Shown piece by piece: positions 1 to 64,000 of a DNA stretch of 64,000 bases. The translations under genes were made by a program, and so were the position numbers. Within the stretch, counting starts at the first letter, position 1; every line of letters begins with the position of its first letter. The notes beneath the pieces were generated by a model, which worked only from the letters and a program-made list of their open reading frames with translations, was not told where the DNA came from and did no database searches. The stretch is taken from contig CBDEGZ010000003.1 of the NCBI GenBank assembly GCA_965238175.1, positions 480,001 through 544,000 of the forward strand, read 5' to 3'. This DNA is from Gammaproteobacteria bacterium. Lineage in GTDB: Bacteria; Pseudomonadota; Gammaproteobacteria; CAJXQU01.

Positions 1-1412
1 AAGTAAGTAAACACTTACAGGTTGCAGATAAACAAACCGTAGAAGCAGCAGTAGCAGCCGCAGAAGCAGCATTTCCTGAATGGCGAAATACACCTGCGAT
101 CAAGCGTGCACGAATTATGTTTCGCTTCAAAGAATTACTTGAAAAGAATGCTGAAAATATCTGCCAGCTTATTGGAGAAGAGCATGGAAAAATTTCTCAT
201 GATGCTATGGGCGAATTACAAAGAGGTATCGAGAATGTTGAATATGCGTGTTCGGCACCTGAGTTATTAAAAGGTGAACATAGTAAAAATGTTGGGCCAC
301 AAATAGATTGTTGGAATGAGTTTCAACCACTAGGAATTGTCGCTGGGATTACACCATTTAATTTTCCTGCAATGGTACCAATGTGGATGTTTCCATTAGC
401 GATCGTCTGCGGTAATTGTTTTGTGTTGAAACCCTCAGAACGAGATCCAAGTTCTACCTTATACATAGTCCAATTACTTCATGAAGCGGGTTTGCCTAAG
501 GGCGTTATAAATGTTGTTAATGGCAATAAAGAGTCCGTGGATATTTTGTTGCAAGATGAACGGGTACAAGCGATCAGTTTTGTCGGGTCAACGCCGATTG
601 CGCAATATATTTACAGTACGGCAACCGCAAATGGTAAACGTTGCCAAGCATTGGGAGGCGCTAAAAATCACGCTATTGTTATGCCGGATGCGGATATCGA
701 TAATGCGGTTAATCAACTTGTTGGAGCAGCTTTTGGTTCCTGCGGAGAACGGTGCATGGCACTTTCTGTTGCCGTTGTTGTTGGCGATGATGTAGGTGAT
801 GCATTAGTTTCAAAAATGCAAGAAGCAATGAAATCATTGAAAGTTGGTGTTTACAGTGAAAGTAGTAATGATTTTGGTCCGCTGATCACTAAAGAGCATC
901 GTGATAAAGTCGCATCTTATATAGACAGTGCAGAACAACAAGGTGCATCAATTGTTGTTGATGGTCGTGATATGACTGTCACTGGATTTGAAGATGGTTT
1001 TTTCCTTGGTGGAACCCTGATCGATAATATAACGCCGGACATGGTTTCTTATAAAGAAGAAATTTTTGGTCCTGTTTTACAGATCGTCCGAGTTAAGACC
1101 ATGCAAGAAGCGATGGATCTGATCGACAACCACGAATATGGAAATGGCACTTGTATCTTCACGCGCGATGGTGAGGCTGCACGCTATTTTTCTGATCATA
1201 TTAAGGTTGGAATGGTGGGTATCAACATTCCCCTGCCCGTACCGGTTGCGTACCATAGTTTCGGTGGTTGGAAGAATTCTTTATTTGGAGACCTGTTTGC
1301 CTATGGTCCCGATGGTGTGCGTTTTTATACCCGAAGAAAAACCATTACCCAAAGATGGCCTTCAGCCGAAATACGCGAAGGTGCGCAATTCTCTATGCCA
1401 ACAATGAAGTAA
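1..1412 (+). CDS. mmsA: CoA-acylating methylmalonate-semialdehyde dehydrogenase (5' end outside window)
   Basis: Frame open from position 3; aldehyde dehydrogenase motifs GITPFNFP, LKPSE, FVGST, GGAKNH, CGERCMA (catalytic Cys), EEIFGP, PLPVP. Confidence 0.92.
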   Translation, partial: VSKHLQVADKQTVEAAVAAAEAAFPEWRNTPAIKRARIMFRFKELLEKNAENICQLIGEEHGKISHDAMGELQRGIENVEYACSAPELLKGEHSKNVGPQIDCWNEFQPLGIVAGITPFNFPAMVPMWMFPLAIVCGNCFVLKPSERDPSSTLYIVQLLHEAGLPKGVINVVNGNKESVDILLQDERVQAISFVGSTPIAQYIYSTATANGKRCQALGGAKNHAIVMPDADIDNAVNQLVGAAFGSCGERCMALSVAVVVGDDVGDALVSKMQEAMKSLKVGVYSESSNDFGPLITKEHRDKVASYIDSAEQQGASIVVDGRDMTVTGFEDGFFLGGTLIDNITPDMVSYKEEIFGPVLQIVRVKTMQEAMDLIDNHEYGNGTCIFTRDGEAARYFSDHIKVGMVGINIPLPVPVAYHSFGGWKNSLFGDLFAYGPDGVRFYTRRKTITQRWPSAEIREGAQFSMPTMK

Positions 1413-1444
1413 TTACCATTAAATAAGTCCGGGTAAAAACACGC

Positions 1445-1630
1445 ATGAGTATCTTCCAACTTTAGCTCGTCCATTTATGAGATTTATGGAACGCTATTAC
1501 CCAGGTTCATTTATATTCGTTATCAGCCTTTCAGTAATTGTTGCCAGTTTATGTTCGTGGTCATTTAATAATAGGTGCTATTGCCGCGCGCAGTGTCGAA
1601 TCGAGTGTGTTGAAAAGCTTGGAGTATAAG
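1445..1630 (+). pseudogene. Remnant of short-chain fatty acid transporter (AtoE-like), frameshifted with a large deletion
   Basis: Fragments LARPFMRFMERYYPGSFIFVISLS and VASLCSWS/LIIGAIAARSV resemble the AtoE N-terminus and a mid-protein helix, now juxtaposed; ATG at 1445 reaches a stop after 6 codons. Confidence 0.5.
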
Positions 1631-1732
1631 ACGAGTAGTTCCTTTGTTACAAATCTCTATCACCCTTTCCATTATGAAAACCAAAATGTTGATGCTACAC
1701 AAAAGAAAATGTAATTTTCATCTATAGAACTT

Positions 1733-2455
1733 TCACTTTTTCGACCACATCCAGATACCTGTAGCCGCAAGGATCAAAAATAAAATAGCGGCAGCATCAA
1801 ATATAAAAACACCAATATTTCCGAAAATACGACCGCTGTGCAAATCTAACAATAAACGTTCAATAGCCAGACCTTTTCCTCGATAGGCTTTTAATAATGC
1901 GCTCTTTAAAGGCTCGTTGATATCGAAGGGTTTAGACCAGTTTATCTTTTGATCAGTATTTTTTTGCCAGGTCAGGGAGTTAATTTCAACTTGGTAGTTA
2001 CCGTGTGTGCCCTGTACTATTAATTGAGCATCGGTAGATTGTCCGATCTGTTGTATACCAGTAGGAACACCTTCAGCACTCGCTAGAATCTCCAACAATT
2101 GACCCTGTTGATCTAATATCTGTATTTCTTCTGATGTAGCAACAATTACCAAACCTTCAATTTCCAATGCTCCAAGCAATTTTCCAGTGCTATCTTCGAG
2201 CTCTTGTTGATCAAAATAAAGTCTGTCACCGAGTGATGAAATATGGTGGTTTTTAGTAACGAAATTGAAAGGAGCCTCTGGCGGGGCAATGTTGTACCAG
2301 TTAAGGACAGCGGAACTGCTGATAAATTTTTGATCGAGTTGTAAACGTTCAGTGTGATTCAGCGCCAAACCTGTAATTGCGAGAATAACCACAAAAATCG
2401 CAGATAGAACGCCAATTCTGCGATGCCAACGCAGCAGTTTTGGATAGTGTTTCAT
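1733..2455 (-). CDS. PepSY-associated TM helix protein (putative di-heme b membrane electron-transfer protein)
   Basis: N-terminal WHRRIG...ITGLALNH and C-terminal LLDLHSGRIFG...TGIWMW motifs around a periplasmic domain. Confidence 0.85.
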   Translation of the reverse strand: MKHYPKLLRWHRRIGVLSAIFVVILAITGLALNHTERLQLDQKFISSSAVLNWYNIAPPEAPFNFVTKNHHISSLGDRLYFDQQELEDSTGKLLGALEIEGLVIVATSEEIQILDQQGQLLEILASAEGVPTGIQQIGQSTDAQLIVQGTHGNYQVEINSLTWQKNTDQKINWSKPFDINEPLKSALLKAYRGKGLAIERLLLDLHSGRIFGNIGVFIFDAAAILFLILAATGIWMWSKK

Positions 2456-2467
2456 TATGTAACCAAA

Positions 2468-3013
2468 TCATTTTAAGTCGTTTTCAACTACGTGATTATG
2501 AAGAACAATTGCGACTCTTGCGAGTTTTTTCATGGCGCGAACAGAAAGAGTAGCTCCGGAAATCCCATCAATAGACTTATTCAGGCCATAATCTTCATCA
2601 ATTCCAGCACCTTTAAATTGATCAGTGAAAAATGGATACTTCACTTCACTGCCACGACTTTCTCGATATTTTAAGACTTTTACCCGTTCAATTTTTCCGG
2701 CATTGACCACTAAACCGGTTGTGATCAGTTTTACTTTTCCAACTTCTTCAAGGATCCAAACTGTCCGATCATTTTCCTTCCAATAACTTAATCGACTACG
2801 TCGCATTTTATGGCCAAGAATATTTTTGATCTGTTTTTTTAGAACTTCATTCAGCCTTAAACGATGCAAGTCTGGAATACTGGAACTGAAGTTACTATTC
2901 ACAAAATCTTCAGGTTTTTGATAAACTTCTAATGCGAAAGTGGCAGGTGCAGCGATGCTGAAACCAATTAGCCATGCCGCAATAAAATTAAAATTTATTT
3001 TCATTTTAGTCAT
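2468..3013 (-). CDS. Exported FMN-binding domain protein (RnfG/NqrC-like flavinylation motif)
   Basis: Signal-peptide-like N-terminus; YRESRG and IDGISGATLS ([ST]GA[ST] flavinylation motif). Start more likely 3013 or 3004 than 3040, which lies in a hairpin. Confidence 0.85.
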   Translation of the reverse strand: MTKMKINFNFIAAWLIGFSIAAPATFALEVYQKPEDFVNSNFSSSIPDLHRLRLNEVLKKQIKNILGHKMRRSRLSYWKENDRTVWILEEVGKVKLITTGLVVNAGKIERVKVLKYRESRGSEVKYPFFTDQFKGAGIDEDYGLNKSIDGISGATLSVRAMKKLARVAIVLHNHVVENDLK

Positions 3014-3022
3014 ATATGCAAA

Positions 3023-3043
3023 GGGGTGACGTAAAGCCACCCC
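3023..3043 (-). terminator. Intergenic hairpin (weak terminator or mRNA stabiliser) between porin and FMN-binding gene
   Basis: Minus strand GGGGTGGC-TTTAC-GTCACCCC followed by TTTG. Confidence 0.55.
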
Positions 3044-3103
3044 GATTCTAGCTCAGGAGTTCCAGACAATAAGAATTCCATTGTTTTATTCATACTCATA
3101 AGT

Positions 3104-4348
3104 TTAAAACTGATAACCTATACCAAGGTTAAATCCATCATTGTCTCCAGCAGTATCATTCTCAAACTGGTAGTCAAACTTCAGTACTACATCCGCACTC
3201 GGCCAATAATTTAAACCTATATCAACCTGTTCATTATCATCGCCGCCGTTACCACCGGCCTTGTTGTTCCACTCTTGATATCGAACGAAGACACCAACCT
3301 CACCACGAGGTACCGCAAATTTATAAGACGGTTCGACATAGAAACCATCTTGTCGATCTGCACCAATCGCTTTAGGGCCTGTTAGCGTAGGGCCATCATC
3401 TAACCACCAACTTGCATAAAGTGCTCTTAGACCAAACCCGTTATGTTCATAATCAACATGTGCTTCAAGTAGGTTAGCGTCAATATCTTCATTGCCTTGC
3501 GTTATATCTAGCTGGTGTTGTGCTGTTACACCAATTTCCAGCCCTGGCATTCCTGTATATCGAATGCGCCCTGTCCATGCGCCATCTTCAGCTGGTGCTT
3601 CTGCAACTTTTCCACGCCCACTTCGAATACTGTATGAACTGGTTGGCGAGTCCAAACCGGAACTAAACATCACATCATATTTCCAACCTGGCGCTATATC
3701 ACCATTGAACCCGACACCCGCTTCCCACCAGGTGGAAGGAATAATATTTCTCTCTACATTATTTCTTTCTACACCATAAAAAGTGGGTGGTTCATGCGTT
3801 TCGTTTATTATCCCAACGGGTACTAGATAGAGACCGGCAAGTGCGTGATGATTTTCATTGATATCGTATTCTATAAAGGCCTGTTCAAGCTCTACTTCAC
3901 CTGGCTCACCATCTCCACTAAGCGCATGTTCAACTTCTAACTCTGAGAAGAACCTTAAATCATCAGCAAATTCATAGCCGAAGAACAACACAAAACGGTG
4001 GAAATCGACCTCCGCTTCCTCATCGTCAAGATTATTGTAATGGAGCTCACCATAACCACCGATGCTCACATTATCTGCAATTGAAGAACTACCTTCTTCA
4101 ACCGCTACGGCGACTTCTTCTTCGACTGTTTCTACCGCTTTTGTATTAGCGACAACCTTCTCTTCTGTTGCTTGTACTTTCTGTTCTGTATTTTCTAGCT
4201 GATTCTTAAGTGCGTTAATCATCTCTTGTTGTTGTTGGATAATCTTCCACATTTCTTCAGCCGTTGGCGGTTTTTCAGCTAAAGATGTTTGTGAAATCCC
4301 CAGCCCTAGTATTAGTAAGATGCTGGCAAGTTGTTGCCTTGTTTTCAT
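3104..4348 (-). CDS. Outer-membrane beta-barrel porin with N-terminal coiled coil
   Basis: Signal peptide, Gln/Glu-rich coiled coil, GGYGELHYN and DFHRFVLF segments, amphipathic strands, C-terminal GIGYQF signature. Confidence 0.85.
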   Translation of the reverse strand: MKTRQQLASILLILGLGISQTSLAEKPPTAEEMWKIIQQQQEMINALKNQLENTEQKVQATEEKVVANTKAVETVEEEVAVAVEEGSSSIADNVSIGGYGELHYNNLDDEEAEVDFHRFVLFFGYEFADDLRFFSELEVEHALSGDGEPGEVELEQAFIEYDINENHHALAGLYLVPVGIINETHEPPTFYGVERNNVERNIIPSTWWEAGVGFNGDIAPGWKYDVMFSSGLDSPTSSYSIRSGRGKVAEAPAEDGAWTGRIRYTGMPGLEIGVTAQHQLDITQGNEDIDANLLEAHVDYEHNGFGLRALYASWWLDDGPTLTGPKAIGADRQDGFYVEPSYKFAVPRGEVGVFVRYQEWNNKAGGNGGDDNEQVDIGLNYWPSADVVLKFDYQFENDTAGDNDGFNLGIGYQF

Positions 4349-4438
4349 AATGATCTCTCGATGTAAGGATTAAATTTGATAAGTGGAAACCACAAAATGC
4401 TGATCCACTACTTACTTTTCTGTTATGCGAACTATACA

Positions 4439-4458
4439 GCTAATGAGAATCATTATCA
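4439..4458. promoter_or_regulatory. Fur box 1
   Basis: GCTAATGAGAATCATTATC (4439-4457) matches consensus GATAATGATAATCATTATC at 17/19. Confidence 0.9.
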
Positions 4459-4489
4459 ACAGCATTGACGTTTTAGTTGTTTTGAGCTT

Positions 4490-4510
4490 AAATGATAATA
4501 ATTCTCATTT
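4490..4510. promoter_or_regulatory. Fur box 2 overlapping a putative -10 element
   Basis: AAATGATAATAATTCTCATTT; 7-1-7 core TGATAAT-A-ATTCTCA has one mismatch; TTGACG -35 at 4465-4470. Confidence 0.88.
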
Positions 4511-4522
4511 AAGGAGGTGGTT

Positions 4523-4861
4523 ATGAAATATGTTGTTGATGCACGATTGGAAAAAGGCCAACCACGATTACGCGTGCTTGATGCGGATACTGGTGTTGTC
4601 CATATGGAGTGGTCTCTAACAAGAGTAAGTCAAATGTTGGATGAAGGCGAAATAGATCCTAATGATTTTCTTCATCCGGAACGCTATGGGATGAGATTAC
4701 TACTAAAAAACTTGTTTCTACTCTCTTGTATAGAGAGTATGGCAAATAATGAAAACCGGGAAAAAGTGAGTAGATCTGATCAGGATTCAGAGAGGTGCTT
4801 ATTGACAGCTAGATCTAAAGATTCAGATTGGTATTTTTCTATTAACGTCAAACCGATTTAA
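4523..4861 (+). CDS. Hypothetical protein downstream of Fur boxes
   Basis: Strong AGGAGG SD at 4512-4517 before ATG 4523; 112 aa; no family recognised. Confidence 0.75.
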   Translation: MKYVVDARLEKGQPRLRVLDADTGVVHMEWSLTRVSQMLDEGEIDPNDFLHPERYGMRLLLKNLFLLSCIESMANNENREKVSRSDQDSERCLLTARSKDSDWYFSINVKPI

Positions 4862-4975
4862 ACATCCGAATTATCAGTTTATAAATAAGCTTGGTAAAAG
4901 CTCAGTTTGATCTATATGTAACTAACGGTATCATGCCGAGAAGAGTCACAAAATACAGACATCTCAGGAGATACT

Positions 4976-5503
4976 ATGCTCAGTAAGAACCTCACCGATT
5001 TATTGAATAAACAAATTAACCTGGAATTTTATTCTTCAAACCTATATTTACAAATGAGATCCTGGTGCGATGCAAACAGCCTGGATGGTTGTGCGCGTTT
5101 TTTACAACAGCATGCGGATGAAGAAATGCAGCATATGCGTCGCTTATTTAATTATGTAAATGAGACCGGCTCAATGGCATTAATTGGTTCTATTGATGCA
5201 CCTAAATCTGACTTTACTGATATCAAAGACATTTTTCAAGCCACTTATGAACACGAATGTTTGATTACAAAAGAGATCAATTCTTTAGTAAAAACAGCCT
5301 ACGATAGTAGCGATTTTTCAACATTCAATTTCCTACAGTGGTATGCAGCAGAACAGCACGAGGAAGAACATTTATTCAGCACCATTCTCGATAAAATCAA
5401 AATGATCGGAATAGAAGGGAAAGGTCTTTATTTTATCGATCAGGAAATTGGTGGAATTGCTGCTGAACGTATAAAAAATCCATCAGATACGCCTCCTGAA
5501 TAA
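4976..5503 (+). CDS. ftnA: Non-heme ferritin
   Basis: QINLEFYSSNLYLQM, EEMQH, YEHE, QWY..EQHEEE ferroxidase motifs; AGGAG SD. Confidence 0.95.
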   Translation: MLSKNLTDLLNKQINLEFYSSNLYLQMRSWCDANSLDGCARFLQQHADEEMQHMRRLFNYVNETGSMALIGSIDAPKSDFTDIKDIFQATYEHECLITKEINSLVKTAYDSSDFSTFNFLQWYAAEQHEEEHLFSTILDKIKMIGIEGKGLYFIDQEIGGIAAERIKNPSDTPPE

Positions 5504-5930
5504 AATATTCCTACCGATCTACTATAGATTTTCGCAAAATCTTCTTTTCTCAGACTGCAACAAGTTGTCGCTTCACAATTACTCTTGACCACCTCTGAGC
5601 AATATCAAAGGTTTTGAAGACACCCTACGTACACACCGTATGGATCTTATACCAAAGAGGTGTATTTTTGAGCGGTACAATCACCATGATCCGGCGAGAC
5701 CTCCGGAGACTTTTACACTATTTTCTAAAGGTAATACGGGTAGAATTTTTTAACTTCTAAAATTAATTTGATTTGAATCTGGCTGCCTCATAACCACAAT
5801 TGTCAGTAATATCTGTAAAGGATTCGTTACAAGTTTTTTGATCGTGCTGCTAAACACTATCATATCCCACTGTTATACTTGTACAGTTTAGTAAACGATA
5901 ATCAGTTGATTGATCAATATCTTATAAGCA

Positions 5931-7295
5931 ATGCTACATAACGAAGAACAGCGCACACATGAAATTCTAAAACTGCTTCAGGAGACGATGAACTCCGAGC
6001 AGGTGGACGATATTGCCTGGTTAAAAGAGGGTATTAAAGAGCTTCATCCTTCGGAAATTGCTGATCTGCTCGAAAGTTTACCTTCTAAAGATCGTGAACA
6101 CTTATGGGAACTGATCGGATCAGATCTGGAAGGTGAAGTCCTTTCGCATGCTCAGGATGGTGTTCGTTCTGGGCTACTCGAACAAATGCAACCGCATGAA
6201 GTTGCAGCAGCGACGGAAAATCTGGAAACCGATGATGCGACTGATATCATCCAGGATCTTGCCGAAGATGTTGTAGATGAAGTGCTTAGTTCGATGGATG
6301 AGCATAATCGTGCTCGTCTTGAAAAAGCGCTTTCTTATCCTGAGGACACGGCAGGTGGTTTGATGAATACACTGATGTTGTCAGTGTATGACAACGTCGA
6401 TTTAGGTGTCGTTATCCGCTACTTACGCATGAAAGGCGAAGTACCAGAAAAGTCTGATAGCTTGATTGTGGTTGATCGTAATAATCATTATCAGGGAATG
6501 CTACCTCTGGTAAAAATCCTTACCAGCAGGCCAGAAGAACAAGTTGCGGATGTGATGAATACTGATATCGAGGCCGTTTCTACCGATATGTCTGCTAATG
6601 AAATAGCGAAACTGTTCGAACAACGCGATCTTTATTCCGTTGCTGTGGTTGATGAAGAAAAGGTGCCGTTAGGACGTATTACTATTGACGACGTTGTCGA
6701 TGTTATTCGTGATCAAGGCGATCACTCCCTGATGAGTATGGCTGGATTGGACGAAGACGATGATATGTTTGCACCGATTTTCGTCAGTGCTCACCGTCGT
6801 GCTTTATGGCTGGGGATCAATCTAACCACAGCATTTCTTGCAGCCTGGGTGATCGGCCGATTCGCTGATACAATTGAACAACTTGTTGCACTTGCGGTGT
6901 TGATGCCGATCGTTGCTAGTATGGGAGGAATCGCGGGCAGTCAAACATTGACAATTGTGATCCGTGGTCTTGCAATGGGGCATCTTGGCCCAGCAAACTC
7001 ACGCGCACTTTTATTGAAAGAAATTGCTGTGGGTTTTCTCAATGGTATTTTATGGGCGACTGTTGTCGGGCTGATTTCAGCATTTTGGTTTAACAACCAA
7101 CAGTTAGGTATGGTGATCGCGGTAGCGATGGTGGTTAATTTATTTGTCGCAGCCTTTTTCGGCGCGGTTATTCCTCTTTGGTTGAAGAAAAGAGAAATTG
7201 ATCCTGCGCTTGCTGGAGGTGTTATGCTCACTACCGTAACCGATGTGATCGGGTTTCTAGTCTTTCTTGGGCTCGCCAGTGTCTTTCTTATGTAA
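5931..7295 (+). CDS. mgtE: Magnesium transporter MgtE
   Basis: YPEDTAGGLM, CBS pair, GRITIDDV, MPIVASMGG, DPALAGG, TTVTD. Confidence 0.96.
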   Translation: MLHNEEQRTHEILKLLQETMNSEQVDDIAWLKEGIKELHPSEIADLLESLPSKDREHLWELIGSDLEGEVLSHAQDGVRSGLLEQMQPHEVAAATENLETDDATDIIQDLAEDVVDEVLSSMDEHNRARLEKALSYPEDTAGGLMNTLMLSVYDNVDLGVVIRYLRMKGEVPEKSDSLIVVDRNNHYQGMLPLVKILTSRPEEQVADVMNTDIEAVSTDMSANEIAKLFEQRDLYSVAVVDEEKVPLGRITIDDVVDVIRDQGDHSLMSMAGLDEDDDMFAPIFVSAHRRALWLGINLTTAFLAAWVIGRFADTIEQLVALAVLMPIVASMGGIAGSQTLTIVIRGLAMGHLGPANSRALLLKEIAVGFLNGILWATVVGLISAFWFNNQQLGMVIAVAMVVNLFVAAFFGAVIPLWLKKREIDPALAGGVMLTTVTDVIGFLVFLGLASVFLM

Positions 7296-7319
7296 TCTAT
7301 TCGTAGTAAATTCTGCATT

Positions 7320-8705
7320 ATGACAAAGAAACTTTTTATCAAAACATTTGGCTGTCAGATGAATGAGTATGATTCATCTCAAATGGCCAACGTGCTTGGC
7401 GAGTCGCATGAGTTCGAAGTGACGGATAATCCTGCGGATGCGGATGTTCTGCTCGTCAACACCTGTTCGATCCGTGAAAGAGCGGAGGAAAAGTTATTTC
7501 ATCAGCTAGGTCGTTGGAACAAACTCAAAAAAAATAATCCAGATTTGCTGATCGGTGTTGGCGGTTGTGTCGCAAGTCAGGAAGGTGAAGCGATTTGGAA
7601 ACGGGCGCCATACGTCGATATGATTTTTGGGCCACAAACCATGCATCGACTGCCGAAAATGCTTGATGACGTAAAAGCGAAAAAGATATCCTTGGAACCA
7701 GCGGACAAGAAAAAAATGTCCAAGAGTCGGGTTATCGACATTAGCTTTCCCGAGATCGAAAAATTCGACAATCTGCCTGAAGCACGTGCCGAAGGGCCAA
7801 CAGCATTTGTTTCGATTATGGAAGGTTGTTCAAAATACTGTACTTATTGTGTTGTGCCTTACACGCGTGGTGAAGAATTTAGCCGACCATTCGATGATGT
7901 GATCACCGAAGTCGCAGATTTGGCTAGCCAAGGCGTGCGAGAAGTGAATCTATTGGGTCAAAATGTGAATGCTTATCGTGGTAATATGCACGATGGAAAT
8001 ATTGCAGATCTGGCCTTATTAATTCGCTATGTCGCAGCAATCGAGGGTATCGAACGGATCCGATTTACCACATCCCATCCAGTAGAATTTTCGGACAGTT
8101 TGATCGAAGTCTATGCCGATATACCTGAGCTGGTGAGTTTTTTACATCTACCAGTACAACATGGATCAGATCGAATTCTTGCCGCAATGAAACGTGGGCA
8201 TACGGCTTTGGAATATAAATCAAAAATCAGAAAACTACGCAAAGTACGACCTAACATTACAATTTCTTCTGATTTTATCGTTGGATTTCCAGGAGAAACC
8301 GATCAAGATTTTGCCCAGCTCATGGATTTGATCGCTGATATTGGTTTTGATCAATCTTATAGTTTTATTTACAGCAAACGACCGGGAACGCCGGCTTCAA
8401 ATCTTGCTGACGATACGCCTGAAGAGGTAAAAAAACAGCGTTTACAGATTTTACAAACGCGTATTCAACAACAAGCAAATGAGATCAGTCACAGTATGGT
8501 TGGTAATGTTGAAAAGGTACTGGTAGAAGGTAGTGCGAAGAAAGATCCCGCTCAAATTATGGGGCGGACAGAAAACAATCGAATTGTGAACTTCACAGGT
8601 GACCAAAGTTTGATCGGTCAATTGGTCGATGTTCGAATTACCGAAGCCTTACCAAATTCATTACGTGCAGAACTTGTTTCTGACGATCAAAAGTTGTCTG
8701 CTTAA
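7320..8705 (+). CDS. miaB: tRNA (ms2i6A37) methylthiotransferase
   Basis: [23 protein letters not shown], radical [12 protein letters not shown]-terminal TRAM domain. Confidence 0.97.
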
Positions 8706-9701
8706 TTGGCTACTAACCTTAACAGCCCTCAATCTTCCGTTATTGATATTGTTCTAGAGCCAGAGGATAATGAACGGTTGTCGAATCTTTGCGGACAGTT
8801 TGATGATCATCTTCGTCAGTTGGAACGTAGATTGGCCATTGAAATTAATCATCGTGGAAACAAATTTCATGTGGCAGGAGATTCTGATCCTGCCTCTGTA
8901 GCGGCTAAAATTATCCAGGATCTTTACGAAATATCAGAAGATACAGTGATTACCCCGGAAGTTATTCATCTTAACCTGCAAGAATCCGGCGTTAAAGAAT
9001 TGATCGAGGAGACTATTCCTGAACATGTAGCGATTAGAACTAAACGGATTTTGATCAAGCCGCGTGGTAAAAACCAACGCAGCTACGTGAGTAGCATCCA
9101 GCGTAATGATATCAACTTTGGAATTGGTCCGGCCGGTACAGGAAAAACTTATTTAGCGGTTGCCTGTGCTGTTGAGGCATTGGAGCGCGATCAAGCACGC
9201 AGAGTTATTTTGGTTCGTCCAGCAGTAGAGGCGGGTGAAAACTTGGGCTTTTTGCCCGGAGATCTGACACAAAAAGTTGATCCCTATTTACGTCCGCTTT
9301 ATGACGCGCTATATGAAATGTTGGGTTTTGAAAAAGTCGCAAAATTGATCGAGCGCAATGTTATTGAAGTTGCACCGCTCGCGTTTATGCGCGGGAGGAC
9401 ACTCAATGATGCCTTTATCATTCTTGATGAGGCACAAAACACGACGATTGAACAAATGAAAATGTTCCTGACTCGTACAGGTTATGGGGCAACGGCCGTT
9501 ATAACCGGTGACGTAACGCAAGTCGATTTACCGCGTGGTAAAAAATCTGGATTAAAACATGTTATTGATGTGTTGAAGGATGAGAAAGATATCAGTTTCA
9601 CTTTCTTCAATTCCAGCGATGTTGTTCGTCATCCACTGGTAAGCAGGATTCTTGATGCTTATGAAGCCTATGAACAAAAAGATAAAGACAATGATTCTTG
9701 A
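8706..9701 (+). CDS. phoH: PhoH-like ATPase (YbeZ)
   Basis: GPAGTGKT, RPAVEAGE, LGFLPGD, MRGRT, DEAQN, VVRHPLV. Confidence 0.95.
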   Translation: MATNLNSPQSSVIDIVLEPEDNERLSNLCGQFDDHLRQLERRLAIEINHRGNKFHVAGDSDPASVAAKIIQDLYEISEDTVITPEVIHLNLQESGVKELIEETIPEHVAIRTKRILIKPRGKNQRSYVSSIQRNDINFGIGPAGTGKTYLAVACAVEALERDQARRVILVRPAVEAGENLGFLPGDLTQKVDPYLRPLYDALYEMLGFEKVAKLIERNVIEVAPLAFMRGRTLNDAFIILDEAQNTTIEQMKMFLTRTGYGATAVITGDVTQVDLPRGKKSGLKHVIDVLKDEKDISFTFFNSSDVVRHPLVSRILDAYEAYEQKDKDNDS

Positions 9702-10176
9702 GTTAGATGTACAACGGGTGATGAATGTTCAGGATATTCCCCAAGATATTCCTGAGAATGATCAATTCGAGTCTTGGACTAAAATAGCTTTAATAGCAGG
9801 TGGCCGAGATGTTGATTCACAACTCGCTATTCGGATTGTCGATGAAGAAGAAGGCCAAAAATTAAATGAACAATGGCGGCATAAACAAGGCCCAACGAAT
9901 GTATTATCATTTTCGATGTCGGGTTTGGATTTGATCGCGCCAGAATTGTTAGGTGACATTGTGATCTGCGCACCTATCATTAAAAAGGAAGCTCAAGAGC
10001 AATCAAAATCACTACAAAGTCATTGGGCACATATGGTTATACATGGCGTTTTGCATCTTTTAGGCTATGATCATACTATTGATTCCGAAGCGGAAAAAAT
10101 GGAAATGCTGGAAATGAAAATAATGGCTCAACTTGGTTATTCTGATCCATACCAACCTGCTGTTAAAACAACATGA
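9691..10176 (+). CDS. ybeY: rRNA maturation endoribonuclease YbeY
   Basis: TNVLSF, LGDIVIC, HGVLHLLGYDH zinc motif; likely start 9691. Confidence 0.96.
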   Translation: MILELDVQRVMNVQDIPQDIPENDQFESWTKIALIAGGRDVDSQLAIRIVDEEEGQKLNEQWRHKQGPTNVLSFSMSGLDLIAPELLGDIVICAPIIKKEAQEQSKSLQSHWAHMVIHGVLHLLGYDHTIDSEAEKMEMLEMKIMAQLGYSDPYQPAVKTT

Positions 10177-11048
10177 ACAACGAATCAAAACCTCCCTCGA
10201 GTATGTTAAAACAGTTTCTGAGACGTCTTTTTAAGCGTCTTCAGAAAGAACCAGATAATAAACAACAGCTCACCGAAATTTTGCGTGATGCGGAAAAACA
10301 CAATCTAATTAAACCGGATGCTTTAACAATGATGGAAGGCGCATTACTTGTTTCCGAGCTTCAGGTACGTGACATTATGGTGCCGCGATCACAAATGGTC
10401 GTTGTGCTGGAAGATATGGAATTCGAGGAGTATTTACCAGTTATTGTAGAATCTGGCCACTCACGCTTTCCGATGATGGATGAAAAACATGAGCATGTGA
10501 CGGGTATTTTGTTAGCCAAAGATATGCTTACCTGTGTTGCCGAAGGTGGCGTTGAAGATTTCAGTGTTCGTGATGTATTGCGACAACCTATCTTTGTTCC
10601 TGAAAGTAAACGGCTAAATATTTTGTTAGCCGAGTTTCGTCGTAGTCGCAATCATATGGCGATTGTCATTGATGAATATGGTGCGGTTGATGGCCTGGTC
10701 ACAATAGAAGATGTAATTGAACAAATTGTTGGTGAGATTGATGATGAGCACGATTTAGAAGATGAAGAATTTGTGCGTAAACATGATGAAGATTTATTTA
10801 CACTTAAAGCGCAAATGCCATTGGATGAATTTAATGAATATTTCTCTACAGAATTTGTAGATGATGAGAACGAAACTATCGGTGGTGTTATCGTTGATGC
10901 TTTTGGATACCTTCCCAAGCGTGGTGAAGTTCTTGAATATGGTGGTTTTAAGTTTGAAGTAATGCGAGCTGATCGTCGCCGAATTTTGATCATGAAAATA
11001 GAGCCCGTCGTTCAAAATATTGAGCCTACTGAAATATCGAATGCTTAA
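10173..11048 (+). CDS. corC: CBS/CorC-HlyC domain protein CorC (YbeX)
   Basis: SGHSRFP, VPESK, DEYG, TIEDVIEQIVGEIDDEHD; synteny with ybeY-lnt. Confidence 0.93.
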   Translation: MNNESKPPSSMLKQFLRRLFKRLQKEPDNKQQLTEILRDAEKHNLIKPDALTMMEGALLVSELQVRDIMVPRSQMVVVLEDMEFEEYLPVIVESGHSRFPMMDEKHEHVTGILLAKDMLTCVAEGGVEDFSVRDVLRQPIFVPESKRLNILLAEFRRSRNHMAIVIDEYGAVDGLVTIEDVIEQIVGEIDDEHDLEDEEFVRKHDEDLFTLKAQMPLDEFNEYFSTEFVDDENETIGGVIVDAFGYLPKRGEVLEYGGFKFEVMRADRRRILIMKIEPVVQNIEPTEISNA

Positions 11049-12516
11049 CTATTTGATCGCGATAATTGCTGGCGCTCTGATGCCGCTAGCTTTTGCTCCT
11101 TTTGGTTTTTTTCCTGTCGCCATCTTCTCTTTAGCCGTTTTGTTTTACCTTTGTTTGGAATTATCACCCAATAAGGCCTTTAGAATTGGCTTATTATACG
11201 GTTTGGGATATTTCGCGGTTGGAGTTTCTTGGTTACAGATCAGTATTCACCAATTTGGATTACCGGTGCTGGCTTTCTCTATTTCCATGACGATCCTTTT
11301 TATTCTTTTGATCGCGCTTTTTCCTGCGCTTACAACCTATTGCACCTCGCGATTCTTTCGACAAAGTCATACGCAAAAATTATTAATTAGTTACCCAGCA
11401 TTTTGGGTAATTTTTGAGTGGATCCGTAGTTGGATATTTACAGGATTTCCGTGGTTAACGGTAGGATATAGTCAGATAGATAGTCCATTACTTGGTATTG
11501 GATCAGTGACAGGAATTTATGGGATTAGTTTCTTCGTAGCAATTACTGCCGGTGCGTTAACATTGTTAGTAACAGAGCGAAAATCTGTTTTGATTCTATT
11601 CTTTGCCATAGTTATTCCTATGTGGACAGGATCTTATTTACTAAAAAATATTGAATGGACAAAAACGAAAGGTGAAGAAATAAAGGTTGCACTTATTCAA
11701 GGGAATATAGCCCAAGAAATAAAATGGTTACCCAAACAAAAACAGATTACATTGGACTTATACAGCAAACTTTCTGAATCCTATTGGGATAAATCTGATT
11801 TGATCATCTGGCCAGAAACGGCACTTCCTGCATTTATGCATGACATTCCTGAATTTATGAATGACCTCAGTGAGAGAGCAAAAAATAGTTCGACAGATAT
11901 TATGCTCGGTATGCCTACACTAGATCCTGAAACAGGGAAATATTACAACAGCATGGTGAGTTTGGGTAAGGACACTCATATATATCATAAGCAACATTTA
12001 GTTCCTTTTGGAGAATATCTACCGCTTAAAAAGTGGATCGATCCGATTCTGAAATTTCTACAAATTCCAATGTCAGATTTTAGTAAAGGTGAAGCTAAAA
12101 AGAATTTGATCAAAACCTCAAAATATTCGATTGGTATTTCCGTTTGTTATGAAGATGTCTTCGGAGAAGAAGTGATCACCGGATTGCCGGAAGCGGATTT
12201 TTTGATCAATGTGAGTAATGACGCTTGGTTTGGTGATTCTCTAGCGCCACACCAACATTTAGAAATGGCGAGGATGCGAGCATTTGAGACCGGTCGTTAT
12301 TTGGTCCGCTCAACGAATACAGGTATCAGTGCGATAATTAATCAAAAAGGACAGGTGGCTAAACTTGCACCTCAGTTTGAAAAAGTGACTTTATCTGCAG
12401 ATATTCGTGCTTTTGAGGGACGTACGCCTTACGCTAAATTTGGAAATTCACCAATAATAATTTTCTGTTTTATCTTGTTAGGTTTTAGTGCTATTCGCGA
12501 ACGCGATAAAATTTAG
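11041..12516 (+). CDS. lnt: Apolipoprotein N-acyltransferase
   Basis: TGFPW, QGNI, WPETA, KQHLVPFGEY, CYE, SNDAWFG, RSTNTGIS. Confidence 0.96.
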   Translation: MLNYLIAIIAGALMPLAFAPFGFFPVAIFSLAVLFYLCLELSPNKAFRIGLLYGLGYFAVGVSWLQISIHQFGLPVLAFSISMTILFILLIALFPALTTYCTSRFFRQSHTQKLLISYPAFWVIFEWIRSWIFTGFPWLTVGYSQIDSPLLGIGSVTGIYGISFFVAITAGALTLLVTERKSVLILFFAIVIPMWTGSYLLKNIEWTKTKGEEIKVALIQGNIAQEIKWLPKQKQITLDLYSKLSESYWDKSDLIIWPETALPAFMHDIPEFMNDLSERAKNSSTDIMLGMPTLDPETGKYYNSMVSLGKDTHIYHKQHLVPFGEYLPLKKWIDPILKFLQIPMSDFSKGEAKKNLIKTSKYSIGISVCYEDVFGEEVITGLPEADFLINVSNDAWFGDSLAPHQHLEMARMRAFETGRYLVRSTNTGISAIINQKGQVAKLAPQFEKVTLSADIRAFEGRTPYAKFGNSPIIIFCFILLGFSAIRERDKI

Positions 12517-12857
12517 TTGTGTAACAATTCGCGCAAAGTGGAATATGGTCGACACTTATGGAAGTGTAGATCATGCCCACATTCGTTATAGCTTAATGTG
12601 CCAGGCCTAGTAATTTCACCTGTATGTCATCAGCAACTTTTGCATTCTGAGCTAAGTCATCAAGCGTGATTCTGATATGTTGGAGAACCAATTTTTTTGT
12701 CGTGCCTATATATTCAGAAGCATTATCTATATCTATATCTTGGCGTAGATTAAGTTTCGATTTTTTTGAGCTTCTTCTTTGGTGATTTCACCAAGTTCGA
12801 TCATGCAGCTCAACTGCATGCTCAACTAAATTATTTAGTTGAGGTTTTGTCTAGCAT
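12491..12857 (-). pseudogene. Zinc-ribbon protein (YbeL/DUF1451-like) pseudogene
   Basis: Minus-strand fragments HTGEITRPGTLSYNECGHDLHF and, after a frameshift, VDHIPLCANCYTTKFYRVRE*; stops and frameshifts upstream; first Cys of the CxxC pair is Tyr. Confidence 0.7.
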
Positions 12858-12884
12858 TTTTTGTGAATTTTCTTGAAAGAAATA

Positions 12885-15032
12885 TCAGTTTCTAGGCATA
12901 GGCAGGCTGATTAAAAAATTTGTTCCTTTATCAGGCTGAGATTTCACAGTCAAAGTTCCACCATGGGCCTTTATTAAATTGTAACTAACAGCTAACCCCA
13001 ATCCTGTACCACCATCATCCAATTTTGTCGTAAAGAATGGATCAAAAATGAAAGGCAAATCTTTATTTTGGATCCCGCATCCTTGATCTGATATATGAAA
13101 TTCAACGTGGTTTGTGACCTTGTTATGATTTGTTTTTATTACTACATTTTGGTTTGTCGATGAGAGTGAATCCAATGCATTAATAACAAGGTTTATAATG
13201 ACTTGTTCCAATTGTTGGCTATTACCATTGATGGGCGGTATGTTTTCAGTAAGTTTTAGATCCAATAAAGTAGTTTTTTTATTTATTTGAGGTCGAATTA
13301 AGTCACACGCTGAGTTAACGATTTTATTAAGATCGACCTTTATAAATTCTTGTTTGTCACCACGTCGTGAGAAGCTCTTTAAATTTTCGACGATGGACTG
13401 AATACGTTTACTACCACTGTGAATTGAGCCGATTAACTCTGGTACCGTTTCACGCATCTCCTCATAGGGTAATCCTGCAAGGCTGATTTCGGATTGATCG
13501 GATATATTTGTATACTCATCCAAAATTTTGCGCATATCCAACCACATTTCACCCAATAGAGTTGAATTTATCTGGATTAAATTATTCGGGTTATTTACTT
13601 CGTGAGCCATGCCTGAAACCATTAATCCAAGTGAAGACATTTTATCGGCCTGCAGTAATTGTAATTCTTGATCGCGAGTTATTTTTTCCAATTGTTTTTG
13701 TTTACTAATATCTCTTGCAATGAACATCATGCATTTTTCAGCCTGGATTTCGATCAAAACACATGAGATAGAAAAGGTTAATACAGTTCCATCCTTAATA
13801 CGTAAATCAGAAATATGATTTGTTACTTTTCCTTCTTTTTGGGTTTTTTCAAAAAGTTGAGCACGAGCCTCAGTGTCTACCCATATATCCAGGTTCAACA
13901 TATTGCGGCCAATGAGATCTTGCGCAGCATAACCTAAAATTTGGTCTGCACCATTGTTTATTGCAATAATACATTCTTGATTATCAAGTGAAGTGATTGC
14001 GATAATATCAGGGCTTGCGTGGAACGCTTTATAGAATTTTTCTTCAGATTTAATGAATGCATATTCGGTTTTTTTCTTATCGATGGCATTGACAAACATT
14101 TCACCAATAATTTTTAGCAAGGCTATATTGTCATCATCCCAGATTTTTTCTTTGGTTAGCGAATCAAACCCAAGTGTACCGACAAATTTTCCTCTCAATG
14201 TCAGTGGCACATAAATGGTTGATTTGAATTCAAGTGACTGATATAGCCTTTTAACCAAAGCTGCTTCTGGAGGTAATTCATCCAGGCTTTGTAACTGAAT
14301 TACATTAAGCTGTACAAATTGCCCAATCAGCCATGGATAGTTTTCTTTTGAAATATTTTCTAAAATTGAATTTCGAGGTTCTACTTTATCAGCACACCAC
14401 TCATAGACCTTTTCCACATGATTTTGATCTTCTGAAAAGATTAGAATATTACTATGTTCATCTCCAACAAATTCCGTGATTTTTTTTAGTGAGTCTACGA
14501 TGGCACCATCAATCTCATATCCTTGTAAATTGATAAAACGTGTAGACAGCTTTGTAATTAATGCGCTGAGTTGTTCTTTATGTTGAAGCGTTTCTTTAGT
14601 TTTTGTCTGTAAGGTAATATCTGACTCGGTACCCCATATTCTGATCAGGTGACCATCTTCCACTGTCCCGACCATGCTGGTCGATAGAATTAGATCTTTA
14701 TTATTAGAATCAATGCAATAGGCAATATCATTATTAATTTGATATCCAGATTTAATAAATCTATCAAGCAACAGCCGATTTTTTTTATTGCTTTCAGGAA
14801 AGATTGATTCGAAGTTGAAATCTTTTAAATTTCTCGTTTTATTGAGACAAAAAATATTTTCCAAGGCATAATTTACCTCTTCAAAATTACCTTTCTCTTT
14901 AATCAGTTCCAGTTGTTTCTCCAAAGGTAAATTAATATTGATTCCGGGACTAAATTCTATTCTCCAAATACCCTCAGTGCTATTGCGAATAAAAGATCTA
15001 TAATGCTCTTCAGAATTGATTAAACGTTCCAT
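12885..15032 (-). CDS. PAS/GAF/PAS sensor histidine kinase (C-terminal part of a probable MASE1 fusion)
   Basis: H-box AHEVNNP, N-box NLVINA, DQGCGI, FDPFFTTK, GTGLGL; upstream PAS and GAF-like segments. Confidence 0.88.
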   Translation of the reverse strand: MERLINSEEHYRSFIRNSTEGIWRIEFSPGININLPLEKQLELIKEKGNFEEVNYALENIFCLNKTRNLKDFNFESIFPESNKKNRLLLDRFIKSGYQINNDIAYCIDSNNKDLILSTSMVGTVEDGHLIRIWGTESDITLQTKTKETLQHKEQLSALITKLSTRFINLQGYEIDGAIVDSLKKITEFVGDEHSNILIFSEDQNHVEKVYEWCADKVEPRNSILENISKENYPWLIGQFVQLNVIQLQSLDELPPEAALVKRLYQSLEFKSTIYVPLTLRGKFVGTLGFDSLTKEKIWDDDNIALLKIIGEMFVNAIDKKKTEYAFIKSEEKFYKAFHASPDIIAITSLDNQECIIAINNGADQILGYAAQDLIGRNMLNLDIWVDTEARAQLFEKTQKEGKVTNHISDLRIKDGTVLTFSISCVLIEIQAEKCMMFIARDISKQKQLEKITRDQELQLLQADKMSSLGLMVSGMAHEVNNPNNLIQINSTLLGEMWLDMRKILDEYTNISDQSEISLAGLPYEEMRETVPELIGSIHSGSKRIQSIVENLKSFSRRGDKQEFIKVDLNKIVNSACDLIRPQINKKTTLLDLKLTENIPPINGNSQQLEQVIINLVINALDSLSSTNQNVVIKTNHNKVTNHVEFHISDQGCGIQNKDLPFIFDPFFTTKLDDGGTGLGLAVSYNLIKAHGGTLTVKSQPDKGTNFLISLPMPRN

Positions 15033-15886
15033 AAGAATTTTTTTTCGCTGACAATAGTGGAGAGAATTAAGGTTAAGAAAGCTAAAATAGAAATAACGAT
15101 TTGTAGTGAACTAATGTGCTTGTACGTGAGAACACCACTAAACCTCAGTATTGCCCATGGAAGCAGCGGATATAATATATAAGGAAAGGTAATCGACAAA
15201 TTGGGATTATCTACTTGATTATTAAAAACAAAATTTGATAGTAAAAAGGTAAAGGATAATAAAATTACTAACTCCACGAGTTTAGGCAAACTAATTTTTG
15301 CAAAGGCCTGTGCGTAATGGTTAAAAAAGACAATTGCAGGCGTGACAGTTAGCATCCCTAAAACATCAGTCAATGACCAAATTTGCCAGTTTGACCAATA
15401 ATTTGTTTCTGGGTTGGTATTGATTATAAAGTAGGCGCCGATTAAGCCACTGACTGTGGCTACGATTAAGATAACAACTACAAATTTTAAAACATGTTGT
15501 AGTTTAGAAAAGTTTAGAGTATCTCCGGTAAGCTGTCGAATTAACCAAGCACCAAGAATTACTTCAACAATCTTGGTTAAATGAAAGCCTGTAGCAATGC
15601 CTAGTCCCTTATCGATATCATCTATTTCAAACAGAAGCTTGATCGCGATTGAAGTGAATATGAAATAGATCCACTTTTTATAAGGTGACAGAATAAGTGC
15701 GGCAAGGTGCAGACCCGCTGCGACGGAAATAAGGTAAGAGTCTCCGTGAAGAACACGTAGGTTGAGTCCGAGTTTGCAGGTGAAATAATAAGCAGATCCA
15801 AAGATTACAAGGTTCATCCAGAAAGGGATCATGTTATCTATTCGCGAGATCATGGTGTCGGTGTCAATGTCTTTCAAGTGTTCCAT
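15020..15886 (-). pseudogene. MASE1 membrane sensor domain, separated from the kinase by a frameshift in an A8 run
   Basis: Multi-TM ORF with W..W...DVLGMLTVTP and LPWAILRF; adding one A at 15038-15045 gives SEKKILMERLINSE, fusing it to the kinase. Confidence 0.72.
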
Positions 15887-15892
15887 TGATTA

Positions 15893-16011
15893 TATACCTG
15901 TGCCATCTGGAAATGCAGATTTCAGCGAGTCCAAGCATCTACACAGGAAGGCAGTGTACGCCGAGAACGGCCTAGTGTGTAATTTGGCCATTTCCAGGTG
16001 GCACGGGTATA
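15893..16011. mobile_element. 119-bp ERIC-like miniature inverted-repeat element
   Basis: 23-bp terminal inverted repeats TATACCTGTGCCATCTGGAAATG / CATTTCCAGGTGGCACGGGTATA (2 mismatches), TA termini, no coding capacity. Confidence 0.8.
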
Positions 16012-16229
16012 GATAGATTGGAATTTGCATTTCATAGTATAACGACTAATCGCATTAAATTCTTTTTAAGCGGCTTTACAATATAAACACATGAGCAGAG
16101 AATCCACGACTATGAATTTCAATTCTTTATGACAAACCGACAAGAACCGTTTGCATAAGCTTATTAGGTGGCGTGGTCGTATGTGTCCTGGAGAAAATTT
16201 ATAACCTGAGTAACAAATAAATTTCAAAA

Positions 16230-16261
16230 GGCTGCGATTGTTAAAAATCGCGGCTTTGTTT
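16230..16261 (+). terminator. Rho-independent terminator-like hairpin upstream of EamA pseudogene
   Basis: GGCTGCGATT-GTTAAA-AATCGCGGCT followed by TTGTTT. Confidence 0.6.
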
Positions 16262-16299
16262 GCATTTTTAAGATGAACTACAGCAAATCATTATAAAAT

Positions 16300-16720
16300 A
16301 TAAGCTACCAATAGCATTTTTTATTGTTATATGGATCACAACACCTTTAGCCAACAAATGGAGTGGCGATGGTGTGGGTTTTACACTTGTTATAATGAGT
16401 CAAATGATTATTGGGGTTATCGCTTATGTTTTATGCTGCTCCTGCATATATTCTAAAGTTAGTTGATTTTTGATGGCGTTATACTTGAAAGTATTTCTAT
16501 AAGAGTCGTGTTCTCGATCGTTTATTTAGGAATAATTGGTTCTGTCATTAGGTTTTGCCTTGTACTATTTTATCTTAAAGCAGATCGAAGTAAGTCGAGT
16601 TGCATTGATCACCTTAATAACGCCAGTAATAGCATTACTACTTGGGAATTGGCTAAGTGGTAAACTTTTAACTTTACAAATATGGCTAGACCCCATTCTT
16701 ATTTACTAGGTTTATATTGC
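16300..16720 (+). pseudogene. EamA/DMT family transporter pseudogene
   Basis: Fragments IWITTPLANKWSGDGVGF, YLGIIGSVI and YFILKQIEVSRVALITLITPVIALLLGNWL in different frames, with a large internal deletion. Confidence 0.7.
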
Positions 16721-16793
16721 TATGAACCACGGGCGCAAACAATCTAATGTATAACGCTCTCAGAATACAAACATTCAAGTTAAGGTTGCACTA

Positions 16794-18551
16794 ATGGACA
16801 TTATATTTAGAGAATATTGCTCTGTTATCTGGCAGAAAAAATGGGCCTTTTCACTATGCCTTATTGCCTTGGCCACGGCGACATTTTTTGATTACTATGC
16901 CCCCATTTTTTACAAAAATATTGCAAATGGTTTTGCACAGCCTTTTTCTGATAATACTTTGCAAATATTGTATGAAAACTTGTCGATGGTCGCACTTTTT
17001 TATGCAGGTATTTGGGTGTCTTTTCGCTTGCTTGAGGTCGGTATTATTCCAGTTGATGGCGGTGGAGTAAATTTACTGGAGAAACGGTGTTTTGAGGTTT
17101 TACAAAAACAAAAATACGAGTTTTTTGAAAATAGTTTTTCCGGCAGTTTGATTAAACAAGCTAATCGTTTTTCACGATCATTTGAAACGATAATGGATTG
17201 GTTTCTATTCCAATTTTTCCAGAGCATTATCGCGATCATCATTTCTTTTGTGATTTTTTATCAGCAACAAAAAGAGTTTGCGATCTACTTTTTAATCTGG
17301 GTAATTATGTTCATCACCTGGAATGTTGGCTATTCCATATGGAAACTGCGCTTTGATAAGGCGGTGGCCAAAGCAGACTCTGTTGTTGGTGCAAAATATT
17401 CGGATGCAATTAGTAATATTTTCATTGTTAAAAGTTTTGCCCGCGAAGCATCTGAGCAGCTAGGAGTAGATCTAGCTGCCGATGAGGTACTCAGAAAAAA
17501 AACCATCGCCTGGATTTTGATGTTTATTTCTTATGCAGTTCAGGGACTGATGACCTTTACCATAGAGCTATTGTTGGTTTATTTGATGATCAAAAAATGG
17601 GAAATGGGTAATTTTGAGGTGGGAGAGTTTGTTTTATTTCAAGCAATCTTATTATTGTTAATTCACCGGCTTTGGGATTTTGGACGCAATTTCAGGAATT
17701 TTTTCACGGCACTTGCTGATGCCGCAGAAATGGCAGAAGTATTCCGTCGCGATGATACTGAAAAAGACACTATTGGTGCTCAGGAAATCGAGATCAAAAA
17801 AGGGGAAATTAATTTTGAATCTCTGTCTTTCAACTACAATAAAAAAGATCAAAAAATTTCAGGATTGTTTGAAAATTTTTCACTCAATATTAAGACAGGA
17901 GAGAAAGTTGCCTTAGTTGGACATTCAGGATCAGGCAAAACCTCGTTAACGAAATTACTATTCCGTTTTTTTGACCCTCAGTCAGGGCGGATCTGCTTTG
18001 ATGGCATAGATGCAAAAAATTATACACTGGCCTCTTTACGAAAACAGATATCGTTGGTTCCACAACAACCGGAATTATTTCATCGCACCATTAAAGAAAA
18101 TATTAGTCTAGGTAAAGATATTTCAGAACAGCAGTTGATTAATGTTGCTCGCAAATCACATAGCATGGAATTTATCGAAAAGCTTCCTGATCAATTTGAG
18201 ACTTTAGTTGGTGAGCGTGGTGTAAAACTGTCAGGTGGTGAGAAACAACGCATAGCGATCGCAAGGGCCTTTCTGGAGGAAGCGCCGATTGTTGTTTTAG
18301 ATGAAGCTACCAGCGCGCTGGATTCTCTAACGGAGAAACAAATTCAGGTATCAATTTTTGATCTCATTGAGAATAAGACTGCTATCGTAATCGCGCATCG
18401 CTTATCGACGATTTTGAGAATGGATCGAATAGTAGTGTTAGAAGCGGGAAAAATTATTGAACAAGGAACGCATCAGCAATTGCTAGATCAGAAAGGCAAA
18501 TATTTCTCTATGTGGCAACACCAGAGTGGCGATTTTTTAGTTGAAGAATAG
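16794..18551 (+). CDS. ABC exporter, fused permease/ATPase
   Basis: TM N-domain; Walker A GHSGSGKT, LSGGEKQR, Walker B VVLDEATSALD, IAHRLST. Confidence 0.93.
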   Translation: MDIIFREYCSVIWQKKWAFSLCLIALATATFFDYYAPIFYKNIANGFAQPFSDNTLQILYENLSMVALFYAGIWVSFRLLEVGIIPVDGGGVNLLEKRCFEVLQKQKYEFFENSFSGSLIKQANRFSRSFETIMDWFLFQFFQSIIAIIISFVIFYQQQKEFAIYFLIWVIMFITWNVGYSIWKLRFDKAVAKADSVVGAKYSDAISNIFIVKSFAREASEQLGVDLAADEVLRKKTIAWILMFISYAVQGLMTFTIELLLVYLMIKKWEMGNFEVGEFVLFQAILLLLIHRLWDFGRNFRNFFTALADAAEMAEVFRRDDTEKDTIGAQEIEIKKGEINFESLSFNYNKKDQKISGLFENFSLNIKTGEKVALVGHSGSGKTSLTKLLFRFFDPQSGRICFDGIDAKNYTLASLRKQISLVPQQPELFHRTIKENISLGKDISEQQLINVARKSHSMEFIEKLPDQFETLVGERGVKLSGGEKQRIAIARAFLEEAPIVVLDEATSALDSLTEKQIQVSIFDLIENKTAIVIAHRLSTILRMDRIVVLEAGKIIEQGTHQQLLDQKGKYFSMWQHQSGDFLVEE

Positions 18552-18567
18552 GTTTTAGCAGAAAGAT

Positions 18568-19065
18568 TTATGAGTCTTCTGTACGGATATATCTCAACCA
18601 ACTTTTAATTTGTTGGTATTTAACTTCTCCGAGCACAGATTGATATTCATGTTTGCTGTTGTGAAAAAATGTATTGGGTAATTCACCTTGCCAGTTACGA
18701 TCAATGTAAGAAAACATTTGTTCCGAATCATCAGAAAAAACCCACAGTTTATCGGCTTTAATCCCGCTTTTATTTGAGAAATGCTTAACCATTTTCTCAT
18801 CAAGTCCAGCATCAGTTGAAACCAGAACGACATTAAGTTCTGGGTGTCTTGGCTGTAGTTTGCCGAGCATATTCATTTCTTTGAAACAATAGCCACAGTC
18901 TTTTGACCAAAATACGAGCAGAAAGGGTTGATCTTTGAGTTCAGCTTTAATTTCTTGTAATGAACCCCTTTTGAATTTTTGCACAATAACGTCTTCTGCG
19001 AGCACGCTTAATGGCAACATTACAACGGAGGATAGAAGTAAAAAATAGTTAATCAGGCTTCTCAT
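18568..19065 (-). CDS. Exported TlpA-like thioredoxin-fold protein
   Basis: Signal peptide, FWSKDCGYC motif, W.GELP cis-Pro loop. Confidence 0.8.
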   Translation of the reverse strand: MRSLINYFLLLSSVVMLPLSVLAEDVIVQKFKRGSLQEIKAELKDQPFLLVFWSKDCGYCFKEMNMLGKLQPRHPELNVVLVSTDAGLDEKMVKHFSNKSGIKADKLWVFSDDSEQMFSYIDRNWQGELPNTFFHNSKHEYQSVLGEVKYQQIKSWLRYIRTEDS

Positions 19066-19283
19066 TTTAGATCCAGTCTGTCTTTGAACTGGTTGAATTT
19101 TATATAAAACGGTAAGCTCATGCTAGTCTTAGATATAGTTTAAGGGTTCACAGCTGTGATTTAAACTGAGGATCGGGCAATTAATTGAGCCAATATTTTG
19201 GCTAATCTATCAATGGATTTACAAACAGGGAGTATTAGACGTTTTTTTGACACCTTGAACATCGACACAACAGTGGCAAGTTA

Positions 19284-19303
19284 TATACCCGTGCTATTTG
19301 GAA
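19284..19303. repeat. Degenerate left end of the same ERIC-like element
   Basis: TATACCCGTGCTATTTGGAA resembles the TIR TATACCCGTGCCACCTGGAA; no convincing right end. Confidence 0.5.
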
Positions 19304-19362
19304 CGGAGGTTTAAATAACTCTATCGTTCTTGCTGGCAAGGCGTGTATGGGGTCAATTTGAT

Positions 19363-21123
19363 CTATGCAGATCCAAAGAGGGTCTCGGTTTTTCTAAATC
19401 GTTCGAGTGTGAACTCATCTCGACGTAAGCCATCTTCTATTTGTGAACCGGTGATAGGTTTGCTAAATAAGAATCCCTGCATTACATTGATGCCAAGCTG
19501 TTCCACACGTTCTAATTGTTCTATGGTTTCGATTCCTTCAGCAACAATGCGTAAGTTTTTTGCTCGAGAAAATTCAACATACCTTTTGACACGGTCTGCC
19601 GTAGCAGTAGTCTCCATCATGCCATTGATATCGGCTCGATCTATTTTCAGAGTGTTGATAGTGTTGGCTGGAAAGTACTGGAAATAGGACTCACTACTGT
19701 AGCCTGTACCGAAATCATCTAATGCTAATGTGATACCTCTATCAACAAGCGATTGTATGTTGTACTGAGTGATTGCATCATTTTTGTTGACAAGCTGTCT
19801 TTCGGTAATTTCTAGTTCGATTTGTTTTGGATCAATGTCATATTTTTCGAAGACTAAATTTACACGTTCCAGTAGGTAAGGATCCTGTAACTGGCGTGCT
19901 GACAAATTAATAGCCATTACTAATGATGTATATTTTGATTGCCACAATTTTATCTTTCGGCAGGCCTCGTCAAGTACCCATTCGCCAACCTCCAAGATCA
20001 TATCGGAGGATTCTAGTTCATCTATGAAAGCACCGGGTAACATAGGACCTTGTTCAGGGTGAAACCAGCGCAATAATGCTTCCATACCGATAATTCTTCC
20101 TTCTTTTACACCAAAAAGAGGTTGGTAGTGGAGTTCGAATTGCTGTTCCTGCAGAGCTTTTTTCAGATCACTTTCGAGATTGTATTTCCAGATAGCCTCG
20201 CCGGTTAAATTTTCTGTATACAGCTTGTATCGATTACCTCCAGCGTCAGCAGCACGTTTCATTGCGACAGTGGCGGATTTGATCGACTCATGATAACCAT
20301 TGCACTCAGGATAAGTTGCAATACCTACACTCGCGGTCATTTTAAAAGTATGCTCATCAATGATGAACCTGCGAGAAAAAGCGCGGACTATTCGTTCTGC
20401 AAGAAGTGCAACTTCACTGGTCTTCTCCAAGTTTTCAAGAATCACCATGAACTTGTCATCTTCAATATGGGCAATAGTGTCACCTTTGCGTAAACTTTGA
20501 TTAAAGAGTTTTGTGGCTTTGGTAAGAACGGCGTCACTTATTCTTGATCCAAGCTTATCTTTTACAGAATGGAAATCTTTAAGGTGTACCGAGAGTAGGC
20601 CAATAGAGGCTTGACTTCTGTCCGCTCGGTTTATAGCTTGTTCATACCTATCTTTGAAGAGGGTTGCGTTGGGCAATCCAGTTTTTGGTTCATACAGAAG
20701 CTCGGTAGCAGAAACTTCCATATTTCTGCTGCTTGTTGCTTCCATTCTCTTAATCGCGAAGAGTATTTTACTGACGATGTGGTTTGTATCAGTCTCAGAT
20801 TTTATAATTTGATCTTGTAATCCAAATTCGATCGCTTCATTAGCCTTATTTTGGTCCTCTAGATCCGTCAGGCCAATAACGGGAATACCTAGATCATCAA
20901 TTTCTAATTCTAAAATTCTATCAATGCTATCCAGTTGTTTTAAGCCAAAATTTAACAGGACGGCATCATATCTATTTTCTCTGAGGCACTTACTCGCTTT
21001 GGTAAACATAGAAACCCGCTCATATTTAAAAGTATGAGTAGGATGTTTATCCATTAACGCACGAAAATAATCTGCAAAATCGAGATCATCATCGACTAAT
21101 AAAATTTGATATTCCTTTTTCAC
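19363..21123 (-). CDS. REC-GGDEF(degenerate)-EAL c-di-GMP phosphodiesterase
   Basis: Receiver-like N-terminus (LLVDDD); GGDEF position reads EDDKF; EAL domain with EALLRW, INLS, ELEITE, DDFGTGYSS, LKID, AEGIE, QGFLF. Confidence 0.88.
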   Translation of the reverse strand: MKKEYQILLVDDDLDFADYFRALMDKHPTHTFKYERVSMFTKASKCLRENRYDAVLLNFGLKQLDSIDRILELEIDDLGIPVIGLTDLEDQNKANEAIEFGLQDQIIKSETDTNHIVSKILFAIKRMEATSSRNMEVSATELLYEPKTGLPNATLFKDRYEQAINRADRSQASIGLLSVHLKDFHSVKDKLGSRISDAVLTKATKLFNQSLRKGDTIAHIEDDKFMVILENLEKTSEVALLAERIVRAFSRRFIIDEHTFKMTASVGIATYPECNGYHESIKSATVAMKRAADAGGNRYKLYTENLTGEAIWKYNLESDLKKALQEQQFELHYQPLFGVKEGRIIGMEALLRWFHPEQGPMLPGAFIDELESSDMILEVGEWVLDEACRKIKLWQSKYTSLVMAINLSARQLQDPYLLERVNLVFEKYDIDPKQIELEITERQLVNKNDAITQYNIQSLVDRGITLALDDFGTGYSSESYFQYFPANTINTLKIDRADINGMMETTATADRVKRYVEFSRAKNLRIVAEGIETIEQLERVEQLGINVMQGFLFSKPITGSQIEDGLRRDEFTLERFRKTETLFGSA

Positions 21124-21190
21124 CGAGTACCTGCATCACTATTTTGATCAGGTACAATAAATGCGTTTACCTGACCGGTTATACAGGTCT

Positions 21191-21217
21191 ATGTCGGTCT
21201 GTGGTGGAGAAACTTTA
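21191..21217 (-). promoter_or_regulatory. Sigma-28 (FliA)-type promoter
   Basis: Minus strand TAAAGTTT-N11-ACCGACAT versus consensus TAAAGTTT-N11-GCCGATAA, about 70 bp upstream of the EAL gene. Confidence 0.72.
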
Positions 21218-21268
21218 GGAACTACAAGGACTCTCCCTGTGGATCTGAAAGCGTTTTAGGTCGACGTA

Positions 21269-24160
21269 TTACAAAGTTACAATTTCAAGATCCAATTTTT
21301 CGAGATCAGATCGGCTAGTTGGATTACTGACAACAGCAATATTTTCATTTTGTGGTTGTAAATAAACTTCCGCAACACGCTTTAAATCACCTATAGAAAC
21401 ATCAAGAACAGCTTTTCGGTTTTCTTGTCTGAATTCTGGATGACGTCCATGTAACTTGAGTAAATGTGTCTGGATAGCCTCGCCAGCAGGAGAGTTTGGC
21501 CGATCAATTGCACTGATCACCCCAAGAATAGCTTCTTCGAGTTGACGATATTCGTGCTTATTGTCTAACAACCATGTTATTGATTGATCAAAGTCATCTA
21601 ATGTTTCAGCTATACGTGGATCACGATAAGAAAAAAAGCGAAATGTTCCCGTGCCACTATCATAAGATGCACCAGAACCATAAGCACCACCTTTTTCACG
21701 GATAGCAGTGTGTAAATAACCATTGTGCAGAAATCGACTTAATACTGTTAGAGCTACGGCATCAGGATGACTACTTGGAACTGTTGTGTAGGCTTTAGCG
21801 CAGAAATTAACTTGTGTACTAGTAAGCCATCCTTGCTTAGTCGTTTCAGTAGAGAAATGCGGATCAAAACTATCGATTATATTGGTCGTTGATCCTGCCC
21901 AAATCGTTTTTAGATCAGTCTGGATCTGCTTATGATCTTTTTGTTCAGCCACAATTAAAAATTCATTCGCAGTCGCTAGAATTTTTTGATGTATGGAGAT
22001 TAAAACTTCTGTAAATTGATCAATACCTTGATCAGCTGAAAATGCTTCATCAAGCTCAATTAGGTTTTTGATCCCGCGTAGTCCTGTCCATTGGTGTCCA
22101 AGTTTTGCTGATGGACTCAATCCCGAAGCCGCTGCTGACATTGCAAATGATTGTCCGCTGTTAGTTATTGATGCCTCACGGCTGGCTCTGTACTGGGCAA
22201 TAATTTCTTTTAATCGCTCAGCTTCATCAAAACGTGGTTTGGTAAAATGATCGTGTATTACACTGGCAAAATCGTGATGCTTTCGGTTTAAACCGGAGAC
22301 GCTCATTCTGAAAAATGAGTTAATCGTTTGAGCATCTTCGATACTGCCACGGATACTTAATGAAGCATGCACGCCACTACTCACTGAGGACTGTCTAGCT
22401 TGCATCTGCAAATAATCCTGATCACCCGCACCTAACTCAGTTATACAATCCGAATAAAGACTGAGAGCTACAATCTCGGTCTCCGTCATTGCAGGCAATG
22501 GCAAAATAACGCTTTCATAAACTAAGCCATTGGTCGGCTCGTCATAGCAACTGGTTTTGTAGTTTGAAATTTTAAGTGTCTTGTCTACTGGCAGTGGATA
22601 ATCGGTAGGTACATCTTCCAAACCAACCTTAGGCAGAACTTCAGGGTTATCTTCAGCATTTTGCCGCGCTTCAAGCTGCTCGGCTAATTTGATAATTTGC
22701 TGTTTTTCTGACTCGGATAATTTTGATTTCTGATCAATCAGACGTTGTTTTTCTTCCGCTTCTTTTTTTGCAGAAAGACCCGTATCCGGCACCATCATCA
22801 TACGAATACGGTGTGGATTATCCAACAAAGCCTCTTTAATCAATGTTTTAATAAAGTCAGGATCTTTTATTTTTTTCCGTAATTGATTAAGTAATGGATC
22901 AAGATCTAGCGCCGCAATTGGATCACCTTTATGTAAAGCAATCGGTAAGATGTTTCCGGCAAGTCGTAAACCATAACCTGATGGAATTTCACGTTGATCA
23001 AGCTCAAATTGATGCAATACAGATTCAACCATTTCTTGCGATACACCATTGCTAGCAACATCTTCGAAAACGCCTAAAATTAGTTTTTCAATTTCATCAG
23101 CTTTTTCTGGATCGGTACCTTCAACACCACAAATGAAAGCTGCCTCGTGAGATGAATTATCAAGGCCACATAAATCGGAAGGTGCATTTGCCAGATCGGT
23201 TTTTTCTAAAGCTAGGCGTAGTGGAGACGCGCTATTATCCAGTAACACACCACTAAGCAATTGCATATTCATCATTGCTTCCAGATCAATGATCGGACCG
23301 AGTAACCAATGCATCACTAGATGTGTTTTATGTGATGTGTCTTTCTCATCGGTATCGAACGCATAAGGAATAGTAACTCGTTGAGGTTCGGTAAACCGTT
23401 GTTCATTAGGAACCGAAAAATCTAATTCTTTACGATCAAACTTGCTCAAAGCCCAATCGTGAATATTCCGTTGGTGCTCTTCGACCGGAAAATTGCCATA
23501 GGTAATGATCACCGCATTTGATGGGTGATAATGTTCGGCATGAAATTCTTTTAATTGATCGTAGGTAAGATCAGGAATATTGGCTGGCTCGCCACCACTA
23601 TTGTGGTGATAGGTTGTTGTTGGAAATAACGCACTGTTAGATGCTTGCCACAGTTGTGAGACGGGTGAACTCATGGCACCTTTCATTTCGTTAAAAACAA
23701 CACCTTTGAAGACTAAATCAGATTCTGGATCATTAGCTGCTTCGAATTCAACGCGATGCCCTTCCTGGGCAAAATCAAGTGGGTCAAGGCGTGGGAAAAA
23801 TACCGCATCCAGATACACTTCCAACAGGTTATCAAAATCTTTTCGCGATTGGGAAGAGAATGGATAAGCTGTCCAGTCACTACTGGTCATGGCGTTCATA
23901 AACGTATTTAGGGAACGCCGGATCATCATAAAAAATGGATCACGAACCGGAAATTTTTTACTTCCACAAAGTGAGGTATGTTCAAGTATGTGGGCAACCC
24001 CAGTTGAGTCTTGTGGTACGGTCGCAAAACCAATCGAAAAACTATTATTATTGTCGTCGGCATCGACATGGAAATGCCGTGTACCAGTCTTCTTGTGCAC
24101 ATATTCCTGCACTTCAATTTTCAGTGAATCGATTTTTTGTTTTCGGATTAGTTCGAACAT
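21269..24160 (-). CDS. M16C insulinase-family metallopeptidase (presequence protease-like)
   Basis: GVAHILEH (HxxEH), RDPFF, NAMT, GVVFNEMKG, IREKGGAYG, SYRDP. Confidence 0.93.
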   Translation of the reverse strand: MFELIRKQKIDSLKIEVQEYVHKKTGTRHFHVDADDNNNSFSIGFATVPQDSTGVAHILEHTSLCGSKKFPVRDPFFMMIRRSLNTFMNAMTSSDWTAYPFSSQSRKDFDNLLEVYLDAVFFPRLDPLDFAQEGHRVEFEAANDPESDLVFKGVVFNEMKGAMSSPVSQLWQASNSALFPTTTYHHNSGGEPANIPDLTYDQLKEFHAEHYHPSNAVIITYGNFPVEEHQRNIHDWALSKFDRKELDFSVPNEQRFTEPQRVTIPYAFDTDEKDTSHKTHLVMHWLLGPIIDLEAMMNMQLLSGVLLDNSASPLRLALEKTDLANAPSDLCGLDNSSHEAAFICGVEGTDPEKADEIEKLILGVFEDVASNGVSQEMVESVLHQFELDQREIPSGYGLRLAGNILPIALHKGDPIAALDLDPLLNQLRKKIKDPDFIKTLIKEALLDNPHRIRMMMVPDTGLSAKKEAEEKQRLIDQKSKLSESEKQQIIKLAEQLEARQNAEDNPEVLPKVGLEDVPTDYPLPVDKTLKISNYKTSCYDEPTNGLVYESVILPLPAMTETEIVALSLYSDCITELGAGDQDYLQMQARQSSVSSGVHASLSIRGSIEDAQTINSFFRMSVSGLNRKHHDFASVIHDHFTKPRFDEAERLKEIIAQYRASREASITNSGQSFAMSAAASGLSPSAKLGHQWTGLRGIKNLIELDEAFSADQGIDQFTEVLISIHQKILATANEFLIVAEQKDHKQIQTDLKTIWAGSTTNIIDSFDPHFSTETTKQGWLTSTQVNFCAKAYTTVPSSHPDAVALTVLSRFLHNGYLHTAIREKGGAYGSGASYDSGTGTFRFFSYRDPRIAETLDDFDQSITWLLDNKHEYRQLEEAILGVISAIDRPNSPAGEAIQTHLLKLHGRHPEFRQENRKAVLDVSIGDLKRVAEVYLQPQNENIAVVSNPTSRSDLEKLDLEIVTL

Positions 24161-24187
24161 AAGTAGTGTAAAAACCTTTATATAAAA

Positions 24188-25156
<969 letters not shown>

Positions 25157-25168
25157 CTATATGTTGAT

Positions 25169-25456
25169 CTATTTATGTGCGATTGGTTTGTCCGTAAAGA
25201 GATAATCTTTGAGTTCTTTATCCATAGTTGGATCTTGTCTTCTGATCCATTCCAGAACCATTGCTGCGTGTTCTTTTTCTTCATCACGATTGTGTGCGAG
25301 GATCGCTTTTAGCTCTTCGTCTTTACAGGCATCTACTCGCTGGTTATACCAATCCACCGCTTCTAACTCTTCCATCAGTGACGTAATTGCGCGATGCATA
25401 TCCCGCGTTTTATCAGATAGCTCTGAAATAGGTTCGTGATAGCCTTCATTTGACAT
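25169..25456 (-). CDS. Encapsulin-associated ferritin-like protein (EncFtn/Flp type) without a C-terminal targeting peptide
   Basis: HRAITSLMEELEAVDWYNQR and LAHNRDEEKEHAAM motifs; ends at YLFTDKPIAHK; GGAGG SD. Confidence 0.9.
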   Translation of the reverse strand: MSNEGYHEPISELSDKTRDMHRAITSLMEELEAVDWYNQRVDACKDEELKAILAHNRDEEKEHAAMVLEWIRRQDPTMDKELKDYLFTDKPIAHK

Positions 25457-25511
25457 AGAAACCTCCGGATTGTTAGCAGGAATTTATTTAACAAGGGTCA
25501 ATTCCTGAGAT

Positions 25512-25538
25512 AAAAAGGGGCGGTGTAAGACCGCCCCT
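25512..25538 (-). terminator. Rho-independent terminator of peroxiredoxin gene
   Basis: Minus strand AGGGGCGGT-CTTAC-ACCGCCCCT followed by a T tract. Confidence 0.85.
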
Positions 25539-25591
25539 GCGTTTGTTTTAGTAGTAAAAAATATTTACTAATACTGATTACAGATCCTGGT

Positions 25592-26191
25592 TTACAAATT
25601 ATCCGCATTATCAGAAAGATAGTTTGCAACGCCGTCAGCGTCAGGAACCATGCCTTTGTCGCCTTTATTCCAACCTGCTGGACAAACTTCACCATGTTCT
25701 TCAGTGAATTGCAGTGCTTCAACAAGTCGGATCATTTCATCAACATTTCGACCAAGTGGAAGGTTATTGACACTTTGTGATTGAATGATACCTTCTTTAT
25801 CGATCAAAAATGATCCACGCAGAGCTACGCCAGCAGGATGTCGCACATCATATTTTTTCATGATTTTTTGTTTTGTATCAGCAACCAAAGGATATGAAAC
25901 CTGGCCAATACCACCTTTGTTGACGGGTGTTTCACGCCATGCGTGATGAGTGAATTGCGAGTCAATTGATACGCCAATAACTTGAGTGTTTAGCGCTTCG
26001 AACTGTTTTACACGGTGATCATGTGCAATCAATTCTGATGGACATACGAAAGTAAAGTCGAGAGGATAAAAGAATAACACTACATATTGACCACGATAAT
26101 CAGACAGGCTGAAATCCTCTTTTATAGAGCCATCAGGCATGACGGCAGCGGCTGTGAAATTTGGTGCTTTTTTAGTGACGAGTACGCTCAT
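25592..26191 (-). CDS. 2-Cys peroxiredoxin (AhpC/TsaA)
   Basis: FYPLDFTFVCPSE and GEVCPAGW motifs. Confidence 0.95.
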   Translation of the reverse strand: MSVLVTKKAPNFTAAAVMPDGSIKEDFSLSDYRGQYVVLFFYPLDFTFVCPSELIAHDHRVKQFEALNTQVIGVSIDSQFTHHAWRETPVNKGGIGQVSYPLVADTKQKIMKKYDVRHPAGVALRGSFLIDKEGIIQSQSVNNLPLGRNVDEMIRLVEALQFTEEHGEVCPAGWNKGDKGMVPDADGVANYLSDNADNL

Positions 26192-26282
26192 TAGTTTTTC
26201 CTATATCTGTATTATTTTAAAAAAAGGTTATTAACTTTATCTTGGGGTTAATTAAAGTAACCACCATTAGATTTTTTGTAAA

Positions 26283-26319
26283 ATTAATTGTATCTATAGT
26301 TACGATAGAAAATTACTAT
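26283..26319. promoter_or_regulatory. OxyR-type binding site upstream of peroxiredoxin
   Basis: ATTA-N7-CTAT-N7-ATAG-N7-CTAT versus consensus ATAG-N7-CTAT-N7-ATAG-N7-CTAT; three of four tetramers perfect, spacing exact. Confidence 0.75.
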
Positions 26320-26529
26320 ACAGTTCAACCCTATGTGTGAACATCAGTAGTTTAACTGATCCAGAGTAGGTTTTTGAGAACTATATTGAGTATTTTGAAG
26401 AGATCAGTTTTTTGATTATCTATTTAGTCCAATAAATGCTACATGTCGATATGTATTCTAAAAAATCTTTCTACCAGAATAAACAACGCATCTCTATACT
26501 AGGAAGAGTGTATATTAGATAATTCACGC

Positions 26530-27243
26530 ATGACTCTGGCTCTGAAATTCGACGAAGTAAAAAAATCTTATGGTAAGCAAAAAGTGCTAGATGCTATCTC
26601 GCTCGATATTGGCAAGGGAAGTATCGTCGGCCTTATTGGTGAAAATGGTGCTGGTAAAACGACTTTGATCAAATGTATGTTGGATTTTTGTGAACTCCAA
26701 TCAGGTAGCATAGAAATATTTGGAATTGATCATCGAATAACCGGATCCCGTTCACGATTAGCTTTTTTACCAGAGAGATTTACGCCACCTTATTTTGTTA
26801 CCGGTACGGATTTTCTAAAACACATGTCTAGAATGAATCAGATAAAAGTTGATTCAAATGTCTTGGAGAAAACGATGCTTGCATTAGATCTTGATCCGAC
26901 AGCACTTAATAAACTGGTTCATGCATTTTCTAAAGGTATGGCGCAAAAATTGGGTTTGGCCGCAGTTCTTATGAGTGAAAAAGAGTTATTGGTGATGGAT
27001 GAGCCAATGAGCGGGCTTGATCCTAAGGCCCGCATTTTACTAAAACGCCGTTTAGTCGCACTCAAAGAAGAAGATAAAAGTCTGTTCTTCAGTACCCATT
27101 TGCTTGCAGATGTTGAAGAGCTTTGTGATCAGGTCGTCATTCTCCATAAAGGTAAACTGAAATTTGTTGGTAGTTCGCAGGAATGCTGTGAACATTACGA
27201 TGCATCGACATTAGAAGAAGCTTATATTTCCTCGATCTCATAA
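26530..27243 (+). CDS. ABC transporter ATP-binding protein (no adjacent permease)
   Basis: GENGAGKTT, FSKGM, MDEPMSGLDP, STH. Confidence 0.9.
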   Translation: MTLALKFDEVKKSYGKQKVLDAISLDIGKGSIVGLIGENGAGKTTLIKCMLDFCELQSGSIEIFGIDHRITGSRSRLAFLPERFTPPYFVTGTDFLKHMSRMNQIKVDSNVLEKTMLALDLDPTALNKLVHAFSKGMAQKLGLAAVLMSEKELLVMDEPMSGLDPKARILLKRRLVALKEEDKSLFFSTHLLADVEELCDQVVILHKGKLKFVGSSQECCEHYDASTLEEAYISSIS

Positions 27244-27638
27244 TCGTGAGTAATCTCTGCAGTTTTACCGAGCATCAAAGATGCTGAGCAATACTTTTCC
27301 GCAGAAAGTGAAACTGCTCGTTTGACTTGTGATTCTTTAATGTTACGACCACGGACAATGAAGTGTGCATGAATTTTAGTAAACACCTTCGGTATTTCTT
27401 CAGATCGCTCAGAACTTAGCTCAACCTCCACACTAAAGATATCCTGTCGTGCTTTTTTTAGCATAGAAACGATATCAAATTGAGCACAACCACCCATCCC
27501 TAGCAATAACATCTCCATTGGACGTGCGCCCAGGTCACGGCCACCGAATTCTGGCGCCCCATCCATCACAACAGAATGACCGCTCCCAGACTCACCGATA
27601 AATGTCATGTGCTCGACCCATTTAACCCGTGCTTGCAT
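27222..27638 (-). CDS. OsmC family protein (YhfA-like)
   Basis: RPMEMLLLGMGGC and KYCSAS; divergent from crp as yhfA is in many gammaproteobacteria. Confidence 0.9.
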   Translation of the reverse strand: MQARVKWVEHMTFIGESGSGHSVVMDGAPEFGGRDLGARPMEMLLLGMGGCAQFDIVSMLKKARQDIFSVEVELSSERSEEIPKVFTKIHAHFIVRGRNIKESQVKRAVSLSAEKYCSASLMLGKTAEITHDYEIEEI

Positions 27639-27805
27639 TAATTTACTCCTTTTACTACCGTTTTGTTGAGGCCAAGCGTATCATATATTGTCTTATTAGA
27701 AACTGCTTAGAAGGGTATATTTCTTCTTATATAGATATGCTTCTTAACTCTTTTTGGGTTTAGGATGTTAGTCTGAATTGGAACTGTAATTATGGAGGAG
27801 GTAAC

Positions 27806-28447
27806 GTGGTTATCCCTGTTTTCAAAGCACCAGAAACACCTGAATATATCGAGAAACTTCTGGAGCAGTCTCATCGAAAAACGTTTCCTGCGAAAAATAC
27901 GATCTTGCGTCAGGGTGATCCTGCCACTGAATTACTTTATGTTGTTGAGGGATCGGTTTCGGTATTACTGGAAGATGAGAAAGGTCGTGAGATCGTCCTT
28001 GCCTATTTGAATGAAGGCGAGTTTTTTGGTGAACTTGGACTTTTTGAAGACGATATCAAGCGAGTTGCATTTGTTCGAGGGCGTACACCCTGCGAAATAG
28101 CATATATTGCGTATGACAAGGTTAGAGTACTAGCGGAACAGTACCCAGCTCTTCTATTCCGTATCTCCAAACAGTTGTCGACACGTTTGCAAAAAACAAA
28201 TCGAAAAGTCGGCGATCTGGCATTCATGGATGTTTCTGGTCGTGTTGCCCGAACGTTACTCGAACTTTGTAAAGAACCAGATGCAATGACCCACCCGGAT
28301 GGAATGCAGATCCGTATTACTCGTCAGGAACTTGGGCGAATTGTTGGTTGCTCAAGAGAAATGGTCGGTCGTGTATTAAAAGGACTTGAAGAACAAATGC
28401 TCATTACCGTTTCAGGTAAAACGATTGTTGTACTTGGTGTTCGATGA
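27806..28447 (+). CDS. crp: cAMP receptor protein (Crp/Vfr)
   Basis: FGELGLF cNMP pocket, LAFMDVSGR, THPDGMQIRITRQE, GCSREMVGR HTH; GGAGG SD. Confidence 0.95.
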   Translation: MVIPVFKAPETPEYIEKLLEQSHRKTFPAKNTILRQGDPATELLYVVEGSVSVLLEDEKGREIVLAYLNEGEFFGELGLFEDDIKRVAFVRGRTPCEIAYIAYDKVRVLAEQYPALLFRISKQLSTRLQKTNRKVGDLAFMDVSGRVARTLLELCKEPDAMTHPDGMQIRITRQELGRIVGCSREMVGRVLKGLEEQMLITVSGKTIVVLGVR

Positions 28448-28484
28448 ATAAGAAGGTGTGATCAAAAAAGATTCTCTTTCAAAC

Positions 28485-28522
28485 TTGACAATTTTCCTCG
28501 TGAGCAGCAAGATCGCGCGTCC
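28485..28522 (+). promoter_or_regulatory. Sigma-70 tRNA promoter with GC-rich discriminator
   Basis: TTGACA-N17-CAAGAT followed by CGCGCGTCC just upstream of the tRNA. Confidence 0.6.
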
Positions 28523-28537
28523 TGAACGAAATACAAA

Positions 28538-28614
28538 GGCTATGTAGCTCAGCTGGTTAGAGCACATCACTCATAATGATGGGGTCCCTAGTTCGAATCT
28601 AGGCATAGCCACCA
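28538..28614 (+). tRNA. tRNA-Met (CAT), elongator type
   Basis: 77-nt cloverleaf GGCTATG...CATAGCCACCA, anticodon arm CATCA-CTCATAA-TGATG, GTTCGAAT T-loop, encoded CCA; closely resembles E. coli metT. Confidence 0.97.
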
Positions 28615-28720
28615 TATAAATCAATCACTTAGTTACGTTCCTATTTTGACTTGATCCCTAGAGGCTACATTCCTAGTAGCTCATATAAAACTCTTAGTGC
28701 CACTGATAATAATCTAAATC

Positions 28721-28924
28721 TCAACAATACGAGAGACTTATGTCAATAGTGTGTTTGAATATACCAAGAACGATGGCTCCTTACGAGAGATTGATATGTC
28801 GAACTTTGTCTTTGATGCGTTAAAAGATCAATACAAAATGACAGGTGAACAACAATATGTTTTCTATACACAATGTGGCAAACCTTTTCTTTGCTATGTA
28901 GAGTTACCTTATCGTAGAGGGTAG
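28721..28924 (+). pseudogene. Tyrosine recombinase (phage integrase) fragment
   Basis: Start-less frame IRETYVNSVFEYTKNDGSLREIDMSNFVFDALKDQ...YVF...ELPYRR* resembles the integrase TK..S.R.I region and breaks off before the HxxR motif; adjacent to the tRNA 3' end. Confidence 0.65.
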
Positions 28925-29095
28925 ACAACTGTTACTCGAGATTTACAAAAACTGCTCAAACTAAAGAGTGTTTTCTAGAAAAGGTGAGTGGCGTTACACT
29001 CGTTACTATCTTCATATTACCCTTAACTATGTTTAAAGTTTGTTCTAATTCCTAAAAGTTTATAGCGATCTTAAGTTGTTAGGAGTTAGGGTGCT

Positions 29096-29194
29096 TATCC
29101 CTTAGAGAGTATATATTGAAAATATACCTTAGAGAGTATATATTGAAAATATACCTTAGAGAGTATATATTGAAAATATACCTTTAAGAGGATA
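29096..29194. repeat. 27-bp tandem repeat containing four HipB-type operators
   Basis: CCTTAGAGAGTATATATTGAAAATATA x3 exact (29100, 29127, 29154) plus partial; gives TAT(C/A)C-N8-G(G/T)ATA at 29096, 29123, 29150, 29177. Confidence 0.9.
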
Positions 29195-29200
29195 TTAATT

Positions 29201-29446
29201 GTGAAAGTTACGACAACAAAAGCACTAGGAATTATGTTGCGGGATCAACGTAAGCACAAATCTATTACTCAGTCAGTATTATCTAAACGCGCTGGGGGAC
29301 TGAAACAATCTACAGTCTCAAATTTTGAAAACAATCCCAGCTCATCAAGAGTGGACACTCTTTTCAAGTTAGTTAACGCACTAGGGCTTGAAATACAAAT
29401 TGTTGAGAAGCAGGTACCCACCAGACTAGAAGGTGATGAATGGTGA
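29201..29446 (+). CDS. hipB: HipB-type HTH antitoxin
   Basis: XRE HTH (TQSVLSKRAGGLKQSTVSNFENNP), C-terminal Trp, overlaps hipA start. Confidence 0.88.
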   Translation: MKVTTTKALGIMLRDQRKHKSITQSVLSKRAGGLKQSTVSNFENNPSSSRVDTLFKLVNALGLEIQIVEKQVPTRLEGDEW

Positions 29447-30756
29447 AAAAACTGAATGCGCTGATGAATGGTATTCAGATAGGGATACTTGAAAAAACAC
29501 GTGGTGGCGGAATGACTTTCAGTTACAACAAGGAGTGGTTAGAGAGCCCTGAAAGACGATCAATTTCATTATCAATGCCATTATCTTCTTCTGCATATAG
29601 TGGCAACGAAGTATATAATTACTTTGATAACCTATTACCAGATAATCCTGCGGTACGTGATCGGGTCATGACCAAGTTTTCAGTACCTGCTGATCACCCA
29701 TTCGATATTTTGGCGGCTATTGGCCATGACTGCGTTGGAGCTTTGCAATTAGTTTCAGATGAAGTTCAATATAGATCTAAAATAGAGGCAAAGACCCTAA
29801 CAGAAGCAGATGTCGCCAACCAATTGCGGCGTTATAGAGAAAACCCGATGGGTATGGATGAAGAGTATGATTTCCGAATCTCTCTCGCAGGTGTCCAAGA
29901 AAAAACAGCATTACTTTTACAAGATGGTGTCTGGAAAAAGCCCCTCGGTGCTACGCCAACGACGCACATACTTAAGCTTCCCGTCGGCGTAATACAAAAT
30001 GCAGCAGGCAATATTGATCTGAGTTCAAGTTGTGATAACGAGTGGACATGTCTGGAGCTTATTAGAAATATTGGTATACCTACTGCGTCGGCATGGGTAG
30101 AAAACTTTGAAGATCAACGAGTATTAGTCGTTAAGCGTTTTGACAGACGATGGACTCAAAAAAGAGACTGGTTGTTACGCTTACCTCAAGAAGATATTTG
30201 CCAAGCGATGAATTTGCCATCAAGTAAAAAGTATCAAACTAATAGTGGCCCAGGGATCAGAGAATGTCTGGATCTACTTCAAAATAGTAGTAATAGTTAC
30301 GAGGATAAAGTTAACTTTATCAAGCTGCAGATACTTTTTTTACTTTTATCAGCACCAGATGGACATGCAAAGAATTTCAGCCTTTCTTTACATAGAGGGG
30401 ATAACTTTTCCATGACACCTGTCTATGATGTGCTATCAATATATCCAATTGATAATAAACAGTTAGAGCACAGAGCTAAATTAGCAATGGGATGGATGGG
30501 AACGACAAAAGGTTATCGGTATAAAATTCAAGAAATTCAATTGCGACATATTTTATTTACAGCAAAAAAGTTAGGCTTACTTGATGAGGTAGAAGCGTTC
30601 ATTTCCAATATAGATTCATCAATGGAAACTGTATTGAAACAAACTCAGGATCAAGCTAAAAAGAAAAATATTGATCATAGTGTATCAAACCCAATTCTTG
30701 AGAAGACACATGAGAAAGTATCCTGGTTGCAGCGATCATATGATTCTTTACAGTGA
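29440..30756 (+). CDS. hipA: HipA serine/threonine kinase toxin
   Basis: FDNLLPD, GHDCVGA, ISLAGVQEK P-loop, HILK, RFDR, QED, DGHAKNFS, YD. Confidence 0.93.
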   Translation: MVKKLNALMNGIQIGILEKTRGGGMTFSYNKEWLESPERRSISLSMPLSSSAYSGNEVYNYFDNLLPDNPAVRDRVMTKFSVPADHPFDILAAIGHDCVGALQLVSDEVQYRSKIEAKTLTEADVANQLRRYRENPMGMDEEYDFRISLAGVQEKTALLLQDGVWKKPLGATPTTHILKLPVGVIQNAAGNIDLSSSCDNEWTCLELIRNIGIPTASAWVENFEDQRVLVVKRFDRRWTQKRDWLLRLPQEDICQAMNLPSSKKYQTNSGPGIRECLDLLQNSSNSYEDKVNFIKLQILFLLLSAPDGHAKNFSLSLHRGDNFSMTPVYDVLSIYPIDNKQLEHRAKLAMGWMGTTKGYRYKIQEIQLRHILFTAKKLGLLDEVEAFISNIDSSMETVLKQTQDQAKKKNIDHSVSNPILEKTHEKVSWLQRSYDSLQ

Positions 30757-31124
30757 TTTATGTAGAAATAAATAGGTTAACCGTTGTTGAATTTGAGCTG
30801 GTGCTCGAGCATCTTCATACTTGCATATGAACTTTTACAGGAATGGTTTTATGTTGCTGAACAACACGTTTTAGAAGTGACTTTTTAGAGAGTGATCTTA
30901 TATTAGTCCTAAAGTGTCACAAGTGGACTCAATTGTGAGGGTGGTATTGGATCCGCGATGATAGTGACTGCGACTTTCGGTTTGATTGCAGTTTGTATGT
31001 ATTGAAACGATTGTCGAGCTAAACGCCGTGTTAGTTGTTGATCGATCATTAGGCTGAAACTAAGATTGTTGTGATCTGTCGTATTTACGTGGCTACAAAA
31101 TTCAAACAAGGCTAAAATCAATTC

Positions 31125-31760
31125 ATGTCGATCCGTAGAGAAAGAGAAACTGAACAGGCTTTTACAAACTGGCAAAGGGAGTTGCTCTTAGCCTGTCAAA
31201 GTTGGCAGCAATCTGGAATTGATCGCCGTGAATTTCTAAAACGAGCATCAGCGGCATTCACATTGGTGGCGTTTATTCCCACCCGGCTTAAAGCAAATCA
31301 AACAAAATCAGAAACAATAACCACTGAGTGGCGAGAAGATCCATGGTGGACATTGTTTGAACTACAAGAACATCTATTTCCACATACCGATGATGCGCCG
31401 GGCGCCAAAGATATTCATGCAACACTTTATTTAAAAAAAGAGTTGGTCAGTCCATTTACCCCGAAAAAAGAAGCGGATTTTATCATCAAGGGTGTCGAGT
31501 GGTTAAACGGTATGGCGGTGAGAACGCAAAAGGAACGATTTGTAAATCTAGATGATCAAAAACGTGAAGCTGTTTTACGCCAGATAGAAAAGAGTCAAGA
31601 AGGACAACGTTGGCTTTCGTTAGTGATTTATTATGTTCTCGAAGCATTGTTAACTGATCCGATCTACGGAGGTAACCCCGATGGTTCTGGTTGGAAATGG
31701 TTATCACATCATGTTGGTTACCCTCGGCCAACCAAAGATAAAACCTATTTGAAACTATGA
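31125..31760 (+). CDS. Gluconate 2-dehydrogenase subunit 3-like protein with Tat motif
   Basis: DRREFLK twin-arginine motif, APGA, DPIYGGN...GW motif; overlaps GMC start. Confidence 0.85.
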   Translation: MSIRRERETEQAFTNWQRELLLACQSWQQSGIDRREFLKRASAAFTLVAFIPTRLKANQTKSETITTEWREDPWWTLFELQEHLFPHTDDAPGAKDIHATLYLKKELVSPFTPKKEADFIIKGVEWLNGMAVRTQKERFVNLDDQKREAVLRQIEKSQEGQRWLSLVIYYVLEALLTDPIYGGNPDGSGWKWLSHHVGYPRPTKDKTYLKL

Positions 31761-33433
31761 AAGATTATGACGTTTGTATCATCGGATCAGGGGCCGGCGG
31801 CGGTCCAGTCGCGTTAACCCTGGCAGAGGCTGGCTATTCAGTTTTAGTTCTGGAAAAAGGGCCGTGGTTTACCGAGCAAGATTTCTTCAAAGATGAACTA
31901 GCTTGTTGTCTGCGACAATCATACACGCCTGATTTGAAAGACGAACAACACGTAATCGAAGAACGAAACGATGATGGCGTTTGGGAAGGCGAGCCGACAT
32001 CAGAATCAAACTGGACTTTCTGGAATGGCAATTGTGTTGGTGGTGCATCCAACTTTATGAGTGGTTTTTTTCATCGACTTAAGCCTGTTGATTTTCGTCT
32101 TGCCTCAGAGTTTGGTCCGATTAAAGGCGCTGCTACGGTAGATTGGCCAATTAGTTATGACGATTTAGAACCCTATTATGCAAAAGTAGAACAAACTGTC
32201 GGTGTTTCTGGTCTGGTAATTGATCATCCAAATCAGGAACCTCGATCAACAAAAGATTTTCCCTATCAACCAACCTTGGAACATCCTATTTCAAGTTGGA
32301 TAGACAAACATTGTACTGATCTAGGTTATCATCCAATGCCCGTTCCAAGAGCGGTTTTACCGAAACCCGTGGGTGAGCGAAACGGGTGTTCCTATTCAGA
32401 TTACTGTGGCAGTTATGGTTGTGCTACCGGGGCAAAAGGCAGCTCGCGCGCAGCGTTATTGAACAAAGCGATCGCCACTGGAAAATGTGAAGTTCGTCCC
32501 TATTCCAAAGTATATAAACTCGAAAGCGATAGCGGTGGCAAAGTCAGCACGGTTCATTACTATAATGCAGAAGACAAAACGAAAAAAGTCGATGCAAAGA
32601 TCTATGTTGTTGCCTGTCATGCCATCGAAACATCACGCTTGTTGTTATCATCACTAGGAAAAAAACATCCAGATGGACTTGGGAATTCCAGTGGTCAGCT
32701 CGGTAAAAATTTATTGTTTTCTTCCGGCGGTTCGGGTCAGTGTGATCTTGATTATGCTGATCTAAGCGAAGCAGATGCGGAGGCATTAAAAGTCCGCGGC
32801 CCTTTTATTAATCGTGCCCTACAAGATTGGTATACCTACAAAGATCAAAAATCTGATCAAATTGTTAAAGGTGGAACGATTGAATTCTTGTTCACTCATC
32901 CAAACCCTGTCTCGCAAGCTAATCAACAAAAATGGGGTGAAGATGGTTTGGTCTGGGGTGAGGAACTAAAGCATCGGATCAAATCGCAATTTACGGATTC
33001 ACGATATCTAAAATTCGAAACATTTTGTGACTGGTTACCGAACGATAATTGCTATGTGACGTTAGATCCAAAAATTAAAGATAAATGGGGATCGCCAGTA
33101 GCAAATGTACGTATTGGATATCATGGTGGCAACTTGCGACCCTCGCATCAACTTGATGATAAAGCAAAGGAAGTATTAAAAAGCTTGGGAGGGAAAAGTA
33201 TCCGATCAAATGTTAGCACCTACCCTCCACCAAACCTGGTTGCGGGTGGTTGCCGTTTTGGGAATGATCCAGAAACATCAGTTCTGAATGTTGATTGTCG
33301 AGCACATGATGTAGAAAACCTCTATGTGACTGATGGTAGTTTTATGCCGACAGGTGGCAGTGTTCCTTACACCTGGACGATATATGCCAACTCATTTCGG
33401 GTTGCGGATAAGATCAAAAAAGAACTTGGCTAG
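31757..33433 (+). CDS. GMC family FAD oxidoreductase
   Basis: IIGSGAGG, VGGAS, WPISY..LEPYY, C..SDYC...GC cluster, GGCRFG, NLYVTDGS. Confidence 0.93.
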   Translation: MKDYDVCIIGSGAGGGPVALTLAEAGYSVLVLEKGPWFTEQDFFKDELACCLRQSYTPDLKDEQHVIEERNDDGVWEGEPTSESNWTFWNGNCVGGASNFMSGFFHRLKPVDFRLASEFGPIKGAATVDWPISYDDLEPYYAKVEQTVGVSGLVIDHPNQEPRSTKDFPYQPTLEHPISSWIDKHCTDLGYHPMPVPRAVLPKPVGERNGCSYSDYCGSYGCATGAKGSSRAALLNKAIATGKCEVRPYSKVYKLESDSGGKVSTVHYYNAEDKTKKVDAKIYVVACHAIETSRLLLSSLGKKHPDGLGNSSGQLGKNLLFSSGGSGQCDLDYADLSEADAEALKVRGPFINRALQDWYTYKDQKSDQIVKGGTIEFLFTHPNPVSQANQQKWGEDGLVWGEELKHRIKSQFTDSRYLKFETFCDWLPNDNCYVTLDPKIKDKWGSPVANVRIGYHGGNLRPSHQLDDKAKEVLKSLGGKSIRSNVSTYPPPNLVAGGCRFGNDPETSVLNVDCRAHDVENLYVTDGSFMPTGGSVPYTWTIYANSFRVADKIKKELG

Positions 33434-33502
33434 CTTGTTGGTTAAACAAAATATTTTTGTTTGAAATAAAGCACTAATAAAGATTTAGGTTTTTTTACGA
33501 GA

Positions 33503-34515
33503 TCACTTTTTGATATTTTTGTCTTCGGATGTTTTATCCAAACTTACTGAATCGGTTTTTAAGTTGCCCAAACGTATCCAAAGAGGCCGATTGTTTTGCT
33601 TGGACATATCTAGACTAAAAAATGATAGAAGGAATTGTAATCCGGTTAACAGAGGCAAAGCAGCCAACATAATCGTACCAGCAGTGGCCGCTTCACCGGT
33701 TATTACACTGTGTCTCCATTCAGTTAGGCCAAAGATGCTCCCAAACAGGATTAGAGGAATTGATAGAATGAGAAAAACACTGGCAAGGCTAAAACCCCTC
33801 AAAAAGTATGTGTAAAAAATTCGTTTAAAAAACTTTATCAGGTTTTTAAAACCAAATTCGAATAGACTTTTTTTAGACTAAGGTTGCTATCTTCATCACC
33901 GTAAACCGCAGGGATTGGTATATCTAATACAACGGCATCAATCGATCCCAATCGATATAGCATATCTGTTTCAAAAAAATAGCGTTTCTCCATGCGTTCT
34001 AAATGTAGCCATGGGAGAATTTTTGTGTGTACTTCGATAAAACCTTTTGTAGGATCCATCACATGCCACAGCCCGGTTGAAGCTTTGCTAATAAAAGATA
34101 AACCAGCATTTCCGATCAGCCTGGTAATAGGCATCCCTGTTAAATAGTCAGAACTAAAAAAACGATTTCCTTTTGTATAATCAGCTTCTCTTCCGATAAT
34201 AGGAGAGATCAGATTGGGAATGTGTTTTGAGTCCATTTGGCCATCACCATCTACTTTAATAGCGATGTCAAAGCCATTAAGTATTGCTGCATTCAAACCG
34301 GTAATAACAGCAGCACCAACACCTGCATTTTGTTGCAGTTTAATGACACTTATAGCGTTATTCTCGCCCAGGTATTTTTCCACTTCACTTCCAGAGTTCT
34401 CCGGACAGCCATCGTCAATTACAAAAGTATGATCAACATACTCCTGTAAATTATTGACCACAGATACAATCTGCTTAGTGGCTTTATAGGCAGGAACAAT
34501 TGCGCAAACTTTCAT
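33503..34515 (-). pseudogene. Glycosyltransferase family 2 with C-terminal TM helices, frameshifted
   Basis: VPAY, DDGCP, KVDGDGQM, KGNRF, YFFETD; one A missing in the A7 run at 33868-33874 separates the 33503-33802 part. Confidence 0.82.
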
Positions 34516-34754
34516 GAGAGATTCATCATTTAGATATGAGTTCTTCAAAAAAAAATAATCGCGAAATAATAAAACTGTTAAGCACAACAAAAACTATGGT
34601 AACCAATTTTACTGAATATGGTTTGGACATTAATGAATACAATAATTTATTAAGAAATAAGCAAAACACAGATTAAAAATAAAATTGATCAAGTATTTAA
34701 ATAAACAAATCGCTTGAAAAATTAGACTTTAATTTGAAGGTATACACTTTTTTT

Positions 34755-35570
34755 TAAACCCCTAAAGAATCTTTCCATCACACTATTGTGCCTCAAGCAC
34801 TTCGGGGGTAGGCTCTCCCAGCAGATCCCCTTCGACTCATGCTTTGAGTGATATTTAATTGGTTGAGGTGATCAACAAACAAGTTCGCTGAATACTGTAC
34901 ACCCTGATCTGAATAAAAAAGTAATTGGCTCGTGTCAGACTGTTGTCTTCGAATAGCATGGTTTGTTTAATGTATCCTTTCTAAGGTCGCATGGATGTCT
35001 TGACATCGCCCAACCAACAATTTCTTTTGACCCTAAATCAAGCACACAGGCCAAATAACCCCAACCTTGATGAGTGCTAATGGTTTTCGGCTGAAACTGA
35101 CGTCCAAGAATATTTTCTGTTTTGATATGAGGTTTGTCTGTGTTTGGATAGTCATGTTTTTTTCGAGGCGCGGTGGCAAACACATTTGCTTTTCTCATCA
35201 ATGTGGCAGTTCGAAAGATCCCAAGCTTAAATCCTTGATTAATTAAAGATGCATGTATGCGTCGTTTACCATAGGTATAGCATGTTTTAACCACAATGGT
35301 TTTGATTGATTCCAGGATGATATGTTCTTGATGACCAACCGGTTTCTGTTGGCATTGATAGTAATAAGTGTTGGGATCAGTTTCGAAAACCCTGCATAAT
35401 TGGTGAACCATATAATCAGGAGTGGCCTTTTTCATCTCAATGATCAACGTAGATTGCTGTTGTCTCGAATGAAAAAGACCGCTGCCTTTTTCAATAATTA
35501 ATTATCACTTTGCAGTTGTTTAATTTGTTTTTATAATACTTGAATACGTTATTTTACCGATTGCTATAGC
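34755..35570 (-). mobile_element. IS3-family remnant (orfA end and broken orfB)
   Basis: LLKKAAVF (orfA end), YGKRRI, GWGYLACVLDL..KEIVGW, SDQGVQY, QSMSRRG...NSVMERFF; many stops and deletions. Confidence 0.85.
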
Positions 35571-35773
35571 CCTCGTTAACTATCAATTTGGCATAATCCT
35601 ACTGAAAGATTGGCACGTTGTTTTCGGTTCATTTATAGCTATTAATATTTGTATGTTAGGCTATAAATCCATTTAATTTTATTAGATCATTACAAAATTG
35701 TGTGATGTCCCCTATTACATGTGTTTTATAGGTTCAACTCATATGTTTGTTTTTTTAAAGTTAATTATAAATA

Positions 35774-36373
35774 TTACCTATAATGAGATCCTCCAACCCA
35801 CAATACAAAAGAACGACGAACACCTTTAGTTACTTTTGTTACTCTATGCAGCATATATGAAGGGAAAATAAAGACTGCGCCTTTTGCTTTATTCGCTGTT
35901 ATGAAACTATTATCTTCATAATTTCCTCCTGTGAATAATTGTAAATCTCCCCCTTCATATTCACTGGGGTCAGATAATTGAACCGTGATAGAGATTTTTC
36001 GTTTTGATAAAAGGTTTGGGCCTATATCTTGATGCCAGTCGTAATGACCTTTGTCTGTAGCATAATACTCTGTATATTGTATTTGCTCTGGGAGGTGAGA
36101 TAGGTTGAATTTCCAAAGTTCATCATTGGCAGCAACCACCATATTGGATAACTTTTCATATAACCAATACCAGCTATCCTCTTGAGGGATCCATCTAACT
36201 TTTGAAGAACGAACACTATCTTCTATTCCACCAGCCGTTGTAGCTTTTTGAGCTTCTAAAGATTGAACTCCGGTATAAATTTCATTTAATTCTTCTTTAT
36301 CAAAACCTTCTTCATACAAGTAATGATTTTGAGGGTCATTTTCTTTTTGGTTAAAGTTTAAACTATTAAACAT
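35774..36373 (-). CDS. 2OG-Fe(II) oxygenase (PKHD/prolyl-hydroxylase-like)
   Basis: GHYDWHQD (HxD), RKISITVQL, YEGGDL, FPSYMLHRV, RRSFV. Confidence 0.9.
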   Translation of the reverse strand: MFNSLNFNQKENDPQNHYLYEEGFDKEELNEIYTGVQSLEAQKATTAGGIEDSVRSSKVRWIPQEDSWYWLYEKLSNMVVAANDELWKFNLSHLPEQIQYTEYYATDKGHYDWHQDIGPNLLSKRKISITVQLSDPSEYEGGDLQLFTGGNYEDNSFITANKAKGAVFIFPSYMLHRVTKVTKGVRRSFVLWVGGSHYR

Positions 36374-36832
36374 AATGCCTATTTTCTAGGTCCAACATTT
36401 ACTAAACTTATACCCGCTCTTTGGTAAAGAAAATTAAAGTACCGTTTTCGTTATATTTTCTACACCTCCTAAATCAAACTAAATCGCCAAGAACTGGTAA
36501 TATTACAGTATCTATTGTTCCTATTATCCTCCATGGAAGTGTTAAAAAATATGTCCTTATAACTTACCCCCTTTACACATTTGCTCTCTAACCTTAGCAG
36601 TTGATATTTCATGTGCCTCAGATGGGTATGCGTTTTATTATAACTCCCCTTTCTATAATTAATAGATTCAATATCCGAAGTTTTAATAATGTTAACAATT
36701 TAGTTTTTAGGAGTTATTCCAGATAATATCATGTGAAGTATTATCTAAAGATGAGAAGAAGTTGTTTAAGTTAAGTATAAACAGAATCGATTAAGAGCAG
36801 GAACACAATGTCAGGTATCGTCTTACATAAGA

Positions 36833-37250
36833 TCAAGCAAAATTCTCATCAAATGGTACTCTATTTTTCAACATGTCATAAATAATGTGAACCAATTTTA
36901 GTATAGCTGCACCAACAATGGCCATTTTTTACTTACCTGCTTTGGTTAAGCGCAGCTTTAATTTCACTATTAGTGGATTGTACCGTAGTGCTACTAACGC
37001 CGGCATAAAAAACGCTTTGCGTAAATTTTAGAACGCCCCATCTTTGACATGCTTGCTCGTGAACGTAATGACGCGCCAGGCTCTCTGTTTCTCGGAGCAA
37101 CATCCATAAAAGTCGCTAATGCTTTTGCATTTTTAAAGTGAGTGATCTGACTAAACTCAGAAAGAATAACGTTGATGGTTGCCTCACCGATACCAGGAAT
37201 GGTTTCTAGTAATACCTTTTGTTGCTTCATGCCAGGATGATTATCAATAT
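36833..37250 (-). mobile_element. IS110-family transposase remnant (C-terminal domain)
   Basis: TIPGIG, APRNREPG (normally ..SG), SKMG, then after a frameshift LRKAFFMPALVALRYNP...AIVGAA. Confidence 0.82.
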
Positions 37251-37848
37251 TTAACTTGGCATAGAGTACCTAATACTTAAGCACTACCTCTTTACATAAA
37301 TATTTATACCAAGGGATTATTTTGGTGAACACGTATATCCGATAGACTGATTCACAGTTAAGTGCAGTGCCCATTTGTCCATAACTGAAGTTATCTGGGT
37401 ATTTATAATTAACAATAATAAGAGATTAACATGACGCCTACAAAGGATGCGGGAAAGATCTTGGATGGGCACGGCGAAGCATGTGAAAAGATAGTTGATG
37501 ATGATTCTAACAGCAATAGTCATGCTGGTGGAACGCCAAAGTAAAGTACTAACCAAGATGCGGGTAACGTTAGTGATCTAGCTAATACATTTGTAACGAA
37601 GCTCGGTAGCGGATGTAGATAGTATCAATTTCTTTGGTTATGAGATGTATGGTTTTCCATTATAAAGATAAACCAGGGTGGCACGGCAGGGCATGATCAC
37701 TTTCAAAGTTTCATTTTATAAAGTGGTATAAAACAAAAATCCCAGAACAATTGTTTTGGGATTTTTGATTAACTTTAGTTTTGATTTGGCCATAATATTA
37801 CAGACAAATTTAAGTCCATGTAGGGATGATTTTTCTCATATTTCACAT

Positions 37849-38661
37849 TTATTTTTCGGCAACGATATAACACAACCAGCCTGCCTCGGGTTCACCAGTT
37901 TCGGTGGCGATAAATTCACCACTACCTTCACCAGTTTCTTCATCATAACCTTGCATGTGGATCGTTGTTTTAGAGAAACCAGCTTCTTTAAGAAGTTCAC
38001 GAATTTCTGGTATAGACCATAGTCGCCAGGTATATATGAATGCTTTGTTGAGCCTTGATCCGTCGGGAAATTTAAAATGTAAATAGCACGTCATTTTATG
38101 ATTGATAGGATTAAATTCAGCTTGATGCCAGATATAGGTAAAGTTCTCATGCTCTGTCCGTTCACGTAATACTTTTGGTGCTTCATAACCACCAAAGGCA
38201 TCAAGGAAAAAGATACCATCTTCTACCAGTGAGTTGCGAACACTTCTGAAATATTGCTTCATGGTTTTTCGATCCATGAACAGCCAATAACTGAAGTTCA
38301 TCGCGAGAATAATATCGACAGGATCGGTTTTAACTTTCAATACATCTTCTTTAATCAACTCAATACGATTTTTTGTTTTGCCACGTAATTTGCCAATATT
38401 ATTTTTTTGCCCCCAATCAAGTACTTCACTATCAAGATCAATACCGTAGGCACAGTTGTCTTTTCGACGTTGCACCCACTCACAAGCGGTGTTTCCTGTG
38501 CCGCAAAAATCTTCGCGTAGTAACATTGCGGATTTTCCGCGTAACTCGGCGTACATTTCATCGACAAAATCGATTTCGGCTTCGACGCATTGAACTGATT
38601 GTTGGTATAAAACATGTCTGTCTGCTAAGTCGGCCATTTTTGCTTTTTTTATTCGTGCCAT
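37849..38661 (-). CDS. Class I SAM-dependent methyltransferase
   Basis: LREDFCGTG motif I, GIDLD, AMNFS, GIFFLD. Confidence 0.85.
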   Translation of the reverse strand: MARIKKAKMADLADRHVLYQQSVQCVEAEIDFVDEMYAELRGKSAMLLREDFCGTGNTACEWVQRRKDNCAYGIDLDSEVLDWGQKNNIGKLRGKTKNRIELIKEDVLKVKTDPVDIILAMNFSYWLFMDRKTMKQYFRSVRNSLVEDGIFFLDAFGGYEAPKVLRERTEHENFTYIWHQAEFNPINHKMTCYLHFKFPDGSRLNKAFIYTWRLWSIPEIRELLKEAGFSKTTIHMQGYDEETGEGSGEFIATETGEPEAGWLCYIVAEK

Positions 38662-38744
38662 GAAATCTTCGTTTAGTTCCTTTTTTGATTAACTTTATAG
38701 AGGTTGATCATAACATCGTAATAAATATGCAATATACTTAGATT

Positions 38745-40814
38745 ATGGATGCGATCAATTTAAAAAACCCAGATTTGTATAACAACCGCGAACTCAGTCT
38801 TTTAGAGTTTAATCGTCGCGTATTAGCAATGGCCGAAGACCCAGACGTGCCATTGCTTGAACGTTTGCAATTTATGACTATCACAAGTACCAACCTGGAC
38901 GAATTTTTCGAGATCCGAATTGCCGGCTTGAAACATCAAGTGGCTTTTGCATCTGTGCAAACCGGTCCAGATAATCTTAGTCCGGTTGATCAACTAAAAC
39001 GGGTGAGTGAGTCTGCACATCAATTGATAGAAGAACAATATAGGATCCTTAATACTCAATTGATTCCAGATCTTGAGGAAGCAGGGATCAAGTTCTTACG
39101 TCGTGTTGATTGGGATGAAAAAACGGCGGCTTGGGTTCGTCGTTATTTTACTCATGATGTGTTGCCTGTTGTGAGCCCGATTGGTTTAGATCCGGCACAT
39201 CCATTCCCGCGAATTTTAAATAAAAGTTTAAATTTTATTGTTTCGTTGGAAGGCAAAGATGCCTTTGGACGAAATAGTGGAATTGCGATTGTACAAGCGC
39301 CACGTTCACTACCACGTTTACTGCAAATTCCTGATCATGTCAGTGGTGGTTCCTATGATTTTGTTTTTCTCTCGTCGATAATTCATGAGCATGTTTCTGA
39401 TCTTTTTCCGGGGATGCAGGTAAAGGGATGTTATCAATTCCGTGTAACGCGAAATGGTGATCTTTTTGTCGATGATGAAGAGGTTGATGATTTACTCCGT
39501 GCATTAGAAGGGCAGCTACCTTCCAGGCGATTTTCTCAAGCAATGCGATTGGAAGTGGCTGATAATTGTCCTCCAGAAATTGCACAGTTTTTGTTAGATC
39601 AATTTAAATTGACCGCGGATGATTTATATCAGGTACATGGACCGGTTAATTTAAAACGTTTGATCCACCTGTATGATCTGGTTGATATTCCGACGTTAAA
39701 ATACCCAGGTTTTATACCTGGCATTCCAAAAACTTTGACACTTGGAACGGACAATTTCGAAGCAATCCAGCAAGGTGATATTTTACTTAATCACCCCTTT
39801 GAGTCTTTTGCACCCGTATTGGAGTTTATTCGTCAGGCAGCATCGGATCCCAACGTTCTTTCTATTAAGCAGACCTTGTATAGAACCGGTGCAGATTCTG
39901 CCGTGGTAAACGCCTTAGTTGAAGCGGCGCGAGCAGGTAAGGAAGTCACAGTAGTCATAGAACTACGTGCACGTTTCGATGAAGAGGCAAATATCGAACT
40001 TGCTAATAAACTACAAGAAGCCGGTGCGCATGTTGTGTATGGTGTTGTTGGCCATAAAACACATGCGAAAATGTTATTAGTTGTGCGTAGAGAAGGCCGT
40101 CGACTAAGTCGCTATGTGCATTTAGGGACTGGAAATTACCATGCAAGTACAGCGCGTGTTTATACCGATTATGGTCTTTTCACCTGTGATCCTGATTTTG
40201 CGGAGGATGTACATAAAATTTTCCATCAGCTTACTGCACCCGGTAAGCCAGGTAAATTAAAAAAACTACTGCAGTCACCTTTCACGTTGCATAAATCAAT
40301 ATTGAAATTTATTGAAGAAGAAATTGAACACGCGAGAGCTGGAAAGCAGGCAAAAATCATTGCAAAGATGAATGCGCTAACCGACCGTGAAATTATCCGG
40401 ATGCTATATAGTGCATCACAAGCGGGTGTGAAAATTCAGCTTATCGTAAGGGGTGTATGCTTACTTAAACCTGGGGTGAAAGGCGTGTCGGATAATATTT
40501 CTGTACGATCAATTATCGGGCGTTTTCTTGAGCATCCCCGGATTTATTATTTTTTAAATGATGGTGATAGCCATTTATATTGTTCCAGTGCTGATTGGAT
40601 GGAACGAAACTTTTTCCGTCGGATTGAAGCGTGTTTTCCTATTGTCGATCAAAAATTAAACCAACGGGTTTTAAAACAAGGTTTGATGCTGTATCTCTCC
40701 GATAATACACAGGCCTGGACTCTACAAGTGGACGGCGGCTATGAAAGAACGAGTCCTAAAAAACTGGATCCGAAGTCTGCTCAGGAAATATTGCTTGAAG
40801 AATTAGGTGACTAG
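38745..40814 (+). CDS. ppk1: Polyphosphate kinase 1
   Basis: NRELSLLEFNRRV, NLDEFF, ELRARFDE, KTHAK, GTGNY, RFLEH, SSADWM. Confidence 0.97.
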   Translation: MDAINLKNPDLYNNRELSLLEFNRRVLAMAEDPDVPLLERLQFMTITSTNLDEFFEIRIAGLKHQVAFASVQTGPDNLSPVDQLKRVSESAHQLIEEQYRILNTQLIPDLEEAGIKFLRRVDWDEKTAAWVRRYFTHDVLPVVSPIGLDPAHPFPRILNKSLNFIVSLEGKDAFGRNSGIAIVQAPRSLPRLLQIPDHVSGGSYDFVFLSSIIHEHVSDLFPGMQVKGCYQFRVTRNGDLFVDDEEVDDLLRALEGQLPSRRFSQAMRLEVADNCPPEIAQFLLDQFKLTADDLYQVHGPVNLKRLIHLYDLVDIPTLKYPGFIPGIPKTLTLGTDNFEAIQQGDILLNHPFESFAPVLEFIRQAASDPNVLSIKQTLYRTGADSAVVNALVEAARAGKEVTVVIELRARFDEEANIELANKLQEAGAHVVYGVVGHKTHAKMLLVVRREGRRLSRYVHLGTGNYHASTARVYTDYGLFTCDPDFAEDVHKIFHQLTAPGKPGKLKKLLQSPFTLHKSILKFIEEEIEHARAGKQAKIIAKMNALTDREIIRMLYSASQAGVKIQLIVRGVCLLKPGVKGVSDNISVRSIIGRFLEHPRIYYFLNDGDSHLYCSSADWMERNFFRRIEACFPIVDQKLNQRVLKQGLMLYLSDNTQAWTLQVDGGYERTSPKKLDPKSAQEILLEELGD

Positions 40815-40824
40815 CAGCATTTTG

Positions 40825-42315
40825 TTATTCGTATTTAAGCAGATAACCGGCTGCGTTAAGATAACAAGACTCTTGTTTGAGATCTGCTTTGGTTAGCGGA
40901 TGTTCTTCAAGCCAATTTTCTGGAAAGCTCAATTTTATATTATATTGATCTGGCGCTAAGTTTATTTCTGGTAGTTCGATGTCTGACTGGCCTCGGTGTA
41001 GTACGACGGCCAGTCTTAATAACACACACAGTCTTTCCACCCTGGTCTGATGAGGTTTTGGTAGCTGGCCTACCTCTGTAAGAGGAAATTTACGTCGGTG
41101 GCCTCTTACAATGGTCGCTAGTAGTTGTTGATCATGGCGTGAAAACCCTGGCATGTCTAAGTTAGATAATAAATAATATCCATGTTTATGATATAGGGTA
41201 TATGAAATTGTTGTACCGATTTCATGCAATCTTGCCGCCCAGTGTAGTTGCTGCTCGTAGTCACGAAGCTTCCAAATTTTTTTCGATTGCTTAAAAAAAC
41301 CAAGTACGCTTTTTTCGACGCGATTAGCTTGTTCAGTATTGATTCTGTAGTGTTGTTCCAGAGTCTCTACCGTACCTTCACGGACGTCTTCTTTTCGTAT
41401 TCGTCCTAATAGATCGTATATTGCCCCTTCTCTCAGAGCACCATCTGAAATAAACATGCGATCAATTTTCAGTGATTTAAAGGTCGCTGCGAGGATTGCG
41501 ACACCGCCTGGAAAGATGGCAACTCGATCTTGGGCTAATCCTTGTAACGAAATGTTGTCAATGTGTCCCACATCGATCAAGTAGTCTGATAATTTGTTGA
41601 GCGCTGGTCTTGTGATGCCATTTTCACTCCAGCCTTGTGCGATCACAACATTACGAATGGCTAGAATTGTTCCCGATGCACCTATTGCTGTCTCCCAGCC
41701 TAGTTTTCGATAGGTTTTTTCTATTGTTTCAAGTTCCATTAATGCGGCGAGCTCAGCTTTTGCCATTGAGTTAGAATCAATTTTGCCTTTCTTAAAAAAT
41801 TTATCACTAAAAACCACACAACCCATATGTAGACTTTCCATTTTTCTTGGTTTGAAGTGATGGCCAAGTATAAATTCAGTACTACCACCACCTATATCCA
41901 TCACTAAACGGCGATTATTATCGTCTTCGAGACTATGTGAAACACCAAGGTAAATAAGGCGTGCTTCTTCCCGACCAGAAATTATATCGATTGGGTGACC
42001 AATTGCTTCTTCAGCTCGGATCAAAAATTCGGTGCTATTTTTAGCTTTACGTAGAGTATTTGTCCCAACTATACGTACACTGCCTTTTGGCATATCACGC
42101 AGGCGCTGGCCAAATCGAGACAGACACTCTAATGCGCGATTCATAGAATCTTCAGACAAACGGTTTTTGCTATCGAGACCAGTAGCCAGTCGAATACTTT
42201 CTTTGATTTTATCGACCAATTGTAGTCGGCCATCAGACAGCTGCATTACGATCATGTGAAAACTGTTTGAACCCAAATCAACGGCGGCAACATGGGTTAT
42301 TTCGAGACTGCTCAT
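40825..42315 (-). CDS. ppx: Exopolyphosphatase Ppx/GppA
   Basis: DLGSNSFH, SGREEARL, DIGGGSTE, ALREG, HD-type LHEIG. Confidence 0.95.
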   Translation of the reverse strand: MSSLEITHVAAVDLGSNSFHMIVMQLSDGRLQLVDKIKESIRLATGLDSKNRLSEDSMNRALECLSRFGQRLRDMPKGSVRIVGTNTLRKAKNSTEFLIRAEEAIGHPIDIISGREEARLIYLGVSHSLEDDNNRRLVMDIGGGSTEFILGHHFKPRKMESLHMGCVVFSDKFFKKGKIDSNSMAKAELAALMELETIEKTYRKLGWETAIGASGTILAIRNVVIAQGWSENGITRPALNKLSDYLIDVGHIDNISLQGLAQDRVAIFPGGVAILAATFKSLKIDRMFISDGALREGAIYDLLGRIRKEDVREGTVETLEQHYRINTEQANRVEKSVLGFFKQSKKIWKLRDYEQQLHWAARLHEIGTTISYTLYHKHGYYLLSNLDMPGFSRHDQQLLATIVRGHRRKFPLTEVGQLPKPHQTRVERLCVLLRLAVVLHRGQSDIELPEINLAPDQYNIKLSFPENWLEEHPLTKADLKQESCYLNAAGYLLKYE

Positions 42316-42445
42316 GAACGATTATTGTATACTATCGTAGATCTACCGTCAGTTTAGACACATTACTTAATAATTTGAGAGCTTAAATAGCTTGTCGTAG
42401 GAACAGTGTTAAAGGAAACATAAATCAGGAGTTCTACCATTAAGA

Positions 42446-43927
42446 GTGGTCAACCATACTATTAAAATTCGAATATTCACGGCTCTATTTAGCCTAGTTC
42501 TTTCCACATTTGCTTATTACTTTGATGATATTATCAACAATGATGGCATCTTATACATGCAGGCTGCACAGGCTTTTCTCGACGGGGGTTTGTCAGCGGC
42601 CACAGAGGTCTATCCATGGCCTTTTTTTTCAATTATTGTTGCTTTTATTCATCAACTCAGTGGCCTTCCGCTTGAGATCAGTGCTTGCGTATTAAACACG
42701 CTTTTGTTTGTTTTATTAACCGATGTATTGTTACAAATCAGCATGAAATTATTGACTGATGAACGACAGTGGTTCATTGCTGCATTATTGATCCTTTGTT
42801 TTTTCACCCTTAATGAATACCGACATTTCATTATAAGAGATATTGGCTATTGGTCTTTTTGTTGTTGGACATTGTATCGATTTATATTGTTTCTTGAAAA
42901 GTCTTCTTTGAAGAATTTTATTTCTTGGCAACTTGCGGTTCTTGCATCTATTTTATTTCGTTTGGATGGGTTGGTTATTTTTCTCGGGCTGCCTGTGTAT
43001 TTACTGGTTGCTTCATCGTCAAATTATATGCCCGAGCAAGGTTCTAAACCAAACTACAAAATTATTTTCTTTCTAATTTTGATCTCTACTTTGGTTATAG
43101 GAACTGTATTAGTGACGACTTCTCTTGATATTGTTTATATCTATAACTCATATACGAATACAGGCGAGAAAGAGAGCGTTTTTACATTGTTTGAAAATAA
43201 AACCTCAATTATTGAAACTCAAATTTTGAATAAATACTCTGCACATTACAGCAAAATTGTACTTGTTTCTGGTTTAATCATGATGATGATTTATAAGCTG
43301 ATTAAAGGGCTGTCGATAGGCTATTTAGGATTCTATTTGGTATCATGGATGCAGCAAAAAAAAATAGAGCCCAATAAATATAGGTCACTACTGTTATACT
43401 TTATCGCGTTAAATATTATTCTTTTGTTGACGGTTTTATTCCATAGATATTTTGTTTCACAACGGCATGCAATTATTGTATTAATTGGGATTTTGTTATT
43501 GATACTACCAAGGTTAACAGTATTCATTCAATGGGTTTGGCTATCTAAAAATAAAAAATGGAGAATGGTTATTGTAGCAGTATTATTAATTAGCCTAATC
43601 AATGGAATCACACAATCAAATTCAAAATCATATATTAAAGATACTGCTATTTGGGCAAGTAAAAATTTGACTGGGGATATGAAGGTGCTAACTGATAATA
43701 GGGCAATAGAGTATTATTTTAATAATCATCAGTCATCGATTAAATTGATCGGAAATAAAAGCGTCATTAATTTGTATCAAAATTATGATTACCTGATTCT
43801 GATTGAAAAACAACACGATGAAGAGTTGAAGGCAGTATTAGCTACGATGAATATTGTTCCTGTTTTTGATCTTGGAAACAGGCGTGATGATAAAGCAACG
43901 GTTTATAAAGTTTTGCCAAAAAAATAG
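42446..43927 (+). CDS. Polytopic membrane protein, GT-C/ArnT-like glycosyltransferase
   Basis: NNDGILY acidic loop after TM1, YPWPFFS, IRDIGYW, about a dozen TM segments; first gene of an LPS-related cluster. Confidence 0.6.
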   Translation: MVNHTIKIRIFTALFSLVLSTFAYYFDDIINNDGILYMQAAQAFLDGGLSAATEVYPWPFFSIIVAFIHQLSGLPLEISACVLNTLLFVLLTDVLLQISMKLLTDERQWFIAALLILCFFTLNEYRHFIIRDIGYWSFCCWTLYRFILFLEKSSLKNFISWQLAVLASILFRLDGLVIFLGLPVYLLVASSSNYMPEQGSKPNYKIIFFLILISTLVIGTVLVTTSLDIVYIYNSYTNTGEKESVFTLFENKTSIIETQILNKYSAHYSKIVLVSGLIMMMIYKLIKGLSIGYLGFYLVSWMQQKKIEPNKYRSLLLYFIALNIILLLTVLFHRYFVSQRHAIIVLIGILLLILPRLTVFIQWVWLSKNKKWRMVIVAVLLISLINGITQSNSKSYIKDTAIWASKNLTGDMKVLTDNRAIEYYFNNHQSSIKLIGNKSVINLYQNYDYLILIEKQHDEELKAVLATMNIVPVFDLGNRRDDKATVYKVLPKK

Positions 43928-43936
43928 CGTTTCCTT

Positions 43937-44713
43937 ATGACAAAAGAATATTGGTGCGATGATTGGTATGAAACACTTTCTAATAATAATTTAGGTGGTT
44001 TCGATGCGATTTGGAATTTAAAAACAGACTGGTTTGAAGAGCCTAATCAACGGCGCGGTGGTTGGAGTGGTGTTATAAAAATTGATCTGACTACGCCTCA
44101 AGGTAACGTTGGCATTTTTATAAAGCGTCAGGAAAATCATGGTACAAAATCACTTTTTCATCCTATTCAGGGCATGCCGACGTTTGAGCGAGAATTCAGA
44201 AATATTCAACGCTTACAAAAGAATGGATTACCGACTCTTGATCTTGTTTATTTTGCCAAGAGAATAATCAAAGGTAATAATCAAGCAATTTTGATTACAA
44301 AAGAATTAACAGATTATGTCTCACTTGAGTCAAAACGTTTTTTGGTGAAAGGGGATTTGGTTAAAACAGAACTACATAAAACTAAATTAATTGAAAAGGT
44401 TGCTGGTGCGATAAGACAAATTCATAAACATCACTACCAACATAACTGTCTCTATTTAAAGCATATCTTTGTGAAACCTATTAATGATTCTTGGGATATT
44501 AAAATAATTGATTTGGAAAAACTCAAATGGCGTCTTTATAGAAAAGATGCTGTTTTTCGAGATCTTTATACTCTACATAGACACTCAGAAAATTGGTCCG
44601 ATAGAATAAATGTAAAATTTTTCAAGTCTTATGTCGGTGAGAGAAAGCTTTCATCCGAATCAAAAAAACTTTTGCGTTCTATTGAAGAAAAAGCACACTC
44701 TAAGCGTATGTAA
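43937..44713 (+). CDS. InaA/Kdo-WaaP family lipopolysaccharide kinase
   Basis: WFEEPNQRRGGWSGV, FIKRQ, PTFERE, HNCLYLKH, IDLEK. Confidence 0.88.
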   Translation: MTKEYWCDDWYETLSNNNLGGFDAIWNLKTDWFEEPNQRRGGWSGVIKIDLTTPQGNVGIFIKRQENHGTKSLFHPIQGMPTFEREFRNIQRLQKNGLPTLDLVYFAKRIIKGNNQAILITKELTDYVSLESKRFLVKGDLVKTELHKTKLIEKVAGAIRQIHKHHYQHNCLYLKHIFVKPINDSWDIKIIDLEKLKWRLYRKDAVFRDLYTLHRHSENWSDRINVKFFKSYVGERKLSSESKKLLRSIEEKAHSKRM

Positions 44714-44765
44714 TGTCGTCAGAAGTTGCCACCTTGAAAATCGAAATAAATTTAAGAATAATAAT

Positions 44766-46490
44766 ATGATTATATTAGGTCTATCAGGCGCAGTAAATCA
44801 TGATGCATCTGCCGCGATATATAATAATGGTAAATTGGTTGCAGCTGCAGAAGAAGAACGTTTTCTGCGTGACAAACATGCTAAAGGTAAGATGGCTTAT
44901 GAAGCGACAAAGTTTTGTCTAGAGCAGGCAAATATCAGGCCTGATCAAATTGATATAGTCGCTTTTCCTTATACTCAAATTTCTCTTAAGTCTCCAGCAC
45001 GATGGCATTATGCGCGACGTTATTGGTATGCACCAGATCGTGCGTTGACCGCACTATTCAGTGGTAATCGTCGCTACTGGCGAAACCACCAAAATGTTAT
45101 GAAATTACTCGACGATCTTGGTATCGATTCAAAACGTGTATCTTTCGAACCTGTCGAACATCATCTTGCCCATGCAAGTAGTGCTTATCATCTGAGCGGT
45201 TTTGAAGAAAAAACAGCAATCATCGGAATTGATGGTAAGGGTGAATATGCCACAACATTTTTTGGTTATGGTGAAAATGGAAAGATCTATAAAATTAAAG
45301 AATTTTATGATCCAGATTCTCTTGGTGGAATGTATGGCGCATTAACGGAATTTCTCGGTTTCGAAATGTTAGACGGTGAGTTTAAAGTAATGGGAATGGC
45401 GCCATATGGTGATCCAAATCGTTTTGACTTTTCACGGCTAATTAAATTTCAAAATGGCGACTTTAAGGTTAATACTAAACTTGTTAATACGCTTGGCTTT
45501 CGAAGATTTAAGAAAAAAGGTAAAGGTTATTTTTTTAGTCCAAAACTGATCGACTGGTTAGGTCCAATGCGTGATGGGGATGAAATTGATGATCCCTATA
45601 TTGACTATGCTGCAAGCATCCAAAATTTGTTAGAAAAAACAGCATTACACTTAATTGATTACTATCTTGGTGACATCATTAAAGAAACAGGAAAAGTTTG
45701 TTTTGCTGGAGGTGTGGCGCTTAATGTAAAACTAAATCAACGCATCATTGCGATACCAGATGTAAAGGAACTCTTTGTACAACCCGCTGCTAGTGATGCT
45801 GGTACGGCCATTGGTGCAGCAAGCTATGCTTCAGAAAAAGCTGACGTTCCTGTTGAAAAAATGGAGCATGTGTATCTCGGCCCTTCATATACAACTGATG
45901 TTTGTATCAAAGTTTGTGAGGATTATCCCAAAGATGTGAAATGGCAACGTTTGGAAAATGTTACTCAACAAACGGCTGAAATTCTTAATAAGGGGAATCC
46001 TGTTTCCTGGTTTCAAGGTCGGATGGAGTTCGGGCCTCGCGCGTTAGGTAACCGGAGTATTTTGGGTAGCCCCGATCACTCAGGTGTTGCCGATAGAATA
46101 AATGCACAGATAAAATATCGTGAACGATGGCGCCCATTTTGTCCGAGTATGTTAGATCGCATAGCTCCAGAAATCTTACAAACAGATCATCCAAGCCCAT
46201 ATATGACTTTTACGTTTGACGTAGCAGAAAACTGGAAGAAACGTATTCCTGAAGTTGTGCATGAAGATGGAACTGCGCGAGCTCAGATAGTCACAAAAGA
46301 AACCAATCCAAGATATTATTCGCTGTTGGAAGAAATAGAAAAATTAAATGGTAATGCAGTTTTACTTAATACATCACTTAACCGTCGCGGAGAACCGATG
46401 GTCTGTAGTCCTACGGATGCTTTGAATATGTTCTATGGATCCGATCTTGAATATTTGGTGATGGAAGATATTTTGATTACAAAATCATGA
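44766..46490 (+). CDS. O-carbamoyltransferase (NodU/CmcH family)
   Basis: HDASA, EEERF, EHHLAHA, DGKGE, GGVALN, DAG, EFGPRALGNRS, RWRPF, NTSLN; start at ATG 44766. Confidence 0.92.
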   Translation: MIILGLSGAVNHDASAAIYNNGKLVAAAEEERFLRDKHAKGKMAYEATKFCLEQANIRPDQIDIVAFPYTQISLKSPARWHYARRYWYAPDRALTALFSGNRRYWRNHQNVMKLLDDLGIDSKRVSFEPVEHHLAHASSAYHLSGFEEKTAIIGIDGKGEYATTFFGYGENGKIYKIKEFYDPDSLGGMYGALTEFLGFEMLDGEFKVMGMAPYGDPNRFDFSRLIKFQNGDFKVNTKLVNTLGFRRFKKKGKGYFFSPKLIDWLGPMRDGDEIDDPYIDYAASIQNLLEKTALHLIDYYLGDIIKETGKVCFAGGVALNVKLNQRIIAIPDVKELFVQPAASDAGTAIGAASYASEKADVPVEKMEHVYLGPSYTTDVCIKVCEDYPKDVKWQRLENVTQQTAEILNKGNPVSWFQGRMEFGPRALGNRSILGSPDHSGVADRINAQIKYRERWRPFCPSMLDRIAPEILQTDHPSPYMTFTFDVAENWKKRIPEVVHEDGTARAQIVTKETNPRYYSLLEEIEKLNGNAVLLNTSLNRRGEPMVCSPTDALNMFYGSDLEYLVMEDILITKS

Positions 46491-46556
46491 TTAAGCATGA
46501 TCCAGAATTCATGGTTGGTAAAGGGTTGCATTGAAAAAATATTTGCTTATTTATTA

Positions 46557-47599
46557 ACTCCAACTCGGTTTAAGAAAATGAACTAACGGCCTGTTCCCCG
46601 ATCAGATCAATTGTCATCAAACAATTGAAAAAAAGGAGAACAGACCGATGTATAAATTAGTTGAAATCTTTTGTGATGTCGATGATAAGGTGAATGCCGA
46701 AGGCAGAGAGAATACCCTGGGGTATTTTTGTCAACACTTCATGCCGTTGTGGGAACAACAATTATTGACCGATGGCAAACGTCAACGTCGTCGAGTTGGA
46801 CGAATGCAGGCCAGCGAAATCATAACAATTATTATTCTGTTTCATCACTCCAACCATCGTGACTTCAAGAACTATTACAAAGGTTTTGTGGCTCAATTCT
46901 ATGCAAAGGACTTTCCCGAGATACTAAGCTACACGCGCTTTCTAGAGGTAATGCCGACGGTGCTTGTTCCTTTATGCAGCTACTTTTCTTATCTCAAAGG
47001 TAAACCCACTGGCGTTGCGTTTATCGATTCAACCGCCTTAAAAGTGTGCCACAATCTGCGTATTCCACGCCATCGTGTTTTCAAAGATATTGCTCAACGA
47101 GGTCGAGGCACCATGGGCTGGTTTTATGGCTTCAAATTGCACCTCATCACCAATCATCAGGGGGATATCCTTGCGGCCAAAATCACACCTGGAAATGTCG
47201 ATGACCGTCAGCCTGTTCCTGAACTCTGTGAAGCGATGAATGGCAAACTATACGAGGATAAAGGCTATATCAGCCAAGCCTTATCGAGCGAATTGTTTGA
47301 TAAAGGCGTTGAGTTGGTGACCAATGTCCGGAAAAACATGAAAGCAAGAGTCCTTTCATTATGGGACAGAGCCATGTTGAGTCGGCGTTTTATTATTGAA
47401 ACGATCAATGACCAATTGAAGAACATATCGCAAATAGAACATTCCAGACACCGCTCTGTACATGGCTTTATGCTCAATCTTATTGGTGGGTTGATTGCTT
47501 ATTGTCTGAAAGAGAGCAAGCCGTCTTTGAACGTGTCAGGGGAAGAGTTCAATTGTTTGAAACAGGCATTAGTAACGGTGGATTAAACCGATCTGAGGT
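46557..47599 (+). mobile_element. IS982-family element; transposase at 46648-47586
   Basis: IFCDVDD, IDST, GWFYGFKLH, DKGY, RFIIET, EHSRHRS; imperfect IRs AACTCCAACTCGGTTTAA / TTAAACCGATCTGAGGTT (14/18); AT-rich flanks. Confidence 0.92.
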
Positions 47600-47990
47600 T
47601 AATTAATAAAATTGTCGATGTAGAATTTTAGATGCTCAGTGACATGAGCGACTTGTATCTCAGCCATACTAAGCTGGTAAGCAGTTTACGCTTAATAATA
47701 CCTTGTGATATTAGTTTTGATTTATGCAGAAATTAAGATCCAAAACCACCCTGTTCAAGTTAAATTTATTGATGAGCTAGATATATTTAATAATGAAATT
47801 GAAAATTCACGTGTGAGTTTTCTCACAATCTTGAAAAAGTAATTTATGTTTAATTCTAATGCTTTAGTACCTCAGGAAGAAGCTGTGGTGAGAAAGACAT
47901 ATTAGATTTGAAAAGACATTAGACAGAAAAATACTAAGTTCAAGCATACAAGGTTAAAATGGTTATTATTTTTGTATATTAGGAGGTGCC

Positions 47991-48275
47991 GTGATGAATA
48001 ATCTAGAAAAAACAAGTGATTGGAAACGTTTGCTTTACATGTTTCTGTTTGCTGTACTTTTTAATGTTTCCGAGTTTGTTATTTATGTCATTATGATGAT
48101 TCAATTTGTTTTAAGATTGACGACAGGTGAGATGAATAATGAATTGTTGAGCCTGAGTAAAAATATTGCTCGATACGCATCACAGTTAGTAGAGTATTTG
48201 ACGTTTATAACGGATGAGAAACCTTATCCGTTTTCACCTTGGTCTAATGAGGAAATAAAAAATAAAATTCACTAA
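47991..48275 (+). CDS. DUF4389-like small membrane protein
   Basis: WKRLLYM...QF...YLTF.TDEKPYPFS.W pattern; AGGAGG SD. Confidence 0.75.
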   Translation: MMNNLEKTSDWKRLLYMFLFAVLFNVSEFVIYVIMMIQFVLRLTTGEMNNELLSLSKNIARYASQLVEYLTFITDEKPYPFSPWSNEEIKNKIH

Positions 48276-48333
48276 GAAATGTTAGGGTTAGCTACATAGA
48301 TGTGATCTTTATAAAATTAAATAAGAGAGAGTA

Positions 48334-48765
48334 ATGAATAATAAAAATCTCAATAAAATTCAGCTTTATCAAATAACCGTTATCTTCAGTGTGTTATTTG
48401 CGTTGCTGGGTTTTTCATACAATGTGTGGCGTATGGAGGTGACTGAAGAAAACAGTAATAACAGAACAGCCTGCTTCGAAATGTTATTAGAGCTATCCTC
48501 TTTAGAACAATTAATTTATGCCGCACATTATGATAAAAACATACAAGAAGGCAACCCAAGAAAGGGTTGGGTAAAGGTCGGGTTAATAAATGATTTAAGT
48601 GTACTCACGACTCATTCTGTTGAAAAGCAAGCTAGCGTACTGAAAGAAGTATGGGCGGTGAATTGGGATAAAATGACGGATAATCAAAGCTCCGCAGATC
48701 AAATAGTAAAAGCTATTGATTTAGTAAGAGAAGAAATCAAATTAACCTTGAGTTCACTCGAATAG
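48334..48765 (+). CDS. Hypothetical membrane-anchored protein
   Basis: One TM helix, then SYNVWR...NPRKGW; 143-aa ORF with plausible SD. Confidence 0.7.
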   Translation: MNNKNLNKIQLYQITVIFSVLFALLGFSYNVWRMEVTEENSNNRTACFEMLLELSSLEQLIYAAHYDKNIQEGNPRKGWVKVGLINDLSVLTTHSVEKQASVLKEVWAVNWDKMTDNQSSADQIVKAIDLVREEIKLTLSSLE

Positions 48766-48810
48766 CACAAATTCCTAAGGTTATATAAAGGATCTGCCAC
48801 AGCTACGCTA

Positions 48811-49503
48811 ATGAAAAAAATTAAGCAGGTTTTGATCAAATTAGGTCTTATTATTTTAGGTTTAATGGCGCTCTCAATTTGTCTGGTTTTTATTCTTCGC
48901 TGGGTCAACCCTCCGACCAGTGCATTTATGCTTGGACATAAGTTCTTTGCTAAGGAAAAATCTCAAATAATTTATGAATGGCAAGACTGGGATCAAATTT
49001 CTCATGAAATGATTTTGGCCGTTATTGCGGCGGAAGACCAACGTTTTCCAGAACATGTTGGAATTGACTTTAAGCAGCTCAAGCTTGTGCTTGGAAACTA
49101 CAAAAAAGGCAAACGTTTAAGAGGTGCTAGCACCATTAGTCAGCAAACAGCTAAGAATCTTTTTTTATGGTCAGGGCGCAGTTTTTTTAGAAAAGGTCTT
49201 GAGGTCTGGTTTACTTTTTGTCTTGAAATCTTATTAGATAAAAAACGAATTTTAGAATTGTATTTAAACATTGTAGAGTTCGGTAACGGTATATATGGAG
49301 CAGAAGCTGCAAGTCAGACTTACTTTAAGAAATCCGCTGAACGGCTTACAAAAAGAGAATCAGCAATGCTGGCGGCGGCACTCCCGAATCCGAAAAACTA
49401 TAAAGTAAACAAACCCTCAAACACGGTTTATCAACGGCAAAGTTGGATATTAAAACAAATGCAAAACCTGGGGGTAAAACCGATTCAACTGCTTGAGAAG
49501 TAA
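48811..49503 (+). CDS. mtgA: Monofunctional peptidoglycan transglycosylase
   Basis: [43 protein letters not shown]. Confidence 0.95.
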
Positions 49504-49513
49504 GAAGCTAACG

Positions 49514-49825
49514 CTACATTTGTACTAATTCAGAAACTTCCAGCGAACCATCGACATCAAGAAATGGGCACGCTTTTGCAATCGCCAGCGCAGCATCCAT
49601 AGAATCAGCTTTAATGATGGTATAACCAGACATTGTCGTTGAACCACCAGTAGTAACAGAGCCATCAGAATTTATCGTACTTGTATTTTTTAAAGGGTTC
49701 ATAGGGCTAACCGCAGCATCACCTAATGAGGCCAACCATCCCATATATTTCTGCATATGTTGTTTGCCTTCATCTGGACTAGAAGGAGGGTTTCCACCTA
49801 GATAAGTAATAATAAATTGAGTCAC
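49514..49825 (-). CDS. YciI/DGPF-like protein
   Basis: Small ORF with SGYTIIKADSMDAALAIAKACPFL..GSLEV. Confidence 0.75.
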   Translation of the reverse strand: MTQFIITYLGGNPPSSPDEGKQHMQKYMGWLASLGDAAVSPMNPLKNTSTINSDGSVTTGGSTTMSGYTIIKADSMDAALAIAKACPFLDVDGSLEVSELVQM

Positions 49826-50242
49826 TTGTTTCTCCTTTTCGTGGTGTCATCATATTATCGCCTAGAATTTTGTGGAATAACATCGTATGTTAGTAGCAGG
49901 ATTACTTAGATGAAAGAAAACAAAACTAAAACCCTAATCTCTATTCTTCTGGCGAGTGTCATGGTTTTCCTTTGGCAGGCAGATCAGTTTCCAGTAAACT
50001 AATCGGGATTTATTCAATGCTTGCACAATTGATCGGAATTTCCTTATTGGCTTTTGTACTTTTATATCCAATCAATTGGTTTTTAAGAGTAATTTTTGGC
50101 CCGATATTCCTTATATTGAAGTATTCCATCAACAAAATTTCATAATTTCTTCAGATTGGCCTGAATCTTGATGGATGTGATTACTGTAAACTGTTAGCAA
50201 TTTTCACAATATCGAACAATTTCAAGAACAATAAAACACTAA

Positions 50243-51661
50243 ATGTCTGTTAAAAAGCTAAATTACCTGCTTCCAATATCGATCAGTTTTTTGTTGATGG
50301 CCGGTTGTGTGAAAGATATTCTTGTCGAACAGGAAGTACCTATCGATCCCCCCGCAAACTGGCAGGCAAAAAGTCTGGTTGCTGATCTTGATCAACCACA
50401 AGCATGGTTGGAAGATCTTGATTCACCTGTTTTAGATCAGCTCGTCGCAGAATCACTATCAGGTAACCTTCCTCTTAAAGCCGCATTGGCCCGATGGCAG
50501 GCAGCGCAAGCGCAAAGTAACATTGCCGGCGCACCTTTAAAGCCGAGTGTAGAAGCAGGAGGCGATATTGCAAGGCGTCGCGCAAATCAAAATAGCAGTA
50601 ATGATTTTTCTTTTGATGTTAGTACCAGTTGGGAGGCAGATGTTTGGGGACGATTAGCAAATGTGGAACGTGCAGCAATTAATGATGAACAGGCATTTGA
50701 GGCAGATTACCGTGCCGCAAAATTATCGCTTGCTGCCGATGTTGCTCAACAATGGTTTGCCAGTATTGAAGCTCAGCAACAAGAAAAACTGGCGTTTAAA
50801 AATGCCGTGACCTTCAAGCAAAGTTTAGAGGTGATCGAAGAGCGTTATCGACGCGGATTAAATACTGCATTGGATGTGCATCTAGCACGGACAGATGTGG
50901 CAACCGCTGAGAGTGCGGTAACACAACGAACACGTGAGAAAGATGGGATTTTACGTCAGCTGGATATTCTGTTGGGACGCTATCCGGCGGCCGCGCTAGC
51001 AATTACTGATCAACTTCCCATATTGGCTAAAAAGGTTCCTGTTGGCATACCTGCCGAGATTTTGATCCGCCGCCCAGATTTACTTGCAGCGGAAAATCGT
51101 CTAAATGCAGCAGGAGAACGGTTAGAGGAAGCACGTAAAAATCGTTTGCCGACAATTCGATTGACGGGTAGTGCTGGTTTGAGAAGTGCTGAGCTAAATC
51201 AACTATTGGATTGGGATAATCTTGTTTGGAATCTGCTGGCGAGCATTACACAACCAATTTTTGAGGGTGGTAAACTTAATGCGGAGCAAGCTTTGGCCGA
51301 GGCTAGACACAGTGAACTTTGGGCAAATTATGCACAGGCTGTACTCGCCGCTTTTCAAGAGGTAGAAACGGCACTGGCCGCGGAAGATCGATATACGCGT
51401 GAACTGGAACAATTACAATTGGCTACGAGTGAAGCAGAGGAGGCAGCTGAACTTGCAGTATCACATTATCAAAATGGTCTGACTGATATCATTACATTAC
51501 TACAAGCACAACAACGTGCGTTCAACTCCGAGAGTACTTTATTACGCGTGCACCGGGAACAATTGGACAATCGAATTGCCTTATACTTGGCATTGGGAGG
51601 CGAATTTTCGCCAGCGCAGATAGAATCTGCGCGTAACGATGACGTACAAGAAATTAAATAA
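50243..51661 (+). CDS. Outer-membrane efflux factor lipoprotein (NodT/OprM family)
   Basis: Lipobox MAGC, WEADVWG, RRPDL, LYLALGG. Confidence 0.93.
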   Translation: MSVKKLNYLLPISISFLLMAGCVKDILVEQEVPIDPPANWQAKSLVADLDQPQAWLEDLDSPVLDQLVAESLSGNLPLKAALARWQAAQAQSNIAGAPLKPSVEAGGDIARRRANQNSSNDFSFDVSTSWEADVWGRLANVERAAINDEQAFEADYRAAKLSLAADVAQQWFASIEAQQQEKLAFKNAVTFKQSLEVIEERYRRGLNTALDVHLARTDVATAESAVTQRTREKDGILRQLDILLGRYPAAALAITDQLPILAKKVPVGIPAEILIRRPDLLAAENRLNAAGERLEEARKNRLPTIRLTGSAGLRSAELNQLLDWDNLVWNLLASITQPIFEGGKLNAEQALAEARHSELWANYAQAVLAAFQEVETALAAEDRYTRELEQLQLATSEAEEAAELAVSHYQNGLTDIITLLQAQQRAFNSESTLLRVHREQLDNRIALYLALGGEFSPAQIESARNDDVQEIK

Positions 51662-51690
51662 TTGAACATAATAGAGTTATCTAACTATTC

Positions 51691-52950
51691 ATGACAAAAA
51701 AAATCATCCATTTATTTATGACCTTAGCTGTTTTAGCAGTAGGCATTTATTTTGGAATGAATCTGATAAAAACCGCACCAGAAACTGAACGGCGGCCATC
51801 AAAAAAACTCATCCCTCTCGTCGATGTTATCGAGGCGCGACCACAATCATATTCTGTTCAATTATCTAGTCGTGGCACAGTTAGCCCACGAACGGAGAGC
51901 ACACTAACTTCTCAAGTTTCTGGTCGAGTTATTCGTATTAGTGATCACTTTCGTCCTGGCGGATTTTTCGAAGCTAATGAGGAGTTGTTGCAGATCGATC
52001 CCATCGACTATGAACTTGCCTTAACCTCAGCCAAGGCCGAAATACAGCAAATGCGATTGGCCCTGACGGAAGAAAAAGCGCAAGCAAAACAGGCCGAAAG
52101 TGACTGGAAGAAACTGGGCATGAAAGGCAAACCGGATGCATTAGTGATGCGTGAACCACAACTCGCAGAAGCTCGAGCAATGCTGGCTTCTGCTAATGCT
52201 AAAGTGAAACGAGCACAAATTGATCTAGAACGTTCACGAATTATTGCGCCTTATGCTGGACGGATAATGGAACAACATGTAGATATTGGACAATACGTTT
52301 CTTCGGGTACTACGCTCGCAAAAATCTATGCAACAGAATATGTTGAAGTGCGTTTACCCTTAACGGATAGGCAACTTGCCTATGTTGATTTACCAGAAAG
52401 TTATCGTGGTGAAGTAGCTACAAAAAAAGGACCAGAAGTTAAGCTATCAGCTGAACTTGGCAACAAAATATATAGTTGGAAAGGTAGAATCGTACGTACA
52501 GAAGGATCTATTGATACTCAAAGTCGGCAGTTGTTTGTTACTGCGCAGGTCGATGATCCATACGTCAGATCAAAAGAAGATCGCCCTCCACTTAAAATTG
52601 GACAATTTGTTCGGGCTCAAATTGTAGGAAAAACTTTAAATAATGTTTATGTGTTGCCACGTTCTGTTTTGTCAGGAACAGACGGAATTTTGATCGCAGT
52701 TGAAGATCAAGAAAACAAATATCACGTTCAATATCGATCATTAAAAATAGTTTGGCAAGATTCAGAGAATGTAGTGATCGGTTCTGGGCTTAGTGGGGGC
52801 GAGCTCGTTATTTCAACTTCAATGCCTTATGCAACAGATGGTGCGGAAATTCGAGTTGCTCCAAAACTGGCAAAAAAGAAACGTACTAAAGAAAAATTGG
52901 CGATGCAAAAGGTAAGCAACGACGATCACCAAGCCCCCATGGAACCATAA
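51691..52950 (+). CDS. RND efflux membrane fusion protein
   Basis: N-terminal TM, QVSGRV, coiled hairpin, IIAPYAG, LKIGQFV. Confidence 0.92.
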   Translation: MTKKIIHLFMTLAVLAVGIYFGMNLIKTAPETERRPSKKLIPLVDVIEARPQSYSVQLSSRGTVSPRTESTLTSQVSGRVIRISDHFRPGGFFEANEELLQIDPIDYELALTSAKAEIQQMRLALTEEKAQAKQAESDWKKLGMKGKPDALVMREPQLAEARAMLASANAKVKRAQIDLERSRIIAPYAGRIMEQHVDIGQYVSSGTTLAKIYATEYVEVRLPLTDRQLAYVDLPESYRGEVATKKGPEVKLSAELGNKIYSWKGRIVRTEGSIDTQSRQLFVTAQVDDPYVRSKEDRPPLKIGQFVRAQIVGKTLNNVYVLPRSVLSGTDGILIAVEDQENKYHVQYRSLKIVWQDSENVVIGSGLSGGELVISTSMPYATDGAEIRVAPKLAKKKRTKEKLAMQKVSNDDHQAPMEP

Positions 52951-52951
52951 A

Positions 52952-55900
52952 ATGCATGGCATGATTAGCTGGTTCGCACGTAATCAGGTAGCTGCAAACT
53001 TATTGATGGTTGCTATCTTGGCGTTAGGTGCTTGGTCATTATCGAGCCGAATTCCGTTAGAAGTTTTCCCTTCTTTCGAAAACGATATTGTCGATATTAC
53101 AATGAGCTACCGAGGCGCAACGCCGACTGAGGTAGAAGAAACCATCGTAATAAGAATTGAAGAAGCAATTGCGGATCTGGAAGGAATCAAAAAAATCACA
53201 TCATCGGCCAATGAAGGTGTTGGCCAGGTTATGGTTGAAATTGAAAGCAATCTTGAACCACGAGATATGCTCGATGACATCAAGAATCGTGTTGATACGA
53301 TTATTGGTTTTCCTACCGATGTTGAAAAACCTAATTACAAAGTTCAATCACATCTTCGAGAAGTCATCAGCGTTGCCGTTGTTGCAGATCTGCCTGAAAA
53401 AAACCTTCGTAAGCTGGGTGAACAGGTTAGAGATGATATTGCCGCTTTACCAGAAATTTCTTTAGCCGATTTACAAGGTATTCGTGCCTATGAGATGGCG
53501 ATTGAAGTGAGTGAAAATACGCTTGATCGTTATGGCTTAACGTTTGATCAAGTCCTAAAAGCGGTGCAACGTAGTTCACTTGATCAACCTGCTGGTTCAA
53601 TTAAAACAAACGCTGGCGAAATTCTATTACGTACAAAAGGGCAAGCCTACAACGCGGAAGATTTTGCGCAAATTAGCGTCATTAATCGGCAAGATGGTAC
53701 GCGTCTAACGTTGGGAGAAATCGCAACTATCCGAGATGGTTTCGAAGAAGAAACAAAATATACAATCTTCAATGGTCAACCAGCAGTCATGGTCGAAGTC
53801 TTTCGAACCGGTCAGCAAAATGCGATCGAGATCGCAGCAGCAGTGCGTGATTATGTACTGGAAAAAAATGATCAGCTTCCCGAGGGTGTCACACTGCACT
53901 ATTGGCGAGATCGTTCGCAAGTCGTTAAACAACGTTTACAAACCCTGACTAAAAGTGCCTGGCAGGGAGGTCTGTTGGTTTTTTTGTGTTTGACACTTTT
54001 CTTACGTTTCTCGGTTGCTGTTTGGGTTTGTGTGGGCATCCCGATCAGTTTTATGGGCGCATTAGCGATCATGCCGGAAATGGGTATGACATTAAATTTG
54101 ATCAGTTTGTTTGCATTTATTTTAGTGTTGGGGATCGTTGTCGATGACGCGATAATTACTGGCGAGAATATATATTCGCATATAAAAAAAGGTGACCAAA
54201 AAGGACTTGAAGCTGCTATTACTGGCGCGCAAGAAGTCTCTGTCCCAGTAACATTTGGTTTGTTAACGACCTTGGCCGCTTTTTCTCCGCTGCTTATGAT
54301 TGAAGGTGTTCGAGGCGCAATTTTTGCTCAGATCCCAATGATTGTGATCCCTGTTTTATTATTTTCATGGGTAGAGTCAAAATTGATCTTGCCTGCACAT
54401 CTTAGCCATACTCGGATTAAGACTCCTGAAGAAACAAGTTTATTGACACGTCTACAAGAAGTGTTCGCGGATGGTTTGGAACGATTAATGAAGTTTTTTT
54501 ACCAACCATTGCTGAGCTTAACCTTAAGTTATCGCTATCTCACTTTTGCTATTTTTATTGCAGTGTCTTTTGTAATTTTGAGTTTTGTAATAAGTGGCCG
54601 TTACGGCTTTACATTTTTCCCAAAAGTACAGAGCGAAATAGTTCGCGCGACACTTAGAATGCAGGTTGGAACCAGTGAAGAAGTTACGAAAAAGTATGTG
54701 GAGAAAATGAATTCCACCGCAGAAATCCTGCAACAAAAATATACCGATGAGGAAACTGACGATTCAGCGATCAAAAACATCATGACCAGTATTGGCTGGA
54801 CTTCATGGGGAAATCACAGTGGTGGAATAACGAGAGGAAATCCAGAATTAGGGCAAGTAAGTCTGGAGTTAACACCACCAGAAGAACGTACGGTATCACT
54901 CTCGACATTTGAATTTGTTGAAGAATGGCGTAAGGCGATTGGGCCTATTCCTGGCGTTAAAGAACTAAATTTGCGCGCAGAACTAGCCCGTGGTGGATCG
55001 CCTATTGATGTTCAATTGACCGGTGATGATTTCACTGTTCTTAAGAAAGTAATTATGGAAATTCGAGAACGGCTAAGAGAGTATCCGGGTGTCTTCGATA
55101 TTCAAGATTCACTTGAAGATGGCAAAACTGAAATAGAGCTGGCAATTCGACCAGAAGCTGAGTTACTCGCTATTTCATCTTCCGATTTAGGCCGCCAAGT
55201 TCGTTATGCATTTTTTGGTGCTGAAGCGCAGCGTATCCAACGTGGTCGTGATGATGTGCGGGTGATGATTAAATATCCACGCGAGGAGCGCCGTTCTATT
55301 GGTGATCTGGATAAGATGCGGATCAGAACAATTGATGGACAACAAATTCCTATTGGTAATGTGACTGAAATAAAACCAAGGTTAGGGTTTTCTACCATCA
55401 GCCGTGTTGATCGGCACCGCGCGGTAAATGTAACAGCCGACATTGATAAAGAGACGGTCGATCTCAATAAAATAACTGTAGATCTAACAACATTATTAGA
55501 AGAAATTCGACTACGCTATCCTGAGGTTCGGTACACACTTGAAGGCGAGCAACGTGAACAGCGTGAATCTTTTGGAAGTCTTTATTACGGTGGATTATTT
55601 GTTCTTTTCTTTGTCTATGCCCTTTTAGCCATTCCATTGAAATCTTATCTGCAACCGATGGTAGTAATGATTGTGATCCCGTTTAGTCTGGTGGGTGCGA
55701 TTCTCGGACATATGCTACTTGGTATGAGTTTAAGCATCATGAGTGCGATGGGGATACTGGCATTAGCTGGCGTAGTTGTAAACGATTCGCTAGTACTCGT
55801 CGACTGGATAAATCGTCGCAAGGCTGAAGGCGTTAAAATAACCGAGGCCGTAAAAATGGCTGGCAGTGCACGCTTTCGACCAATTTTATTAACCTCTTTG

Positions 55901-56119
55901 ACGACTTTTGCAGGACTTGCTCCCTTGATTTGGGAAAAAAGTACCCAAGCACAATTTTTGATCCCAATGGCGGTATCACTCGGTTTTGGGATTCTCTATG
56001 CAACCTTACTCAGTTTGATTCTTGTGCCGACGGCTTATTTGATCTTGAATGATCTGAAAACACTATTTAGTCGTTCCGATAAAAAGTCTAATGCAGATCT
56101 TGCTCAATTGACTGAATAA
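52952..56119 (+). CDS. RND efflux transporter permease (AcrB-like superfamily)
   Basis: 1055 aa with 12-TM layout; GIVVDDAII, VVVND, RFRPILLT. Confidence 0.95.
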   Translation: MHGMISWFARNQVAANLLMVAILALGAWSLSSRIPLEVFPSFENDIVDITMSYRGATPTEVEETIVIRIEEAIADLEGIKKITSSANEGVGQVMVEIESNLEPRDMLDDIKNRVDTIIGFPTDVEKPNYKVQSHLREVISVAVVADLPEKNLRKLGEQVRDDIAALPEISLADLQGIRAYEMAIEVSENTLDRYGLTFDQVLKAVQRSSLDQPAGSIKTNAGEILLRTKGQAYNAEDFAQISVINRQDGTRLTLGEIATIRDGFEEETKYTIFNGQPAVMVEVFRTGQQNAIEIAAAVRDYVLEKNDQLPEGVTLHYWRDRSQVVKQRLQTLTKSAWQGGLLVFLCLTLFLRFSVAVWVCVGIPISFMGALAIMPEMGMTLNLISLFAFILVLGIVVDDAIITGENIYSHIKKGDQKGLEAAITGAQEVSVPVTFGLLTTLAAFSPLLMIEGVRGAIFAQIPMIVIPVLLFSWVESKLILPAHLSHTRIKTPEETSLLTRLQEVFADGLERLMKFFYQPLLSLTLSYRYLTFAIFIAVSFVILSFVISGRYGFTFFPKVQSEIVRATLRMQVGTSEEVTKKYVEKMNSTAEILQQKYTDEETDDSAIKNIMTSIGWTSWGNHSGGITRGNPELGQVSLELTPPEERTVSLSTFEFVEEWRKAIGPIPGVKELNLRAELARGGSPIDVQLTGDDFTVLKKVIMEIRERLREYPGVFDIQDSLEDGKTEIELAIRPEAELLAISSSDLGRQVRYAFFGAEAQRIQRGRDDVRVMIKYPREERRSIGDLDKMRIRTIDGQQIPIGNVTEIKPRLGFSTISRVDRHRAVNVTADIDKETVDLNKITVDLTTLLEEIRLRYPEVRYTLEGEQREQRESFGSLYYGGLFVLFFVYALLAIPLKSYLQPMVVMIVIPFSLVGAILGHMLLGMSLSIMSAMGILALAGVVVNDSLVLVDWINRRKAEGVKITEAVKMAGSARFRPILLTSLTTFAGLAPLIWEKSTQAQFLIPMAVSLGFGILYATLLSLILVPTAYLILNDLKTLFSRSDKKSNADLAQLTE

Positions 56120-56145
56120 GAATGAGCTTTAATTTTTAAGCGATA

Positions 56146-56748
56146 TCATTTCAGTGGATTAGACGCCTGACGGATCCCCTCTATGGAGAACTCCAGAAAC
56201 AATTCTTCAGAATGAGGACCAAGTTTGGCCATACCTTTTAGATCGAATTCTGCAGGTTTAATACTGGTTGTGCCATAGAAGCCACGGCGATATCCACCCC
56301 ATGGGTCGCCGCCGTGTCCCATATGTTCTACATCAATGGAGATGTTTTTTGTGACACCGTGCAATGTGAAATCGCCTTTCAAAATTGCTTTTCCATCTCC
56401 GAGTTCTTCAAAAGAAGTCGATTTGAAGGAGGCTTTCGGATAATTTTCTACGTCCAGAAAGTCTTCGCCACGCAGGTGTTTGTCACGCTTGGCATGGTTA
56501 GAATCTAAACTCGCAACATCAATATCAATGTCTATTTTTGCTGCCGAAGGGTTATCTTCGCTATAACTAAAATTACCTGTGAATTGGTTAAACTGGCCAT
56601 ATAGCCAACTGAAGCCAAGATGCTTGATTTTAAACTGGATGAAGGCATGAGTTCCTTCAGTATCAACCACATATTCATCAGCTTGAGCTACATTCATAAC
56701 CGATAAATTCATTAGTCCAGCCAATAAAACGATCATTATTGTACGCAT
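56146..56748 (-). CDS. yceI: YceI-family periplasmic protein
   Basis: Signal peptide, FKIKHLGFS, RDKHLR..DFL, LHGVTK, DPWG. Confidence 0.92.
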   Translation of the reverse strand: MRTIMIVLLAGLMNLSVMNVAQADEYVVDTEGTHAFIQFKIKHLGFSWLYGQFNQFTGNFSYSEDNPSAAKIDIDIDVASLDSNHAKRDKHLRGEDFLDVENYPKASFKSTSFEELGDGKAILKGDFTLHGVTKNISIDVEHMGHGGDPWGGYRRGFYGTTSIKPAEFDLKGMAKLGPHSEELFLEFSIEGIRQASNPLK

Positions 56749-56780
56749 AATTCTCCCCTATGATTTTTGTGAATAAAGCA

Positions 56781-57335
56781 TTATAGACCCAGCATACGTT
56801 TTAGAGTTCGGTCTTTATCTATAAAGTGGTGTTTTAACGCAGCAAGTGCATGAAGGCTTGCGAAGATTATTAATGCCCATGCGAGAAATAAATGAATTTC
56901 ACCAGCAAGATCTTCCTGATTACCCAAACTGTTCAGATTTGTGACACTTGCAGGAATATTAAAAAGATCAAATACTACTAAAGGATCACCTTTTGCGGTG
57001 ACGATCAAATAACCGCTGATCGAAATCACGAAAAGTAGAACATTAAGTAAGCCCTGAACTATTCGAGAAGCTATTTTTTCCCAGCCTTTATGAGTCAATA
57101 AATGATCCGGTGGAGAACTGATGTAGCTCCAAAGAATTCGTATGATCAAAATTAAGAAAAGTAAGACGCCGATACCTTCATGTAGCCAAGGTGCTTTTTG
57201 ATACCAGGCATCGTAATAGCCAAGCTCAGTCATCCAAAGACCAAGACTAAACAAACCTATAGCACCCAATGCAATTAGCCAGTGTAAAAAGATAGCAAAA
57301 AAACCGTAGTTCTGTTTAAGATATCGTATACTCAT
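56781..57335 (-). CDS. Cytochrome b561 (YceJ-like)
   Basis: Four TMs with His ligands LHW, LHEGIG, IH, LHALAALKHH; upstream of yceI. Confidence 0.9.
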   Translation of the reverse strand: MSIRYLKQNYGFFAIFLHWLIALGAIGLFSLGLWMTELGYYDAWYQKAPWLHEGIGVLLFLILIIRILWSYISSPPDHLLTHKGWEKIASRIVQGLLNVLLFVISISGYLIVTAKGDPLVVFDLFNIPASVTNLNSLGNQEDLAGEIHLFLAWALIIFASLHALAALKHHFIDKDRTLKRMLGL

Positions 57336-57342
57336 TTCATGA

Positions 57343-58950
57343 CTAGGCTAGCTGATAACGTTTATCAAATGGAATGATAATGCCTTCTTTATCAAACGCT
57401 TCTTTCATCCGCATTCTTAAGTCGCGTTCGACTTCTTCATGACAGCCTGGATTAACTTTGGTTACAGTTCTGATCAAAAGTTCCGGGCCATTAAAATCTT
57501 CGAGGCCATCAATTCGAGTTTGTTCCAAAATATCGGTATTTGCTTCTTGTATCTGTTCACCAATTTCACTCAAAACCTTATACACTTTTTGAATGTCAGA
57601 TTCGTGATCAACACCGACGGTAACAACCGCATTTGAGAAGCTTCGAGAATAGGAAACAACATCGCTCATATCGCCATTTCTGAGAATGAAAAGTTGACCA
57701 TCTCGACCTCGTATTTTTGTTGTTCTTAGGCCAATTGACTCGACTGTACCAACAGTTTCCTGCACTTCGATGTAGTCTCCAACACGTAATGTATTTTCAA
57801 AAATAATAAAGAATCCGGAAATAATATCATTGACTAATGATTGTGCTCCCAAGCCAATAACCATACCTAATATGCCAGCACCAGCAAGTAATGGGATAGG
57901 ATCAAAACCGAGTCCACGCAAGATCAAAACAAAGACGATAAAATAAATTAGCCAGGCAAGAACACTTTTAAAAAGTGGGAAAATGGTTGCATTGCGTTGT
58001 TGTACTTCTTCAGATTCCGTCTCGTCAGAAGAGACTCTATCGATCAATAAATTAACAATCTCAATCACGACACGAGCGATAAAGAATAGTCCAATACCTT
58101 GAATAATTCCTGGCCCGTATTCCGCTAAATGTGAAATGAAACTAAGCTGCGATAGAACCATTGTTGCAACGACTGCGTAGAGAATATATTCGAGAGTCTT
58201 TCTGAGTAATGGGATTAAATGCCGCAAGTTTTTATAAAAATGTAGCTGATTATTTGATTCGGCATAGCGTCTGCTCATGCCATCAAAGGTATCAACAATC
58301 ACTGACATTACGTTCACAAGTAGTAAACCAACGGAGATGATTAAATAAACTTTCAGCGCGATCAGGATATATGAACCAATGATAGGTGGCATGCCAAACA
58401 ATAAATTAGCTGCGTAGAGCACGAGCAACCAGACGACGACTTTTTGGATAGAATTTAATCGGTTAAAAAAGAATGCAACGCTGTCGTCATTGTCATCAAT
58501 TTGATCAAAATTAACTGCCTTGTCGGAAATAAAGTTGATCCCACGATCATTAAAACGAATAAAATATCGGGCGGCAACAATAAGACCGATCACTTTTGCT
58601 ATGCTAATAGCCAGGCCTTTCCAGAAACCGGGTGGAATTTGTTGAATCAGATCGAAAGTGTATGTTTTGAGGTCATTTCCCTGATACCACTGATAGCCGT
58701 TAAAACCAATAATGGCCAGTATTCCGATAAATAATAAAAATCTGAGGATTAGTCTGAAAAGTTTACAAAAGCCTGTAATTCTTTTTTCATGTTGTACAAG
58801 CGAAGATGAGGATTGGGCTCTATTTTGAATGAAACGGATCCCCATGCTTAAAATAAAATACATTATGATCAGCGCAATTATTTCTATTCCAACGACGGCA
58901 GCGTTTTGTAATTGCACATTTCCCAGATCAATATCTTTTAACCAATCCAT
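57343..58950 (-). CDS. MscS-family mechanosensitive channel with extended N-terminal TM region
   Basis: LAGAGILG..IGLGAQSLVNDIISGF, VGDYI, GLRTT. Confidence 0.92.
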   Translation of the reverse strand: MDWLKDIDLGNVQLQNAAVVGIEIIALIIMYFILSMGIRFIQNRAQSSSSLVQHEKRITGFCKLFRLILRFLLFIGILAIIGFNGYQWYQGNDLKTYTFDLIQQIPPGFWKGLAISIAKVIGLIVAARYFIRFNDRGINFISDKAVNFDQIDDNDDSVAFFFNRLNSIQKVVVWLLVLYAANLLFGMPPIIGSYILIALKVYLIISVGLLLVNVMSVIVDTFDGMSRRYAESNNQLHFYKNLRHLIPLLRKTLEYILYAVVATMVLSQLSFISHLAEYGPGIIQGIGLFFIARVVIEIVNLLIDRVSSDETESEEVQQRNATIFPLFKSVLAWLIYFIVFVLILRGLGFDPIPLLAGAGILGMVIGLGAQSLVNDIISGFFIIFENTLRVGDYIEVQETVGTVESIGLRTTKIRGRDGQLFILRNGDMSDVVSYSRSFSNAVVTVGVDHESDIQKVYKVLSEIGEQIQEANTDILEQTRIDGLEDFNGPELLIRTVTKVNPGCHEEVERDLRMRMKEAFDKEGIIIPFDKRYQLA

Positions 58951-59029
58951 AACTCAGTAGCACTCTAACTGACAAATATTTGACAAATGTATCATGGATC
59001 ACCATCAAAGTTTAAAATATGGAAATTCC

Positions 59030-59043
59030 TTGACTGTGATCAA
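59030..59043. promoter_or_regulatory. Possible FNR/ANR-type box between divergent mscS and peptidase genes
   Basis: TTGAC-TGTG-ATCAA (9/10 to TTGAT-N4-ATCAA) within the palindrome CCTTGA-N6-TCAAGG. Confidence 0.4.
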
Positions 59044-59105
59044 GGCCTTAATTAACCTGAACAATATTATCAATACATTAGTAAGTACTTCAAAGAGGGA
59101 AGGTT

Positions 59106-59939
59106 ATGCGCTGGAAAAACAGAAGACAAAGTTCAAATGTGGAAGATCGCCGTGGGCAAGGCCGTGGTAAAGGGGTAGCGATTGGCGGTGGCGGCATTGT
59201 GATGGCATTGGTTGCAATTTTCTTACTTGGACAAGATCCAGCGGAAGTATTACAAGATATGACACAGCAGCCACAGCAAACACAAGGACCGTATCAAGCA
59301 AGTGAACAAGAACAACATGTGGCTAACTTTGTCAGTGTTGTACTCGCTGATACTGAAGATACCTGGACGAAAATTTTCCAACAAGCAGGTTATCAATATA
59401 AACCACCAAAGCTGGTTCTGTATTCAGATATGACACCAACCGCCTGTGGAACGGGCCAAGCCGCATCAGGACCTTTTTATTGCCCAGGTGATCAAAAAGT
59501 TTATCTTGATCTAAGTTTTTTAAATGAATTGCAAAAAATGGGTGCAAAAGGTGATTTCTCCGTCGCCTATGTTTTAGCCCATGAAGTAGGTCATCATATA
59601 CAAACCATCACCGGAACTTCAGCCAAAGTAAGACAAGCACAACAACGTGCTTCTAAGGTTGAAGCTAATGGAATACAAGTTCGAATGGAACTACAGGCAG
59701 ATTGTCTCGCAGGTGTTTGGGCAAACCACACGCAACAGCGAACTCAGTTCCTGGAACGTGGTGATGTTGAAGAAGCTATGAGTGCAGCTGCAGCTGTGGG
59801 TGATGATCAGATTATGCGTAAGGCAGGTAGAACCCCTCGCAAAGAAGCATTTACTCACGGCTCATCCAAACAAAGAATGGAATGGTTTAATCGCGGCATT
59901 GAGTCGGGCGATCTGAGTGCTTGTGATACGGGGATTTGA
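59106..59939 (+). CDS. Neutral zinc metallopeptidase (YpfJ family)
   Basis: SSNVEDRR, GPFYCP, AHEVGHHIQ, ELQADC, FTHGS. Confidence 0.92.
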   Translation: MRWKNRRQSSNVEDRRGQGRGKGVAIGGGGIVMALVAIFLLGQDPAEVLQDMTQQPQQTQGPYQASEQEQHVANFVSVVLADTEDTWTKIFQQAGYQYKPPKLVLYSDMTPTACGTGQAASGPFYCPGDQKVYLDLSFLNELQKMGAKGDFSVAYVLAHEVGHHIQTITGTSAKVRQAQQRASKVEANGIQVRMELQADCLAGVWANHTQQRTQFLERGDVEEAMSAAAAVGDDQIMRKAGRTPRKEAFTHGSSKQRMEWFNRGIESGDLSACDTGI

Positions 59940-59959
59940 TGTACTGAAATAATAGAATT

Positions 59960-60480
59960 ATTGATTCTCTAATAATTGTATTATTTGTTTAGTCGCGATG
60001 TACTCCCTGAATAGATACACTTTAAGATCAAGTACATTATTGAAATGCTGGGTAGCAAGCTCATTATCCTTGTTTAGCCAGTATTTATAAGCGATATTGA
60101 ATTTGGCTTCAGTTTTTTCACATGAATTTTCTGCGTTCCCTAGTAGAATATTTTCGCTAATTTTATTTAAGCGATAACTTCGTAAATTCTTTTCTCACTC
60201 ATTGAGTTCGAGTGAATCAGTTTTTGATAAAAAAACTTGTTGCTTGCTTCAGTCCCCATTCTCCATGAGATTATGTAGCTGTAGTATAGATAATCATAGA
60301 GTACAGGTTTCTTTTTGTTTTCTATCAATTTTTTCCAATAGATATCAGCTTTTTCCCATTTTCCGGTATTAGATTGTATAGGTAATTCCTATTGACACAA
60401 TATTACAAGCCAACGTAGTAGAGTACTCATGTGGAACATTTGTCGGCGGTTTATCAAAAGACTGAATAAGATGATTTAAG
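59960..60480 (-). pseudogene. Decayed TPR protein (NlpI-like C-terminus)
   Basis: Fragments GKWEKADIYWKK...YLYYSYI and CEKTEAKFNIAYKYW...QHFNNVLDLKVYLFREY separated by stops and frameshifts. Confidence 0.45.
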
Positions 60481-60525
60481 TAATGGAGAGATATTTTTTG
60501 AATAAAAATTTATGATCAATCTAGA

Positions 60526-60951
60526 TTATTCTGGAGATGTAAATTTTGCGAATAGTTCTTTACCCGTCAGGTTTTCAGTATCATTTGAAAAACAATAGTA
60601 TTCAGGCTTTTCTTCGATAAAAACTTGCAGATCAAAATTAAGATTTTTTTGATCTTCAAATAATCCTACAGGTATCCAGTGCTGTTTAGTTTCTTTTAAG
60701 CGATAAAAAAGGTGACTACCGCATTGTTTGCAAAAACCGCGCTCGGCCCATTCTGAAGAATTAAATACCGCAATATTTTCTTCACTTTCAAATGAAACTT
60801 CGGTTCCGCATCCAACAGACATGAAAGCGCTTCCACCCCATTTCCGACAGGTGTCACAATGACAAGCGCCTATACTTCCGCCCATATTTTCAACACTGAA
60901 CTTTGTTGTGCCACAAAGGCATGTTCCATTTCGATTTATTTTTTCAGTCAT
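60526..60951 (-). CDS. GFA/CENP-V family zinc protein
   Basis: GTCLCG, CHCDTCRK, RGFCKQCGS. Confidence 0.92.
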   Translation of the reverse strand: MTEKINRNGTCLCGTTKFSVENMGGSIGACHCDTCRKWGGSAFMSVGCGTEVSFESEENIAVFNSSEWAERGFCKQCGSHLFYRLKETKQHWIPVGLFEDQKNLNFDLQVFIEEKPEYYCFSNDTENLTGKELFAKFTSPE

Positions 60952-60971
60952 CTTTTTATCTTCCTCTTGTT

Positions 60972-61310
60972 AGGAGCTGTTGATCTTTGATGCTGATTTT
61001 TTGTTCAACATCACATAGGCAAGCATGTCATTGTGAGCATCCTAAATAACATGTTTATATAATTCCGTTCTAACTTATCATATCTCATTGATCTAGCCCT
61101 GTAATTCTCTAACTCTGGAAAATGCATTTCCAGCCAGTGGCGATATAACGTCTAAATTTCTTACTGTCATACCCTTTGTCGGTGATGACATTGTCTAATA
61201 ATGGTGATTTTGCAAGGGGTGCTTCTGCGTACATAATATCGTTGACCTGCACACCAGATATCTCAAAATGAATAGATAAGCCAAAACTGTTTACTGATAG
61301 AACAAACTCG
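60972..61310 (-). mobile_element. IS5-family remnant, heavily deleted
   Basis: Fragments SVNSFGLSIHFE, SGVQVND, ITDKGYDS, ENAF, RYDKLERNY...LPM*. Confidence 0.72.
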
Positions 61311-61544
61311 AGAAAAAAGATTGGACACGAGTGTTTGAACGCATACAGCGACTCATGAGAGCCCCCTTGTACGCTTATTTTTTTAATCCAATTTGGTGGG
61401 ATTGTTCAGAAACTAACCTATAGATTACTTTTTTCTTCAAACTTCCGATCATTGAAGTATTGCTAATAAAGCTCAGATAAAGTAGTATGCTGCGATGCAG
61501 CAATTGTCTATATTTTAACATATCAAAAAGGAATCAGTGAAACC

Positions 61545-63728
61545 ATGGTAATTGAAACTGAAAACTACGAAAGCGTAGGAAAACTACAAATTAAAAAAGA
61601 TCTCTTCGAACTTGTAAAAAAAGAGATTGTACCTAAAACAGGGATCGCTAATAAAAATTTCTGGGCATCTCTGGAAAGTATTCTGCACGGATCTATGAAA
61701 AAGAATGCAGATCTATTAAAAAAACGCGATAGCTTACAAAAAAAAATTGATGCCTGGCACATAGAACATAAAGGGGAAAAACATAACCCTGCAACGTACA
61801 AAAAATTCCTCAAACAAATCGGCTATCTGGTCGATGAAATAGAAGACTTTTCAGTCAGCACAGAAAATATTGACAATGAAATTGCAACTATTGCTGGCCC
61901 ACAGCTTGTTGTGCCTCTGGATAATGCCCGCTATGTTTTAAATGCCGTTAACGCGCGTTGGGGTAGTCTTTATGATGCTTCGTATATAACTGACACTATT
62001 ACAGAAGCCAATGGTTGTAAAAAAATAAAAAAATACAATCCCATCCGTGGTGATCGTGTGATCTTGCGTGGCCGAAATCTACTCGACAGACACTTTTCAT
62101 TGGAAAGAGATACACATAAGCATGTGACACAGTATTTTATTAAAAATAATCAACTCTATGTTCACTTTGGAGATGGAAGTGAAACAACATTACTCAAACC
62201 GCAACAATTTGTAGGCTATACCGGTATTCCGGAAAATCCGAAATCAATTATATTAATTCATCATAATTTGCATTTAGAAATTAAATTAGGTGATGGTCTT
62301 TTTATTGGTCGTCATGATCACGCCACGATTTATGATATATATCTCGAATCTGCCATTACAACTATTATGGATTGTGAGGATTCCGTCGCCTCTGTTGATA
62401 CAGAGGATAAACTAACAGTCTATCGTAATTGGTTAGGCTTAATGAAAGGAACTCTGGTACGCACTGTAGTAAAAGATGGGCAAACTCTTAAACGTGCGAT
62501 GGAGCCAGATAAAGAGTTTATCGACACCAATGGAAAACCAGTGTTAATAAAAGGGCGTAGTTTAATGCTGGTTCGTAATGTTGGAAGTCATCTTTATACA
62601 GATATGGTTTTATATGATGGCAAACAAGTTCCTGAAACATTTGTCGATTTAATGGTAACTTCTCTCAGTGCAATACATGATTTAAAAGGAACCTCAAAAC
62701 GTCCTAATAGCTTGAAAGGTTCTGTCTACATTGTGAAACCAAAGATGCATGGTCCGGAAGAAGTTGCATTTGCAAATCATTTATTTGCTCGTGCCGAGGA
62801 AGAATTAAAACTTCCGGCTAATACGTTGAAGATGGGTATTATGGATGAAGAGCGCCGAACTTCAGTGAATTTAAAAGCGTGTATTCATGCTGCTAAAGAA
62901 CGTGTGGTATTTATTAATACAGGATTTTTGGATAGAACCGGTGATGATATTCATACCAATATGGAAGCAGGTCCTATTGTCCCCAAATCTGAATTGAAAC
63001 AGGCAAAATGGTTACAGGCTTATGAAGATTCAAATGTTCAGGTGGGTCTTGATTGTGGGCTCATGAATAAGGCACAGATAGGCAAAGGTATGTGGGCGAT
63101 GCCAGAAGAAATGAACAGCATGATGAAGACAAAGATACAACATTTAAAAGCAGGTGCGAATACATCATGGGTACCTTCTCCTACTGCGGCAACTTTGCAT
63201 GTAATCCACTATCATCGTTTGAATGTTAAAAACAGGCAGCTCGCACTAATGGATATTGCTAAAATACCGGTTGACGATATTCTCAAGATACCTGTTATTG
63301 CTCCCAAGCGTAAACTGACTGTATTGGAAATACGGCACGAACTGGAAAACAATGCACAAGGAATATTAGGTTATGTTTCACGCTGGGTTGGTCAAGGTGT
63401 TGGTTGCTCTAAAGTACCAGATATAAATGATGTTGCTTTAATGGAAGATTGCGCAACATTACGAATATCAAGTCAACACATTGCTAATTGGTTACATCAC
63501 AGTATCGTTAGTAAAGAAGAAGTGATCGATACAATGAAACGCATGGCAGTAATCGTTGATAGGCAAAATCGAGATGACAAAAACTATGAACCTATGTCTA
63601 AAGATTATAGTGCCAGCATTCCATTTCTAGCTGCTGTTGATCTGGTGTTGAAAGGCCGAAAACAAGCCAACGGTTACACTGAATTTATTTTATATAAACG
63701 CCGAACAGAACAAAAAGTTCATGGCTGA
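61545..63728 (+). CDS. glcB: Malate synthase G
   Basis: AGPQLVVP, NARWGSLYD, MDCEDS, RNVG, KPKMHGP, MDEERRT, NTGFLDRTGD, LMEDCATLRISSQ. Confidence 0.95.
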   Translation: MVIETENYESVGKLQIKKDLFELVKKEIVPKTGIANKNFWASLESILHGSMKKNADLLKKRDSLQKKIDAWHIEHKGEKHNPATYKKFLKQIGYLVDEIEDFSVSTENIDNEIATIAGPQLVVPLDNARYVLNAVNARWGSLYDASYITDTITEANGCKKIKKYNPIRGDRVILRGRNLLDRHFSLERDTHKHVTQYFIKNNQLYVHFGDGSETTLLKPQQFVGYTGIPENPKSIILIHHNLHLEIKLGDGLFIGRHDHATIYDIYLESAITTIMDCEDSVASVDTEDKLTVYRNWLGLMKGTLVRTVVKDGQTLKRAMEPDKEFIDTNGKPVLIKGRSLMLVRNVGSHLYTDMVLYDGKQVPETFVDLMVTSLSAIHDLKGTSKRPNSLKGSVYIVKPKMHGPEEVAFANHLFARAEEELKLPANTLKMGIMDEERRTSVNLKACIHAAKERVVFINTGFLDRTGDDIHTNMEAGPIVPKSELKQAKWLQAYEDSNVQVGLDCGLMNKAQIGKGMWAMPEEMNSMMKTKIQHLKAGANTSWVPSPTAATLHVIHYHRLNVKNRQLALMDIAKIPVDDILKIPVIAPKRKLTVLEIRHELENNAQGILGYVSRWVGQGVGCSKVPDINDVALMEDCATLRISSQHIANWLHHSIVSKEEVIDTMKRMAVIVDRQNRDDKNYEPMSKDYSASIPFLAAVDLVLKGRKQANGYTEFILYKRRTEQKVHG

Positions 63729-63729
63729 T

Positions 63730-64000
63730 TGTGTGCCATATCTTGACGAAAAACATTGGCATTAATGTCCGATGAGATCATGACGCTCTCTCTAATAGAG
63801 AGCGAAGTGATTTTTTGGTAAATCGCTGGCTAGTTTTGTAAATCCATGTCCAGGAACTCGATTACCCATGCTGTGCCCGATCAAATAAATATCTTTAGCT
63901 GGAATCTTTTCGAACATGATTCTGAGGAAACCTACAAAATGTGTTGTGTTCCACTGCACATTGGTTTCTTCATCACCGGTGTCGCCCATCAAATTATCTT
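63730..64000 (-). pseudogene. Alpha/beta hydrolase (DUF900-like) fragment with premature stop
   Basis: IYLIGHSMGNR nucleophile elbow; after the stop, SDINANVF resembles APDID..F; continues beyond the window. Confidence 0.6.

Follow-up and report, generated by a model that had tools for sequence, protein, structure and literature searches.

A porin-bearing PepSY-like flavinylation locus with predicted Fur boxes, a candidate for TonB-independent reductive iron uptake in a gammaproteobacterium

We analysed a 64,000-nucleotide stretch of a gammaproteobacterial genome (hereafter, the window) and found that it carries a PepSY-like flavinylation system, of the kind already described, in a variant that includes a porin. 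We consider it somewhat probable that this module serves Fur-repressed, TonB-independent reductive iron uptake. The leftward operon encodes, in this order, the porin, an FMN_bind protein and a PepSY_TM protein; the rightward genes, a PA4570-like ORF and then a ferritin gene, lie across a divergent spacer of 168 bp, or 174 bp if measured to ATG 4523 (Table 1). The ORF layout is the one given in a preliminary description of the locus, and its coordinates, the signal-peptide barrel, the DGISGATLS motif and the WH and LH histidines were all confirmed. Porin_4, FMN_bind and PepSY_TM were the only Pfam matches in the three operon genes; neither DUF2271 nor DUF4198 was found, the types to which SO1189 and SO1190 of Shewanella presumably belong.

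Table 1. Features of the locus and its surroundings, in window coordinates.
Feature	Position	Strand	Evidence or remark
Half-size PepSY_TM membrane protein, 240 aa	1733..2455	-	PF03929 E 3e-14, 54 bits (cut-off 28.8)
Exported FMN_bind protein	2468..3040	-	PF04205 E 1e-8; motif DGISGATLS
8-bp GC-rich hairpin between porin and FMN genes	3023..3043	-	z -2.06; 9/200 shuffles fold equally well
Outer-membrane porin, 414 aa	3104..4348	-	Pfam Porin_4 E 3e-7; structure model pLDDT 86.9
Sigma70-like promoter of porin operon (predicted)	4431..4459	-	10/12; best of 14 sites in 1400-5950
Fur box 1 (predicted)	4439..4457	.	17/19 to 19-bp Fur consensus; overlaps leftward -35
Fur box 2 (predicted)	4488..4512	.	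Palindrome abutting RBS of PA4570-like gene
Small ORF as called	4517-4861	+	Better-placed start ATG 4523
PA4570-like small protein	4523..4861	+	NF050178 match; divergent Fur target (predicted)
Non-haem ferritin FtnA	4976..5503	+	Ferritin E 9e-40
MgtE divalent-cation transporter	5931-7295		Pfam

What defines PepSY-like flavinylation systems is a flavinylation-associated cluster that encodes a PF03929 or PF16357 protein (Meheust 2021, PMC8238504). In the window, the PF03929 gene adjoins the PF04205 gene, and both an exported substrate with the [S/T]GA[S/T] motif and a genomic ApbE were found. These systems have been proposed to act in iron reduction and assimilation, and Fur repression has been reported for some members (PMC8238504; Huang, bioRxiv 10.1101/2024.03.13.584918). 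They share with our locus a PF03929 gene clustered with an exported flavinylation substrate; the typical cluster holds DUF2271, DUF4198 and ApbE (frequent, not required), whereas ours has an FMN_bind substrate, no DUF4198, apbE in trans and a porin heading the operon. The word "porin" does not occur in the main texts of the two papers, nor do "barrel" and "fusion" in that of PMC8238504, whose Supplementary file 1 (a cluster list) may hold such loci. The ApbE review PMC12052999 mentions neither porin nor barrel, and the FeGenie paper PMC7005843 does not mention PepSY. A literature search that extended little into subscription journals found no description of a porin, FMN_bind and PepSY cassette. 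The earlier view of the cassette as uncharacterised applies to this porin version but not to the general class, whose Fur-controlled clusters had already been described as proposed ferric reductases. By operon description only, a similar case is Shewanella SO1188-1190, a three-gene, iron-regulated Fur-target operon with a PepSY TM gene (PMC2535785, PMC12442407).

Fur control is predicted from site scans, genome-wide rank and the boxes of relatives, in agreement with the preliminary description. Scanning the window with the 19-bp Fur consensus gave three matches, i.e., both strands of site 1 and one intragenic match at 6474, where shuffles averaged 0.10 (three reached in 0/100 shuffles). A palindromic Fur pattern gave two matches against a mean of 0.24 (two reached in 2/100 shuffles); site 2 fits it with 0 mismatches at 4491-4509 and is self-complementary at 18/21 positions in 4490-4510 and 22/25 in 4488-4512. 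Both boxes proposed earlier are real, but the term "near-consensus" suits site 1 better, because site 2 reaches just 14/19 to the classical consensus. Ranked by consensus match counts, site 1 was the highest-scoring upstream Fur site among the 2,422 genes of the genome; in the background, 103 of ~2,420 genes reach 14/19 upstream, and the feoA upstream match (14/19) falls within it. Boxes of at least 14/19 were present in 31/56 close and 9/18 distant relatives, versus 19/465 neighbouring control genes. The marks of a Fur regulon found here are a box over the predicted promoter, its retention in relatives and a fur gene in the genome. Sigma70-like sites are equally frequent in shuffles, and so the promoter counts by its position only. 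Rfam gave no sRNA near the 18/19 site of the genome or near feoAB. Inside the operon, the hairpin is a weak candidate for a partial terminator or mRNA stabiliser.

The ORF facing the operon, previously called hypothetical, is now recognised as PA4570-like (NF050178, full-length match 1-69/69, E 1e-17, with 64 bits below the curated cut-off of 100). Iron starvation induces PA4570 itself, which has a Fur box (bioRxiv 10.64898/2026.09.03.749296). Because it stands beside the porin in only 4/79 related loci, the PA4570-like gene was rejected as part of the conserved unit; so was the ferritin gene (1/79). The latter had been placed in the Fur-box divergon and is better described as a local neighbour, probably on its own promoter: upstream of it we found a promoter-like site (4907-4934) and no Fur box (11/19).

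The porin comprises a signal peptide, a long N-terminal helix or coiled coil (about 30-84) and a 16-strand barrel. It scores above the Porin_4 cut-off and below that of Porin_O_P (14.1 bits vs 20.9), and a search with its sequence profile found no significant match among solved structures. The best fold matches of the model are OprO/OprP (Z 27, rmsd 2.8-3.3, about 300 residues aligned), with which it shares the 16-strand fold and the strand-2 and loop-3 arginines (R118, R195); the fold suggests that it probably forms a trimer. It differs from them in having conserved Glu/His in place of the basic lining, a strongly acidic character, a long N-terminal coiled coil and a Fur rather than a Pho link. 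The Glu/His cluster sits on strands 1-4 and loop 3. E101, D115, E136, E138, E140, H141, E155, N182, H185 and E186 are kept in 69/69 porins aligned, and the cluster residues in 96-100% of the 150 representatives listed (median 42% identity), the kin being not independent and one alignment being rich in close homologues. The net charge of the barrel is -40 (median -25) vs -9 for two true Porin_O_P proteins. Aligned with the Porin_O_P of the same genome, which was the reference here rather than OprP residue by residue, the window porin has Glu/His where that protein has its basic columns; this separate, true Porin_O_P (E 5e-52) lies beside phoBR-like and phosphonate-ABC genes. Specificity for phosphate, which the preliminary description had named as a finding that would count against it, was not borne out, and we rejected a phosphate porin. 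Glu/His clusters do not separate Fe from Mn, Co, Zn or Cu. The lining follows from conservation and strand register, and iron would pass through the constriction that it forms.

The porin family counts 1,210 representatives at 50% clustering (E up to 1e-30), mostly unnamed or labelled phosphate porin. Six ApbE-porin fusions occur among the 150 representatives listed, and one further representative joins FTR1 to the porin. Nine ApbE-porin fusions are 37-88% alike, 8/9 being without an internal signal-like stretch; no porin fusions of 894-2550 aa were found, which is weak evidence.

The FMN_bind protein has a hydrophobic N-terminal stretch, and its true start is probably ATG 3013 or 3004. The predicted flavinylated residue is Thr164 as numbered from GTG 3040 (codon 2551-2549), and G162, T164 and S166 are conserved in 50/50 homologues. 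The closest solved structures are RnfG and CPE2226; since it has no lipobox cysteine, the protein is probably soluble in the periplasm. It is a predicted ApbE substrate: the motif and the enzyme gene were observed, and by established ApbE chemistry FMN would be bound covalently to the SGAT threonine. The earlier link between the motif and ApbE gained from the invariant threonine, the apbE gene in the genome, and the apbE neighbours and ApbE-porin fusions of relatives.

The PepSY_TM protein has two hydrophobic segments (12-35 and 209-239) flanking a periplasmic domain. FoxB (7ABW, E 2e-7), to both ends of which it aligns, is a di-haem ferric-siderophore reductase in which R10 and R342 contact haem (10.1101/2021.01.28.428567). 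The protein resembles the inner-membrane ferric reductases FoxB, FpvG and VciB: H11-R12 aligns with the N-terminal H-R of FoxB and H206-x-x-R209 with its C-terminal H-G-G-R region, which is where those arginines contact haem. H11 and H206 are present in 39/39 homologues and H34 in 37/39. A single FoxB chain of 382 aa holds four TM helices and two PepSY domains, and it stands behind a TonB-dependent siderophore receptor, whereas the window protein is half-size, has to form a dimer, and has a flavoprotein and a porin as its partners. The haem-b assignment made earlier agrees with the retention of both FoxB-type ligand motifs, and we predict a di-haem b homodimer (H11, H206). The multimer prediction that had been proposed, with two PepSY chains, two haems (included unscored) and the flavoprotein, scored 0.44 vs 0.00 for the best control; runs agreed in at least 89% of contacts, and partner pLDDT was at least 82. 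In a benchmark, the mark was reached by 116/157 solved and 2/215 mismatched pairs, with 18 solved pairs and both mismatches at 0.60 or below. The model thus lends weak support to a PepSY-flavoprotein contact. That the quinone pool donates the electrons is a guess; a cytoplasmic donor is as likely, because the protein keeps the motif aligning with the cytoplasmic-side haem region of FoxB.

The porin family was found in 81/401 sampled genomes of the class, a tally including the present genome and an unpublished one (G037). The FMN gene lies within 1 kb of the porin in 69/79 genomes and within 3.5 kb in 73/79, and a PepSY gene comes next in 61/79 (hand count). A porin without a linked FMN gene occurs in 5/79 (one further is split by a contig end), and 12 genomes keeping porin and FMN have either no PepSY gene or one that is not linked to them. 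Among close GTDB loci, 52/59 have the FMN gene and 49/59 all three genes; the seven without the FMN gene all end at a contig edge. The FMN-binding gene still follows porin homologues at 31-32% in Ideonella and Ralstonia. The co-conservation expected for the three genes was supported, with porin and flavoprotein as the constant core and PepSY as the exchangeable part. In a methanotroph clade, clade 2, it is replaced by an Aq_1264_TM membrane protein. A fold search with this protein gave generic four-helix bundles only (best Z 9.9) and no haem-protein match, so that solely its invariant histidines point to haem binding. Porins sometimes without the FMN gene, the occasional absence of PepSY, and FeoB_C found in 39/79 carrier genomes (missing in 40) speak against reductive uptake.

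The recurring neighbours in the scanned loci are iron genes (bfr, bfd, feo, fbp, imelysin, fur, FTR1, tonB); Mn or Cu genes do not recur there. On a quick tree, bfr (13/79 loci) falls in about five places, apbE (11/79) in three or more groups, and the fbpA-like gene (9/79) in one clade, where an fbpABC-like ferric ABC transporter follows the cassette; this ferric-type importer fits net reduction badly. FeoAB genes stand directly behind the porin in two loci (L076 and L077), and in 4/79 genomes FeoB is no more than about 3 kb away from the porin or PepSY gene. Imelysin and DHOR directly follow the porin in 3/20 regions examined, and several loci have imelysin and genes for di-haem cytochromes c (CCP_MauG, DHOR) inserted into the cassette or next to it.

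The present genome (97.7% complete) encodes apbE (C3:606296), fur and feoAB in trans, as had been anticipated; within the window coordinates, there was no match for ApbE, a TonB-dependent receptor or FeoB. Searches of the genome gave no IucA, NRPS condensation, FTR1, FbpA or Bfr match, and FeoAB is the only inner-membrane iron importer found. MgtE, encoded in the window, was rejected as an iron importer: its gene heads what we take, from translations and recall, to be an ordinary mgtE-miaB-phoH-ybeY-corC-lnt run. Four TonB-dependent receptors are encoded, none above the siderophore-receptor cut-off and none with an upstream Fur box (11-13/19). The genome has no recognisable siderophore system.

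On the reductive reading, iron scarcity would make Fur leave both sites, and the operon would be expressed. The porin, probably a trimer judging from its fold, would pass Fe(III) species or Fe(II) across the outer membrane; the cyanobacterial iron-selective porin Slr1908 is a precedent for TonB-independent iron passage, likened here by description only and not linked to a flavoprotein or cytochrome b in the cited account (PMC11126600). ApbE, encoded elsewhere, would flavinylate the SGAT threonine of the periplasmic protein. The PepSY dimer, whose ligand motifs are observed, would span the inner membrane as a FoxB-like four-helix wire with two b haems, carrying electrons from a cytoplasmic or quinol donor to the flavoprotein. 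Once reduced, the latter would reduce or release incoming iron, and FeoAB may then import Fe(II). This last order of events, already proposed, suits the present genome with its feoAB but is not universal, because FeoB is found in only about half of the carriers and one clade has the fbpABC-like transporter beside the cassette.

It is unlikely, in our view, that the module takes up iron without net reduction for Feo, the flavin/haem arm setting the iron redox state for the host's importer by oxidising Fe(II) or recycling it for FbpA, FTR1 or imelysin, or else freeing iron from a periplasmic binding protein. The carriers lacking FeoB, the fbpABC-like genes following the cassette in nine loci, the CCP_MauG, DHOR and imelysin genes and the FTR1-porin read-through would fit such a role. 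However, the characterised PepSY_TM relatives FoxB, FpvG and VciB reduce iron, the fbpA link is limited to one clade, and the present genome has Feo, with no FbpA or FTR1 found. FMN is, moreover, a low-potential carrier, which also counts against it.

Quite unlikely is an iron-starvation role other than iron uptake, in which the module would import or reduce another metal in place of iron (Mn, Cu, Co), or its flavin path would spare iron by replacing an iron-rich periplasmic carrier. Fur boxes tell when and not what, the Glu/His sites are not metal-specific, and among the diverse PepSY_TM proteins one subfamily acts in copper supply, serving copper oxidases (PMC13038864); yet the neighbours recur among iron genes, and an iron-sparing carrier needs no dedicated porin. 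Finally, a phosphate or other anion porin merely adjoining the redox pair is highly improbable: OprO/OprP are the best structural matches and many homologues have a precomputed Porin_O_P match or that name, but the sub-threshold Porin_O_P score, the genome's separate Porin_O_P, the exchange of basic columns for Glu/His, the charge, the tight linkage to the FMN gene and the ApbE fusions all argue against it.

Returning to reductive uptake, a more far-reaching version is possible but doubtful: the porin may be the founder of an as yet unnamed family of channels that are selective for iron and coupled physically to a flavin relay. As suggested by the ApbE-porin fusions, the periplasmic stalk would keep either the flavoprotein or the flavinylation machinery close to where the pore ends; the flavoprotein would ferry electrons from interchangeable cytochromes b (half-FoxB, Aq_1264_TM, others), and iron would be reduced on entry. 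Outer-membrane iron passage in bacteria without siderophore receptors is poorly known. If true, the module would provide a common iron route that costs little energy and needs no TonB. It would be present in one of every five genomes sampled from the class, as well as in other phyla, and absent from current iron-gene inventories, including those of marine and soil bacteria. The named residues (the Glu/His cluster, the SGAT threonine and H11/H206) make the porin-flavoprotein-PepSY module directly testable in cultured carriers.

The five open reading frames and two Fur-type sites of the preliminary description agree in position with our analysis and are listed below. Fur sites were scored as matches to a 19-bp consensus. 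The Fur control previously claimed is supported at site 1, which has 17/19 matches, far above shuffled sequences. It ranks second among the 57 genome sites with at least 15/19 matches and first when the regions upstream of all ORFs of at least 150 aa (n = 2,422) are compared. It also overlaps the −35 element of the strongest promoter-like site, which reads into the porin gene. Site 2, palindromic at 22/25 positions, runs up to the ribosome-binding site of the PA4570-like gene, whose NCBIfam PA4570 match is full-length yet sub-threshold. Pseudomonas PA4570 is described as having a Fur box and being induced by iron starvation (bioRxiv 10.64898/2026.09.03.749296). The ferritin gene assigned to the divergon is present, but a promoter-like site of its own precedes it and it lacks a Fur box.

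Features of the cassette, its divergent spacer and its flanks (window positions)
Feature	Position	Strand	Match
Convergence of dehydrogenase-like gene and operon	1412-1733		
PepSY membrane protein	1733-2455	(-)	Pfam PepSY_TM
Flavoprotein	2468-3040	(-)	Pfam FMN_bind
GC-rich hairpin	3023-3043		
Porin	3104-4348	(-)	Pfam Porin_4
Fur-type site 1	4439-4457		
Fur-type site 2	4488-4512		
PA4570-like ORF	4523-4861	(+)	
Ferritin	4976-5503	(+)	Pfam ferritin

A possible hairpin in the interval separating the porin gene from the FMN gene could perhaps give a higher porin-to-reductase ratio. The gene converging on the operon is, judging from its translation, presumably methylmalonate-semialdehyde-dehydrogenase-like, and no clear terminator was seen between the two. 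The best Fur match of the host genome (18/19; third contig, G000:C3:2078735; L084:1736-1754) lies about 65 bases ahead of a 79-aa Cys-rich ORF (L084:1432-1671, minus strand), with no Rfam match around the site.

We evaluated the conservation of the cassette on 80 GTDB loci, dropping L081, which matched at the N-terminus only. Among the 59 close loci, the FMN gene lies directly downstream of the porin in 52, the remaining 7 stopping at a contig edge, and all three genes occur together in 49. Cultured carriers of the cassette include Marinicella sediminis F2, Pseudomaricurvus alkylphenolicus and Cerasicoccus maritimus (loci L024, L039 and L058). In the distant clade (20 loci, mostly methanotrophs), 14 loci retain the porin with its FMN gene, and 13 have a His-rich four-helix protein, belonging to the Aq_1264_TM family, in place of PepSY. 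An even sample of the class, drawn independently, has the porin in 81/401 genomes, including the host and the unpublished G037. By a hand count of coordinates in the other 79 carriers, the FMN gene is at most 1 kb downstream in 69 and at most 3.5 kb in 73, of which 61 run on into PepSY; the porin is unlinked in five and split by a contig end in one. An FMN-binding gene also comes next in the Ideonella and Ralstonia homologues (31-32% identity), and none follows the Manganitrophus porin. From the linkage counts and the PepSY replacement, porin and flavoprotein form the constant core of the claimed three-gene unit, with an exchangeable membrane partner.

The Aq_1264_TM protein of the methanotroph loci (L059-L078, e.g. 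L061:10033-10542), with invariant H39, H73, H75, H88 and H125, is a candidate unrecognised cytochrome b. A porin-FMN-PepSY cassette in a record titled Halobacteria archaeon (L051) groups with a gammaproteobacterial locus and is probably a misbinned contig.

The flavoprotein retains the G-A-T-L-S motif, with the Thr in 50/50 aligned sequences, and ApbE is described as transferring FMN onto such motifs (PMC8238504). Two hydrophobic segments are present in the PepSY protein, which aligns with FoxB at the first and the last helix; its H11 and H206 are invariant (n = 39). FoxB is reported to hold two b haems, one per membrane face, and to reduce ferrioxamine (10.1101/2021.01.28.428567); on this alignment, a PepSY homodimer would restore a FoxB-type bundle. 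A complex prediction combining the flavoprotein with a pair of PepSY chains and two haems reached a contact score of 0.44, where the best control out of three gave 0.00, with contacts agreeing at 89% or more and partner pLDDT of at least 82. In calibration, 116/157 solved pairs and 2/215 mismatched pairs passed, the passes at 0.60 or below comprising 18 solved pairs and both mismatched ones. The model faintly suggests a PepSY-flavoprotein contact.

In the porin model (pLDDT 86.9; 69 of the homologues available were aligned), residues 30-84 form a helix and the barrel has 16 strands. Its best fold matches are the phosphate porins OprO (Z 27.3) and OprP (Z 27.2), the next best being 24.3. In our reading, by strand alternation alone, E101, D115, E136, E138, E140 and E155 would face the lumen, with H141 at the end of strand 3 and N182, H185 and E186 on loop 3. 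These ten residues are invariant across the 69 aligned rows and 96-100% retained in the 150 representatives listed (32-65% identity).

Among those representatives (50% clusters), seven exceed 600 aa, six being ApbE-porin and one FTR1-porin (P0226); ApbE is present in 6 among the 120 matches listed of a follow-up search. The ApbE-porin proteins are P0216, P0228, P0238, P0248, P0259, P0265, P0277, P0321, P0324 and P0347. Nine full fusions share 37-88% identity, eight with a polar linker. Because of an internal signal-like stretch, one ApbE-porin fusion and the FTR1-porin case may be read-throughs. ApbE, usually an inner-membrane lipoprotein, is here joined to the periplasmic N-terminus of the porin family.

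A Fur match of at least 14/19 lies upstream of the porin in 31/56 close and 9/18 distant relatives, against 19/465 other genes of the same loci (the count leaves out four loci whose upstream DNA was short and two in which no porin ORF was selected). Neighbours within −3/+5 kb in 79 loci include bacterioferritin (13), apbE (11), fbpA-like (9) and CCP_MauG (6). On a quick tree, fbpA falls in one clade, bfr in about five places and apbE in at least three groups, so neighbour events are fewer than these counts. In L076 and L077, feoAB comes after the porin. Among 20 further regions, chosen as atypical or close, imelysin and DHOR separate the porin from its FMN gene in two and lie downstream of a lone porin in one; imelysin is linked to iron uptake. 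In two of the 20 (L088:4751-7165, L089:3928-5859), the intervening gene encodes a lipoprotein, about 640 aa long, that has apparent CxxCH motifs and no Pfam match.

In the host genome (completeness 97.7%), the ApbE and Fe(II) permease expected to act in trans were both found: apbE is located 62 kb outside the window, and feoAB elsewhere, with fur also present. NQR-like and RNF-like operons, named from translations, occur as well. Two small genes after apbE (L001:448-2589; G000:C3, about 605-607 kb) resemble NusG-II-like and Gx-transporter genes, which accompany apbE in rnf-linked clusters. The genome gave no match for FTR1, FbpA, Bfr, IucA or NRPS condensation, and its sole FecCD match is inside a ZnuABC-like operon. 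Of its four TonB-dependent receptors, one has its best score as BtuB-like and another as ZnuD-like; the third, of 814 aa, is unassigned, and the fourth is a 1123-aa protein. None scores over cut-off, and no Fur box was found at any of them. By this receptor and importer survey, the cassette is the only clearly Fur-boxed outer-membrane transporter found in the host genome.

The host genome also carries a second barrel and flavoprotein cassette (L083; G000:C3:1812749-1816125), preceded by a weak Fur-like site (14/19). It encodes a DUF6662 barrel, an FMN_bind protein with 31% identity to the window flavoprotein, a membrane protein of 167 aa that bears His residues, a PepSY_TM protein and DUF2490.

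On the observed genes, motifs, fold, linkage and regulatory sites, we consider it fairly probable that the cassette serves TonB-independent reductive iron uptake: a donor would pass electrons through the haems of a PepSY dimer and the FMN to Fe(III) entering by a porin trimer, delivering to Feo. Against this, FeoB_C is present in only 39/79 carriers, one clade has a ferric-type ABC neighbour and lone porins exist. Iron uptake in which the flavin/haem arm has another redox role is unlikely. Another metal, or iron sparing, is less probable still; one PepSY_TM subfamily is described as serving copper (PMC13038864), which weighs against reductive iron uptake. An anion porin is very improbable: the host's true Porin_O_P, adjoining phoBR-like and phosphonate genes, has basic residues at several Glu/His columns of the cassette porin and a net charge of −9 versus −40.

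The operational definition of PMC8238504 places the cassette among the PepSY-like flavinylation clusters, for which iron reduction under Fur control has already been proposed. In the main texts searched on flavinylation and iron-gene inventories, no dedicated porin, FMN_bind substrate, half-size cytochrome or exchangeability was found; the literature search returned no paper on the cassette, and Supplementary file 1 of PMC8238504 may list such loci. The cassette is real, not previously characterised, and testable.
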